Source: Candidatus Baldrarchaeota archaeon (lineage in GTDB: Archaea; Asgardarchaeota; Baldrarchaeia; Baldrarchaeales; DXJG01). Taken from it: a DNA stretch of 32,000 nucleotides. Location of the stretch: NCBI GenBank assembly GCA_019056805.1, contig DXJG01000009.1, forward strand, positions 299,473 to 331,472, written 5' to 3'. Position 1 is the first letter of the stretch, and the number at the start of each line of letters is the position of its first letter. Of the stretch, positions 1-32,000 are shown one piece after another. The notes below the pieces were generated by a model. The model was not told where the DNA came from and ran no database searches. It saw nothing but the letters and a program-made list of their open reading frames with translations. Both the position numbers and the translations under genes were made by a program.

Positions 1-527
1 AGTGCTGTGGTTAGTATAGCTAGGGCTGTAAATATTGGTGTTAGTCTAATGCCCCATGGAGTATAGTTTAAAATTAATCCTACTAGAGGCACTAAAGCTA
101 AGCTTAATCCTATAGATAAAGCCAATCTCTCTAAAGGTTCCAAGTCTTCCTCTTTTGGATATAAAGTTTCTATCAAGGTGTGTCCCGGTAAGTATAGAAT
201 GAAAAGGGATCCTAAAACATATCTAAGGTATATGTAGGGTGGATCCTGTGGAAGTAGATAAATCGCTGTAGCAGTTAAAGTTATTAAGATTACTATTGTC
301 CAAAACCATGCCCCATATATAGAGAAAACATAACGCGGTAATGTTTTTGGAGGATTAGGATCTTCTATCTCCACTTCTCCCTTTTTCCATAAATCATGAA
401 TATACTTTGCAGCTTCATGCTTCTTTATATGTAGTCTTTCAGCTACCTCTTCCACCATTTCTTTAAGTGTTAGGGTTCTTGTGTGTCGAATTACATTGAG
501 AACCCTTTTTTCCATTTCTTTTTCCAT
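1..527 (-). CDS. DUF1616-type membrane protein (transmembrane half) with N-terminal HTH-like segment; runs off window edge
   Basis: Absent from the ORF track; translated by hand from ATG 527 (GGTGAG RBS at 531-536): MEKEMEKRVLNVIRHTRTLTLKEMVEEVAERL...LYLPGHTLIETLYPKEEDLEPLERLALSIGLSLALVPLVGLILNYTPWGIRLTPIF. LPG..LIE.LYP and ER.ALSIGLSLA.VPL.GLILNYTPWGI are DUF1616 hallmarks. Confidence 0.8.
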   Translation of the reverse strand, partial: MEKEMEKRVLNVIRHTRTLTLKEMVEEVAERLHIKKHEAAKYIHDLWKKGEVEIEDPNPPKTLPRYVFSIYGAWFWTIVILITLTATAIYLLPQDPPYIYLRYVLGSLFILYLPGHTLIETLYPKEEDLEPLERLALSIGLSLALVPLVGLILNYTPWGIRLTPIFTALAILTTA

Positions 528-658
528 AAACTCACCTACAAATAATCGGAATTTGCAAGGTTGTTGATTACATTTTTGTATTATGTGTTATTTTTATATG
601 GTAATAGTAGATTTATGTGTTTATATGCAACGTTGTTGAGAAAGATGGGTGAGGAGAC

Positions 659-1681
659 TTGGATAAAATTATGAGACGTTTATTTGTTGTAACAATTTTA
701 TTTTTCATGTTGACGTTTCAAATTGTTTCTATTATGGCTTTATGTTTACCCCCAAGTTCGCTAAGTAGTGAAAATATATCTAAAGTTGATAATGTCGTTG
801 ATGAGGCTAGAGAAAAGGTTTATGAAGCCTATCGTGCTGTCGTGGATGCTGAAGCTAGTGGTGGTAATGTAACTGGTCTCGTTGATCGTATTAATGAAGC
901 CATCGATCTTGTTAGAAGGGCGGAGAAGATTTCTAAAGATGATCCAGAACAGGCTGCTATTTTAGCTGAAAGAGCTATTAATATTGCTAATGAAGTTTTA
1001 GACGAAGTGGGAATTGTCAAGGAAGAAGGGTTAGCTTTGAGAAGGTTCCGTCTTTTTCTAGGGATTTCTTCTGGCGTCTTATTTGTTTTTTCAGGGTTTT
1101 TGATCTATTTTTATGGTCCTAGAGTTTTTTGGGGTCTCTGGGTTAGGATTAAGGGTGACTGGAAAGTTAGGAAGAGTAGCAGAAGGCCTAGAAAGGGATG
1201 GCTTGTTGATGAAGAAGTTTTTGCTGTCGTTTTAGCCATACTTGTTGTTGTTAGTGTTTTTGCTGTTGCACAAACGTTTTTTGCAGGTAGGGTTGTCGAA
1301 CCCTTTTCTGAACTAGGCGTTCTAGGCCCTTACATGAAAATCGGAGATTATCCAAGGGAAGTTCACATTGGCGAGAAATTTAAGCTCTATATATACGTTG
1401 GGAATCATATGGGTCGTGTCATGTATTACATCGTTTATATAAAGCTAGGAAATCAAAGTATTCCACTCAATTTTACTTATCCTTATCCTGCTCCTATAAT
1501 TGTGGGTTATGAGAGGATTATAATGCATAACGAGTCCTGGATATTTCCTATATACCTATCAATTAATGAAACAGGGATCAATTATAGACTTGTATTTGAA
1601 CTATGGATTTACAACGAGACAACAATGAGTGAACAATTTCATCAAAGAACTTGCCAGCTTTGGCTAAATGTCACAGAATAA
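659..1681 (+). CDS. Membrane protein with C-terminal DUF1616 extracytoplasmic domain
   Basis: GAGGAG RBS before TTG 659 (ATG 671 alternative). N-terminal hydrophobic segment, helical region, two TM helices, then EPFSELGVLGPYMKIGDYPREV..GE.FKLYIYVGNHMG typical of the DUF1616 C-terminal half. Confidence 0.75.
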   Translation: MDKIMRRLFVVTILFFMLTFQIVSIMALCLPPSSLSSENISKVDNVVDEAREKVYEAYRAVVDAEASGGNVTGLVDRINEAIDLVRRAEKISKDDPEQAAILAERAINIANEVLDEVGIVKEEGLALRRFRLFLGISSGVLFVFSGFLIYFYGPRVFWGLWVRIKGDWKVRKSSRRPRKGWLVDEEVFAVVLAILVVVSVFAVAQTFFAGRVVEPFSELGVLGPYMKIGDYPREVHIGEKFKLYIYVGNHMGRVMYYIVYIKLGNQSIPLNFTYPYPAPIIVGYERIIMHNESWIFPIYLSINETGINYRLVFELWIYNETTMSEQFHQRTCQLWLNVTE

Positions 1682-1923
1682 CATAATAATATAATTTCTC
1701 TACTATTTTAGGGAAAGATGTACCGATTTATGTTATAATCAAAAAATTAGAAACTTTGAATGTTGCTGTAAAATTAAGAATTTCTTTAGATTTGTTGAAA
1801 ATTGCTGTTCTTAACGTTGAAAAGTTAAAAGATTTTATTGGAGAATGTTTATGAAAAAATATGACATTTTGGAAGCTTGTTTCTATTTAGTAAGTTTTAT
1901 TTGTAAGGTTTACTTGTGTTGGT

Positions 1924-3483
1924 ATGGTGAGTTGTTTGAAGGTTATTTTAGTTGGGGTGGATGGCGCTACATCTTGGATTATCGAAGAGTTACTTTTCGG
2001 GCTTAGCGGTTTTAATAGGTTAGCAAAAGATGGAATTCTTTGTAATTTGAAAACTACTTTACCGCCTTTGAGTAGTTGTGCTTGGGCTAGTATTTATACA
2101 GGTGTTAAGCCTAGTAGGCATGGTATGTTTGATTTTGTTGGTGTTGAGCACGATTATAACGTTAGAGGCTTAGGCTTTGTTAACGGTTTAAAATTTCCTG
2201 TTTTTTGGAGTTTGCTTGGAAAATTCGGGTTTAAAAGTGTTGTTGTGAATCCTCCAATGGTCTATCCAGCCTTTAAAGTTAATGGTGTTTTGGTTTCAGG
2301 TTGGCCTTCTCCTAGAGTATCTGTTTATCCTGATAGGTTTAGAAGAGTTTTGAAAGAAGTTGGATATAAGATTGATGTTGATGGTTTAGAAGGTCGTTTT
2401 AGGAAAGATCCAGATGCTACTGTTGACGATTTAGTTGAAACTGCTAAAACTCGTGGTGAGGCATGTTTAAGACTTGCTGAGGAGGTTGGAGACTGGAACT
2501 TGTTGTTTCCTGTTTTTACCGTTTGTGATCGGATTCAGCATTTTGCCTTGGGGCGTAAAGAATGGAAAAAATGGGTTTTAAAGGCTTATAGAGTTGTTGA
2601 TGAATTTATTCAGCAAGCTTTGAATTTGTTAAAGGAAGAAGAAGGTCTGTTATTCGTTGTTTCTGATCATGGTTTTCAACCAATTAGAAAATCTTTTCTT
2701 ATAAATTCTTGGCTTGTAAAAACGGGTTTCGCTAAATTGAGATATAGTCGTTTTCGTTCTTTAATTAGAGAATACATTGTTAATAATATTAATTTGAGAA
2801 CTATTTATTGGGGAGCTTCCAACCGAAGACTCGCTACCCTAGTTGGAAAGATTGGTAGTTTGTTTTTGGGCGGGGCTCCTTTACATGGAAGGTTTAGTGT
2901 AAATGATTTCATTTTAAGGAAGACTTTAGCTTTTGCCTCTGGTACTATTAGTCCTACTACTTTCATTTGGATTAATGATGAAAGGTTTAAACAATTTGCT
3001 GTTGAAAAATCGAAGAAATCTGATATAAGAGAAAAAATTGTGGACGGTCTTTTTAAAGTTAAGGATCAGAGTGGTATAGCGATAGTTAGAGATGTTGTGG
3101 AGGTTGAAAATCTTTATACTGGTAATGGTAAAGGAGATATGGTTTCTCCTGATTTAATGGTTGTTGCTAACGACGGATATACTATTGATCCTTGGTATGT
3201 TAGTTCAGGCTATGTGGTTAATCCTAGTGTTTATAGACATGGAGACCATAGTTTTGAAGGAGTTTTTGCCGCCTTAGGGCCATCTCTTAACGATATGAAA
3301 AACTTTAACACTTGCGGCGTCGTTGATATAGCTCCCACGATTTTAAGTCTCTTTAAGATCCCTATTCCCTCTTGGATGAGCGGAGAACCCCTAACTAGAA
3401 TTAACTCGCATTCTGAAGCAAATTTAAAGAATAGATTAAAGCTTAAAGCAAAAATTGTCGAGAAAAAACTTTATGGCTGCTAA
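1924..3483 (+). CDS. Alkaline phosphatase superfamily protein (NPP/type I phosphodiesterase-like), paralog 1, Ser at nucleophile position
   Basis: GVDGA metal Asp, TLPPLSSCAW...TG..P..HG nucleophile region, DRIQH, VVSDHGF, HGDH, DIAPTIL. No signal peptide. Confidence 0.88.
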   Translation: MVSCLKVILVGVDGATSWIIEELLFGLSGFNRLAKDGILCNLKTTLPPLSSCAWASIYTGVKPSRHGMFDFVGVEHDYNVRGLGFVNGLKFPVFWSLLGKFGFKSVVVNPPMVYPAFKVNGVLVSGWPSPRVSVYPDRFRRVLKEVGYKIDVDGLEGRFRKDPDATVDDLVETAKTRGEACLRLAEEVGDWNLLFPVFTVCDRIQHFALGRKEWKKWVLKAYRVVDEFIQQALNLLKEEEGLLFVVSDHGFQPIRKSFLINSWLVKTGFAKLRYSRFRSLIREYIVNNINLRTIYWGASNRRLATLVGKIGSLFLGGAPLHGRFSVNDFILRKTLAFASGTISPTTFIWINDERFKQFAVEKSKKSDIREKIVDGLFKVKDQSGIAIVRDVVEVENLYTGNGKGDMVSPDLMVVANDGYTIDPWYVSSGYVVNPSVYRHGDHSFEGVFAALGPSLNDMKNFNTCGVVDIAPTILSLFKIPIPSWMSGEPLTRINSHSEANLKNRLKLKAKIVEKKLYGC

Positions 3484-3493
3484 CCGAGAAACT

Positions 3494-3507
3494 TATAATC
3501 CATTATA
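3494..3507. promoter_or_regulatory. Inverted repeat TATAAT-cc-ATTATA upstream of RHH gene 1 (possible operator/TATA region)
   Basis: 6-bp inverted repeat with 2-bp spacer in the 68-bp intergenic gap; AT-rich, so could be chance. Confidence 0.3.
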
Positions 3508-3551
3508 CCTCACAATATTTCATGTAAATTTAGGAATTCAGGTTTGGGAGG

Positions 3552-3779
3552 TTGATTGTTTTGTCAGAAGATAAGGTCGCTGTTTATATCTCTAAAGATC
3601 TATATGAGGAAATTAAGAAACGTGTTGACTCAAGCGGTGGAGAATTCAAAAGCGTCGAAGAATACGTGGAATTTGTTTTGAGCGAGATCGTAAAGGAGGA
3701 AGAAGAGGAAGAATTTGAATATAGCCCCGAAGAAGAAGAAAAAATAAAGGAAAGGTTACGAGGACTAGGATACCTTTAA
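3552..3779 (+). CDS. CopG/ribbon-helix-helix protein with acidic RLRGLGYL tail (RHH-1)
   Basis: VAVYISKDLYEEIKKRV...FKSVEEYVEFVLSEIV is an RHH pattern; tail EEEEKIKERLRGLGYL. GGGAGG RBS at 3546-3551 suggests the true start is TTG 3561. Confidence 0.8.
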   Translation: MIVLSEDKVAVYISKDLYEEIKKRVDSSGGEFKSVEEYVEFVLSEIVKEEEEEEFEYSPEEEEKIKERLRGLGYL

Positions 3780-3803
3780 CATAATAATCAAAATGAACGT
3801 ACA

Positions 3804-4325
3804 CTACACATATTTTAATTCTGTTAATTTTTCCAAAATTTTTTGAACACATTGCTCTGGTGTATCATTTTCCGTATCAACTATTACCTCTGGATTTTCA
3901 GGTTCCTCATATGGATCCGATATTCCTGTGAAGTTTTTTATTTCTCCTTGTATGGCTTTTTTGTAAAGGCCTTTTGGATCCCTTTGGATACATGTTTCCA
4001 CAGAACATTTCACGTAAACTTCAATGAACTTTTCTATTATGCTTCTAGCATAGTCTCTCATTGCCCTATATGGTGAAACTAAACTTACAATAACTGCTAC
4101 TCCGTGTTTAGCTAGCATTTTAGCTAAATATGCTACTCTTCTTCCATGTTTTAATCTGTCTTCCTTTGAAAAACCTAAGTCTTGACTTAAACCTTTTCTT
4201 AGCTCATCTCCATCAAGTACTTCAGTATCCCAACCAAGTTCTCTTAATTTTTCCTCAAGTTTTCTTGCAATAGTTGTTTTACCCGATGCTGGCAATCCCG
4301 TTAACCAAACAACAAATCCCCTCAT
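3804..4325 (-). CDS. cysC: Adenylyl-sulfate (APS) kinase
   Basis: WLTGLPASGKTT P-loop, LDGD, LGFSKEDR, SLVSPY, RDPKGLYKKA, FTGISDPYEEP. ATG 4325 directly follows the stop of the upstream gene (ORF track starts at GTG 4334). Confidence 0.96.
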   Translation of the reverse strand: MRGFVVWLTGLPASGKTTIARKLEEKLRELGWDTEVLDGDELRKGLSQDLGFSKEDRLKHGRRVAYLAKMLAKHGVAVIVSLVSPYRAMRDYARSIIEKFIEVYVKCSVETCIQRDPKGLYKKAIQGEIKNFTGISDPYEEPENPEVIVDTENDTPEQCVQKILEKLTELKYV

Positions 4326-4326
4326 T

Positions 4327-5712
4327 CTATACACCCTCTACTACCTTTCCCTCCATATCTCCTGGTGGTTCTATCTCTAAAAGTCTTAGAATTGTAGGAG
4401 CTACGTCAAGTATATCTATATCTATTTTCTTCCCACCAAAATTTTGGTTTGGATCATAAATTATGTGTATTCCGTATTGACTATGTACAGCATCATCTGG
4501 TCCAGTGTCATTCTCCGGTAAATAAACTGTATTGTGTCCTATTGTTCCTGCCGACCTCCAATATAAGTCGTCAAAGAAAACCATGAGATCCGGCGGTTCA
4601 CCATTTATTTCTGGGTAATATTCCTCAGGTTTTATTACCTTTGTTTCTAGTTTTTCACCACTAGGTCCACGTATATTCTCTATTTTTTCTGCTAGTTCAT
4701 CTCTTACATCTTCGTACTCCTCAGGTTTTATTATTCCTTGTGGCTCTCTACCTTCTACATTTAGGAAGATTCTTGCGTAATAGCCTCCCCATCCCCATGC
4801 TATGGTTTTTTTCCAATCTACTTCTGCTTTCTCCAGCCGTATTTTTTGTTCAGGGTATTTCTTTAGGGTTAGGTAGCCTTCTTTTATTAGCCACTCATTT
4901 ATACATAGTGCCCCTTTCATTCTCTTTGCTCCATGATCGGAAACAACAACAATCTTCGTGTTTTTTGGAATTATTTTTAGAAGCTCTTCAATTTGCTGAT
5001 CTAGGCATTTATAGTAGTTCAAGATTGCATCGCTATATTTGCTATGTGGTTCGTATAAATGGTGTTCTGGGTCAAAGAATTTCCAAAAGGCATGTTGAAC
5101 ACGATCCAACCCTATTTCTACAAACATGAAAAAGTCCCATTTCTTATTTTTAAGCAAGTACTTTATTAATTTGAAGCGTTTTTCTGTCATCTCGTATAGT
5201 CCTTTTAATAATTTGTCTCTTTCCTCTGTTCTAAACGGTATGTCAAAAATATAGTTTCCTACTACTTTTTCGATTTCTTCTTTAAGTTCTGGAGGATATG
5301 TGTATTGTTTCGCATTCGTAGGGGTAATGAAGCAGGATATAAGGTAACCGTTGAGAGGCTTCGGTGGATAGGTTGGTGGTACTCCAATAACTATGGATCT
5401 TTTACCCTTTTCGCTAAGTATGTTCCATACGGTTTTTTCTTTGATTTTTTGGTAGTTAGCTATCCATATATCCGTGTATGAATAGTTTTTGCGATGTCTA
5501 AACCCATATATCCCTAGTTTTCCAGGGTTTTTGCTTGTTGACATTACCATCCAAGCTGGAATCGTAATCGGTGGAACACAACTTTTCATTTTTCCATATA
5601 TTCCATTCTCTACAAGGCTTTTGATGTTTGGTAGTTCATCTAGAAACGCATCAAAAAGTAGTTCAGGTGGCGCTGCGTCTAAACCAATAACTAAAACTTT
5701 TGGTTCACTCAT
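4327..5712 (-). CDS. Alkaline phosphatase superfamily protein (NPP-like), paralog 2, Thr at nucleophile position
   Basis: IGLDAA, SCVPPITIPAW, DRVQH, VVSDHG, DAVHSQYG, DVAPTIL. No signal peptide. Lies between sat and cysC in one operon. Confidence 0.9.
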   Translation of the reverse strand: MSEPKVLVIGLDAAPPELLFDAFLDELPNIKSLVENGIYGKMKSCVPPITIPAWMVMSTSKNPGKLGIYGFRHRKNYSYTDIWIANYQKIKEKTVWNILSEKGKRSIVIGVPPTYPPKPLNGYLISCFITPTNAKQYTYPPELKEEIEKVVGNYIFDIPFRTEERDKLLKGLYEMTEKRFKLIKYLLKNKKWDFFMFVEIGLDRVQHAFWKFFDPEHHLYEPHSKYSDAILNYYKCLDQQIEELLKIIPKNTKIVVVSDHGAKRMKGALCINEWLIKEGYLTLKKYPEQKIRLEKAEVDWKKTIAWGWGGYYARIFLNVEGREPQGIIKPEEYEDVRDELAEKIENIRGPSGEKLETKVIKPEEYYPEINGEPPDLMVFFDDLYWRSAGTIGHNTVYLPENDTGPDDAVHSQYGIHIIYDPNQNFGGKKIDIDILDVAPTILRLLEIEPPGDMEGKVVEGV

Positions 5713-5727
5713 TACATTCGCCTTCTG

Positions 5728-6888
5728 TTACTCAACAAATGGATTTTTCCATTTTAAAATTATTTCTGATATTTCTGGCCTCATTATTTCTTTTGGTGGT
5801 TTTTTGCCTTGTTGTAAGAGCTTTCTTATCACCGTCCCGCTAAATCTTACACGGTATTCTTCTGGGTGTGGACATGTTTTTTCATTCGCCATACCGCCAC
5901 ATTTTTTACATATGAAGAATTCTTTGAAAAATATGGGAATTATTCCTAAGTCTGGGAATTCATCAAATATTTCTTGGGCAGCATATGGTGGGTAAAAGTT
6001 TCCCACTCCTGCATGATCTCTTCCTACTATGAAATGAGTGCATCCAAAGTTTTTCCTTACAATAGCATGAAATATTGCTTCTCTAGGCCCTGCATACCTC
6101 ATTTCTGTTCGTAGTATTGCTAAAACTGCTCTATCTTTAAGATAATAATGTTTTATTAGTTCTTCGTAAGCTGCTAGAATTACCTCATCTTTGAAATCTC
6201 CCTTCTTTTTTCTCCCTATTACCGGATTTATGAATAGTCCATCCGTGAATGTTAGGGCAGTTTTTTGTACATATTCGTGTCCTGTATGTGGAGCATTTCT
6301 TGTTTGGAACCCTACTATTGTTCTCCATCCTCTTTCCTTGAAAAGTAGTCTCGTTTCCACAGGCCATAATGTATATTTATAGTATGGATTTGCTGAATGG
6401 TCTATTAGGTCTATTTTTCCTCCTAGAAGTTTTTCTTTCATTCCATATGTTTTTGCTACTCCTGGATGCGCTGGGTCTTTTATCCCAAACACTTTTTCTA
6501 CATGTTTTTCTTTATCGTAATCATATACTTCCTCCACATGTAGTATGGCTATGAGCTTTTCTTCTTCAAGGCAAATTATTGTTATGTTATCGCCCTCTTT
6601 TACTGTTTTTATCTCTTCTTCGTCAACATCTATCACTATGGGTATTGTCCAAGGAAGATCGTTAGATAGTCTCATATTTTCCAATACATTCAAGTAATCT
6701 TCTTGTATCATTGGGCCCTCTAGTGGACTGAAGACGCCATGAGCAATGTTTTCTATATCTTTGATGTATTCGCTTGGTAATTTTATTTTTGGTAGTTCTA
6801 GTGCTTCTTTCAATCTTCTATCTCTTTCCTTGCCTTTTAACACTCTATTTATGAGTCTCCCTCCGTGTGGCGGTGGCATTTTCGTCAT
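5728..6888 (-). CDS. sat: Sulfate adenylyltransferase (ATP sulfurylase)
   Basis: PHGGRL, FSPLEG, FQTRNAPHTGHEY, MRYAGPREA.FHAIVRKNFGCTHFIVGRDHAGVG, and CKKC...CPH Zn site of the thermophilic type. Confidence 0.97.
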   Translation of the reverse strand: MTKMPPPHGGRLINRVLKGKERDRRLKEALELPKIKLPSEYIKDIENIAHGVFSPLEGPMIQEDYLNVLENMRLSNDLPWTIPIVIDVDEEEIKTVKEGDNITIICLEEEKLIAILHVEEVYDYDKEKHVEKVFGIKDPAHPGVAKTYGMKEKLLGGKIDLIDHSANPYYKYTLWPVETRLLFKERGWRTIVGFQTRNAPHTGHEYVQKTALTFTDGLFINPVIGRKKKGDFKDEVILAAYEELIKHYYLKDRAVLAILRTEMRYAGPREAIFHAIVRKNFGCTHFIVGRDHAGVGNFYPPYAAQEIFDEFPDLGIIPIFFKEFFICKKCGGMANEKTCPHPEEYRVRFSGTVIRKLLQQGKKPPKEIMRPEISEIILKWKNPFVE

Positions 6889-6895
6889 ACTCCTT

Positions 6896-7138
6896 TTAAT
6901 CTATGTAACCAAGAGCTCTTAGTCTTTCTTTTATTTCTTCCTCCTCTTCCTCCGAAAATACTTCTTTCTCTTCTTCCAGTTTTGCAAGGTATTCTCTTAT
7001 TATGTGGGTTACCAAGCTTGAAACCGAAGAAAACTCTGTTTCCTTGACTTTTTCTTCAAGTTTTTTATATAGAGATGTTGGTATTAGAATTGAGGTGAAA
7101 TTTTTGCTTTTTGTTTTTTCTTCGGTCAATTTCATCAT
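6896..7138 (-). CDS. CopG/ribbon-helix-helix protein with acidic RLRALGYID tail (RHH-2)
   Basis: FTSILIPTSLYKKLEEKV...FSSVSSLVTHIIREYL is an RHH pattern; tail EEEEEEIKERLRALGYID; 7 bp upstream of sat. Confidence 0.82.
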   Translation of the reverse strand: MMKLTEEKTKSKNFTSILIPTSLYKKLEEKVKETEFSSVSSLVTHIIREYLAKLEEEKEVFSEEEEEEIKERLRALGYID

Positions 7139-7145
7139 CCTTTAT

Positions 7146-7220
7146 TTTTGTAGTGGATTTACAAAACGACCATATAAACCTCACGGTTATATACATGAAA
7201 ATTCACGTATATATACGTGA
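7146..7220. promoter_or_regulatory. Three tandem inverted repeats, including a perfect 18-bp palindrome TCACGTATATATACGTGA (7203-7220)
   Basis: TTTTGTA/TACAAAA (7146-7152/7160-7166), ATATAAACC/GGTTATAT (7172-7180/7185-7192, one-base mismatch in length) and the perfect palindrome, all within the 86-bp gap upstream of RHH-2-sat. Minus-strand TTTATATG TATA-like box near 7172-7179. Confidence 0.6.
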
Positions 7221-7224
7221 TGGA

Positions 7225-8598
7225 TTAAGAAGTAAAAATCTGTTGAATAGGTTTCCCATCCATATAATTTGGTATTGGAACTTGTAATATCTTTAATATT
7301 GTTGGCGTCAAGTCGTAAAGATTAGCTTCAACTTCTAAGCCTTCAGGAATACCGTGTCCTAGTATAGCTAATATTCCTGGTACGTCTCTTGGATCATGTG
7401 TTCCATCATGTCCTCCATTCCACTTTTCAGACTTTACAATACATTTTTGAGTTTTATATTCCTTTGATTTGCCTCTACTTGCCTGCCAACCTGAATTAAA
7501 AAGTATTATTAGATCTGGGGCCTCCTCTACATAAGGCCCCCAATATACGTCTCGTGTAGCCACATACTTCACTACTTTTTGCCCATCTACCTCTATCTTC
7601 TCTAAATTTTTCTTAATTTTTTGCAGAATCTCTCCGTATTCTTCAGGTTTTATTTTCCCTTGCGGTTCTCTCCCCTTCAAATTTAACCATACATCTCCAT
7701 ACTCATACGCAACCGCCACACTACCTTCAACATCTATTTCTCCCTTAACATCTCCCTTTAGGAAACCTTGTTTATGTAGTAAGCAATTAACTAATACCTC
7801 ACTATGCACCGGACAGAAACCGTGATCAGAAAGCAAAATAAACAAAGTTTCCTCAAGATCTATATTCTCCAGAAACCTAGAAATAATTACATCCATTTTT
7901 TGATAATATCTCTTAACTTTCTCTGTAAACTCATTCTTCTCATATTCTGGATGTCTTTCATCCACATATTTCCAGAAAAAGTGCTGTATACGATCTGTAC
8001 CCATAAACACCGTTATAAAAAAATCCCATTCTTCTTCCTCAAGTAAAAATAAGCTTATATCCATTTGTATATCAGTTATTTCATCTACTCTTTCAAAAAA
8101 CTTGTCCGGTTCCTCCTTAACCCTTTCGAGTAGCTTTATTTCCACATCACCTTTAAACTGTTTAATTCCGAATTTGCCTTGTAATTTTTCTTTTATTTTG
8201 GTTGGATACGGTATCCCTTCATTTTTTGCTAGAAATCCTGGTATTATGAATCCGTTTAACTCTTCTGTTCTTGCCATGGGGACATTTATTACACCCACTT
8301 TTTTGTCATGTTCACTTAATATTTTCCATAGAGTTTTTGTTTTTATTTTATCAGGAGTATTCACTTTTCTTTTGTATGTCCCCTTTTCTCTTGTCATAAA
8401 GCTGAATATTCCATGCTTCCCCGGGTTTACTCCCGTCATAAAAGTTGTCCATGCCACCGGAGTTTGTGCTGGTAACGGCGGTATCGTTCTACCCATTATC
8501 CCCTGCTTTTTTATTTTTCTTAGAGCTGGCAGCGTCTCTATCCATTTTTCTACCAATATAGGTGACAAACCATCTGAGCCAATTACTAAGACCCTCAT
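7225..8598 (-). CDS. Alkaline phosphatase superfamily protein (NPP-like), paralog 3, Thr at nucleophile position
   Basis: IGSDGL, PAQTPVAW..FMTG.NPGKHG, DRIQH, LSDHGF, GGHDG, DLTPTIL. GGGAG RBS; no signal peptide. Confidence 0.9.
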   Translation of the reverse strand: MRVLVIGSDGLSPILVEKWIETLPALRKIKKQGIMGRTIPPLPAQTPVAWTTFMTGVNPGKHGIFSFMTREKGTYKRKVNTPDKIKTKTLWKILSEHDKKVGVINVPMARTEELNGFIIPGFLAKNEGIPYPTKIKEKLQGKFGIKQFKGDVEIKLLERVKEEPDKFFERVDEITDIQMDISLFLLEEEEWDFFITVFMGTDRIQHFFWKYVDERHPEYEKNEFTEKVKRYYQKMDVIISRFLENIDLEETLFILLSDHGFCPVHSEVLVNCLLHKQGFLKGDVKGEIDVEGSVAVAYEYGDVWLNLKGREPQGKIKPEEYGEILQKIKKNLEKIEVDGQKVVKYVATRDVYWGPYVEEAPDLIILFNSGWQASRGKSKEYKTQKCIVKSEKWNGGHDGTHDPRDVPGILAILGHGIPEGLEVEANLYDLTPTILKILQVPIPNYMDGKPIQQIFTS

Positions 8599-8658
8599 TT
8601 TCCAACTCCCTTAAATGATCAAGTACAACCCACGCTTAGGGCGAAACAATTAAATATA

Positions 8659-9666
8659 TCAAACTGCAGCTTTCTGTATCTTTTTAAGTCCTCTCATGGC
8701 TACTATGTATGCTGATGTTGTATGAACGTCTAGTCCCAAATCTCCCGCTATTATCTTAGCACTTATTGATGAGTATGCTGGATTAACCTTTATTAACTCT
8801 CCTTCAACCTTGGGGACTAAAACCTCCATCTGTTGTGTAAACTCCCTTAAAGCCATCTTTGAAATCTTCCTCTTAGCAGTCTTATTACCTTTAGGTTTTG
8901 GTTTAGACAATCTTTCAATAACATAGTATTTTACGCCGTGCTCTCTAGCATACTTCACAAGCTTAGTAAGGGATTCTCTCCTTAAAGAAACCGCCTTCTC
9001 CCTTGGAAATCCATGAGATGTAATCTCCATAAAATGCTCGTTTCTAACGTCTCTCATAATTCCCTGTCTATCAATTATCACCATATTTATCCTATCTGGG
9101 TTAAAGTCAAAGCCGGCAATATGTTCAGTAATCTTCGTCTTTGATTCTTTCCTCATATATTTAACGTAGAGTTCTAGTGGAATATTTATGTAGAGGATTA
9201 ATTTACTGTCTTTTGTACATATACCCGCTCCATAAGATATGTTGGAATTCGTCAATTCTTGAATTATCGGTATGTGTTTCCTTCCAAACTTTACTTTAGC
9301 TTTTAACCATCTATGTTTCCCAGTAGCTGAAGGTATTTTAATTAGCACGATTTCAGTCGACATTAACCTTATGTTTCTATTACCTTTCTCAGCTTTAACA
9401 CCAACCGAATATAATTGTGGTTTCTTAAGTTTGAGATACGGTTGCTCACTATACAGTTTTGCCCTTATGTATGCTGAACGCGAGTACCATTTATTGTTAA
9501 GTATTCTTGACGTTAACAGCTTGATTATTTTGTTTTCTTTTAATCCTTTCTTCAACAGTGAATGAGCATAGTCAACAGCATCTTTAAAGTTCCTCATAAC
9601 GTATAGTAAAAAGGCTTTATCCTCTGCTGAGCTGAGAACGAGCTTTCCCTTAATTGTAGGTCTCAC
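8659..9666 (-). CDS. tnpB: IS200/IS605 accessory TnpB-related RuvC protein lacking the C-terminal Zn ribbon
   Basis: GNRNIRL motif; RuvC-I GFDFNPD, RuvC-II VIERL, VNPAYSS, RuvC-III LDVH; no CxxC pairs. GTG 9666 overlaps the AbrB stop (GTGA); ORF track uses GTG 9678. Confidence 0.8.
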   Translation of the reverse strand: MRPTIKGKLVLSSAEDKAFLLYVMRNFKDAVDYAHSLLKKGLKENKIIKLLTSRILNNKWYSRSAYIRAKLYSEQPYLKLKKPQLYSVGVKAEKGNRNIRLMSTEIVLIKIPSATGKHRWLKAKVKFGRKHIPIIQELTNSNISYGAGICTKDSKLILYINIPLELYVKYMRKESKTKITEHIAGFDFNPDRINMVIIDRQGIMRDVRNEHFMEITSHGFPREKAVSLRRESLTKLVKYAREHGVKYYVIERLSKPKPKGNKTAKRKISKMALREFTQQMEVLVPKVEGELIKVNPAYSSISAKIIAGDLGLDVHTTSAYIVAMRGLKKIQKAAV

Positions 9667-9821
9667 TTCTTTTCCCACTTCTCGACCACCATCCTACCAT
9701 TCTTCTCATCATAGTAAACTACGAGCTTATCCTTTGGTTTAAGATCCCACTTCTCGGCAATCTCCTTAGGTATGGTCATCTTCATTTTGGGTAAAACCCT
9801 ATATACCCCTATTAACTCCAT
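9663..9821 (-). CDS. AbrB/MazE/SpoVT-family DNA-binding protein, 52 aa (missed by ORF track)
   Basis: MELIGVYRVLPKMKMTIPKEIAEKWDLKPKDKLVVYYDEKNGRMVVEKWEKK matches the xTIPKEIxxxxxLKPxDxL AbrB pattern. GGTGAT RBS; stop overlaps the tnpB start. Confidence 0.82.
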   Translation of the reverse strand: MELIGVYRVLPKMKMTIPKEIAEKWDLKPKDKLVVYYDEKNGRMVVEKWEKK

Positions 9822-9837
9822 GGTATCACCAGAAATA

Positions 9838-9871
9838 TTTATAAACCACTGAGTATATAAAAATTTTTAAG
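9838..9871. promoter_or_regulatory. Divergent archaeal promoter region (abrB-tnpB leftward, structured RNA rightward)
   Basis: TTTATAAA, TATATAAA and TTTTTAAG TATA-like boxes in a very AT-rich gap (6 G/C in 9831-9870). Confidence 0.45.
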
Positions 9872-10030
9872 CATCGACCCCTATGAAGAAGGCGAGGGGG
9901 ATGAGCACAGATGAACCCAGATTCGATGATGGGAGTGCTGAATTAGCGTGTAGGTGCTCCTTCAGTCGGGTCTGGGCGACTCACACCCGTGATGAGACAC
10001 TCTGTGTCAAAAGATATTAAAAGATACGGG
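9871..10030 (+). ncRNA. Candidate structured non-coding RNA, family unassigned
   Basis: 77/140 G+C in 9871-10010 versus AT-rich flanks. Hairpins 9872-9903, 9916-9976 (long, with G-U wobbles that pair only on the + strand) and 9996-10008. Repeated (A/G)TGA motifs, ACA after the first two hairpins, T-tract at 10050-10054. Confidence 0.55.
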
Positions 10031-10088
10031 GTGGTTGAACGGCATTAGCTTTTTATTGATTGTTGAGAATTTATTGTGGGGAATTGTT

Positions 10089-10274
10089 ATGAGTAAGGTA
10101 AAATATGTAAATATTTCTATCCCTAAGCCTTTATATGAACGTTTAGAAAAAGCTTTAAAGGACTCTGGCTATAGGAGTCCGACTGAATATATCATTTTCC
10201 TTATCAGGAAACATCTCGCTGACCTTGAGTCTGATGATCTCGATCGTAGATTAAAGGCCCTCGGCTACAAATAA
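10089..10274 (+). CDS. CopG/ribbon-helix-helix protein with RLKALGYK tail (RHH-3)
   Basis: MSKVKYVNISIPKPLYERLEKAL...YRSPTEYIIFLIRKHL is an RHH pattern; tail DDLDRRLKALGYK. ATG 10089 preferred over TTG 10035. Confidence 0.82.
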   Translation: MSKVKYVNISIPKPLYERLEKALKDSGYRSPTEYIIFLIRKHLADLESDDLDRRLKALGYK

Positions 10275-10377
10275 AATATCTGAAATTTATTAAAATTCTA
10301 CTTTTGTTAGTGTTTGGAGAAAGATGAAGTTTACTGTTCTGTTTTTAGACTTGTAGAAAGAGGAATAGTGAGTATTA

Positions 10378-10821
10378 TTATTCTTCACTACGAAATAGTA
10401 TTGTCAAGGCTCCAGCAGCGGTGCCTATTGCAGCTATTAGAAGATGGAGAAAATATGTCTGAAATATTATTAAACAAATTACAATTACCAGAGTAGCGGT
10501 TAAACTACCTCCCAATGTAAATTTTTTAAGTTTTGGTTGCTGCTTAAACCAGGTCCAGCCGTTTTTTAGTGAAATTTTGAGTTGATGAAAACCAAGGAGA
10601 ATTAGATTAATAAGAAGACGAGTGAAATCAAATAGTATGGACCCTCCGATGACAACGGCTTTATCGGTGCGTGGCGGGTTTGTGTACAAGTTTCTTGCTC
10701 CACATTTTTCACATTCTATGTATAAATAACCATTGCTACCGTAACCCCTAAGTAGAGTATAACCTTCCCAACCACATTCTTTACATTTTACATAGTAGCA
10801 ACTTTTAGTACGCTTATCCAT
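10378..10821 (-). CDS. Hypothetical Zn-ribbon membrane protein
   Basis: CKEC-x21-CEKC at the N-terminus and hydrophobic C-terminal helices. GAGG RBS before ATG 10821 (ORF track starts at 10842). Confidence 0.6.
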   Translation of the reverse strand: MDKRTKSCYYVKCKECGWEGYTLLRGYGSNGYLYIECEKCGARNLYTNPPRTDKAVVIGGSILFDFTRLLINLILLGFHQLKISLKNGWTWFKQQPKLKKFTLGGSLTATLVIVICLIIFQTYFLHLLIAAIGTAAGALTILFRSEE

Positions 10822-11059
10822 ATTTTTAACCTCAATTAACATTCTAAGCCCATTAACTATTTAAATCAATTGGATTTAACCATAAATCATTTATAAATAA
10901 TCATCATAGAAGATGATTATAACTAAAATCCATCGACAAAATATTTTAATACTATCAGTCGGGGGAAATTCTCTCTTCCATAAGGATGAGAATGAAAATA
11001 ACTTTCATATATTTCTGCTGCGATACTATAATAAAATACTATAAAGGGATCAATAATAC

Positions 11060-11175
11060 ATGTCAAAATTCGGAAGTTTGAGGAGAATAGTTATACCAAA
11101 ATCGATCTGCAAAAGACTCTTGTTATCAAGGAAAGTTATAAGGTAGAGGTTATATTTGAGAAGGTAGATGAATAA
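11060..11175 (+). pseudogene. Frameshifted AbrB/SpoVT-like ORF coupled to tnpB
   Basis: Frame from ATG 11060: MSKFGSLRRIVIPKSICKRL. The -1 frame from about 11122 gives VIKESYKVEVIFEKVDE*, whose TAA overlaps the tnpB ATG (TAATG). The composite resembles the AbrB consensus GRIVIPKEIRxxLGIKEGDKVEV. Confidence 0.5.
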
Positions 11176-12377
11176 TGCTTCTTAGCTACCGATTTCGCAT
11201 ATATCCTTCAAAAACGATCCAAGCTAAGCTGAATGAGCAACTTGAGATATGTAGATGGCTCTATAACCGACTATTAGAAGAAGTTAACAAGGCAAGAAAA
11301 GAAGGAAGGAAAATCAATAGGCAAGATACACAAGCCCTTATTGTAAAGCTCAAAGAGGAGAAGCCAGAACTAAACAAAGTTTACTCTAAGGTTTTGCAAA
11401 TGGTGAACTATCAGCTATGGTCAAACATTAAGACTTTAGCTGAATTGAAGCGAAAAGGAAAGAAAACTGGAACGCTAAGGTATAAAACTGGAAACTCATT
11501 CAAAACTCTGAATTTTAATCAATCAGGCTTTAAAATCGATTTTAAACGAAGGAAACTCGTCTTGTCCAAGGTTGGTGAGATTCCAATCAAGTTACACAGA
11601 AAAATTGAAGGAAAAATCAAAGGAGTTATAATCAAGAGGACAAAATCTGAAAAGTGGTTTGCACTCGTTCAACTCGAAGTTGTAGATGAAACGATACCAA
11701 AAACTGGAAGGGTCATTGGTATCGATATGGGAGTTCATCACTTCGCTACCGATTCAGATGGCAATCGTTTCGAAAACCCAAAGTTTCTAGATAAAACAAT
11801 AGAGAAGATAAGGAAAATCCAAAAAGTGCTATCAAGAAAACAGAAAGGTTCAAAGAATAGAGAAAAGGCTAGAAAGAGACTGGCTAAGCTTTACGAAAAA
11901 TTAGAAAATCAGAGAAACGATTTCCTTCACAAACTTTCCCGCTACTACATCAACAACTACGATGTTGTCTGCATTGAGGATTTAGATATTAAGAGTTTGG
12001 TTGAAAATAACAGATCCCACACTTTGAACCGTCACATTTTGGATGCTTCTTGGTCAAAGTTCATTCAACTACTCTTCTATAAGGCTGAAAGAGCTAATAG
12101 AAGAGTAGTTAAGGTAAATCCAAAAAATACATCAAGAATATGTGCTAGATGTGGTAAGATTATCAAGATTGAATTAAAGGACAGATTATTTGTTTGTCCT
12201 TATTGCAGTTGGGAGGCGGACAGAGATTATAATGCCTCCCTGAACATTCTGAATGCGGGGCTGGGACGGCCCTTAGCGCCTGTGGAGAGAGAACCTCTAC
12301 TCCGTATCGTTTCTTATTGGGAAGTAATTACGGGGCAAGTTCTCTCAATGAAGCAGGAAGCCCCTTGCGTCAGCTAG
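11175..12377 (+). CDS. tnpB: RNA-guided endonuclease TnpB (IS200/IS605, IS1341-like, no TnpA)
   Basis: N-terminal YRFRIYP HTH_OrfB; RuvC IGIDMG, CIEDL, DRDYNASLNI; CARC/CPYC Zn ribbon. All catalytic residues present. Confidence 0.95.
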   Translation: MLLSYRFRIYPSKTIQAKLNEQLEICRWLYNRLLEEVNKARKEGRKINRQDTQALIVKLKEEKPELNKVYSKVLQMVNYQLWSNIKTLAELKRKGKKTGTLRYKTGNSFKTLNFNQSGFKIDFKRRKLVLSKVGEIPIKLHRKIEGKIKGVIIKRTKSEKWFALVQLEVVDETIPKTGRVIGIDMGVHHFATDSDGNRFENPKFLDKTIEKIRKIQKVLSRKQKGSKNREKARKRLAKLYEKLENQRNDFLHKLSRYYINNYDVVCIEDLDIKSLVENNRSHTLNRHILDASWSKFIQLLFYKAERANRRVVKVNPKNTSRICARCGKIIKIELKDRLFVCPYCSWEADRDYNASLNILNAGLGRPLAPVEREPLLRIVSYWEVITGQVLSMKQEAPCVS

Positions 12378-12388
12378 GGGTAGTTCAC
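11175..12388 (+). mobile_element. Non-autonomous IS1341-like element; left end not located
   Basis: tnpB only, no Y1 or serine transposase nearby; right end defined at ...TTCAC 12388. Confidence 0.7.
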
Positions 12389-12408
12389 CTACTTAAGCCA
12401 TAAGTGAC
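12240..12408 (+). ncRNA. omegaRNA/right end of the TnpB element with putative guide CTACTTAAGCCATAAGTGAC (12389-12408)
   Basis: GAAGCCCCT-TGCGTCAGCT-AGGGG-TAGTTCAC right-end hairpin (12361-12365/12376-12380) ending in TCAC and overlapping the tnpB stop. The 5' boundary is approximate. Confidence 0.75.
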
Positions 12409-12517
12409 AAATATTATCATGACATTTATATATCTACATGTATTGTATTAACGTGTCTAAATATAAAATAAGGAGAAATACGATGTAAGAACTCCGAGAG
12501 TAACCTGAGGGGACTAC

Positions 12518-13606
12518 ATGAGAAAGCCAACAATATCTTTGATTATTCCCACGTATAATGAAAAAGAAAACCTACCAGTGCTCGTAAGAAGAATTCACGA
12601 ATCGTTATCTAACTATTGTGACTACGAAATTATCGTTGTTGATGACGATAGCCCCGATGAAACCTGGAAAGTTGCACAAGAACTATCAAAACAATACCCA
12701 GTACGAGTAATCAGACGCGAGGGAAAACTAGGATTATCCTCCGCAGTAATCGAAGGATTCAAACAAGCACGCGGAGAACTCCTCGGCGTAATGGACGCAG
12801 ACCTACAACACCCACCAGAAATACTCCCAAACTTAATAGAAGAAATAAAAAACGGCAAAGACATCGTAGTAGCAAGTAGATACGTCAAAGGAGGAAAAAT
12901 AGAAAACTGGGGACTAAAACGAAAAATAGTATCCAAAGGAGCCAGATTTCTAACAAAAGTCCTAGTTCCACAAGCAAGAAGCATAAAAGACCCCCTCTCA
13001 GGCTACTTCATTCTCAGAAGAGAAGTAGTTGAAGAAGCAGAGTTAAATCCAGTCGGATACAAAATCCTCCTAGAAATCTTAGTAAAAGGAAGCTACGAAG
13101 AGGTAGCGGAAGTCCCCTTCACTTTTGGAACAAGAGAGATGGGGAAAAGCAAATTAACGGTAGGCGAGTACACTAACTTTTTAAGACATTTATATAGACT
13201 TTCAGAAACTGTAGGAGAAGTCGTAAAATTAGTTAGATACATGGTAATAAGTGTACTATCATTATTTGTAAATGTCTTTTTCTTTCTTGCTTTAACAAAC
13301 TATCTCAACCTTCACTACTTGTACTCCTCTATTCTAAGTTTAGAAGCCATGATACTATTCAGTTTTGTCTTAAGCGAAATGTGGATCTCAAAAAACAGAA
13401 AAATTAAGAAACCAACTAGCGCCGTGTTGAGAGCTGTAAAATATAACATGTTATGCTTGGGAGGTTTACTAATAAACATTGGCATTCTATGGCTATTTAC
13501 AAATGTTTTCAACGTCTACTATCTCATCTCAAACTTCTTCGGCGCAACCGGGGCGGTCATATGGAACTATGCAATGAACGTTTGGTTAACATGGAAAACA
13601 CGGTAG
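12518..13606 (+). CDS. GT2 polyprenol/dolichol-phosphate glycosyltransferase (DPM1-like) fused to a GtrA-like flippase domain
   Basis: IIPTYNE, DDDSPDET, MDADLQHPPE, SRYVKGG, DPLSGYF, GYKILLE, GKSKL, followed by four TM segments ending WNYAMNVWLTWK. Confidence 0.9.
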   Translation: MRKPTISLIIPTYNEKENLPVLVRRIHESLSNYCDYEIIVVDDDSPDETWKVAQELSKQYPVRVIRREGKLGLSSAVIEGFKQARGELLGVMDADLQHPPEILPNLIEEIKNGKDIVVASRYVKGGKIENWGLKRKIVSKGARFLTKVLVPQARSIKDPLSGYFILRREVVEEAELNPVGYKILLEILVKGSYEEVAEVPFTFGTREMGKSKLTVGEYTNFLRHLYRLSETVGEVVKLVRYMVISVLSLFVNVFFFLALTNYLNLHYLYSSILSLEAMILFSFVLSEMWISKNRKIKKPTSAVLRAVKYNMLCLGGLLINIGILWLFTNVFNVYYLISNFFGATGAVIWNYAMNVWLTWKTR

Positions 13607-14040
13607 TAGCAACTAAATTACTAAGTAGAAAATAACTTCTAAGTGTTTACTTCTTAGTTAGAAATTAGCGATTAAGTAAAATACACCCACTGTTTCACTT
13701 AGAATTTTTACCTTGTACATTAAACAATTGTGAAGCAAGTCATTTTACGTTGAAGGGAAAGACCACTTATTCAAATACAAAGTACATGAGAATGAAGTGA
13801 TTTAGCTATAACTTGAAACTTCTAGGATGAAAAGCAAAGTAGTTCCGTCAAAAAACATTTCTAAAACAAAACCAAATGTACTATCATATTCAGAACCCAT
13901 TTTCATTCGATGTTTCATCTTTTTAAACAAAACATTTAACAAAACATATAAAATAATACCTTTTAAACCTACAAACTTAATAATATGTAATGTTTTCGAC
14001 ACCCTTTTAATCGTTTAACTCTACTTTGGAGTGACAGGCA

Positions 14041-17000
14041 TTGAAAGAGGAAACAGAGGTAGCGGTTATAAGTACATCGCCCTCAACGAAATGCGGTATA
14101 GGAATTTACACAGAGAACCTTTACAGCGCACTACCCAAAGAGAAAAGAGACAAAATAGTTATACTATCCAATGATTTTTACCAAGGAAATGTAAAATATG
14201 AAAGAGTCTGGAAAAAGGGTCTAGATTTTCTTTCACCATTTAAAATTCTTCATAGAATATTTAAGAAAAACTGTAGAGTTGTGCATCTTCAACACGAATG
14301 GTTAATTTTCGGTTCACTACCTGCAAATCTTATCTATGCCTTCATGCTATATTTTCTTAAACTTCTTGGTAAAAAAACTCTTGTGACTTTCCATACAATA
14401 TTTGATCTTAATCGTTTAACAGAAGATACGTTAAAGACTTTTAACATAGCGTATCCACTAAAGCTTGTTAAAACCGTTATAAAAATTCTAACAAAACTTT
14501 ATGCAGAAGCAAGCACCGCCATAATAGTACATAATGAACACATGAAAAAAACTTTAGTAAAGCTGTACAAAGTTTCACCCAATAAAGTTGTAGTAATTCC
14601 ACACTTCGTTAAGAAATTACCTAAAGTAAGGCGGGACGAGGCAAAGAAAAAGCTAGGCCTTCAAGGTAAAACGATTACTCTTCTTTTTGGATTAATAAGA
14701 AAGGGAAAAGGTTATGAATATGTTATAAAAGCTTTTCAAAAGGTCAAAGAAAAAAATCCAAATAGCATTCTTCTAATAGTCGGGGCAGTACAAACGGGAG
14801 AATTATATTGGGGAGAACAGTATTTAAAGAAATTAAAACAACTTGTTAAAAAACTTGAATTAGAAAATTATGTAAGATTTTTAACGAGATATGTTCCAGA
14901 TGAAGAAGTTCCCATCTTTCTCAGCGCTGCAGACTTATTAGTACTGCCATATGAAAAAGGGAAATCCTACTATTCAGCTAGTGGAATATTGCATCTTGCG
15001 ATGAATTTTGGAACTCCTGTAATTGCAGCAAAAACCTTACAATTTTCCGAAATAATTGATGAAGAAAATGGAAAACTAGTGGAACCAGAAAATATCGAAA
15101 ATCTTGCAAATACGATAATAGAATTGTTGGAAGACAGGAAAAGACGGTTAAGGTATTCGGAAAATCTTAGAAAACTTGCAAAAGAAAGGACAGTCGAAAA
15201 ATGTGCAGAGAAACACTGGAAACTTTACCAAAAACTAATCAAATATGAAAAGATAGAATACGAGAGCAAAATTGCTCAAATTTTACCTCATATACTGGTT
15301 TTATTACCTATTCTACTTATGATATTAAACCTTGATATAATAAATACTGGAAATGATACTTTTACGCATTTATATAAGGCGTGGATACTTAGACAACAAA
15401 TAAAAACTATGCCCATATGGCTTTGGGGCCAATGGGACTGGACATGGTATCTTGGCAATCCGTTTTTAAGAAGCTATTCACCCCTCTTCTACTATGTCCT
15501 TGCAACCCTAAGTTTAGTAGCACCATTCTGGTTAACAGCAAAAATCTTGTTAAGCGTAATAACACCCTTAGCCTATATATCCACCTATAAAGCTCTGAAA
15601 TACTTTACTAAAAATAAAATAGTTTCAATAGTTTTTGCTACAGTCTATATATATTCACCAGCTCACATAGTACCTTTTTATCTTTGGGGATCTGTAGGTC
15701 AAGCTCTAACAACCATAATAATACCACAATATCTTATACAACTTCACAAAGCCGTTCAAACAAACAAAAACAGAAATGCGCTTACAACCGCGTTAATGCT
15801 AGCTTCAATAATACTCTTAAATATGGCTGTTGGTTTTTGGATGACACTTTTAACATCAATATGGATTCTCTCAAAGAAACAATTGATGAACCTCTTGAAA
15901 ATCGGTGTATGTTCAGCGTCTCTCACCGCATCTTTTCTCTATGCCTATCTGACTGCAGAAGGCATCATGTTACCAGTGCTCACCCCCTTATCTCAAGTTG
16001 AACATTTAGTGGAATGGCTAAGAAATTCTTATGGAATATCAATTTTACAAGTTGAATTAACTATTATAGCCTATATAGCAGTAGTATTTACATATCTTAA
16101 GTTTAGAGGAAGGGAAATAGAGAAAGTTGAGAAGCCGCACTGGGAGAAATCTTTTGAAATCATGGTGGCAGTAATTGTGATAACTTTAGTTTTTTCTACT
16201 CTTCAAATATATCCCTTCTCAATAATAGGAGGAGATAGAGTTCTCACGACCTCCGGTTTTGTAGTAGTTTTCATAGGAGCATACTATATTTCGAAGATAA
16301 AGAATCTTCGTGTTCTCAAAATTTTTGCCGTAATGCTTATAGTCATAACGTTGCTCACAGGAATTCTTTATCAACCATATAATCCTGTACATCCTGGAAC
16401 CTATAATGAGTTATATCAAACGATAAAAGAGGATCCTGAATGGTTTAGAGTACTTTTCTTACCACGAGAGCCATGGGGAGCACTTACCCCACTATATACT
16501 AACCATCCTACACTAAATGGCTGGTACCCTCAATGCCTCCCACCAGAAGTATTTAACACCCTTGGAAGCTTGATAACCTACGATAAATACGCCTACCTAG
16601 AGAGAAACCTAACAGTGGAACCGGAAAACACTATAAATCTTATACGTTACTTGGGAGTGAAATATATCATAGTTGACGGAAAAGACCCAGTATTTCCCGA
16701 GTTAACTCAAAAAATACTCAAATCAATGCTCAGAACCGCGAATAGAACAAACCAAGTAACTTTACTAGAAAATTACACACATAGATATCTTTTCAGAATA
16801 GAAAACTTTACACCAGTCCACGCTCTAACCTACGTGCCCAAGAATAGAGAACAAATCCCGTGGAACACAGAAAAAATCAACAAAATACAAGTAATTCAGA
16901 AAACAGATATATTAGAAATTCGCATTCAATTACCCCAAGATTACTGGATAGTCATACCAATAACATACGACAAAAACTTAAAAATAACGTTGGACAATCG

Positions 17001-17217
17001 ATCAGTACAAGTGGAAACCGCCTACCCTCAAATAATTGCGATAAAAACACCAAAAGGGGATCATATCATACGAATACAAATAACTACAACAACGAATAGT
17101 AAGCTAACATTGATTATAACATTTACATCATGGATGATAACAGTAGCTTATATGATTATTCAACAATTATTTAATGTAACAAAAAGGAAAAAGCATTTAA
17201 ATTTCAACGAAAACTAG
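14041..17217 (+). CDS. Fusion of a GT4 (mannosyltransferase-like) domain and a GT-C-like membrane domain (PTPS-related/YfhO type)
   Basis: aa 1-400: STSPSTKCGIGIYT, FGLIRKGKG, SASGILHLAM.FGTPVI. From about aa 410: GNDTFTHLYKAW...WYLGNP..RSYSPLFY, many TM helices, and a YfhO-like C-terminal beta region (VIPITYDKNL...TPKGDHIIRI) plus a final TM. Confidence 0.8.
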   Translation: MKEETEVAVISTSPSTKCGIGIYTENLYSALPKEKRDKIVILSNDFYQGNVKYERVWKKGLDFLSPFKILHRIFKKNCRVVHLQHEWLIFGSLPANLIYAFMLYFLKLLGKKTLVTFHTIFDLNRLTEDTLKTFNIAYPLKLVKTVIKILTKLYAEASTAIIVHNEHMKKTLVKLYKVSPNKVVVIPHFVKKLPKVRRDEAKKKLGLQGKTITLLFGLIRKGKGYEYVIKAFQKVKEKNPNSILLIVGAVQTGELYWGEQYLKKLKQLVKKLELENYVRFLTRYVPDEEVPIFLSAADLLVLPYEKGKSYYSASGILHLAMNFGTPVIAAKTLQFSEIIDEENGKLVEPENIENLANTIIELLEDRKRRLRYSENLRKLAKERTVEKCAEKHWKLYQKLIKYEKIEYESKIAQILPHILVLLPILLMILNLDIINTGNDTFTHLYKAWILRQQIKTMPIWLWGQWDWTWYLGNPFLRSYSPLFYYVLATLSLVAPFWLTAKILLSVITPLAYISTYKALKYFTKNKIVSIVFATVYIYSPAHIVPFYLWGSVGQALTTIIIPQYLIQLHKAVQTNKNRNALTTALMLASIILLNMAVGFWMTLLTSIWILSKKQLMNLLKIGVCSASLTASFLYAYLTAEGIMLPVLTPLSQVEHLVEWLRNSYGISILQVELTIIAYIAVVFTYLKFRGREIEKVEKPHWEKSFEIMVAVIVITLVFSTLQIYPFSIIGGDRVLTTSGFVVVFIGAYYISKIKNLRVLKIFAVMLIVITLLTGILYQPYNPVHPGTYNELYQTIKEDPEWFRVLFLPREPWGALTPLYTNHPTLNGWYPQCLPPEVFNTLGSLITYDKYAYLERNLTVEPENTINLIRYLGVKYIIVDGKDPVFPELTQKILKSMLRTANRTNQVTLLENYTHRYLFRIENFTPVHALTYVPKNREQIPWNTEKINKIQVIQKTDILEIRIQLPQDYWIVIPITYDKNLKITLDNRSVQVETAYPQIIAIKTPKGDHIIRIQITTTTNSKLTLIITFTSWMITVAYMIIQQLFNVTKRKKHLNFNEN

Positions 17218-17347
17218 AAAGGCTTATCATTAAATGGTCTCGGAGAGTTACATTTTGAGATAAAGAGATAATAACTAAAAGTATCAACAAAAATTTATCA
17301 AAAGATAACCATTAGAAACATATCTATTTCAGGAGGAAAAGTCGGAG

Positions 17348-19546
17348 TTGAATATAAAAAGTAAGATAAAAAAGATGTTTTCTCATAAAATTTTGGAAAA
17401 TGTCTTAGTCGTCTTTTTGTTTTCTTTAACAATAATATTTTTAGTTGTTGCAATATGGGAAATGGAGCCTTTCTATAACTACAGTACGGAGAATGAAGCA
17501 ATTTTCATATTAACTCGAACAGTTTTGAAAATTCACGAAACCATATTTCAATTTTCACAAGACCTTTACATAATATACGCATATATTTGGATCGTTTTTG
17601 CAATTACCCGTTATTTAGTTGGAGCTAAAAATAAGCAAAAGATGGATGAAGATGAAGTAGAAGATATAAAGATAGAACAGAAGAATTGGAAAATATACAT
17701 ATTACATCTGTTCCTATTAACAGCCATAACTTTGATCGTATTTATGTATCGTTACATGGTTTTGTGGGTTCCACAAGGATTTGACACAGCTTGGTATACC
17801 TATATACTTAAGAAAATGCAACAAGATCCAATGCAAATATTAAAGAGATACTGGAACAGGTCGCTAGCACTTCTAATAATGTTCAGTATAACTTTAGTTT
17901 TTAGAATGACACCAGAAAATCTGATGGTGCTTTTAACACCATTAATAGGAATTTTATATGTAATTGGCGTATATTTCCTAGTTTTAACTGGAACAAAAAA
18001 TAGACTATTGTCGCTTCTTGCTGCACTATATGCTCCATTAACTTATGCGACAATAAGGTTATCCTTAGATTTATATTCAAACTATATAGCATGGACTTTA
18101 ACAATGTATGCGCTCTCACTATATATTAGGACAATAGATCTGACAAAAATACAGATAAAATATATTGTGGTAACTTCAACGCTTTTGATGGGTGTTGCAT
18201 TGACACATGTATGGGCATTTATGTTTGTAACAGCAGTCATATTCGTATACAATTTGCTAGAAATTACAATAGATAAGAGTTTTGGAAAAAATCTTCAAAA
18301 GACACTTATTATTTACGCTCCTACCATCATTTTTGTAGCATATAAACCTAGATTAATACTAGGAACACTTAAGATGCTTCGTTTATTTTTGGCACCAGAT
18401 AAATGGGAATATACTTCACAAGAAAATCCCTACATACTTATATTAGCTATTATTGGAATAATTACGCTCATGAATCAAAAACAAACTTCCTATACAAAAT
18501 TACTGATCTCATGGTTAATAGTAACATCCACAACAATGATAACCGCCCTATACTATTGGCCTTATAGATTAATGTGCCTGATGCCCATCGCAATTCTAGC
18601 AGCTCACGGAACACAAACAATAATCCGCAAAATTAAAACATACTTAAATATAAAATCGATAGAAAATGTGGTTTTTCCTTTACTAATATTCTTGGTATGT
18701 TTTACAGCAATGTTGCCACATGCATATATTCCTGATCATGTATTTAGACCCCCAGATGATGTAATGCAACAATTATACTGGATAGAACAACACTATGGCT
18801 TTGAAAATCGCAATATAATAGTGTGTATAGATATTTGCCCACCTTCCATAAGCGGGGAGGGTTACAGCAATTATTATAAGTGGGCAATAGCGACAGTGGG
18901 GAATATCGTGTATGATGCTCCGCTTCTACATTTGCTTCAAAATCTACCCGATGAGCATAATATAAGATACAAAGGTATTGCAGAGAAAATAATAGTGATA
19001 CCAGATAAATTATACCAGATGAGCCCACTAGAGTATCAAATTACTGAAAAAATTTCGGAACTGGGAATATATAGAGTGAAAGTTAAAGATTTAACGCAAA
19101 TAGGGCAAGTAATAAAAAATAGTAGCATATGGATGGAGGATAGCTTTAGGCTAGAAGAATGGAAGGTAATATCTGGTTATATAGACTTTAAACATCAAAT
19201 ATTGAGTGTAAGTGGTGTGTTGAATATATCATTAACCCCATTATATCCAAACAAATGTCTTACTATAGAGAGGTGGCTTTCGGAACCATTATATCAAACA
19301 AGATACTTAATAATGAAGGTACAGGGAGAAGTAGATTCTTTAGATTTTATCGTTGAGGTGTGGTCAGATACACAGTGGTTAGCAGGGGTAAACTTTAAAA
19401 AATATTTGTCATCGACAAAATATACATATCTTGTAGTAAAACTCTCACCAGACATGCCTATATGGAGAATAAGAATAGCCTTCCAAAATCAAAATATAAT
19501 CAGCACAGAAAGCCACGTTCAAATAGATTACATAGCTTTAATCTAA
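17348..19546 (+). CDS. Multi-pass membrane protein, putative GT-C glycosyltransferase with soluble C-terminal domain
   Basis: PQGFDTAWY loop motif after the first TMs, about 11-13 hydrophobic segments, soluble C-terminal third. AGGAGG RBS before TTG 17348. Confidence 0.55.
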   Translation: MNIKSKIKKMFSHKILENVLVVFLFSLTIIFLVVAIWEMEPFYNYSTENEAIFILTRTVLKIHETIFQFSQDLYIIYAYIWIVFAITRYLVGAKNKQKMDEDEVEDIKIEQKNWKIYILHLFLLTAITLIVFMYRYMVLWVPQGFDTAWYTYILKKMQQDPMQILKRYWNRSLALLIMFSITLVFRMTPENLMVLLTPLIGILYVIGVYFLVLTGTKNRLLSLLAALYAPLTYATIRLSLDLYSNYIAWTLTMYALSLYIRTIDLTKIQIKYIVVTSTLLMGVALTHVWAFMFVTAVIFVYNLLEITIDKSFGKNLQKTLIIYAPTIIFVAYKPRLILGTLKMLRLFLAPDKWEYTSQENPYILILAIIGIITLMNQKQTSYTKLLISWLIVTSTTMITALYYWPYRLMCLMPIAILAAHGTQTIIRKIKTYLNIKSIENVVFPLLIFLVCFTAMLPHAYIPDHVFRPPDDVMQQLYWIEQHYGFENRNIIVCIDICPPSISGEGYSNYYKWAIATVGNIVYDAPLLHLLQNLPDEHNIRYKGIAEKIIVIPDKLYQMSPLEYQITEKISELGIYRVKVKDLTQIGQVIKNSSIWMEDSFRLEEWKVISGYIDFKHQILSVSGVLNISLTPLYPNKCLTIERWLSEPLYQTRYLIMKVQGEVDSLDFIVEVWSDTQWLAGVNFKKYLSSTKYTYLVVKLSPDMPIWRIRIAFQNQNIISTESHVQIDYIALI

Positions 19547-20240
19547 AATCTTAATTAACGCCAAATTACATATTTGCATATTTTCTCTCCAAAAACTATT
19601 ATTTGGTCTTAAATATTGCTTTGAAACTAAAAGCTAACGGGCGAATATAATGTAAATTTTTTCTAACAATGCTATAACTGGAAATAGTTAACAAAAATGC
19701 AACTTCTAATTTGCTTAGTAACATACTGTAAATGTATTATTTTTCTTGTCGAATTCATTTTTCTCAAAAATTATACCTCTTAACATACTCATCTTAATAT
19801 TAAGAAAAAAATACATTGATAAATAGCACATATGAATGTAGCATTGTATATTTTGAATTGCTGGGATAAAAGAAGAGGAATAGAAACTTTTATTAATCAT
19901 AACTTATTGTTTTGGCAATTGTAGCTTACTGTGTAGCGGAGTGTTTTTTATTGATTGAATTTGCTTGCAGTTTTTTCTAACGTAGAGTCTCTAATCTTAA
20001 TAGTAATTCTCTTCCCAAATGGAAATATACTAATATCGTGTGAAAGTGACATCAAGAAGGAAGTACATGTTTTTTGATTTTTGTTTTGTCTACTTTTATC
20101 TGTAGTGTCCTTTGGTTATCGTTATTTTGTATTTTCGTCTCCACACGGATGAGGCATGTCAATATACATTTACTATCCTGGGGGAATTTCAAAGAATTCT
20201 AGGTTCCTTTTTATTTACGAATTGTGTACATCATCAAAAA

Positions 20241-21194
20241 TTACGTACTATTCTTTGTATTCGTTTTCTTAGTGATCGTATAAAGTATAAGAGCAGTAAA
20301 CATTGCAAACACGCCGACAATAATAGATGTTATAGCCAACAACATAGTTCCTAATGCCAATTGTCTTATCTGAAAATACCTATAGATAACATAAAATAGT
20401 ATAAAAAATCCTCCAATAAACGCGATTAAACCGGGAGCACCGACCATTAATAAGGGTCTTTTTTCTGCAATATAATTTAGAATTGTAGCTAAAACTTCAA
20501 AACCGTGTTTAAAAGGGTTTCTTTTTACTCTTATACCTTTATACCTACATGTAATGGGTACTTCTTTAATTCTTAAACCTTTAGCTTTTAGTATAATTTC
20601 AGTATCAACTCCAATACCGTCTGTTGAAATTTCTATTTGCTCTAATGCTTTTCTAGAATAAGCTCTAAATCCGCTTTGTGTATCAGTAACATTGACATTA
20701 CCAGCAGTATTAGTGAGTTTACTCAGAAATTTATTTCCTATTTTTCTATGCAAAGGTATTTCATCGTTAATATCACCTAAAAAACGAGAACCATTAACAA
20801 TATCCACCTCACCCGTCAATATTGGCTTAATCAATCTTGGAATATCATTCGGATCATGCTGATTATCAGCATCTAACGTAACAACAACATCTGCACCCAA
20901 TTCTAGCGCTTTTCTAAAAAGACTACGCAACGCAGCACCCTTGCCCATGTTTTTTTCATGTCTAATAACTATCGCTCCCAATCTTTCAGCAATTTCTCCG
21001 GTCAAATCTTGTGATCCATCATCACAAACCAGAACTTTATCAACATATTTCTGTGATAATAATATTATTTTTCCGATAGTATATTCTTCGTTGTAAGCTG
21101 GAATTGCAGCAACAATGAACACTTTACCTTTAAACGGGGTTTTATTTTCGACCTGCATATTATTGGCACCTAAATTGCTGAACTTTTTCTTCAT
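20241..21194 (-). CDS. GT2 DPM1-like glycosyltransferase with two C-terminal TM helices
   Basis: IPAYNEE, DDGSQD, NMGKGAAL, LDADNQHDP, GSRF, DTQSGFRAY. True start may be the MQVENK ATG. Confidence 0.9.
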   Translation of the reverse strand: MKKKFSNLGANNMQVENKTPFKGKVFIVAAIPAYNEEYTIGKIILLSQKYVDKVLVCDDGSQDLTGEIAERLGAIVIRHEKNMGKGAALRSLFRKALELGADVVVTLDADNQHDPNDIPRLIKPILTGEVDIVNGSRFLGDINDEIPLHRKIGNKFLSKLTNTAGNVNVTDTQSGFRAYSRKALEQIEISTDGIGVDTEIILKAKGLRIKEVPITCRYKGIRVKRNPFKHGFEVLATILNYIAEKRPLLMVGAPGLIAFIGGFFILFYVIYRYFQIRQLALGTMLLAITSIIVGVFAMFTALILYTITKKTNTKNST

Positions 21195-21733
21195 CTCGCT
21201 AAATCATCTTACTTTTGTACCCTACTTATTATAGTTGTCTTTAGAATATGATGAAGGTACTAATTAATGAATTAATGAAGTGTCACATTTAATAATTTCG
21301 AATTGGTATAAATATAAGGAGTTACCGGATCAGTTCTTATGTTTAATGAAGCGAGAAAAGTGAACATGTTACAGAAAACATCCAAGTTTTTAAAGAGAAA
21401 TCATCTGTAAATCTCCAGTTTCAAACTATAAAAAAGAACATTCTCCTATTGGCGTTATACGTCCAAGAGAAGTATATATCAAGTATAACATAAACTATAT
21501 TTTAACCACCCATTAACTCAATAATTTTTATGTAAAAATGTATTCTCAATTAACAATTCATAAACATCTACATCTTTAGCTTTTATTCCATAAAAGGCTT
21601 GCCAATGTTTACTTCATAATTTAATATCCAATGTTGATTTTCTGATAATCCAAAGTGTTAAATAGAACAATTATTCAATCTGTATATTTGCTGAATTAAT
21701 CTGAAAAACAATATATTAGAGAAAATGTAAACT

Positions 21734-23962
21734 ATGGATAAACATACAGAAAGGGGAAAGTCAATGATGGAAATCCTAATTACACTTTTTAGATTAATAA
21801 GCTGGTCTATCTTTATCTGGTGGTTACCAGGATATCTTATAAGAAAAACAATATCTTACTTGATAACTAATAAGGACATACTACATGAAACTATAAAAGA
21901 AAAAACTATATTATTTCTCATAGACTTAGGCTTAGGTCTTAATTACCTTACTTTACTGGGATATTTAATAGATATTATCTTTTTCTTTTGTTTTTCGATA
22001 ATTTTTTTAGCTAATTTAATCGTTATAATTTCACTTTCACTCTTTCTTTTGATTAAATTTAAAATAAATATTTCTAAAATATGTTTAAAAAGATTTTTTT
22101 CGTTACCAGACATTAAAAGAATATTATCTCCCCTTTTCCCAATAGGTATCTTTATTTTTCTTGTTTTCGTTAACTGGTACGCTAATCTTTTTAGCCCATT
22201 TATATATCCTTCGGATCCGCTTTATTGGCTTTTTCATAGTAGATTTCTACTTTTTAATGGTGAATTATATTATATTTTTTACGAAGCATCGAGAGGGTTT
22301 TCTTTAAAATACCCCTTGGGTATTGTGTATCTTCTTTCTATGTTAGCGATAGTCGATCCGATACTTTCGTATGATTTAGTTAAACTTCTTCCTATCATAT
22401 TTGGATCGTTATCTTTAGCCTCGGTTTATTTTACGATAAAATTACTAACCAAAAAAGTATATCCTGCATTAGTTAGTATGATATTTGTTGGAAGCAATTA
22501 TGTTTGGATTTGGTTTTCTAGATTATACGTAGCTCATAGAATAGTGGAATTTTTAGTGCCTATATCCTGGCTTTTTGTTGCTATTATTTTTGATGATTCG
22601 GTAACTAAATTAGATTCACATAAAACAAGAAATCAATCTCAACGAGGTTTTGTAATATTTTTGTCAGCTATATTGAGTACTATCCTTATCTATCATCCAA
22701 TATTGTTTGTCTTAACAATATTACCTATACTAGTTGTTCAATTATTAGATGTGAAAGAAATTAAGGAAAGTATTTTTGTAAGACTTAAATTTTTTATATT
22801 GATAATTAGTTATATAATTATCTTCACATTACCCTATTTTTTCTCACTTATAATTTACATATATAGTATATGGAAACATAGGAACCTGTTTGTATTAGGA
22901 CTATTACTAACAAGTAAGGCTAACATAAGATGGCTTTTTCCCACACAAGATTTATTGCGTTATATTCTGATACCATTTAGTTCGTGGAATAATTTACCTC
23001 TAGTGTACTTCATGATCTCTCTATCAATTATTGTAAAAGCACGACAGAAAATTGACAGAAAAATCTCTATTTTTGTTAAAATAAACCTTTTCGCAGTTCT
23101 TTTGTACTATATGTACTATATTTCACCCATAATTGGAGGATATAATTCGAATCTTGATAAATTCCTTTCTATTATCCATCTTAGTGTATACCTACCAACG
23201 AGAATGACGTTACATATGACGATACCTATAACAAACTATATAGCGATAGGTATTTATATCCTGCAGAAAAACTTAGAAAATCAATTGACCCACCTAAAAT
23301 CTGGAAATACCCTTCATTTAATTAGATCTATAATAACATCTTTCCATAATAATTGGTATAAAGTAGCTCGAGTGATTATGATAACACTAATACTTACCTC
23401 GGGCTTTTTGATTCAAATCAACTGGACTATTAAAAAATTTGAGAGCGTCACATTTAGTGGCGGTGTTCGGTTAGATACCATTGAATTTATAAGGTACATA
23501 GATGAAAACATACCCACGAATTCTGTAATCTTAGCAGATGAAGGTGACTCATACATCCTATGGAAGAATATATCATTAATAACAAAAACAAAGCAATTAG
23601 GATTCTCAAATCCGCTAACATATGATTATCTTCTATGGTTCTTGATCAGAAGAGAGAACCGTATTAATGGTATTGAGTATGTAGGTCAAATATGGTACGT
23701 ACAACACGCGATTTATCCACGCATCATTATAGGGTATGAAAGCCTTTTCAGATTAAGTATTAACAATGTTTCATTGGTTATATCATTTTTAAGGAACATT
23801 ACAGATATTGATTACTTAGTTTTCTTCTTTCCAAACAAGTATAACCTACTCGTCAAAGAATTATCTCATATGTACGAGATAATGTATAGCTCCCCTACAG
23901 GTTCAATAATAATGTTTGATTTACACTACAATAAGGTTAAAAGTAATGAAGAGATGTTCTAA
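21734..23962 (+). CDS. Multi-pass membrane protein, putative GT-C fold
   Basis: LPGY N-terminal TM, PSDP...H and YPLG loop motifs, many TMs, then IRYIDENIPTNSVILAD resembling the soluble domain of GT-C/AglB-like proteins. Confidence 0.5.
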   Translation: MDKHTERGKSMMEILITLFRLISWSIFIWWLPGYLIRKTISYLITNKDILHETIKEKTILFLIDLGLGLNYLTLLGYLIDIIFFFCFSIIFLANLIVIISLSLFLLIKFKINISKICLKRFFSLPDIKRILSPLFPIGIFIFLVFVNWYANLFSPFIYPSDPLYWLFHSRFLLFNGELYYIFYEASRGFSLKYPLGIVYLLSMLAIVDPILSYDLVKLLPIIFGSLSLASVYFTIKLLTKKVYPALVSMIFVGSNYVWIWFSRLYVAHRIVEFLVPISWLFVAIIFDDSVTKLDSHKTRNQSQRGFVIFLSAILSTILIYHPILFVLTILPILVVQLLDVKEIKESIFVRLKFFILIISYIIIFTLPYFFSLIIYIYSIWKHRNLFVLGLLLTSKANIRWLFPTQDLLRYILIPFSSWNNLPLVYFMISLSIIVKARQKIDRKISIFVKINLFAVLLYYMYYISPIIGGYNSNLDKFLSIIHLSVYLPTRMTLHMTIPITNYIAIGIYILQKNLENQLTHLKSGNTLHLIRSIITSFHNNWYKVARVIMITLILTSGFLIQINWTIKKFESVTFSGGVRLDTIEFIRYIDENIPTNSVILADEGDSYILWKNISLITKTKQLGFSNPLTYDYLLWFLIRRENRINGIEYVGQIWYVQHAIYPRIIIGYESLFRLSINNVSLVISFLRNITDIDYLVFFFPNKYNLLVKELSHMYEIMYSSPTGSIIMFDLHYNKVKSNEEMF

Positions 23963-23972
23963 TAGCTAAACA

Positions 23973-25238
23973 TTGGATGGTGAAAAAGTGATTACTATTC
24001 TGATTATATCACCATCGGACTTTCCAGGTGTTACCGGCGATTTCACCAATTATTACGAATTAATAAAAGCGATAGTAAAAATGGGACATCGTGTAATTCT
24101 AATCTGTCCCAAAAAAGAAAATTCTGAAAAGTTTGACCGCGAAAGTTTACGGCAAGGCATTATCATAAAAAGAATACCATACCGTCCACCACGTTTGTAC
24201 GAATTTTCAAAGTTTAGAGGAAAGAATTTACTTGGTATTGTATCTATCCTAGTACGGCTCGTAGTATATCTCTTTATTGAACTTATTTATACACTACTCT
24301 TATATATACAATATAAACGTATTGCGACTGAAAAAGCATATTTAGTAAGATATCATGTATTGACATTACCTCTAATATTTCTTCTTTCATTCATAGATAA
24401 AAATAACATAGTAGTAGATGTATACGGGTTAATGGCGCATGATCTTTCTTCATTTCCAAGAAGAATTAGAAAATTCCTTCTAATTATAGAATTAGGCCTT
24501 ATATCAAGATTTAAAAAGATAAGAATTTTAAATCCGCGTATAATGAACTTATTAAATATTGGAGAAAAAGGCGAGAAGAAGAAAATTCTACTATCATATG
24601 TAGGGGTGAATATCGAAGATTTTCCCAAGGTTCGTAGTATTGATACTATCGAAAACTTTACATTCTGTTTCTATGGTGCATTAGAAAAATGGCAAGGTAT
24701 CGATTTTGCTTTGATGGTTTTTTCGGAGATCGTAAAAACATATAAAAATGCTACCTTTTATATAATAGGGAGGGGTAGCCTAAAAGAATACCTAATAAAA
24801 AAAGTAAAACAATTAGGGATAGAACATAATGTCATGTTTGTTTCTCCCGTTCCTCGAGAAAAGTTATTACAGGATTGGTTTAATAAGTTTCGTTTTGTTT
24901 TTTTGCTACGTCCTCCAGAGTTTTCATCAAGTATGATACCAGTGAAGTTAGTTGAGTCATTAATTGCAGGTAAGATTGTAATTAGAACACCATTTAATAC
25001 AATATTCGATGTTATTTTAGATAAATGTACTATTACAGTAAATTATGGAAAAGTTAACGAAACAAAATATAAGATTTTAAGACTTTTAAATAATGAAGAA
25101 AAACAAATTGAAATATCTAAAAAAGCTATGCAATGTGCACGATTCTTCGATACTAAAAAACTCGCTAAAGAATTAATTTCTTTCGTTAGAGATGTACAAG
25201 TGATTAAACCCGATATGAGTGAGGTGGTAACTCTATGA
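23973..25238 (+). CDS. GT4 glycosyltransferase
   Basis: GHRVILICP, FYGALEKWQGID, PVKLVESLIAGKIVI. Confidence 0.8.
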   Translation: MDGEKVITILIISPSDFPGVTGDFTNYYELIKAIVKMGHRVILICPKKENSEKFDRESLRQGIIIKRIPYRPPRLYEFSKFRGKNLLGIVSILVRLVVYLFIELIYTLLLYIQYKRIATEKAYLVRYHVLTLPLIFLLSFIDKNNIVVDVYGLMAHDLSSFPRRIRKFLLIIELGLISRFKKIRILNPRIMNLLNIGEKGEKKKILLSYVGVNIEDFPKVRSIDTIENFTFCFYGALEKWQGIDFALMVFSEIVKTYKNATFYIIGRGSLKEYLIKKVKQLGIEHNVMFVSPVPREKLLQDWFNKFRFVFLLRPPEFSSSMIPVKLVESLIAGKIVIRTPFNTIFDVILDKCTITVNYGKVNETKYKILRLLNNEEKQIEISKKAMQCARFFDTKKLAKELISFVRDVQVIKPDMSEVVTL

Positions 25239-26419
25239 CTTGTATTCTTATGGTTACCCCCTTTTTTTCTCCAGACCACGGAGGTATTGTTTATCACGTA
25301 GAAAATATAGTAAAGAATCTGATTAAGAGAGACCATAAAATCATATTAATAACGCAAATTCTAGAATCGAAAAAATCGATAATAAAAGAGCAATCAAAAG
25401 AAAGTTCTAAATTGATAATCTATAGGATAAAGTCATTTAGTCCTCCGAGCTCTTTATATATTACCCTAAAAAGCTTTAGGATCCCTCAGATAAATGTATT
25501 CAAGCTTTTAGATAATATTGACAGGAAAAACAAAATTGATGTCGTACACGCTCATGGTCATCATTATCCTTTATCTTGGCTTGCACTTTATTGGGGTAAG
25601 AAAAGAAAAAGAAAAACAGTATTAACACTTCATGGAATGTATGCGCTTGATCCTCAAAAACCAGGTGGTAAAACTTATATTGAGGAACTCTTCAACTATG
25701 TGATCTTTTCGAGAATATTAGCAAATACTACACATCTAATTGGATTAACAAAATCATTAGCTAGATACGCACTAAAATATACCCTAACATCCCCAATCAT
25801 TCATATAATTCCTAACGGGACGGACATCGATAAGTTCGAAAAAAATCTTGACAAAAAAGACTACTATAGAGAAAAATATGAGCTTCCAATAAATGCAAAA
25901 ATAATACTTTACAGGGGGCGTTTTTCTCAAGTTAAAGGCTTACCAGAATATATAAGTGTAGTTAAGAAAATTGCACAAAGGAGAAAAAATTTGTTATTTC
26001 TTTTTATAGGAGGAGGAGATCTTAAGCCTTTTATGCAAAAAACACTAAGAGAACTTGATAACGTGAGGTTGCTTGATTGGCAACCACCAGAGTTGATCCA
26101 TGAGCTGTACATTGCTTCTGATATATTTGTTTTGCCTTCTAGATGGGAAGCTCTTCCCATCACACTCATAGAAGCTATGGCTGCGCGGCTTTTTATTATG
26201 ACAACCCCTGTTGGAGGAATACCTGATATCTTAGAAAAATATGACAAAAAAATTTATGTACAACCTAAAAATCCGTTAGATTTGTATAAAAAACTAACCC
26301 ATGTTATCACTAATAAATTAGATGAAAAACAAATAAGTGAAAATTCTTTAAGAAAATACCTAGAAAAGTTTTCTTGGACTTTTATATCAGAAAAAATAGA
26401 GCAAATATATTCTACATAG
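25235..26419 (+). CDS. GT4 glycosyltransferase
   Basis: PFFSPDHGG, VHAHG, IPNGTD, LPSRWEALPITLIEAMAA (EX7E); ATGA overlap with the upstream gene. Confidence 0.92.
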   Translation: MTCILMVTPFFSPDHGGIVYHVENIVKNLIKRDHKIILITQILESKKSIIKEQSKESSKLIIYRIKSFSPPSSLYITLKSFRIPQINVFKLLDNIDRKNKIDVVHAHGHHYPLSWLALYWGKKRKRKTVLTLHGMYALDPQKPGGKTYIEELFNYVIFSRILANTTHLIGLTKSLARYALKYTLTSPIIHIIPNGTDIDKFEKNLDKKDYYREKYELPINAKIILYRGRFSQVKGLPEYISVVKKIAQRRKNLLFLFIGGGDLKPFMQKTLRELDNVRLLDWQPPELIHELYIASDIFVLPSRWEALPITLIEAMAARLFIMTTPVGGIPDILEKYDKKIYVQPKNPLDLYKKLTHVITNKLDEKQISENSLRKYLEKFSWTFISEKIEQIYST

Positions 26420-26470
26420 TTTGCTTAATAATTTAAAGAAGAAAGTAAAGCAAATGGGGTAAGATGATAG

Positions 26471-27577
26471 ATGATAAGGATACTCATAGTATCACCAAAA
26501 TACCCCTCATATGAAAATAAACATGCATTTGGCTTCGTTCATGCAAGAGTTAAAGTTTATCTTAGCAAAGGTTTGCAAGTTAAAGTATACGTACCTAGTA
26601 ATAAATTTTATAGATACACCTATGAGTCCGTGGAAGTTTATAAGGCTCCATATAAATACTTAAAAGAAATATTAAGTGATTTTGATCCAGATATAATTTG
26701 TATTCATTCTCTAATACCCACAATGTTAAAAATAATAAACGCGGTTTCAAAACCAATAGTTGTATGGATTCACGGTGCTGAAGTCCTAATAAGATCACTA
26801 CATCACTATTATCCACCCTTTGGGTTTAAAAATACTACGATTAGGGTACTTAGTTTTCTTTATGACATATTTAGAAACACGCTTCTTAGAATATTGCTTC
26901 AAAAAGTAAACGCTATTATTTATGTTTCCCACTGGATGCAAAATATGGCTGAAAAGTACCTCTTATATCGTCACCCAAACTCCCATGTTATTCCTAATCC
27001 AGTAGATACTAATTTATTTAAGCCATTCACAACAAATAAACAGAGAATTCCTTCATCTGGTGTCACAGTAAGAGCGCTAGAATGGAAGTACGGTATAGAT
27101 ATAGCGACAAAAGCATTTTCGAATTTTAGAAAGAGTTCTCTTACAATTATAGGTCAAGGATCTCTTGAACCGTATTTAAGAAAATTAGCCAAGAAATTAA
27201 ACTCTAGTGTTAAATTTGTCACAAAAGGAGTTGACCATGAAAAATTACCAAGAATTTACAATGCTCATGGTTTTTTTGTGGCTCCTAGTCGTACAGAAGC
27301 TCAAGGTGTAGCGATGTGTGAAGCAATGGCGTCAGGTCTGCCTGTAATAGCAACAAATGTGGGAGGGATTCCAGAATTTGTGATCGACGGGCATAACGGG
27401 TTATTAGTCCCTCCTGAAGACCCGTTAAGCCTAAGACGAGCTATTACAAGAATGATCTCTGATGAAGAATTATATTACGAATTAGCTAAAAACGCTAGAA
27501 ATTTTGCTGTTAAGAACTTCTCTCACGAAGTAATATTTAACAGGGAACTTAAAATATTCAAGGAAATCATAAGTTAG
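26471..27577 (+). CDS. GT4 glycosyltransferase
   Basis: IPNPVD, PSRTEAQGVAMCEAMASGLPVIATNVGGIPE (EX7E). Confidence 0.92.
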   Translation: MIRILIVSPKYPSYENKHAFGFVHARVKVYLSKGLQVKVYVPSNKFYRYTYESVEVYKAPYKYLKEILSDFDPDIICIHSLIPTMLKIINAVSKPIVVWIHGAEVLIRSLHHYYPPFGFKNTTIRVLSFLYDIFRNTLLRILLQKVNAIIYVSHWMQNMAEKYLLYRHPNSHVIPNPVDTNLFKPFTTNKQRIPSSGVTVRALEWKYGIDIATKAFSNFRKSSLTIIGQGSLEPYLRKLAKKLNSSVKFVTKGVDHEKLPRIYNAHGFFVAPSRTEAQGVAMCEAMASGLPVIATNVGGIPEFVIDGHNGLLVPPEDPLSLRRAITRMISDEELYYELAKNARNFAVKNFSHEVIFNRELKIFKEIIS

Positions 27578-27714
27578 ACTCATGTGATATCGGATAATAC
27601 CATGTATTTCCAGGATTTTTGGAATTTTTAATAGTGAGCCTTTTACAATAACTTAAGGATATCAAGAGAAATAGTAACTAATTAAACCATACAAAATTCA
27701 AAATTAATAAAACA

Positions 27715-28812
27715 TTATACACTAATTATTTTGCGGACTATTTTAACTATTCTTACACCAGCATCCCCATTACCGAACGGTGATTGCATCGGTAATTTTG
27801 GTGTATTATCTATAATGTCCCTTAATTTACTTATAACCGTGGGGGGGTCAACACCAACTATGTGTGCAAACCCTTTTTCAACTGCCTCCGGTCTCTCTGT
27901 CGAAGTTCTTAATACTAACACTGGTTTACGAATTTCTGGAGCTGTTGCTTCTTCTTGTAATCCTCCCGAATCTGTTAATATTACCTTAGCATCCTTCATT
28001 AGTACTAAGAATTCAAAATATCCCAATGGTGGTAATAGTTGAAGGTGTGGCATGGATTGTACCTTATCAAACAATCTATACTGTTCCAGTCGTTTTTTCG
28101 TTCTAGGATGAATAGGGAATACCAATGAAATGGAAGATTTTTCGAGAATTTTGACAAATTTGCTCAACGTTATTGGATCATCTACGTTTTCTGCCCTATG
28201 AAAAGTAACTATGGCATATTCGTCAAATTTTATTTGGGTTATAATATCGGAGGCTTTTTTCAATGCTATCGGCAAATATTTTTTTATAGCGTCAATAACT
28301 GTATTACCAGTAACAAAAATTTTACCCCACACGTGTTCTTCGAGTAAATTGTTTTTTGACTTTTCAGTTGGTGCAAATAGATAATCACTAACATGATCGA
28401 TCATTCTTCTGTTATGTTCTTCTGGCATTCTCCAATCATAACTTCTTAGTCCAGCTTCCACATGTCCTATTTTGATATTTTCCTTCAATGCTGTTAATCC
28501 TGCAGCCAGCATGCTATTTGTATCGCCTTGTATAAGCATAATTTTGAATTGCTTTTTCGTTTGTTTAATTACTTTCTCTAGATTTATCATCATCTCTCCA
28601 ATTTGTTGCGGTGGCGATTCTCCTTTTAATTCAAAACTGTAATGAGGTTTTGGTAATCCCAGTTCTTCTATGAAGACGCGACTCATTTCGTAGTCATAGT
28701 GTTGCCTCGTATGCACAAAAACAAATTCTAATCCATTTTTTTCCAATTCTAAGATCACTGGAGCCATTTTAATTATTTCCGGCCTTGTTCCCACTACTAC
28801 GAGTATTGTCAT
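27715..28812 (-). CDS. wecB: UDP-N-acetylglucosamine 2-epimerase (non-hydrolysing)
   Basis: GTRPEIIK, QGDTNS, HVEAGLRS, MPEEHNR, TGNTVID, HRAENVD, TDSGGLQEEA, TERPE. AGGTG RBS before ATG 28812. Confidence 0.95.
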   Translation of the reverse strand: MTILVVVGTRPEIIKMAPVILELEKNGLEFVFVHTRQHYDYEMSRVFIEELGLPKPHYSFELKGESPPQQIGEMMINLEKVIKQTKKQFKIMLIQGDTNSMLAAGLTALKENIKIGHVEAGLRSYDWRMPEEHNRRMIDHVSDYLFAPTEKSKNNLLEEHVWGKIFVTGNTVIDAIKKYLPIALKKASDIITQIKFDEYAIVTFHRAENVDDPITLSKFVKILEKSSISLVFPIHPRTKKRLEQYRLFDKVQSMPHLQLLPPLGYFEFLVLMKDAKVILTDSGGLQEEATAPEIRKPVLVLRTSTERPEAVEKGFAHIVGVDPPTVISKLRDIIDNTPKLPMQSPFGNGDAGVRIVKIVRKIISV

Positions 28813-30103
28813 TTTTGTTGCACCTTTTACAACCAATTCCGTAGTATATGAATCCCAGTTTTTTCGCTTTACGTAGATCTATTAGATGTCTGCAATCAAT
28901 AATTATTGGCTTGGCCATTTTGTCCTTAAGTTTACCAAGATCTATTTCCTTAAACTGCTCATGATCAGTCACAATTATGGTAACATATGCTCCCATGATG
29001 GCTTCTTCCATAGAATTAGTTGAGATAGCTCCAAATGATTCCCTTGTATATGGATCATATGTGAAAACTTCATAACCCTTCTTAAGCAATTCCTTCACTA
29101 TAAATATAGCTGGACTCTCTCTAGTGTCACCAATATTACCCTTATACGCTACTCCCAGCACCGCGATCTTAGATTTCCTTGGTACATTATTTTCTTGTAA
29201 AACTTTTTCTATTAATGAAACAGTATATTGAGGCATAAATTCATTTATTGATCTACTAATCAGTATCAATTCTTTACCAAATAAATCATTAACAGAATAT
29301 ACCAACATATAAGGATCTTTAGTCAAGCAGGAACCACCCACACCGGGTCCAGGTTTATGTATATTAACACGAGGATGTGTATTAGCTAACTCAATAGCTT
29401 CCCAAACATCTACGTCTAAACAATCAGCCATTAATGCCAAGAGATTGGCATATGCTATGTTCAAATCTCTAAATGTATTTTCGATAAGTTTTACAAATTC
29501 CGCCGTAGTCGCATCAGTCTTGTAAAGTTTTTTATTTACAGTACTGTAGAGTTCATATGCCCTCTCCGTTGATTTAGGCCCAACACCACCTATTATTCTC
29601 GGTTCGTTGGTTAATTCATATATGGCCTTTCCGGGCGCAATTCTTTCGGGTACGTGAGCCAGATAAAAGTCTTCTTCAACTCTTAAACCAGTTTCTTCAA
29701 GTTTATATTTTACAAAGGTTTTCGTTGTTCCCGGTGGTATGGTCGACTCAATAACTATTAGCTGCTTATCATGTAGTCCACACTTAACTAAGTTTAGCGC
29801 GGACTCAATGTATGTCAAGTCTGTTTTCCCCTCTTTGAATGGTGTTGGTACAGTTATTATTACTGCATCAGTATTTTCAACAACACAAGAACCATCATTC
29901 GTAGCCTCTAATAAGCCTCTATTTACAACATCCTTTAACAATCCATCAAGACCAGGTTCATTAATATAGCTTATACCTTTATTTACCATTTCTACTTTTT
30001 GTGAATCAATATCAAAACCCACGACTCTTTTTCCTCTTGATGCAAATATAACAGCGGCAGGTAATCCCACACATCCTAATCCAATAACACCAATTGTATT
30101 CAT
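28769..30103 (-). CDS. wecC: Nucleotide-sugar dehydrogenase, probably UDP-ManNAc dehydrogenase
   Basis: GLGCVGLP Rossmann motif, VPTP, ESTIPPGTT, PERIAPG, KLIENTFRDLNIA, GPGVGGSC, YKGNIGDTRESP; adjacent to wecB. Confidence 0.82.
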   Translation of the reverse strand: MNTIGVIGLGCVGLPAAVIFASRGKRVVGFDIDSQKVEMVNKGISYINEPGLDGLLKDVVNRGLLEATNDGSCVVENTDAVIITVPTPFKEGKTDLTYIESALNLVKCGLHDKQLIVIESTIPPGTTKTFVKYKLEETGLRVEEDFYLAHVPERIAPGKAIYELTNEPRIIGGVGPKSTERAYELYSTVNKKLYKTDATTAEFVKLIENTFRDLNIAYANLLALMADCLDVDVWEAIELANTHPRVNIHKPGPGVGGSCLTKDPYMLVYSVNDLFGKELILISRSINEFMPQYTVSLIEKVLQENNVPRKSKIAVLGVAYKGNIGDTRESPAIFIVKELLKKGYEVFTYDPYTRESFGAISTNSMEEAIMGAYVTIIVTDHEQFKEIDLGKLKDKMAKPIIIDCRHLIDLRKAKKLGFIYYGIGCKRCNKNDNTRSSGNKAGNN

Positions 30104-30169
30104 AGTGCCACAACCTCAGTTGTTACTATAATAAATAGCTAAGAACCATAATAATTTTATTTTCCTGAA

Positions 30170-30493
30170 TTATTTTATTCCATCATTCACAAGTCTTTCT
30201 CTCCTTAATTCAAATATAACCGTACCACCTTTCGTATATGGCAAGCCAGGGTCAGGACATTGAACATACCCAGTATCATTATCTTCACCAATACCAAGTT
30301 CTTTCACTGATATTCCTTTAATAAATGGTATTAGTAGTGTCATCATAGAATTTAAGGCATGAATACATACTGGAACACATCGATTAGGTTTAATGTAGTA
30401 TCCTTCTATTATAAATTCATCACTTTGTCTATAGCCCATGCCACATCTTCCTATGACCTTATGTACAATAATTTTAACTTTATGCTTCGTCAA
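30170..30493 (-). CDS. TIGR04076-family small Cys-rich protein
   Basis: GRCGMGY...EF, VCIHAL, VQCPDPG...GGTVIFEL pattern; AGGAGG RBS. Confidence 0.7.
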   Translation of the reverse strand: MTKHKVKIIVHKVIGRCGMGYRQSDEFIIEGYYIKPNRCVPVCIHALNSMMTLLIPFIKGISVKELGIGEDNDTGYVQCPDPGLPYTKGGTVIFELRRERLVNDGIK

Positions 30494-30781
30494 ACTATGT
30501 CAATCCTCCTAAATTATATTTAACATAAATTTTTAAACAGTTCTATTTATTAGTATTAACAAATCTAATTCTTCATCCAAATTAGTTTCCTATCCGCGGA
30601 CGCTTTCCAGATACACATATTTCATGGTATACAATAGATCTAGAAGCCAAAACAGAGATAAACCTACATCATCAAACATGGATAAGTCGCTGTCGAATGA
30701 CTCAAACCCCTTTTAATAACATTACACCTAAAATAAAGATCTATAGTAATAACACATATACCAAAGATTTCTAAATTTTCT

Positions 30782-31819
30782 TTATTGAGTACAACTGAAG
30801 TATTTACACTTTTTCACTACTACACTAAAACTGAATTTGAAAGTCTTATTAAAAATTCCTGTTAAGCATCCAACTATTCTTGCAAAATCTAAGATTAATA
30901 TAATGATAGGAACTAAATGTAAAACCTTAAAATTTCTTAACTGTTTATTCTTTACTAGAGGTACCAATAAGTATCCTAAAATACAAATCAAAAGTGCTAT
31001 CCAAATTTGTGGATATACAAATCCCAATATCAGCATTAATCCTCCAAGTGTATATCGTATAAAGAGTAGTCTGTAATTAAATAATAAACCTGCCTCACCA
31101 TTTCCTTTAGCATATAAATAATGTTGTTTAAAGACAGCTCTTAAATTTGGTCTTACTCTCCAATAAACTACAGCATGTGGTGCAAAAGCAAACTTGCAAC
31201 CTGCTTTTTTTAAATTCAAGTCAAATAAAGTATCTTCAGCGGTATATAACCATTCAGGGTATCCACCAACTTTTTCCCAGCATTTTTTCTTAAATGCTAC
31301 TGATCTACTTGACGGTAAAAACTTATCTGGATTTTTTAACACGTTTTCCAATTTTGGATAAGTTAATTCAGCTACACATTTCTCGAATTCGGTCCTTGCG
31401 TCGGCTTCGTACCATCCCGCCACTACATCCACGCTTGGATCTTCCTCAAATGGTCTAACTAAATTTTTCAGCCAGTCTTTATCTAATCGGCATCCGGCAT
31501 CTGTTGATGCGATTATGTCATACTCTGCATTTTTGATAGCAATATTTCTTCCCTCTGCGATGTTTACACCGTTTTTAACAATTAATTTTATTGGAGCACC
31601 TTTTTCAATATAAGATTTTATAATTTCAACAGTTCTGTCTATAGACCCACCATCAACAATAATGATTTCATCTGGCGGTCTTGATTGAGATAATAATGAG
31701 TCTAAGAATTCTTTAATGGAGGATTCTTCATTTTTTAGCGTGCAGATTAACGAAACTTTTATGTCTTTTATTTCTCCACACCCCACAATTTGAGATACGT
31801 GTTTGCAACCTTTTCCCAT
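30782..31819 (-). CDS. GT2 glycosyltransferase with C-terminal TM helices
   Basis: LKNEESSI, DGGSIDRT, TDAGC, PSSRSVAF, GGYPE...AEDT. Start uncertain (ATG 31819 or GTG 31786). Confidence 0.9.
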   Translation of the reverse strand: MGKGCKHVSQIVGCGEIKDIKVSLICTLKNEESSIKEFLDSLLSQSRPPDEIIIVDGGSIDRTVEIIKSYIEKGAPIKLIVKNGVNIAEGRNIAIKNAEYDIIASTDAGCRLDKDWLKNLVRPFEEDPSVDVVAGWYEADARTEFEKCVAELTYPKLENVLKNPDKFLPSSRSVAFKKKCWEKVGGYPEWLYTAEDTLFDLNLKKAGCKFAFAPHAVVYWRVRPNLRAVFKQHYLYAKGNGEAGLLFNYRLLFIRYTLGGLMLILGFVYPQIWIALLICILGYLLVPLVKNKQLRNFKVLHLVPIIILILDFARIVGCLTGIFNKTFKFSFSVVVKKCKYFSCTQ

Positions 31820-32000
31820 GTCTGTTCTTTTGCGAAACGATATGCGTTTTTAATTTTTTCTTCCGCTTTTTTCGGATTTTTATAGTAGTACACAATTTTC
31901 TCTGCTAATTCTTTAGGAGATGACACTATAATCATCATGTCCTTTGAATTTGGGATTAAAGTTAAATAATCTTTTTTTAACTCATTTTCAAACACGCTGA
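31768..32000 (-). CDS. C-terminal part of a probable GT4 glycosyltransferase (enters from window edge)
   Basis: Frame open to the edge; SPKELAEKI...AYRFAKEQTWEKVANTYLKLW is a typical GT-B C-terminal helix. Confidence 0.7.
   Translation of the reverse strand, partial: SVFENELKKDYLTLIPNSKDMMIIVSSPKELAEKIVYYYKNPKKAEEKIKNAYRFAKEQTWEKVANTYLKLWGVEK

Follow-up and report, generated by a model that had tools for sequence, protein, structure and literature searches.

The window, by which we mean the whole 32,000-nucleotide stretch analysed here, carries a copy of the Thermococcales-type sulfate-activation cassette in the genome of an Asgard archaeon, and the core of this locus is not new. Sequence comparisons of the cassette give about even chances that its AlkP-superfamily member, AlkP-2, is a PAPS-consuming, non-canonical sulfotransferase, the observations that point to such a role being its natural fusion to APS kinase and its replacement in the same slot by a mini-sulfotransferase; if this is true, AlkP-2 may be the missing sulfate-transferring step of the cassette. 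In the mechanism that we propose, RHH-2, Sat, AlkP-2 and CysC would be co-transcribed, Sat would yield APS and CysC PAPS, and AlkP-2 would consume PAPS and release PAP as an NPP-fold sulfuryl-transferring enzyme working through its bimetal site and Thr50, the sulfated products most plausibly being surface glycans made by the adjoining island. PPi hydrolysis by the Thermococcus ortholog would then be a side or second activity. The RHH protein is probably the operon's repressor, acting at palindromes that precede its own gene, and structure prediction places its conserved C-terminal tail in the catalytic cleft of AlkP-2.

The RHH-sat-AlkP2-cysC operon occupies positions 3804-7138 of the minus strand, with RHH-2 as its first gene and the start of cysC overlapping the stop of AlkP-2 by 8 nt, and is flanked by two further PF01663 paralogs (AlkP-1 and AlkP-3), each paired with a small RHH protein (Table 1). 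An earlier note on this DNA had listed sat, cysC and three AlkP-superfamily genes, all of which we confirm, but not the three small RHH proteins, which have a common C-terminal tail and belong to the same system. The top PDB match of Sat is the ATP sulfurylase of M. thermolithotrophicus (8A8D, 7e-150), and the C-terminus of CysC (...KILEKLTELKYV) is similar to the RHH tail. A TnpB/AbrB insertion lies between AlkP-3 and RHH-3; in a related locus (L009) the RHH-3 ortholog directly adjoins AlkP-3 in divergent orientation. The glycosylation island described in the earlier note is also present, with GT2/GT4 genes, a UDP-GlcNAc 2-epimerase and a UDP-ManNAc dehydrogenase across 12.5-32 kb of the window.

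Table 1. Genes and promoter elements of the sulfate-activation locus, numbered from the first letter of the window.
Feature	Positions	Strand	Description
AlkP-1	1924-3483	+	519 aa; PF01663 7.6e-30
RHH-1	3552-3779	+	75-aa ribbon-helix-helix-like mini-protein; acidic linker; tail end ...KERLRGLGYL
cysC, APS kinase	3804-4334	-	176 aa; PF01583 (APS_kinase) 5.5e-63; TIGR00455 2.8e-69
AlkP-2	4327-5712	-	461 aa; PF01663 5.1e-50; NPP fold; nucleophile Thr50
sat, homo-oligomeric ATP sulfurylase	5728-6888	-	386 aa; PF01747 2e-92 and PUA_2
RHH-2	6896-7138	-	80-aa CopG-like protein; weak RHH_5/RHH_1 matches; acidic linker; tail end ...EEEIKERLRALGYID
Two tandem 18-bp palindromes	7181-7220		TCACG-N8-CGTGA type; span TATATA box upstream of RHH-2
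AlkP-3	7225-8598	-	457 aa; PF01663 1.1e-45; no C-terminal tail
RHH-3	10035-10274	+	79-aa RHH-like mini-protein; tail end ...LDRRLKALGYK

Active-site motifs were read from an alignment of the three paralogs and from a profile alignment to the Xanthomonas NPP and its Thr-to-Ala mutant. All three proteins carry G-x-D (GLD, GSD and GVD), DR(V/I)QH, SDHG and an aligned distal His, the nucleophile position is Thr in AlkP-2 and AlkP-3 (PPITIPAW and PAQTPVAW) and Ser in AlkP-1 (PPLSSCAW), and C/S-x-P-x-R is found in none of them, with PF00884 scoring under its cut-off; these alignments bear out the bimetal ligand set and nucleophile positions reported before. The first beta-strand opens each paralog directly, and no signal peptide or TM segment was seen on inspection of the three sequences. 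The AF2 model of AlkP-2 (pLDDT 92) has ENPP1/3/6/7 and Xac NPP as its top structural matches (TM 0.55-0.6). The three had been taken as one equivalent set, a view that does not survive sequence comparison: AlkP-2 is the conserved core, with 57-68% identity between archaea and bacteria; AlkP-3, 31% identical to AlkP-2, is a narrow clade with orthologs (54-78% identity) only in 4 of 50 cassette-bearing genomes (2 beside the cassette, 2 elsewhere); and AlkP-1, 23-24% identical to the other two, is a divergent member of a 'long' variable group; its C-terminus is a basic amphipathic tail (...KKLYGC), and it is 26-28% identical to long paralogs adjoining the cassette in L015, L020, L037 and P. yayanosii. 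AlkP-1 and AlkP-3 are additional, lineage-specific paralogs such as occur in glycan clusters, and may serve acceptor-specific transfer or PAP clearance in the window's genome, where neither CysQ nor an MtPAPP-type PAP phosphatase was found.

At least 80 archaeal and bacterial species genomes, out of 580 confirmed, share the arrangement RHH-sat-AlkP2-cysC. The proposed co-occurrence of the AlkP paralogs with sat and cysC therefore holds strongly for AlkP-2, but not for AlkP-1 and AlkP-3. AlkP-2 is linked to cysC more often than to sat: cysC lies at most 1.5 kb downstream in 61 of the 75 loci with enough flank (81%; 80 loci in total), sat lies upstream in just 39 of 59 (66%), and cysC occurs without sat at 11 loci and sat without cysC at 4. 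An RHH gene precedes AlkP-2 in 50 of 59 loci, and every one of 50 AlkP-2 genomes encodes APS kinase. Archaeoglobaceae retain RHH-(DHH)-AlkP2-cysC and encode sat at a separate genomic site, and some Aminicenantes-like genomes place RHH-AlkP2 beside TviC/TviB-like UDP-sugar genes with sat-cysC elsewhere. Natural fusion proteins that join AlkP-2 to APS kinase are encoded by Desulfotomaculum copahuensis (777 aa) and by a Nitrosopumilaceae MAG (646 aa). At 18 loci, sat and AlkP-2 are separated by a gene for a DHH protein homologous to the M. thermolithotrophicus PAP phosphatase (8A8K, 5e-40); since the cassette then makes PAPS and clears PAP, AlkP-2 is the sole member left for the step between. The earlier suggestion that an AlkP enzyme recycles PAP is not supported for many cassettes, in which the DHH enzyme does so instead.

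The exact slot of AlkP-2 is occupied in a sister cassette (RHH-sat-PAPP-X-cysC, with X the slot) by a 187-aa canonical sulfotransferase that passes the Pfam cut-offs (Sulfotransfer_1, 39.6 bits vs 22; Sulfotransfer_3, 37 bits vs 27). Its homologs occur in 11 of 25 cassettes without AlkP-2, in 0 of the 5 cassettes from that sample that have AlkP-2 and in 0 of 80 AlkP-2 loci (10-kb flanks), and there are none in the window's genome; slot X is empty in 14 of the 25, which counts against a sulfotransferase role for AlkP-2. As the earlier note had seen, the window encodes no Sulfotransfer, PAPS-reductase or sulfite-reductase domain by profile search, and its expectation that no canonical sulfotransferase is encoded elsewhere was matched by profile searches of the window's genome (1.92 Mb, 91% complete), which detected neither such an enzyme nor a NIR_SIR sulfite reductase. 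Because no sulfite reductase was found, PAPS would serve sulfation, and the data support sulfation rather than assimilation as the purpose for which the locus makes it. PF13469/PF00685 sulfotransferases are absent from 36 of 50 AlkP-2 genomes, and 29 of the 50 lack both these and sulfite reductase; 14 of the 50 encode canonical sulfotransferases alongside AlkP-2, as do all 4 tested phylum-sample genomes, so that complementarity at the genome level is confounded by phylogeny.

The C-terminal tail is present in 54 of 55 RHH family members from bacteria and archaea (family alignment), and its motif occurs 3 times among the 6612 ORFs of the window's genome, all in this locus (RHH-1, RHH-2 and RHH-3). 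Tail comparison located it also on one long AlkP paralog and on most cassette CysC proteins, where the aromatic position varies (Y, F, C, H or L); AlkP-2, Sat, DHH and TauE proteins all lack it. The tail is retained with either AlkP-2 or the mini-sulfotransferase in the slot and persists in cassettes that have neither; on RHH proteins it is fully conserved in 21 genomes without any AlkP-2, and AlkP-2 therefore cannot be its only partner. Co-folding of AlkP-2 with RHH-2 gave ipSAE values of 0.87, 0.86 and 0.87 in three runs (best control 0.02), with partner pLDDT of at least 71 and agreement between runs on at least 96% of contacts; in calibration, 51 of 78 solved complexes reached this mark, as did 2 of 108 mismatched pairs. 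In the predicted complex, RHH-2 residues 57-80 fill the AlkP-2 cleft, with Tyr78 contacting Ile49, Thr50 and Ile51, and family-invariant AlkP-2 residues make up 22 of 33 positions at the predicted interface vs 86 of 428 elsewhere (p = 4e-8). The 18-bp palindromes (2 matches in the window vs a chance expectation of 0.04, the rest of it having none) overlap the promoter and form a candidate operator.

It is possible, though we doubt it, that AlkP-2 is instead an NPP-fold inorganic pyrophosphatase whose removal of PPi pulls the unfavourable ATP-sulfurylase reaction, with sulfotransfer left to unknown proteins or divergent AlkP paralogs; the RHH tail may then gate the enzyme, sparing the PPi pool of an organism reliant on membrane PPases. 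A bimetal NPP with a Thr nucleophile natively attacks phosphorus, which counts against sulfuryl transfer; turnover of a Thr-O-sulfate intermediate would be difficult, and such a site is not known to transfer sulfuryl groups efficiently. The very strong conservation of the AlkP-2 family likewise suits a small, universal substrate like PPi, and as the window's genome encodes only two membrane PPases (H+-PPases) and no soluble family-I enzyme (PF00719), a dedicated soluble PPase would be useful. The sole biochemical datum for the family, as listed in PMC9653972 (Table 1) and referred to in PMC4463584 (section 2.6.4) and PMC8268124 (section 2.1), is PPi hydrolysis by TON_1705 (Km 18.8 uM, kcat 2.1 s-1, kcat/Km 1.1e5, pH optimum 9.5); it weighs against the earlier idea that the paralogs transfer sulfate, which for AlkP-2 is nevertheless favoured by the fusions and the slot replacement. 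ATPS/APSK assays are limited by PPi removal (PMC10322725), and ATPS-PPase fusions exist in stramenopiles and haptophytes (PMC2275785). However, the linkage and fusions of AlkP-2 are to cysC and not to sat, it is retained in operons without a PPi-producing enzyme (Archaeoglobaceae; Aminicenantes-like RHH-AlkP2-SDR-UGDH), its slot is elsewhere taken by a sulfotransferase and not a PPase, and the family-I PPase of T. onnurineus has a kcat ~10^4-fold higher (PMC9653972). AlkP-superfamily enzymes are, moreover, notoriously promiscuous, and a 460-aa enzyme with a conserved groove of predicted peptide size would exceed the needs of PPi hydrolysis.

An unlikely reading is that the ...RL(R/K)xLGY tails are themselves substrates, AlkP-2 or the mini-sulfotransferase O-sulfating the tail tyrosine in both the RHH repressor and CysC as a PAPS-sensing switch or, in a variant, AlkP-2 binding the tail as a pseudo-substrate in a toxin-antitoxin-like enzyme-repressor pair. 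The predicted placement of Tyr78 on the Thr50 nucleophile, the distribution of the tail, the restriction of its motif to this locus and its retention with either enzyme in the slot speak for this, as does the acidic run before the tail tyrosine, which we take to resemble the context of a tyrosine-sulfation site; yet the aromatic residue is variable in CysC tails, the tail persists where both enzymes are missing, self-regulation as sole product would leave the cassette without an output, and the co-fold score is a prediction, not a measurement. Published annotations term the cluster 'assimilatory' (PMC8268124, PMC4463584) and another contig of the window's genome encodes a 643-aa PUA-PAPS_reduct-Fer4 protein, but we consider it very improbable that the cassette serves assimilatory sulfate reduction with the AlkP enzymes as accessory phosphoesterases: NIR_SIR, not detected in the window's genome (91% complete), is found in only 10 of 50 AlkP-2 genomes and 0 of 21 sister-cassette genomes, the PUA fusion appears RNA-related and is unlinked to the cassette, and glycan-biosynthesis genes surround the locus. 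That the three paralogs are generic cytoplasmic phosphodiesterases lying beside sat and cysC by chance is scarcely credible, although PF01663 is a broad family with seven members in the genome, given a gene order kept across many archaeal and bacterial phyla, the translational gene overlap and AlkP-2-cysC fusion in two lineages; for AlkP-2 this explanation is refuted by synteny and was rejected.

The cassette has been described before, in Thermococcales (TON_1704-1707 and PYCH_17520-17570; PMC8268124, PMC4463584, PMC9653972). AlkP-2 is the ortholog of PYCH_17550 and TON_1705, and shares 57% identity along its entire length with the former, whose gene lies between those for DHH and APS kinase; the order of the genes is the same, and this likeness also speaks for PPi hydrolysis. 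The DHH enzyme of such cassettes has its characterised counterpart in the PAP phosphatase 8A8K. For AlkP-2 as a PAPS-consuming sulfotransferase, a precedent is provided by Agl30 and Agl31 of Halobacterium salinarum, AlkP-superfamily proteins that are N-glycan sulfotransferases by genetics (PMC11980604).

An ORF listing together with profile searches confirmed the gene map of the earlier note, that is sat, cysC, three AlkP-superfamily paralogs (AlkP-1 to AlkP-3) and a glycosylation island. The co-directional order RHH, ATP sulfurylase, PF01663 enzyme and APS kinase was found on the minus strand from 7138 down to 3804, where RHH-2 (a small tailed ribbon-helix-helix-like protein), sat, AlkP-2 and cysC form a tight operon: the intergenic gaps measure 7 and 15 nt, and AlkP-2 and cysC overlap by 8 nt. 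From 12.5 kb on, window profile searches revealed GT2 and GT4 glycosyltransferases, a UDP-GlcNAc 2-epimerase and a UDP-ManNAc dehydrogenase; one 1058-aa ORF (14041-17217, + strand) combines a GT4 glycosyltransferase with a PTPS-related/YfhO-like multi-pass membrane domain. The TnpB/AbrB element looks like an insertion splitting an AlkP-3/RHH-3 pair, because the orthologs of RHH-3 and AlkP-3 directly adjoin, divergently, in the related locus L009. AlkP-2 has its closest relatives, at 91-92% identity, in proteins labelled Odinarchaeota and Baldrarchaeota, and the host is therefore an Asgard archaeon.

Features of the window and of loci retrieved for comparison (Lnnn), with positions in the respective stretch
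Feature	Stretch	Position	Strand	Remark
AlkP-1	window	1924-3483	+	converges on cysC
RHH-1	window	3552-3779	+	second small RHH gene; converges on cysC
cysC	window	3804-4334	-	ORF listing and profile search
AlkP-2	window	4327-5712	-	ORF listing and profile search
sat	window	5728-6888	-	ORF listing and profile search
RHH-2	window	6896-7138	-	ORF listing and profile search
Palindromes	window	7181-7220		two in tandem, 18 bp
AlkP-3	window	7225-8598	-	upstream of operon, same strand
TnpB/AbrB insertion	window	8659-9821	-	TnpB-like gene (339 aa) and overlapping 52-aa AbrB-like ORF
RHH-3	window	10035-10274	+	past TnpB/AbrB insertion
Mini-sulfotransferase	L108	2460-3023	+	homologs in L100, L103, L104, L111, L113, L116-L118, L125
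Mini-sulfotransferase	L127	2424-2984	+	
AlkP2-APS kinase fusion	L074	9992-12325	+	Desulfotomaculum copahuensis, single ORF, 777 aa
AlkP2-APS kinase fusion	L059	5260-7200	+	Nitrosopumilaceae MAG, single ORF, 646 aa

All three AlkP proteins match PF01663 (105, 171 and 157 bits for AlkP-1, AlkP-2 and AlkP-3; cut-off 23) and are mutually just 23-31% identical, and in the window profile search the sulfatase profile PF00884 remained below its cut-off of 25, with AlkP-2 alone scoring 16.9 bits. Alignment of the paralogs bore out the statement of the earlier note that the full metal-ligand set is kept and the C/S-x-P-x-R sulfatase motif is absent: the G-x-D, DR(V/I)QH, SDHG and distal-His ligands, and with them the two-metal set D; DxxxH; DH; H, are present in AlkP-1, AlkP-2 and AlkP-3, and none carries the sulfatase motif. 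The two Thr and one Ser proposed for the nucleophile position were recovered (T-I-P-A-W, T-P-V-A-W and S-S-C-A-W) and could be anchored for AlkP-2, as a profile alignment placed its Thr50 opposite the Thr of the Xanthomonas NPP (Xac NPP), a residue changed to Ala in the T-to-A mutant entry 7MW8. The fold was checked on the AlkP-2 model alone (AF2, pLDDT 92), for which the best Foldseek matches were ENPP1/3/6/7 and Xac NPP (E down to 6e-18, TM 0.55-0.6). AlkP-2 is like the NPPs (Xanthomonas NPP 2GSN; ENPP1/3/6/7) in fold, Thr nucleophile, metal ligands and PF01663 match, but it shares only 12-16% identity with them, is cytoplasmic, lies inside a PAPS operon, and belongs to a family with its own invariant motifs (GFRHR, WGWGGY, WRSAGT and ENDTGPDD) and an insertion of ~100 aa. 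Literature searches on COG3379 and related terms found no functional study of this family.

The assembly from which the window derives comprises 1.92 Mb in 18 contigs and is 91% complete. The window holds no match to the sulfotransferase profiles PF00685 and PF13469, and the sole match in the genome is spurious (19.7 bits, with four internal stops); sulfite reductase (NIR_SIR) was likewise not found in the 91% complete genome, in agreement with the earlier observation that no P-loop sulfotransferase, PAPS reductase or sulfite reductase lies near the locus. PAPS is thus made for sulfation in this genome. Searches of the same genome found no PF00884 sulfatase (by profile), no CysQ/IMPase and no TauE/DUF81 permease (by tblastn), and returned 0 matches to PF03567 and PF17784, but control genomes likewise gave 0. 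A 643-aa protein with PUA, PAPS_reduct and 4Fe-4S dicluster (Fer4) domains, encoded at G000:C6:75153-77083 (L089:850-2781, - strand) and unlinked to the cassette, is probably no PAPS reductase but an RNA-modifying enzyme of the ATP-pyrophosphatase type. No gene for a DHH PAP phosphatase lies between sat and AlkP-2, and the two DHH proteins of the genome are RecJ/GAN-type (best PDB matches 5X4H, 5GHR and 7BHI), none being of the 8A8K type; AlkP-1 or AlkP-3 could be the PAP-clearing enzyme of this genome. No soluble family-I PPase was detected in the genome, and two tandem ORFs for membrane H+/Na+-pyrophosphatases (705 and 732 aa) are present at G000:C15:64282-68710, which suggests PPi-based energy conservation. 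The seven PF01663 genes of the genome include two further paralogs (476 and 473 aa) in a second glycan cluster transcribed from one strand (G000:C8:2763-18843, L097), which also holds a Wzx-type flippase, four GT4 genes, a methyltransferase and three ORFs without Pfam match.

Using an alignment of AlkP-2 homologs to scan prokaryotic genomes, one for each species, we confirmed 580 loci and kept the best 80, whose hosts are archaea (Asgard lineages, Bathyarchaeia, Hydrothermarchaeota, Methanomethylicota, Archaeoglobi and Nitrososphaerota) and bacteria (Aminicenantes, other uncultured bacteria and Desulfotomaculum copahuensis). Among these best 80 of 580, counting loci with enough flank, cysC lies no more than 1.5 kb downstream of AlkP-2 in 61/75, an RHH gene upstream in 50/59 and sat upstream in 39/59; cysC occurs without sat at 11 loci and sat without cysC at 4. 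Variable members of the same 80 are a DHH gene between sat and AlkP-2 (18/80) and a TauE permease (12/80, plus the close relative L009). The cassette DHH protein is a clear homolog of the characterised M. thermolithotrophicus PAP phosphatase (8A8K, 5e-40), and the window's Sat is closest to the ATP sulfurylase of that organism (8A8D, 7e-150). Profiling of 50 AlkP-2 genomes detected APS kinase in all 50 and Sat in 48. The cassette can be rearranged: Archaeoglobaceae keep RHH-(DHH)-AlkP2-cysC together with sat elsewhere in the genome, and some Aminicenantes-like genomes place RHH-AlkP2 with UDP-sugar enzymes and sat-cysC elsewhere. At five Bathyarchaeota loci (L044, L061, L064, L072 and L087) two tandem PhoU+TrkA_C proteins of ~200 aa come after sat-AlkP2 in place of cysC, the APS kinase of these genomes being located elsewhere. 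A 915-aa protein (L071:8615-11362, + strand) carries a 460-aa N-terminal region of no known identity ahead of AlkP-2, and the Nitrosothermus-like genome G028 (that of L050) has seven strong APS-kinase matches in 1.5 Mb, several at contig ends, which may reflect a repeated cysC-bearing element or an assembly artefact.

The surroundings of the cassette are those of nucleotide-sugar and glycan genes, with a TviC-like epimerase and TviB/TuaD-like dehydrogenases in bacteria, and RmlB/GalE-like enzymes, sugar nucleotidyltransferases, flippases, GT2 and extra long AlkP paralogs in archaea. We considered and rejected the SDR neighbours as UDP-sulfoquinovose synthases (a sulfite route), since they score as TviC-, RmlB- and GalE-like, and reach only ~48 bits with the synthase model against a cut-off of 575. 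The survey of the AlkP clade against sat and cysC that the earlier note had called for gave very strong association for AlkP-2; AlkP-1 and AlkP-3 do not belong to the core of the cassette. True orthologs of AlkP-3 (54-78% identity) occur in only 4 of the 50 cassette genomes, twice beside the cassette and twice elsewhere, and AlkP-1 belongs to a loose group of long paralogs (515-555 aa, 26-28% identity) that repeatedly adjoin the cassette, with flippase and GT genes as neighbours, at Jordarchaeia-like, Nitrososphaerota, bacterial and P. yayanosii loci. Their divergence and glycan-cluster context are as would be expected of acceptor-specific modifying enzymes.

When the PAP phosphatase was used to search 151 genomes from another archaeal phylum, 30 cassettes were recovered, 25 of them without AlkP-2. 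This sister cassette, RHH-sat-PAPP-X-cysC, resembles the AlkP-2 cassette in its RHH protein (with identical tail), Sat, DHH-family PAP phosphatase of the MtPAPP type, tailed CysC, gene order and tight coupling, but differs in slot X between PAPP and cysC, which holds a canonical mini-sulfotransferase in place of AlkP-2, never both. In 8/25 cassettes (L108, L111, L113, L116-L118, L125 and L127) the slot is taken by this tightly coupled ORF of 186-187 aa, which passes the Pfam cut-offs of both Sulfotransfer_1 and Sulfotransfer_3; 3 further cassettes of the 25 carry the same gene 3' of cysC, and in 14/25 the slot is empty. The protein is a minimal canonical enzyme with an SGxxRSGTS loop and is, to our knowledge, among the smallest P-loop sulfotransferases. 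Homologs were found in 0/5 AlkP-2 cassettes of the same sample, in 0/80 AlkP-2 loci (10-kb flanks; best 80 of 580) and nowhere in the window's genome. A slot filled by either a canonical sulfotransferase or AlkP-2, never both, is the classic signature of non-orthologous displacement, and this exclusivity is new here, as is the bias of AlkP-2 linkage and fusion towards APS kinase. We limit the evidence on exclusivity to the slot level: canonical sulfotransferases occur alongside AlkP-2 in 14/50 genomes, and the genome-level complementarity (14/50 versus 21/21 sister-cassette genomes, Fisher p = 4e-9) was dropped as evidence because it is confounded by phylogeny, all four tested AlkP-2 genomes of the same phylum sample carrying canonical large sulfotransferases.

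Several independent comparisons (the linkage and fusion bias towards cysC, the operons that keep AlkP-2 with sat elsewhere, and, most tellingly, the slot replacement) indicate that AlkP-2 belongs with PAPS, as opposed to the Sat step. As Sat, CysC and the PAP phosphatase are accounted for, AlkP-2 is the sole cassette member left for the PAPS-to-PAP step, and on these comparisons we hold the chances about even that it would act as the PAPS consumer, that is as a sulfotransferase. The promiscuity of AlkP-superfamily enzymes speaks for this reading; against it, the native chemistry of a Thr-nucleophile NPP is attack at phosphorus, and we know of no precedent for efficient sulfuryl transfer by such a site. 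The PAP recycling by AlkP paralogs suggested in the earlier note is unlikely for AlkP-2, since a bona fide MtPAPP-type DHH protein stands beside it in 18 cassettes.

That AlkP-2 is instead a PPase helping Sat by removing PPi strikes us as possible but rather doubtful, although it rests on real biochemistry: Thermococcus onnurineus TON_1704-1707 are described as APS kinase, pyrophosphatase, PAP phosphatase and ATP sulfurylase (PMC4463584, there citing Lee et al. 2009, J Bacteriol 191:3415), and for TON_1705, the ortholog of AlkP-2 and subject of the only published assay known to us, the values tabulated on PPi are a Km of 18.8 uM and a kcat of 2.1 s-1 at a pH optimum of 9.5 (PMC9653972). The same source, however, gives the organism's housekeeping PPase a kcat ~10^4-fold higher. 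The lack of a soluble PPase in the window's genome and the high conservation of AlkP-2, which suits a universal substrate, favour PPi hydrolysis; the coexistence of canonical sulfotransferases with AlkP-2 (14/50; 4/4) and the empty slots (14/25) count against the sulfotransferase reading. A PPase dedicated to sulfate activation has a precedent in stramenopiles and haptophytes, where a family-I PPase is joined to ATP sulfurylase (Patron et al. 2008, PMC2275785), but the cassette's NPP-fold protein is linked preferentially to cysC and, where fused, is joined to APS kinase.

The RHH member, annotated 'putative copG' in P. yayanosii (PMC8268124), gave weak RHH matches below cut-off (RHH_5, 19.8 bits vs 26; RHH_1, 16.8 vs 20.5). 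RHH-1, RHH-2 and RHH-3 all have at their C-terminus an acidic run and then ...(K/R)(E/R)RL(R/K)xLGY(L/I/K), a tail present in 54/55 family members from bacteria and archaea and matched in the window's genome by 3 among 6612 ORFs, all three at the locus. Most cassette CysC proteins end in the related ...KLxELGY(L/I)(D/E), one long AlkP paralog (L027) has the full tail and others, AlkP-1 included, have a degenerate basic amphipathic version; among the cassette proteins compared, the tail was never found on AlkP-2, Sat, DHH, TauE or sugar enzymes. Co-folding of AlkP-2 with RHH-2 gave ipSAE values of 0.87, 0.86 and 0.87 in three runs versus 0.02 for the best control, with the partner at a pLDDT of 71 or more and the runs agreeing to 96% or more, a mark that in the calibration of the tool was reached by 51/78 solved complexes and 2/108 mismatched pairs; no similar complex has been solved, and the family is without a PDB relative by sequence. 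In the model, residues 57-80 of RHH-2 lie in the catalytic cleft of AlkP-2, with Tyr78 against Ile49, Thr50, Ile51 and the GFR and WGGY motifs, and 22/33 interface residues do not vary across the family (odds ratio 8, p = 4e-8), active-site residues being expected to be invariant regardless. This locus-specific tail common to RHH and CysC, degenerate on some long paralogs, and its high-scoring predicted docking on the catalytic Thr are new here.

The predicted complex fits either a tail that serves as acceptor or a toxin-antitoxin-like pair of enzyme and repressor. AlkP-2 was rejected as the explanation of tail conservation: an identical tail is kept in 21 sister-cassette genomes without an AlkP-2 ortholog, 10 of which have no PF01663-like gene at 1e-20, and AlkP-2 therefore cannot be the tail's only partner, with the mini-sulfotransferase, Sat and CysC as alternatives. 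A bolder proposal, which we regard as improbable, is that AlkP-2 represents a new class of sulfotransferase, PAPS-dependent and of NPP fold, that takes the operon slot of the minimal P-loop enzyme and whose acceptor would be the conserved C-terminal tyrosine of ...RLxxLGY tails on the RHH repressor and APS kinase, giving a tyrosine-O-sulfation switch in archaea and bacteria that would report PAPS supply to operon transcription and to APS kinase. The two tandem palindromes ahead of the operon, TCACGTATATATACGTGA and an imperfect copy, lie ~40-80 nt upstream of the RHH-2 start over a TATATA box and nowhere else in the window, making them a plausible candidate operator; an exact degenerate pattern did not recover the palindrome in 93 other loci (including the 80 AlkP-2 loci), and conservation therefore lends the operator role no support.

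Hundreds of anaerobic archaea and bacteria, among them Asgard, Bathyarchaeia, Thermococcales, Archaeoglobi and Aminicenantes, have sat and cysC without a reductase and often without a recognisable sulfotransferase, and metabolic reconstructions therefore list 'incomplete sulfate assimilation'. If AlkP-2 consumes PAPS, this gap would be closed, a second fold for PAPS-dependent sulfotransfer would be defined and a marker of sulfated envelopes would become available for uncultured lineages, including archaeal relatives of eukaryotes. If AlkP-2 is only a PPase, the question shifts to the user of PAPS, with the divergent AlkP paralogs in glycan clusters as suspects. Either way, the exclusive slot, the AlkP2-CysC fusions and the common tail motif turn an annotation problem into one that is directly testable, and tractable Thermococcales hosts exist.

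The core of the finding is an already known cassette, whose AlkP member has a published PPase assignment. In P. yayanosii, PYCH_17520-17570 encode copG, ATP sulfurylase, a DHH pApase, a 'type I phosphodiesterase/nucleotide pyrophosphatase' and APS kinase with an adjacent TauE, and the same cluster is listed for Ferroglobus, Aciduliprofundum, Aeropyrum and Ignicoccus (Jin et al. 2021, PMC8268124). An identity of 57% over the full length of AlkP-2 confirms orthology with the P. yayanosii protein directly, and that protein's locus (L092) has the order RHH-ATPS-DHH-PF01663-APSK-TauE and then a flippase, a 545-aa long AlkP paralog, GT2 and DegT. The window shares with the Thermococcales cluster the gene set and order copG/RHH, ATP sulfurylase, PF01663 enzyme and APS kinase; unlike it, window and genome have no DHH PAP phosphatase or TauE permease, and the window adds two AlkP paralogs and two tailed RHH proteins. 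The Thermococcales publications treat the PF01663 member as a PPase and are not known to consider sulfotransfer, the tail motif or slot replacement. The sulfation module put forward in the earlier note stands as regards PAPS being made for sulfation, but the cassette is not new, its AlkP enzyme has been assigned otherwise, and the three paralogs are not equivalent.

The assimilatory locus of M. thermolithotrophicus consists of ATPS, APSK, a DHH PAP phosphatase and an APSR-like PAPS reductase (Jespersen et al. 2023, PMC10322725). It supplies the closest solved homologs of Sat and of the cassette DHH protein and shares the logic of making PAPS, using it and clearing the resulting PAP; its PAPS consumer, however, is a reductase feeding Fsr, whereas the window lacks both a reductase and a sulfite reductase and has an AlkP-fold enzyme in the consumer position. 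Manganese arylsulfatase was rejected as a precedent for non-FGly sulfate chemistry, as the enzyme uses FGly. A parallel is offered by Agl30 (VNG1056C) and Agl31 (VNG1057C) of Halobacterium salinarum, AlkP-superfamily N-glycan sulfotransferases (Zaretsky et al. 2025, PMC11980604). Unlike the NPP-like AlkPs of the window, they are sulfatase-like (PF00884/arylsulfatase branch), one of them membrane-bound, and are placed nearest the sulfatases 5G2U and 6HHM, on another branch than NPP (PMC11980604). Like the window's AlkPs, and also the two paralogs of the second glycan cluster, they combine an AlkP-superfamily fold with a position within a glycosylation gene cluster, and they sulfate glycans in vivo, the host archaeon being without an obvious canonical enzyme for this step (PMC11980604).

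Follow-up and report, generated by a model that had tools for sequence, protein, structure and literature searches.

The window, i.e., the whole stretch of 32,000 nucleotides analysed here from a Candidatus Baldrarchaeota archaeon, harbors a cassette of four co-oriented genes on the minus strand (7138 to 3804), which is organized in the order RHH-2, Sat, AlkP-2, CysC and does not contain a DHH gene. The first gene (6896–7138) encodes RHH-2, a mini-protein of 80 aa, and the gene of the ATP sulfurylase Sat (5728–6888; PF01747, E = 2e-92; NF003166, E = 1.7e-161) starts 7 nt past its stop codon. These are followed by the gene of the cassette AlkP, AlkP-2 (4327–5712; PF01663, Pfam E = 5.1e-50), and, as the last gene, by that of the APS kinase CysC (3804–4334; PF01583, E = 5.5e-63; TIGR00455, E = 2.9e-69). 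Two further AlkP paralogues and two further RHH mini-proteins are encoded in the window. AlkP-1 (1924–3483, plus strand) is a PF01663 phosphodiesterase/NPP-type enzyme of the AlkP superfamily (Pfam E = 7.6e-30), and 68 nt past its stop codon starts the gene of RHH-1 (3552–3779, plus strand; 75 aa). AlkP-3 (7225–8598, minus strand; PF01663, Pfam E = 1.1e-45) ends 86 nt before the start of RHH-2, so that two of the RHH genes lie directly downstream of an AlkP gene. The third one, RHH-3 (61 aa), is encoded at 10089–10274 on the plus strand, where translation probably begins with the ATG at 10089, matching the L009 orthologue; the longest open reading frame begins with a TTG at 10035. All three AlkP paralogues have kept the metal ligands and the Thr/Ser nucleophile (D12, T/S50, D203, H207, D259, H260, and H410), with Ser as the nucleophile residue in AlkP-1. 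The nucleophile Thr50 of AlkP-2 aligns with the catalytic nucleophile Thr of the Xanthomonas NPP; the chain 7mw8 has an Ala at this position and is taken to be a nucleophile mutant.

The cassette corresponds to an archaeal gene cluster that has already been published for P. yayanosii (pych_17520-17560) and T. onnurineus (TON_1704-1707), where copG is followed by genes for an ATP sulfurylase, a DHH pAp phosphatase, a type I phosphodiesterase/NPP, and an APS kinase (PMC8268124, PMC4463584). Gene families and gene order are the same, with a small copG/RHH gene in front and the gene of a PF01663 enzyme flanked by sat and cysC; the window differs by the missing DHH gene and by two extra AlkP–RHH pairs. 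These papers describe the copG product as a putative transcription factor, and for the NPP a function as pyrophosphatase is speculated or reported (PMC8268124, PMC4463584).

Upstream of RHH-2 there are two operator-like inverted repeats on the minus strand, TCACGTATATATACGTGA (7203–7220) and TCATGTATATAACCGTGA (7181–7198). The two repeats are located just upstream of a TATA-like TTTATAT at 7172–7178, at a distance of approximately 40 nt from the start of RHH-2. In L008, L009, and L031, the second one is also found in front of the RHH-2 orthologues, and promoters of cassettes that begin with an RHH gene have operator-like palindromes in three archaeal lineages. These conserved promoter palindromes are indirect evidence that the RHH proteins may bind DNA sequence-specifically as dimers, and a putative enzyme-sensing autoregulation would likewise be based on them. 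With 19.8 bits for RHH_5 and 16.8 bits for RHH_1, RHH-2 stayed below the respective Pfam cut-offs of 26 and 20.5, RHH-3 reached 14.2 bits, and RHH-1 yielded no RHH match in the Pfam search. In a PDB search, the RHH domain of NikR was the nearest solved relative of the profile built from the RHH family (A1; E = 0.02). The AlphaFold2 model of RHH-2 shows an extended N-terminus, helices at residues 21–32 and 39–58, and a tail helix at residues 63–76. With an extended segment before the first helix and a core pLDDT of 87–91, the protein fits the strand-helix-helix topology of approximately 45 residues, whereby a model of the monomer is unable to show the strand itself. At the positions that would face the DNA according to the prediction, the residues are not basic.

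A C-Terminal Tail Shared by RHH Proteins and AlkP-Superfamily Enzymes

The sequence-only reading of this stretch had proposed that the three RHH mini-proteins share an acidic tail ending in RL(R/K)xLGY, whereas their cores diverge and the neighbouring AlkP enzymes are tail-less. The translations agree exactly with the tails quoted there: EEEEKIKERLRGLGYL in RHH-1 (module Y57–L75, encoded at 3720–3776), EEEEEIKERLRALGYID in RHH-2 (module F61–D80, encoded at 6899–6958), and the short DDLDRRLKALGYK in RHH-3 (encoded at 10233–10271). The motif R-L-[RK]-x-L-G-Y-[hydrophobic] within three residues of the C-terminus occurs in all three RHH proteins and in none of AlkP-1, AlkP-2, AlkP-3, Sat, and CysC. 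A [YF]-[ST] pair with an acidic run approximately 18 residues before LGY is present in two of them (YSPEEEE in RHH-1, FSEEEEEE in RHH-2), whereas RHH-3 has only DLESDDLD, without [FY]S or acidic run. The cores diverge, RHH-2 being 38% identical to RHH-1 and 34% to RHH-3, and also in the wider family the core varies, with R72, L73, L76, G77, and Y78 as the invariant positions. The A1 profile matches RHH-1 at E = 7.7e-24 and RHH-3 at E = 6.9e-17. In a six-frame scan of the 1.92-Mb genome (1.4 million ORF residues), [RK]L[RK].LGY within five residues of a stop was found in these three reading frames only, all inside 7 kb, which is more than chance. Matches of the tail to the Pfam families PG_binding_2 and POTRA (E = 0.05–0.08) were taken as chance, and a proteasome docking of the HbYX type was dismissed, since most members of the family do not have the Tyr at the penultimate position.

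AlkP-2 and AlkP-3 stop at the last motif of the catalytic domain (...GDMEGKVVEGV and ...NYMDGKPIQQIFTS, respectively). AlkP-1 ends in a basic extension, NLKNRLKLKAKIVEKKLYGC, which likewise lacks LGY. This extension had been suggested to be a degenerate tail; the Odin orthologue of AlkP-1, which is also followed by an RHH-1 gene, ends in the same basic helix, and a descent of this conserved helix from the LGY module is not indicated. The CysC protein does end in ...ILEKLTELKYV as had been noted, but it does not qualify as a fourth tail, since the [FY]S and acidic part is missing and the segment is the kinase's own terminal helix, which is covered by TIGR00455.

We defined the module from 128 AlkP and 26 RHH proteins, which gave a consensus of approximately 20 residues: [YF]S, an acidic run, and [IV]xERL[RK]xLGY[ILMF]. 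Among the 150 best cluster representatives found by phmmer, which belong to one PF01663 subfamily, 134 carry it at their own C-terminus. In these AlkPs, L, L, G, and Y of the tail show the same invariance as the metal ligands, and hhalign placed the tail of the RHH family onto that of the tail-bearing AlkP family (A2) over 28 columns (probability 96.7%, E = 3.2e-10). In 301 Asgard genomes, all tail-only matches in long reading frames that were examined turned out to be AlkP-superfamily proteins (five PF01663, one sulfatase). The statement of the sequence-only reading that RLxxLGY is a common C-terminal motif of sulfatase, AlkP, and sulfotransferase proteins was verified for PF01663 AlkPs and for two sulfatases of PF00884. 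It was not verified for sulfotransferases, as none of the four small ones examined has the tail, and neither do the three DHH proteins examined. A word-indexed search with the last 50 residues of one tail-bearing AlkP returned the query alone, so that the census of tails in cis comprises the 150 phmmer representatives and the tail-only matches from the 301 genomes. RHH proteins are not the only carriers of the tail, and these comparisons support the view that it is a portable module which is usually carried in cis by AlkP-superfamily enzymes. The cis-tail AlkPs are encoded in polysaccharide clusters with no Sat or CysC nearby, and hence PAPS genes as such are no prerequisite for the presence of the tail.

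The AlkPs of sulfate-activation cassettes present the opposite picture. The order RHH, Sat, AlkP, CysC was found in 60 of 80 related loci, and all 41 cassette AlkPs that were checked lack the tail, ending 0–12 residues beyond the catalytic domain. An RHH protein is present in 73 of the 76 Asgard genomes that have a cassette AlkP, the three exceptions being partial or at contig edges. In L089, a tail-less member of the cis-tail subfamily is preceded by an RHH-tail gene. As for the other genes of the window, an RHH-1 orthologue sits downstream of AlkP1 in L008 and, among the loci with RHH-3 orthologues (L009, L006/L007), L009 has the AlkP-3 gene directly divergent from the RHH-3 orthologue. As judged from these genome comparisons, the distribution is complementary as the earlier reading had anticipated, i.e., the tail is either on the enzyme or on an RHH protein co-encoded with a tail-less enzyme, and nearly all genes of tail-bearing RHH proteins belong to sat/cysC/AlkP loci rather than occurring independently of them. 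In an Archaeoglobus locus (L003), the RHH gene adjoins ThiS, glycosyltransferase genes, and an LPG-synthase-like gene, and not sat or AlkP. Cassettes that lack an AlkP gene show the same degree of tail conservation (RHH, Sat, DHH, small sulfotransferase, CysC; RHH, Sat, CysC; small sulfotransferase, RHH), so that AlkP may not be its sole partner. The genomes in question encode tail-less AlkPs elsewhere; the partner in these cases must be such an AlkP or something else.

Predicted Docking on AlkP-2 and Competing Readings of the Tail

For one of the nine possible RHH–AlkP pairs, AlkP-2 with residues 46–80 of RHH-2, a complex model was calculated, which scored 0.92 compared to 0.01 for the best of three controls. 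The score mark is reached by 58 of 80 solved complexes and by 2 of 110 mismatched pairs, counts which are only rough as own alignments were used. The runs share at least 98% of the contacts, and the partner has a pLDDT of at least 75. In the model, the amphipathic tail helix lies in a groove of AlkP-2 formed by residues 84–88, 115–116, 128–134, and 157–161, and the terminal G-Y-I-D turns into the active site, where the invariant Tyr78 contacts Thr50, Phe71, and Trp308–Tyr311. The groove residues F71, N86, Y115, P116, and P131 are 75–100% conserved in the cis-tail family, and AlkP-3 differs at several groove positions. The PDB offers no similar solved complex and, as relatives, only distant NPP and PhnA structures. 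In the lone RHH monomer, the tail helix already has a pLDDT of 77–85, similar to the tail in the model of the cis-tail AlkP P0102 (81–84), and thus tail pLDDT alone says nothing on docking. As a prediction, the model supports binding of the RHH-2 tail to AlkP-2. Since the predicted site is the catalytic cleft beside the nucleophile, it suggests a gating, active-site completing, or substrate-like role rather than that of a plain scaffold. The docking peptide in trans of the sequence-only reading is supported by prediction for AlkP-2, a docking to Sat or CysC is not supported, and that reading as a whole is partly supported.

Taken together, we lean toward the explanation that the module, here with [IV]K-E-R-L-[RK]-x-L-G-Y-[ILM] after the acidic run, is a docking peptide for the PF01663-type catalytic domain of AlkP-superfamily enzymes, which the RHH protein supplies in trans in the cassette. 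Most members of the large AlkP subfamily hold the tail on their own C-terminus behind a flexible linker, while in the sulfate-activation cassette the small RHH protein of the same operon would supply it to the tail-less enzyme. The window would then comprise three such pairs, in which RHH-1 belongs to AlkP-1, RHH-3 to AlkP-3, and, within the cassette, RHH-2 to AlkP-2. An RHH dimer would present two tails, whose binding would gate or complete the active site and/or couple the amount of free RHH protein to the state of the enzyme. Free RHH protein would probably sit on the palindromes at the operon promoter, and the outcome would be an autoregulation of PAPS synthesis of the trigger-enzyme type.

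The conservation of the tail in AlkP-less cassettes could also mean that it binds a common third partner or a pathway enzyme other than AlkP, such as Sat, the small sulfotransferase, the DHH pAp phosphatase, CysD/N, or a membrane component. AlkPs and RHH proteins would then both join one sulfation machinery via the tail, and the modelled RHH–AlkP contact would be an artefact. It would be in line with this that the RHH gene is most often directly upstream of sat, that the cis-tail AlkPs are encoded away from Sat and CysC, and that CysD-type proteins in L006 and L098 as well as many CysC proteins have a similar ...RL+xLGY[LM] end. However, the CysC end belongs to the kinase fold as described above, the carriers in cis found so far are AlkP-superfamily enzymes only, the small sulfotransferases and DHH proteins examined are tail-less, and the AlkP-2 model stands out from its controls with reproducible contacts. 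We therefore regard a third partner or a pathway enzyme other than AlkP as unlikely.

The modelled contact of Tyr78 with the nucleophile Thr50 would also fit a tail that is a substrate or carrier and more than an anchor. Either the AlkP-fold enzyme or the small PAPS-dependent sulfotransferase would then O-sulfate, phosphorylate, or nucleotidylate the invariant Tyr by the acidic run, and this covalent modification would switch the RHH regulator or pass the group on. Acidic residues around the Tyr are typical of tyrosine sulfation sites. AlkP2 and the PAPS-type small sulfotransferase share one cassette slot, between Sat or DHH and CysC, and in L106 and L107 a small sulfotransferase gene immediately precedes the RHH-tail gene. 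Moreover, the AlkP-superfamily proteins VNG1056C and VNG1057C of Halobacterium salinarum are N-glycan sulfotransferases (PMC11980604). On the other hand, approximately 90% of the enzyme subfamily in polysaccharide clusters has the tail in cis, as would be expected of a structural or gating element more than of a regulatory substrate, and the T. onnurineus cassette homologue is referred to as a pyrophosphatase in PMC4463584 and PMC8268124, which cite Lee et al. 2009. Altogether, a modified tail appears distinctly unlikely. Its more specific form, in which the invariant Tyr is a covalent acceptor or carrier and the tail a swinging arm, with O-sulfation or another esterification of the Tyr taking place in the AlkP-fold active site or by the small PAPS sulfotransferase, is a long shot. 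If true, the RHH mini-proteins would serve as sulfo-carriers or sulfo-sensors, and the cis-tail AlkPs would be transferases that load themselves and decorate glycans. Finally, that the RHH proteins are ordinary autorepressors, whose tail helix would mediate their own oligomerisation or cooperativity, comparable to the tetramerisation of the Mnt/Arc type, and would resemble the AlkP tails by convergence, would suit the invariably leading, co-oriented RHH gene, the promoter palindromes, and the tail helix of the monomer model, but is very improbable given that the profile–profile match includes the [FY]S and acidic part, that the motif is genome-wide unique to three RHH genes adjoining AlkP genes, and that its distribution complements the AlkP tails.

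Relation to Known Systems and Significance

In trigger-enzyme systems such as TnrA/GlnR with glutamine synthetase in Bacillus, the C-terminal tail of a transcription factor docks on a metabolic enzyme, by which the state of the enzyme can set gene expression. By analogy, the RHH proteins would likewise combine a small DNA-binding protein with a short conserved C-terminal peptide that is here predicted to bind a pathway enzyme. The differences are that TnrA/GlnR have a MerR fold instead of RHH, that the enzyme family is another one, and that their peptide is not known to be part of the enzyme itself, whereas here it normally is. RHH type II antitoxins of the CcdA, ParD, and RelB type also have an N-terminal RHH dimer for DNA, a leading RHH gene, and a flexible C-terminal peptide that wraps the partner from the same operon, as is predicted here. 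However, profile searches of the window revealed no toxin family near the RHH genes, whose neighbours are AlkP, Sat, CysC, and a TnpB-like gene; the partners would be metabolic enzymes, the tail also occurs in cis in the enzyme family, and the genes are conserved vertically in sulfation loci, unlike mobile TA modules.

VNG1056C and VNG1057C (Agl30/Agl31) are cytoplasmic or membrane AlkP-superfamily proteins and, like the tail-bearing AlkPs, encoded in glycan clusters; they add sulfate, and they worked with C-terminal tags (PMC11980604). They are sulfatase-like (arylsulfatase family) and not PF01663, but show that the AlkP fold can act as a transferase in loci of this kind. For the PF01663-type enzyme of the cassette and its thousands of relatives from polysaccharide clusters, pyrophosphatase, helper enzyme, and non-canonical sulfotransferase are all candidate functions. 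Here, a near-invariant peptide that is predicted to reach the catalytic Thr provides a concrete experimental handle, since its removal or addition can be compared with activity.

A full-text motif search of the papers on the cluster found no mention of a shared tail or of a copG–NPP contact, and publications dealing with the tail were likewise not found by the full-text search. For the "putative copG regulator" of earlier publications, the predicted docking provides a defined and testable partner, and archaea as well as Aminicenantes bacteria may possess a simple mechanism by which the transcription of PAPS synthesis is tied to the state of one enzyme.

RHH proteins of the window and their shared tail

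The organism is an Asgard archaeon with a genome of 1.92 Mb and 35% GC, and the nearest related loci come from MAGs labelled Odinarchaeota and Baldrarchaeota. On the plus strand, the locus comprises a gene for a DUF1616 membrane protein (659-1681), AlkP-1 (1924-3483), followed by the ribbon-helix-helix (RHH) gene RHH-1 (3552-3779), and RHH-3 (10089-10274). The minus strand carries CysC (4334-3804), AlkP-2 (5712-4327), Sat (6888-5728), RHH-2 (7138-6896), AlkP-3 (8598-7225), and a TnpB-like gene (9678-8659). PF01663 matches all three AlkP proteins (E 7.6e-30 to 5.1e-50), in which the metal ligands and Thr/Ser nucleophile are intact.

The translations yielded exactly the three RHH tails that the sequence-only reading had given, and the RHH cores do diverge, with an identity of only 34-38%. 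When the whole genome was scanned in six frames, [RK]L[RK].LGY at most five residues from a stop was found in these three RHH ORFs only. The absence of the tail from the neighbouring enzymes was likewise borne out: AlkP-2 and AlkP-3 stop at the final catalytic-domain motif, and AlkP-1 ends in a basic extension that has no LGY and is kept in the Odin orthologue. The sharing of the tail among the RHH proteins of the window is thus confirmed and is not a matter of chance. The only other C-terminal LxxLGY of the genome, without the R-L-[RK] part, belongs to a 111-residue ORF on contig C12 (about 90-430, +; ...EEILVALGYLT).

The protein collection contains 92 relatives of RHH-2; they come from Asgard archaea, Archaeoglobus, Omnitrophica, and, at about 75% identity, Aminicenantes/Saccharicenans bacteria. 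Across 26 aligned RHH sequences, I19, R72, L73, L76, G77, and Y78 are invariant and the consensus tail reads vFSEEEEEKVKERLRALGYID, which makes the tail the best conserved part of the family. Pfam RHH matches lie under the Pfam cut-offs, among solved structures the RHH domain of NikR is the closest relative (E 0.02), and the AF2 monomer has an extended N-terminus, two core helices, and a tail helix; DNA binding is something that we only infer. Two inverted repeats (7203-7220 and 7181-7198) are located immediately 5' of a TATA-like element, about 40 nt ahead of the RHH-2 start, and the repeat 7181-7198 is kept in the Odin and Baldr relatives. Another palindrome, TTAATTAAATATAATTAA, is common to cassettes from Thermoplasmatota and a Freyarchaeon, where it lies between the TATA element and the start codon. 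The Aminicenantes loci have a sigma-70-type promoter, at which no obvious repeat was seen.

Distribution of the tail between enzymes and RHH proteins

The sequence-only reading had named RLxxLGY as a common C-terminal motif of sulfatase, AlkP, and sulfotransferase proteins. No paper on the motif was found. Among the compared loci, it is carried in cis, on the enzyme itself, by the PF01663 protein P0102 (554 residues) and by a sulfatase (PF00884 plus a lectin-like domain). When 1.84 billion cluster representatives were searched exhaustively with P0102 by phmmer, 4648 relatives were obtained at E up to 1e-30, and among the best 150 of these, 134 end in the tail ([YF]S, acidic run, [IV]xERL[RK]xLGY[ILMFV]), four more in an MGY or FGY variant, and one in LKY. 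In an alignment of 128 AlkPs, the L, L, G, and Y of the tail match the catalytic Asp/His in invariance. Profile-profile comparison of the RHH and AlkP families places tail on tail over 28 columns (96.7% probability, E 3.2e-10), and all six opened tail-only matches of the RHH profile in long ORFs of 301 Asgard genomes were AlkP-superfamily proteins (five PF01663, one sulfatase). These data verify the motif for AlkP and sulfatase proteins, whereas for sulfotransferases it was not verified. CysD-like proteins (PAPS_reduct family) next to RHH-tail genes have ends resembling the last nine residues of the tail (L006:5591-6406, ...MQKLRSLGYM; L098:4166-4993, ...MERLRLLGYM), and CysC ends in ...KVLKRLEELGYL in many Aminicenantes.

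The genes of tail-bearing AlkPs belong to polysaccharide clusters, together with genes for GT4, GT2, Wzx, Wzy, and WecG and without adjacent sat/cysC. PF01663 paralogues often adjoin each other there in groups of two or three (L112, L149, L150); in L149 and L150, tail-less members of the cis-tail subfamily adjoin a tail-bearing paralogue. Such a mix of copies hints at hetero-oligomers that share one tail. In Halobacterium salinarum, the AlkP-superfamily proteins VNG1056C and VNG1057C are N-glycan sulfotransferases (PMC11980604).

At one genome per species, the tail pattern has at least 599 matches, and 503 of them are RHH relatives. RHH>Sat>AlkP>CysC, co-oriented, is found in 60 of the 80 best loci; in a further 18, RHH is followed by Sat and/or AlkP, and the remaining two lie at contig ends. 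A cassette of this kind is known from Thermococcales and other archaea, described as a "putative copG transcription factor" (pych_17520), ATP sulfurylase, DHH pAp phosphatase, type I phosphodiesterase/NPP, and APS kinase (PMC8268124); for the NPP, a role in PPi removal is speculated there. PMC4463584 cites TON_1705 as a pyrophosphatase. In Aminicenantes (L010-L087), the archaeal-type cassette is widespread, with RHH proteins 55-77% and enzymes about 60% identical, which suggests inter-domain transfer of the entire cassette between archaea and Aminicenantes; a NAD-dependent sugar epimerase gene comes next.

The Odin locus has the order AlkP1>RHH-1, and in the Baldr locus (L009) RHH-3 and AlkP3 are directly divergent, without TnpB in between; by these arrangements, each AlkP paralogue of the window is genetically paired with one RHH-tail gene. 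Since the L009 orthologues are directly divergent, the block 8659-10008 looks like an insertion in the common promoter region of RHH-3 and AlkP-3. It contains the TnpB-like gene, which lacks the Zn ribbon as judged by NCBIfam partial matches, a short upstream ORF (9663-9821), and a GC-rich structured stretch (about 9878-10008). In L006 and L007, RHH-3-like and RHH-2-like genes stand in tandem next to cysD/N-like genes and an AlkP. In the Odin locus, Sat and AlkP2 are separated by a gene for a TauE/SafE-type sulfite exporter (L008:1512-2270; PF01925, E 6.9e-27); L009 has an equal-sized gap there, and in the window, where the gene is absent, Sat adjoins AlkP-2.

Enzymes and RHH proteins are complementary in their possession of the tail. 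The cassette AlkP2 orthologues are tail-less: 41 of 41 checked stop 0-12 residues past the catalytic domain. A strong RHH-tail match is present in 73 of the 76 Asgard genomes with an AlkP2 orthologue, the other three being contig-edge or partial cases. In L089, an RHH-tail gene precedes a tail-less member of the cis-tail AlkP subfamily; L088, a possible second such case, was left out as its protein end is masked.

Predicted docking of the tail on AlkP-2

The sequence-only reading had proposed that the tail is a docking peptide supplied in trans. Modelling of AlkP-2, with 42 orthologues in the alignment, together with RHH-2 residues 46-80 gave a complex score of 0.92, the best of three controls reaching 0.01; this score is attained by 58 of 80 complexes of known structure and by 2 of 110 mismatched pairs, a comparison that is only rough because our own alignments were used. 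At least 98% of contacts agree between runs, with a partner pLDDT of 75 or higher. The model supports binding of the RHH-2 tail to AlkP-2 as a prediction. No similar complex was found in the PDB, where the nearest solved structures are distant NPPs and phosphonoacetate hydrolase, so that recall of a known complex by the model is unlikely.

The modelled interface involves RHH-2 residues 60-62, 65-66, 68-70, and 72-80, and AlkP-2 residues 49-51, 70-72, 84-88, 115-116, 128-134, 157-161, 292-293, 308-311, 386-390, and 401-406. Tyr78 is predicted to contact Ile49, Thr50, Ile51, Gly70, Phe71, and Trp308-Tyr311. The catalytic Thr of Xanthomonas NPP (SLTFPNH) is the residue with which Thr50 aligns; in chain 7mw8 it is replaced by Ala, and this is taken to be a nucleophile mutant. 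The groove residues F71, N86, Y115, P116, and P131 are 75-100% conserved in the cis-tail family. Together, the Tyr78-Thr50 contact, the Thr50 alignment, and the groove conservation place the predicted tail site in the catalytic cleft and not on a remote surface.

Cassettes without AlkP2 and possible consequences of docking

About 19 Asgard genomes have the RHH protein without an AlkP2 orthologue. The gene order of the cassette is there RHH>Sat>DHH phosphatase>small PF00685 sulfotransferase (about 190 aa)>CysC, or RHH>Sat>CysC, and the tail is as conserved as elsewhere, which does not fit a simple AlkP-only story. Tail-less PF01663 proteins are encoded elsewhere in these genomes, so tail partners may exist there. 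The small sulfotransferases (L091:3057-3644, L066:5166-5726, L106:3753-4331, L107:5821-6405) share SGxxRSGTSMMM near the N-terminus and a C-terminal ...KLYRQR; their gene either occupies the cassette slot otherwise held by AlkP2 or, in two loci, lies directly upstream of the RHH-tail gene. L106 also encodes a 1055-residue protein with an arylsulfate sulfotransferase domain (ASST, PF05935; 254-3421), convergent with the RHH-tail gene; since the donors of ASST enzymes are aryl sulfates, a link to a sulfated Tyr is conceivable.

Overall, the tail is a real, portable, and strongly selected module of AlkP-superfamily enzymes, and in sulfate-activation cassettes it is the RHH protein, not the enzyme, that bears it. 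Among the proposed mechanisms, in-trans docking of the tail into the AlkP catalytic cleft is the best supported. Such docking might gate or complete the active site, or it might sequester a repressor. It could also be that the tail Tyr itself is modified, an idea kept alive by the slot sharing of AlkP2 and the small sulfotransferase and by the modelled position of the Tyr at the nucleophile.

Follow-up and report, generated by a model that had tools for sequence, protein, structure and literature searches.

When a small gene of antitoxin fold directly precedes the gene for a compact RNA-guided nuclease, is the pair mobile, and where is its guide encoded? This question is raised by a window of 32,000 nt (the whole stretch of DNA analysed here) from Candidatus Baldrarchaeota archaeon (GCA_019056805.1, contig DXJG01000009.1, positions 299,473-331,472, forward strand), in which an abrB gene overlaps the start of a tnpB gene. 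An earlier note on this DNA had offered two readings, a non-autonomous element or a domesticated antitoxin with its nuclease. TnpB proteins of clade RIIIr-4 were previously described as devoid of a zinc finger and as carrying a His in RuvC-III, and their archaeal branch as following an AbrB/MazE or RHH gene; this RHH/MazE-TnpB branch was listed among the non-mobile clades, with a suggested guide in a long 3' UTR, and was proposed to form toxin-antitoxin pairs (Altae-Tran et al., 2023; PMC10691335).

Four genomes of the genus were compared, among them the genome of the window itself (G000, 91% complete) and the congeners G001 and G003, and about 90 loci were fetched around TnpB relatives. These elements are kin, and the counts across them given below are therefore non-independent.

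The gene pair and its catalytic site

The ORF at 8659-9678 (minus strand) gave weak matches to the TnpB models TIGR01766 and NF040570 and belongs to PF27229 (SSO2105_N); its AlphaFold model (pLDDT 91.5) matches Cas12f and TnpB structures. It contains a single Cys and no CxxC, hence no C4 zinc finger, as the earlier note had read. The D/E/D RuvC site proposed there holds for the first two residues, D191 and E255, but the third is a His: across 60 homologs, some as little as about 37% identical, D191, E255, H319 and the residues next to them do not vary, and D317 is only nearly invariant. Since H319 occupies the position of the third catalytic Asp of canonical TnpB, the RuvC site is read as D/E/H; judged from the alignment, this D-to-H change is the rearrangement typical of clade RIIIr-4.

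The start of tnpB was placed by comparison. The GTG at 9678 aligns with an ATG or GTG in 11 of 16 copies, and the remaining five have an ATG at most one codon downstream of this position. The GTGA overlap with abrB previously claimed is present in the sequence (GTG at 9666), but this codon is not conserved, being replaced by ATA or GTA in several homologs. Translation likely starts at 9678, which would give a TnpB of 339 aa, instead of about 335, and a 16-nt overlap with abrB. The abrB gene itself, previously unannotated, is real: the ORF at 9663-9821 (minus strand) encodes a 52-aa protein of AbrB/MazE fold (PF04014, E=5e-9).

In its archaeal host, the AbrB/MazE or RHH gene directly upstream, the Asp to His change in RuvC-III and the missing C4 zinc finger, the pair matches the description of the published RHH/MazE branch, to which it would belong on these features. 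The abrB-tnpB gene pair is thus already described, and is not new (PMC10691335). No paper naming SSO2105 was found in the literature searched, and no relative was found in the viral contigs searched.

An insertion with two defined ends

The search for further copies and empty sites proposed in the earlier note yielded both. First, the orthologous AlkP and RHH genes are adjacent in the congener G001, and the element is absent. With 8642-10042 removed from the window, the intergenic sequence aligned with that of G001; the right flank resumed exactly past the core, the left flank showed two small gaps, and the core itself has diverged at the G001 site, with one G in place. Second, more than 10 groups of 86-99% identical elements occupy unrelated flanks. 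Identity among such near-identical elements begins at NN-GTT[CT], about 330-420 bp before tnpB, and stops about 10-45 bp past tnpB, these 10-45 bp being the only conserved sequence 3' of the gene; the boundaries 8640 and 10042 in the window agree with those of its near-identical relatives. On these alignments, the abrB-tnpB pair lies in an insertion whose ends are defined and have the same 2-bp core. The whole element extends from 8640 to 10042 (1,403 bp with both GG cores, 1,401 bp inserted); a 2-bp crossover core and a 2-bp target duplication would both fit its sequence.

A repeat search revealed neither terminal inverted repeats nor a target duplication beyond chance, and G000 carries a single copy of the element. 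As had been noticed earlier, no transposase is encoded inside it, and the gap between the TnpB stop and the AlkP start is 60 bp long and holds no hairpin. The reading as a non-autonomous element is borne out by the empty G001 site, the near-identical copies at unrelated loci, the IS607-type ends described below and the conserved linkage to a small DNA-binding gene, whereas a domesticated antitoxin plus nuclease is unsupported, the ends being defined IS ends and the copies lying at differing sites. The earlier note had set against its own proposal the finding of copies with defined IS ends and no conserved AbrB linkage; most of this was found, namely defined ends and copies elsewhere, but the linkage to the small-gene slot is conserved.

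Several observations concern the neighbourhood. Two RHH genes of the host sulfate-activation/AlkP cluster (6896-7138 and 10089-10274), which share a C-terminal tail, are host genes, present at the empty site and outside the element. A second TnpB of 400 aa with two CxxC is encoded at 11175-12390 (plus strand), with a weak RAGATH-18 match at 12279-12359; because it is absent from the orthologous site of G001, it is regarded as a second, canonical tnpA-less insertion, 1.1 kb away. In G001, an AbrB-like and PIN-like pair, recognized by eye between AlkP and the next RHH gene (L122:753-1405, minus strand) and absent from the window, probably represents a genuine VapBC module within this cluster. 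Assembly of reads from four DNA runs against the locus gave short contigs only and no joint; one contig of run X4 agrees with the window as far as 8618 but then runs into 255 unrelated bases that are absent from G000, which is either another allele or an assembly artefact.

IS607-type ends around an inverted cassette

IS607 elements insert at (G)GG without duplication, by recombination at a dinucleotide core (PMC6188088). On the plus strand, the short end beyond tnpB reads G-core-spacer-GAAAC(A/T)(G/A)T. In the window, this IS607-like left end (8639-8650) is composed of a G, the core GG (8640-8641), a short spacer and the GAAACAAT motif, the G and the core together forming the predicted TAM. 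The same dinucleotide, GG, is found at the other junction (10041-10042, plus strand). The two cores also match each other across the family (CC with CC, GG with GG and GA with GA on the gene strand): the far end was CC in 15 and GG in none of 26 CC-type elements, and GG in 11 and CC in none of 12 GG-type elements.

Of 11 autonomous IS607 elements from these genomes, five carry the left-end motif ahead of tnpA, where shuffling expects 0.09; it was undetected in the other six, which counts against the IS607 assignment. Most autonomous IS607 elements in these genomes finish with GAAC-GG or GAAC-CC just past their own tnpB, like the long end here. The left end of the element is thus its short end, beyond tnpB, and the right end its long one, so that abrB-tnpB would be inverted between the two. 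This back-to-front cassette accounts for the missing hairpin after tnpB, where the element has its left end. One distant member of PF27229 has the normal layout, following a serine tnpA, which tentatively suggests that the inversion is derived.

Where could a transposase come from? Five carrier genomes were tested: IS607 tnpA scored above cut-off in every one, Y1 tnpA in a single one. Co-occurrence of IS607 tnpA with the element is weak evidence, as the gene is widespread in archaea of this kind. The congeners G001 and G003 also have an IS607 tnpA, and none of the four genus genomes contains a Y1 tnpA. In G000 (91% complete) the search gave no IS607 tnpA, which, together with its single copy of the element, means that this copy may be stranded.

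A conserved structured RNA upstream of the pair

The earlier note had reported no obvious right-end hairpin. The wrong end had been inspected: the strong, conserved structure is on the other side of the pair, at about 9870-10042 ahead of abrB, and was overlooked because of this upstream position on the opposite strand. Of the 73 loci with enough flank, 70 proved by nhmmer profiles to carry a conserved block of about 175 nt, on the strand opposite to the small gene and upstream of it; 31 of them were used to build the profile. It also accompanies TnpB proteins of about 40-54% identity, found in Archaeoglobus profundus (DSM 5631; CP001857, about 974.2-974.5 kb), Vulcanisaeta souniana and Staphylothermus hellenicus (in the last as far as the contig reaches). 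The profile failed to detect the upstream regions of the most distant members (L152-L157); by eye, L154 has a similar terminal module and L156 none, and L170 was examined by eye only. An Rfam scan of 8400-12700 matched no family to this RNA.

Folding z-scores were -3.5 on the plus strand and -1.1 on the minus strand. In an alignment of 38 sequences, 27 of 30 pairs showed compensated changes and 92% of cells paired, compared with 34-53% in slid controls; two near-invariant U-G pairs fix the strand of the RNA. The putative scaffold (9870-10042, plus strand, with a predicted 5' end) comprises a 5' hairpin with a K-loop-like motif (9871-9906), a long central helix (9916-9977) and a terminal module; all three are on the plus strand, and in the last one ACGG (10039-10042) is the pairing partner of CCGT (9987-9990) across a GAUGA/GA K-turn-like motif. 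Pairing between the last four bases and the internal tetramer is complete in 55 of 59 elements, against a mean of 30 and a maximum of 42 in shuffles, and follows the core through GG, CC and TC. The K-loop pattern was found in 48 of the 59 RNAs; the opposite strand gave it once, and shuffles 0.9 times. The K-turn pattern (stem, 3-nt bulge, GA, partner GA, stem) is followed there, and by the terminal motif too; genes of the L7Ae family are present in G000. The 3' ends of L133, L134, L161, L162, L167 and L168, which are autonomous IS607 elements with other TnpB types, are ATGA-rich and finish with GAAC-GG or GAAC-CC; K-turn-like omegaRNA ends may therefore be general in thermophilic archaeal IS607.

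The AT-rich region between RNA and abrB (9822-9870), a putative divergent promoter, contains TATA-like boxes at about 9838-9846 and 9854-9861, and TATA-like hexamers concentrate 32-39 nt ahead of the RNA's first helix in the 59 elements. A sigma-70 promoter scan was set aside as unsuited to archaea.

The scaffold ends at the element boundary and is followed by flank that varies between loci past the right-end core, which is an omegaRNA-type arrangement. The TAMs of IS607 TnpBs include TGGG and GGG, and their scaffolds finish with the core (10.1101/2023.11.20.567912; PMC10711439); GGG is also the TAM of the ISXfa1 TnpB. By analogy, host flank past the core (about 10043-10062, plus strand) would supply the guide, and would target the empty site; no other match of 14 nt or more was found in G000. 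Ahead of the core, at base -3, the empty site has a G and the filled site a C. The upstream RNA is thus likely to be an omegaRNA with its guide read from the flank, and its predicted TAM is GGG. Because tnpB here points towards the left end, the RNA cannot derive from the 3' end of the tnpB mRNA. The probable omegaRNA of this element was not found in the literature searched, and a paper on archaeal circular omegaRNAs makes no mention of IS607, K-turns or L7Ae.

Some elements carry other cores, TC in L034 and L035 and CC in L005, L028-L032, L056-L060 and L070-L073; each of these natural switches of the junction dinucleotide is matched by a change in the internal partner within the RNA. Differing TAMs are predicted from these core switches.

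An exchangeable small gene beside a putative promoter

The frequency of an upstream AbrB gene, a check suggested previously, was surveyed in 71 loci. A small overlapping ORF is kept in 69, AbrB itself in only 27 of them; 38 encode an RHH protein and two a Zn-ribbon, and in two the frame was wrongly picked. One sub-lineage (L022:540-665, L029:702-821) encodes in this slot a protein of about 40 aa with two CxxC, which is neither AbrB nor RHH. In a TnpB tree that excluded rows with broken or cut genes (L019 and L037 being labelled by similarity to their neighbours), the well-supported branches force at least five swaps of the small-gene fold. The trait common to the three folds is most plausibly DNA binding, and their interchange fits a role of the small gene as promoter repressor. 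The simplest reading, which we consider probable, is that the small protein represses the divergent promoter, AbrB being the putative repressor here; a transposon-encoded RHH protein represses IS605 promoters (10.64898/2026.09.24.754181).

In the type II toxin-antitoxin model of Altae-Tran et al. (2023), TnpB would be a toxin blocked by the small protein, with a guide in the 3' UTR and no mobility. The operon order, small gene then nuclease, agrees with this model, as do the patchy distribution, the AbrB/MazE and RHH folds typical of antitoxins (PMC10691335) and the single copy in G000, and an addiction effect would be compatible with mobility. However, the pair is mobile, as seen from the empty site and the relocated near-identical copies, and the 10-45 bp conserved 3' of tnpB contrast with a long 3' UTR containing a guide. 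Furthermore, three unrelated folds and at least five swaps are hard to square with one protein-protein interface, and the 52-aa AbrB is essentially the DNA-binding fold, devoid of an extra tail. We therefore regard the toxin-antitoxin model as unlikely. Direct inhibition of TnpB by the small protein is possible. Prediction of an AbrB-TnpB complex gave a score of 0.26, against a mark of 0.32, and was counted neither for nor against it.

A proposed cycle for the element

We consider it probable that the locus is a non-autonomous transposon of the IS607 family, whose gene cassette points away from the guide-RNA end and whose nuclease cuts sites reading G-core-guide. An IS607 serine transposase encoded elsewhere would excise and insert the element by crossover at the core. 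From the divergent promoter, the abrB-tnpB mRNA would be transcribed in one direction and a separate omegaRNA in the opposite one, and the latter would read through the right end, taking the flank as guide. TnpB, with its D/E/H site, and the RNA would then cut empty sites (G-core-guide, GGG here) and spare the filled site (C-core), so that the element would be retained or spread, as with other IS607 TnpBs. The small DNA-binding protein would repress the shared promoter and limit the dose of nuclease, and the GAUGA/GA motifs would be K-turns, probably bound by the host L7Ae.

To a broader proposal we would give slightly less than an even chance. These loci would represent an archaeal lineage of IS607-derived selfish elements with a flipped cassette, a separately transcribed guide RNA stabilized by K-turns and L7Ae, and an active 339-aa D/E/H nuclease devoid of zinc finger, in which the TAM (GGG, GCC or GTC) is re-specified together with the core and terminal stem, and in which exchangeable repressors set the dose.

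Alternatively, the element may be mobile but its D/E/H TnpB may no longer cut, and may bind the site specified by the RNA, nick it, or assist transposition or repression. The third catalytic Asp is replaced by His and the zinc finger is gone, and no activity data were found in the literature searched for RIIIr-4, one of the five major TnpB clades. Loss of cutting is nevertheless improbable: D191, E255, H319 and their neighbours are invariant in proteins down to about 37% identity, dN/dS between related TnpB copies is about 0.15 (0.13-0.20), the -3 base, G in empty and C in filled sites, agrees with the way in which a cutting IS607 TnpB avoids its own element, and the guides are not conserved, unlike those of a domesticated regulator. 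Finally, that the structured region is not the guide of TnpB, being instead a DNA end for a Y1 (IS200/IS605) transposase or an unrelated passenger RNA, is very unlikely: the pairing of an internal tetramer with the terminus across a subterminal hairpin resembles the guide/cleavage-site pairing of IS608, and Rfam gave no match, but the near-invariant U-G pairs and the K-turn-like motifs work on one strand only, the same core is present at both ends, the four genus genomes have no Y1 tnpA, and the ends match those of IS607 elements.

Relation to known elements and significance

Like the IS607 elements CboIStron, ISXfa1 and ISC1926, the present element lacks terminal inverted repeats, has one dinucleotide core at both junctions, prefers a (G)GG target and has an RNA scaffold ending in the core (PMC6188088; PMC10711439; 10.1101/2023.11.20.567912). 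It shares its end motifs with the local archaeal IS607 elements, and with CboIStron the -3 base that differs between empty and filled sites and that spares CboIStron from its own TnpB. In contrast with these elements, it has no tnpA, its scaffold is absent from Rfam (it is neither RAGATH-18 nor HEARO), K-turn-like motifs are present, and natural switches between GG, CC and TC cores are accompanied by compensating RNA changes. In the canonical IS607 layout, tnpB is upstream of the right-end RNA and co-directional with it, whereas here the two are on opposite strands in 70 of 73 loci. IS200/IS605 (Y1) elements have a TAM at one end only and subterminal DNA hairpins at both; here the core is found at both ends, the short end has no hairpin and Y1 tnpA is present in only one of five carrier genomes.

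Arc-regulated IS605 elements similarly encode a small DNA-binding protein beside a bidirectional promoter controlling tnpB (10.64898/2026.09.24.754181). However, they are bacterial, have a Y1 tnpA and often carry arc divergent from tnpB; here the ends are of IS607 type, and the small gene, which occurs with three interchangeable folds, is co-directional with tnpB and overlaps it.

In conclusion, the locus is a back-to-front, transposase-less IS607 element that carries the published RHH/MazE-TnpB pair and a probable omegaRNA. The archaeal RIIIr-4 branch had been published as a non-mobile toxin-antitoxin, its guide being sought downstream; here the pair is mobile, has IS607 ends and is accompanied by a conserved RNA, encoded divergently on its upstream side. 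Whereas tnpB as a rule points towards its own guide, here it does not, and pipelines scanning only downstream of tnpB therefore miss this RNA. With the RNA placed upstream, the boundary between scaffold and guide defined to the base and a TAM predicted, the D/E/H site becomes directly testable, and the RNA occurs in cultured hosts (A. profundus, V. souniana and S. hellenicus). The natural core and TAM variants, and a possible dependence on L7Ae, are relevant to very small, heat-stable editors.

Follow-up and report, generated by a model that had tools for sequence, protein, structure and literature searches.

The zinc-finger-less TnpB proteins of the RIIIr-4 RHH/MazE-TnpB type were described by Altae-Tran et al. 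2023 (PMC10691335). That paper lists them among the non-mobile clades, as probable toxin-antitoxin systems whose guide might reside in the 3′ UTR. No report of RIIIr-4 TnpB activity was found in the literature searched. Right-end RNAs are known from IS607-family elements. CboIStron has matching core dinucleotides and an omegaRNA scaffold that ends in the core dinucleotide, and IS607 excision needs ~60 bp of the right end (bioRxiv 10.1101/2023.11.20.567912). RAGATH-18, the reRNA of ISFba1, has a predicted kink-turn and E-loop and no ORF overlap (PMC11061315). In Pyrococcus abyssi, the orfB-related RNAs sRkB, sRkC and sRk48/52 possess K-turns or a K-loop and bind L7Ae, and some of them are found as solo copies that carry a promoter of their own (Phok et al. 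2011, PMC3124441).

The analysed window, that is, the whole stretch of 32,000 nucleotides of the Baldrarchaeota genome, harbours on the minus strand a tnpB gene of the RIIIr-4 type (8659-9678), encoding 339 aa without C4 zinc finger, with W64 and the RuvC residues D191, E255 and D317-x-H319. D191, E255, D317 and H319 are invariant in 66/66 homologues. TnpB models match the protein weakly, and its AlphaFold model resembles Cas12f and TnpB structures. The tnpB start is overlapped by an abrB/MazE-like gene of 52 aa (9663-9821, minus strand; TIGR01439, E 1.6e-6). Among homologues this small gene belongs to the AbrB, RHH or small Zn-ribbon types; at L049 and L056, a Zn-ribbon gene is present upstream of tnpB in place of AbrB or RHH. 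Similar to the RIIIr-4 proteins of the published account (PMC10691335), the protein is archaeal, lacks the C4 zinc finger, carries the RuvC-III Asp to His rearrangement and is encoded downstream of an AbrB/MazE or RHH gene, features by which, and not by a tree with the sequences of that paper, it was assigned to this type. Unlike in that account, the element described here is mobile with IS607 ends, and its conserved RNA lies 5′ of the cassette on the opposite strand. There is little space or structure 3′ of tnpB. No relatives of this TnpB were detected among viral contigs and phage records, and plasmids gave distant ones only.

An earlier note on this DNA had proposed a multi-hairpin RNA at 9871-10030, divergent from abrB-tnpB. 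This region has a G+C content of 52%, not 55% as first reported, in a genome of ~35%. On the plus strand its fold reached a z of -2.59, with 0/200 shuffles as good, whereas the minus strand (z -1.25) was not better than shuffles, in agreement with the strand proposed. A covariance model matches the window with 120 bits, and together with covariation it delimits a conserved RNA at 9872-10042 (plus strand, 5′ end approximate). The RNA initially delimited is thus real, but its stated limit was too short, as it actually terminates in GAACGG at 10042. By blastn and covariance model search the RNA is single-copy in its own genome. Homologous loci were drawn from genomes and metagenomes, and 87 were scanned with the covariance model. 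The RNA lies ~200 nt upstream of tnpB on the opposite strand, and was detected divergent upstream of the abrB/RHH-tnpB cassette in 75/87 loci, a count in which 46 of the detected sequences went into model building; the remaining 12/87 loci have <230 nt of upstream sequence each. The divergent placement therefore holds in 75/75 loci with enough upstream sequence.

Covariation among homologues, a check suggested beforehand, supports the structure. RNAalifold on a plain MAFFT alignment of 47 sequences found double changes at 22/25 pairs. In the 28-pair structure 96.6% of the cells are paired, compared with 34-52% in slid controls, and compensatory double changes occur at 23/28 pairs. On these comparative grounds, the structured RNA is real and highly conserved. 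It occupies the right end of a small transposon of archaea.

The RNA folds into four stems. P1 (9876-9904, plus strand) is a short covarying stem flanked on one side by a K-turn (GA 9876-9877 with bulge, and GA 9900-9904) and on the other by a K-loop (9882-9895); it contains the first hairpin proposed previously (CCCC 9878-9881 / GGGG 9896-9899). Both its K-turn and its K-loop-like motif are kept in 44/47 sequences, with double changes at 3/3 counted pairs. P2 (9914-9980, plus strand) is a long hairpin with small loops, a variable tip and a conserved GA/GNA internal loop, which may be loop-E-like; the second proposed hairpin is found here as 9916-9926 / 9966-9976 and 9932-9938 / 9954-9960. The third, which had been read as GACAC/GTGTC, is really an 11-bp stem, the terminal hairpin P4 (9998-10008 / 10023-10033), closed by P3 (CCGT 9987-9990 / ACGG 10039-10042). 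Together P3 and P4 (9987-10042, plus strand) form the transposon right end, terminating in the GG core. P3 is 100% paired among homologues and switches between CCGT/ACGG, GGGT/ACCC and GAGT/ACTC, and its K-turn (9991-9995 with 10037-10038) is kept in 45/47.

Upstream of the RNA, a BRE-like CAGAAA and the TATA box TTTATAAA (9830-9845, plus strand) constitute a predicted RNA promoter. The TATA noted before recurs: most of 68 homologues have TT[AT]TA[AT] at a distance of 30-42 nt before the first conserved GA, with a mode of -37. A second TATA-like box (9854-9863, minus strand), judged by its sequence and its position relative to the abrB start, is probably the abrB-tnpB promoter. The downstream T-tract, also noted before, exists, but it belongs to host DNA outside the element and is also present at the empty site.

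The RNA, the divergent promoter region, the inverted abrB-tnpB cassette and a left end compose a whole non-autonomous IS607-type element of 1401 bp (8642-10042, plus strand), as indicated by an empty site, end motifs and ends common to autonomous IS607 elements. The left end (8642-8690, plus strand) overlaps the tnpB stop and is similar to the left ends of the autonomous IS607 elements L182 and L187 (78-81% by blastn across 32-37 nt, with E 5e-4 against a small database); in homologues, too, a second conserved end was found just past the tnpB stop. The RNA is therefore the right end and not the left end of the element, which had been one of the options first considered. Homologue conservation ends sharply after GAACGG, GAACCC or GAACTC. 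A candidate IS605-like end, GGTGGTTGA, was dropped, as homologues show GAACGG. Beyond it, where empty-site homology resumes, host flank 10043-10062 (plus strand) is the predicted guide, its length being assumed. On the left, the flank TAGGG (8637-8641, plus strand), with the GG core at 8640-8641, is the predicted target and TAM, based on dinucleotide matching and, for the TAM role, on IS607 CboTnpB. An inverted copy of the short A/T-rich motif AAAAGATAC was found at 8676-8687 in the left end and at 10018-10028 in the P4 loop and stem; the two copies are possibly transposase-binding repeats.

The left-flank dinucleotide equals the terminal dinucleotide of the RNA (GG, CC or TC) in 31/39 insertions, compared with 14.5 on shuffling, a count that overstates independence, as end classes are clustered on the TnpB tree (~4 switches) and the left-end anchor was picked after viewing the data. 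The switches of end class correspond to a few independent events, each altering both ends. An empty orthologous site is present in the congener G001, where the two genes that flank the element lie next to each other and homology picks up again at 10042/10043. The left junction, 8641/8642, is set by motif only, and the empty site, from a different species, is without the GG core. Two further rejoined flanks show colinearity with homologues that lack the element, and rejoining of an interrupted glycosylase gene is precise and in frame, with one core copy. These junctions agree with IS607, where a matching core dinucleotide marks either junction, the empty site retains a single copy of it and no larger duplication arises, the left junction in the window being less certain. 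A systematic ORF-continuity test of rejoined flanks gave 3/41, not significant against 1-2/41 at shifted junctions; most insertions are intergenic. At L012/L101, the element sits inside a glycosylase-like gene that bears a second lesion downstream. From its motif, we take this gene to be 3-methyladenine glycosylase-like.

In several genomes, the RNA copies exceed the tnpB genes (18 and 23 versus 5 and 2, respectively). Many of these copies are MITEs of 213-329 bp, consisting of left end and RNA, at different sites. Such MITEs include L135, L137, L139 and L140 in G004, L142, L156 and L167 in G064, and L153, L162 and L168 in G063; some are found in genomes without a matching tnpB by the query used, and each could express a different guide. 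The MITEs L145, L148 and L164 break the core rule, as their left-flank and terminal dinucleotides differ (CC/TC, GG/CC). Both element ends recur in autonomous tnpA-tnpB IS607 elements of the same genomes or of related ones, whose transposase is of the MerR-serine type; in L177 both ends match with E ~1e-12. The same terminal hairpin occurs in the autonomous elements, there at the 3′ end of the element's own, canonical tnpB. The element in the window was classed as a non-autonomous derivative because the serine TnpA is missing from it. Neither a serine IS607 nor a Y1 transposase was found in the element or in the 91% complete genome, and the window copy may therefore be stranded.

Sequence comparison shows the RNA to be conserved, structured and fixed in position; it also establishes the ends of the element, their recurrence in autonomous IS607 elements, and mobility, through empty sites and MITEs. 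Our preferred reading, with a probability of roughly 0.8, is that the adjacent RIIIr-4 RHH/MazE-TnpB uses the RNA as its omegaRNA scaffold, expressed from a divergent promoter of its own. A structured RNA at a transposon right end, followed by variable host sequence and located in the same element as tnpB, is what characterises omegaRNAs, and the RNA described here shows these features. Their usual location at or downstream of the tnpB 3′ end on the same strand, which is typical but not strictly defining, does not apply here, as the RNA is upstream on the opposite strand in 75/75 loci. The RNA cannot be cut from tnpB mRNA and needs its own promoter, because the abrB-tnpB cassette points away from the right end. 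The earlier note had included an omegaRNA of the Zn-less TnpB among its options, as an orphan or trans-encoded RNA; the assignment is supported, but the RNA is neither, as it shares one element with the inverted tnpB.

In the mechanism we propose, transcription would pass GAACGG into host DNA from 10043, which would supply the guide, and L7Ae would bind the K-turns. The TnpB-RNA complex would cut DNA with a TAM ending in GG and followed by the guide sequence. The target would be the empty site left after excision by a serine IS607 transposase acting in trans, so that retention of the element would be favoured. No second TAM-plus-guide site of >10 nt was found in the genome. The AbrB or RHH protein would act as a repressor of the promoter region rather than as an antitoxin, like Arc in IS605 elements.

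TnpB residue 64 tracks the end class in 65/65 elements, being W in 36/36 GG-ended and H in 29/29 CC- or TC-ended elements. In the AlphaFold model it is located at the start of the third helix, and it may help TAM reading; the sequence alignment to solved TnpB structures fell short of this residue. L081 (124-316 and tnpB) is nested in the CC clade, keeps several CC-clade residues and has a small gene as in that clade, but carries W64, a GG right end and an AG left flank, an apparent end swap with matching residue change. Considered across homologues, this tracking suggests that the TnpB reads the flank as TAM, L081 providing one natural experiment, on a long branch.

The structure might also matter only as a transposon right end, at the DNA level or in relation to the transposase, or as a selfish L7Ae-binding transcript, with no guiding of this TnpB. 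This would fit P3 and P4 being common to autonomous IS607 ends and the persistence of the RNA in many tnpB-less MITEs. We nonetheless regard it as unlikely. An RNA function is favoured because of the G-U-tolerant covariation, the K-turns and the conserved promoter; moreover, P1 and P2 are conserved although IS607 excision needs only ~60 bp of right end, and TnpB residue 64 follows the end class.

Quite unlikely as well is that the cassette is a toxin-antitoxin module and the RNA an RNA antitoxin or regulator instead of a flank-programmed guide. The AbrB/MazE or RHH gene does overlap tnpB, and a toxin-antitoxin hypothesis has already been published (PMC10691335). However, the unit is mobile with transposon ends, broken tnpB copies exist, and genes of the AbrB, RHH and Zn-ribbon types replace one another as the small gene; RHH genes of IS605 elements act as promoter repressors (bioRxiv 10.64898/2026.09.24.754181).

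An independent C/D or H/ACA modification guide RNA, another option of the earlier note, is very improbable and by now largely refuted, although the window copy offers a perfect box C, K-turn and K-loop motifs and two ACA triplets. The triplets at 9907 and 9983 are present as described, but are kept in only 2/47 and 7/47 sequences, and the P2 loops are small, which does not fit a pseudouridylation pocket. The sequence GTGATGA is found at 9989-9995, but it is the bulged strand of the P3 K-turn; this box C is internal, its CUGA partner occurs in 0/47, and the sequence before the terminal GA is paired. The defining boxes and single-stranded guides of either class are thus not conserved. Furthermore, the RNA is patchy, multicopy and always linked to the element, and the Rfam scan suggested beforehand (HgcC, H/ACA, IS605-associated RNAs) gave no match in the window up to E 5, neither to a guide family nor to another. 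A motif search found no rRNA genes in the assembly. It is equally hard to credit that the RNA acts in trans as a guide for the second, canonical TnpB at 11175-12377. Its proximity and a superficial CCCC/GGGG likeness speak for this; however, that TnpB has its own right end (12360-12388, ending GTTCAC), the covariance model gives a single match in the genome, and in other genomes the RNA tracks the Zn-less TnpB. The likeness that had been seen between the first hairpin and this right end does not hold, as the hairpin sequence is unconserved (column 24: A16 C12 G10 T9). Finally, a 45-codon frame is open at 9883-10020, as reported, but as a functional unit it is refuted at the sequence level, since homologous frames range from 2 to 95 codons (median ~10 in 72 homologues) with lengths in all three phases, and it has no Pfam match.

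Compared with the IS607-family omegaRNAs of CboIStron (bioRxiv 10.1101/2023.11.20.567912) and RAGATH-18/ISFba1 (PMC11061315), the omegaRNA proposed here has in common the right-end location, a scaffold ending in the core dinucleotide and a G-rich target. In those elements the RNA follows tnpB and shares its strand, whereas here tnpB points the other way, the RNA has a predicted promoter of its own, and cores are also CC and TC. Rfam searches gave no match between RAGATH-18 and the RNA. The P. abyssi sRk RNAs are similarly archaeal and orfB-related with K-turns or a K-loop, a likeness in motifs, but they match the sense 3′ end of orfB. By analogy, these RNAs (PMC3124441) and RAGATH-18 (PMC11061315) may serve as precedents for K-turns in TnpB-linked RNAs.

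The 73-nt model of Sso133 (Rfam RF02814, Sulfolobus sRNA133) aligns to P2 of homologues with 26-30 bits; its gathering threshold of 44 bits was reached by no homologue, and neither the window copy nor its genome gave a match. All six weak matches, from two genomes, are inside covariance-model hits. Among 151 sampled genomes from the order to which G063 belongs, true Sso133 loci either precede a divergently oriented Zn-less D-R-H TnpB by ~230 bp or belong to short elements, and they follow the same P3 end rule. Sso133 matches in Sulfolobales are thus placed like the RNA of the window, next to a TnpB of this type. Model R1 recognises 18/21 Sso133 loci, many of them with a divergent Zn-less tnpB. 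Because of these matches and the shared context, part of the RNA family is already catalogued as a Sulfolobus small RNA, which gives indirect support for expression. The Rfam model differs in covering P2 only and names no function; the Sso133 source paper was not found in the literature searches.

The protein pair, the IS607 omegaRNAs and the Sso133 fragment are already known. No description of the inverted layout or of the connection between RNA and TnpB was found in the literature searched, a search that lay outside subscription papers and the PNAS supplement. The locus supplies an RNA, a guide boundary and a TAM prediction for a TnpB branch published as probable toxin-antitoxin with the guide expected at the wrong end, and makes the activity of a very small thermophilic His-rearranged zinc-finger-less TnpB directly testable. 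It also points to a possible function of Sso133, an uncharacterised RNA of culturable Sulfolobales, suggests the host protein L7Ae as part of an OMEGA complex, and offers a one-residue hypothesis for TAM specificity. Tentatively, and with more doubt than confidence, we suggest an OMEGA subtype that is widespread in archaea. Its zinc-finger-less, His-rearranged TnpB of 339 aa would be programmed by an L7Ae-dependent guide RNA that is transcribed separately, from the opposite strand; W64 or H64 would switch the TAM, GG or CC/TC, along with the IS607 core, and RNA-only MITEs would provide many further guides in trans.

The element is located between a cluster of alkaline-phosphatase-superfamily genes and an RHH gene at 10089-10274. 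The cluster (window 1924-8598) comprises three alkaline-phosphatase-superfamily genes and an ATP sulfurylase gene, and is syntenic in the congener. The second TnpB of the window is a canonical zinc-finger protein of 400 aa; together with its right end, a hairpin that finishes in GTTCAC, it spans 11175-12388. Right ends like this one were detected at two other places in the genome (C17 ~276,900 and C18 ~39,400), and no Y1 transposase was found in the assembly. ARAGORN predicted a tRNA-Sec-like gene with TCA anticodon on contig C9 of the same genome (16939-17035).
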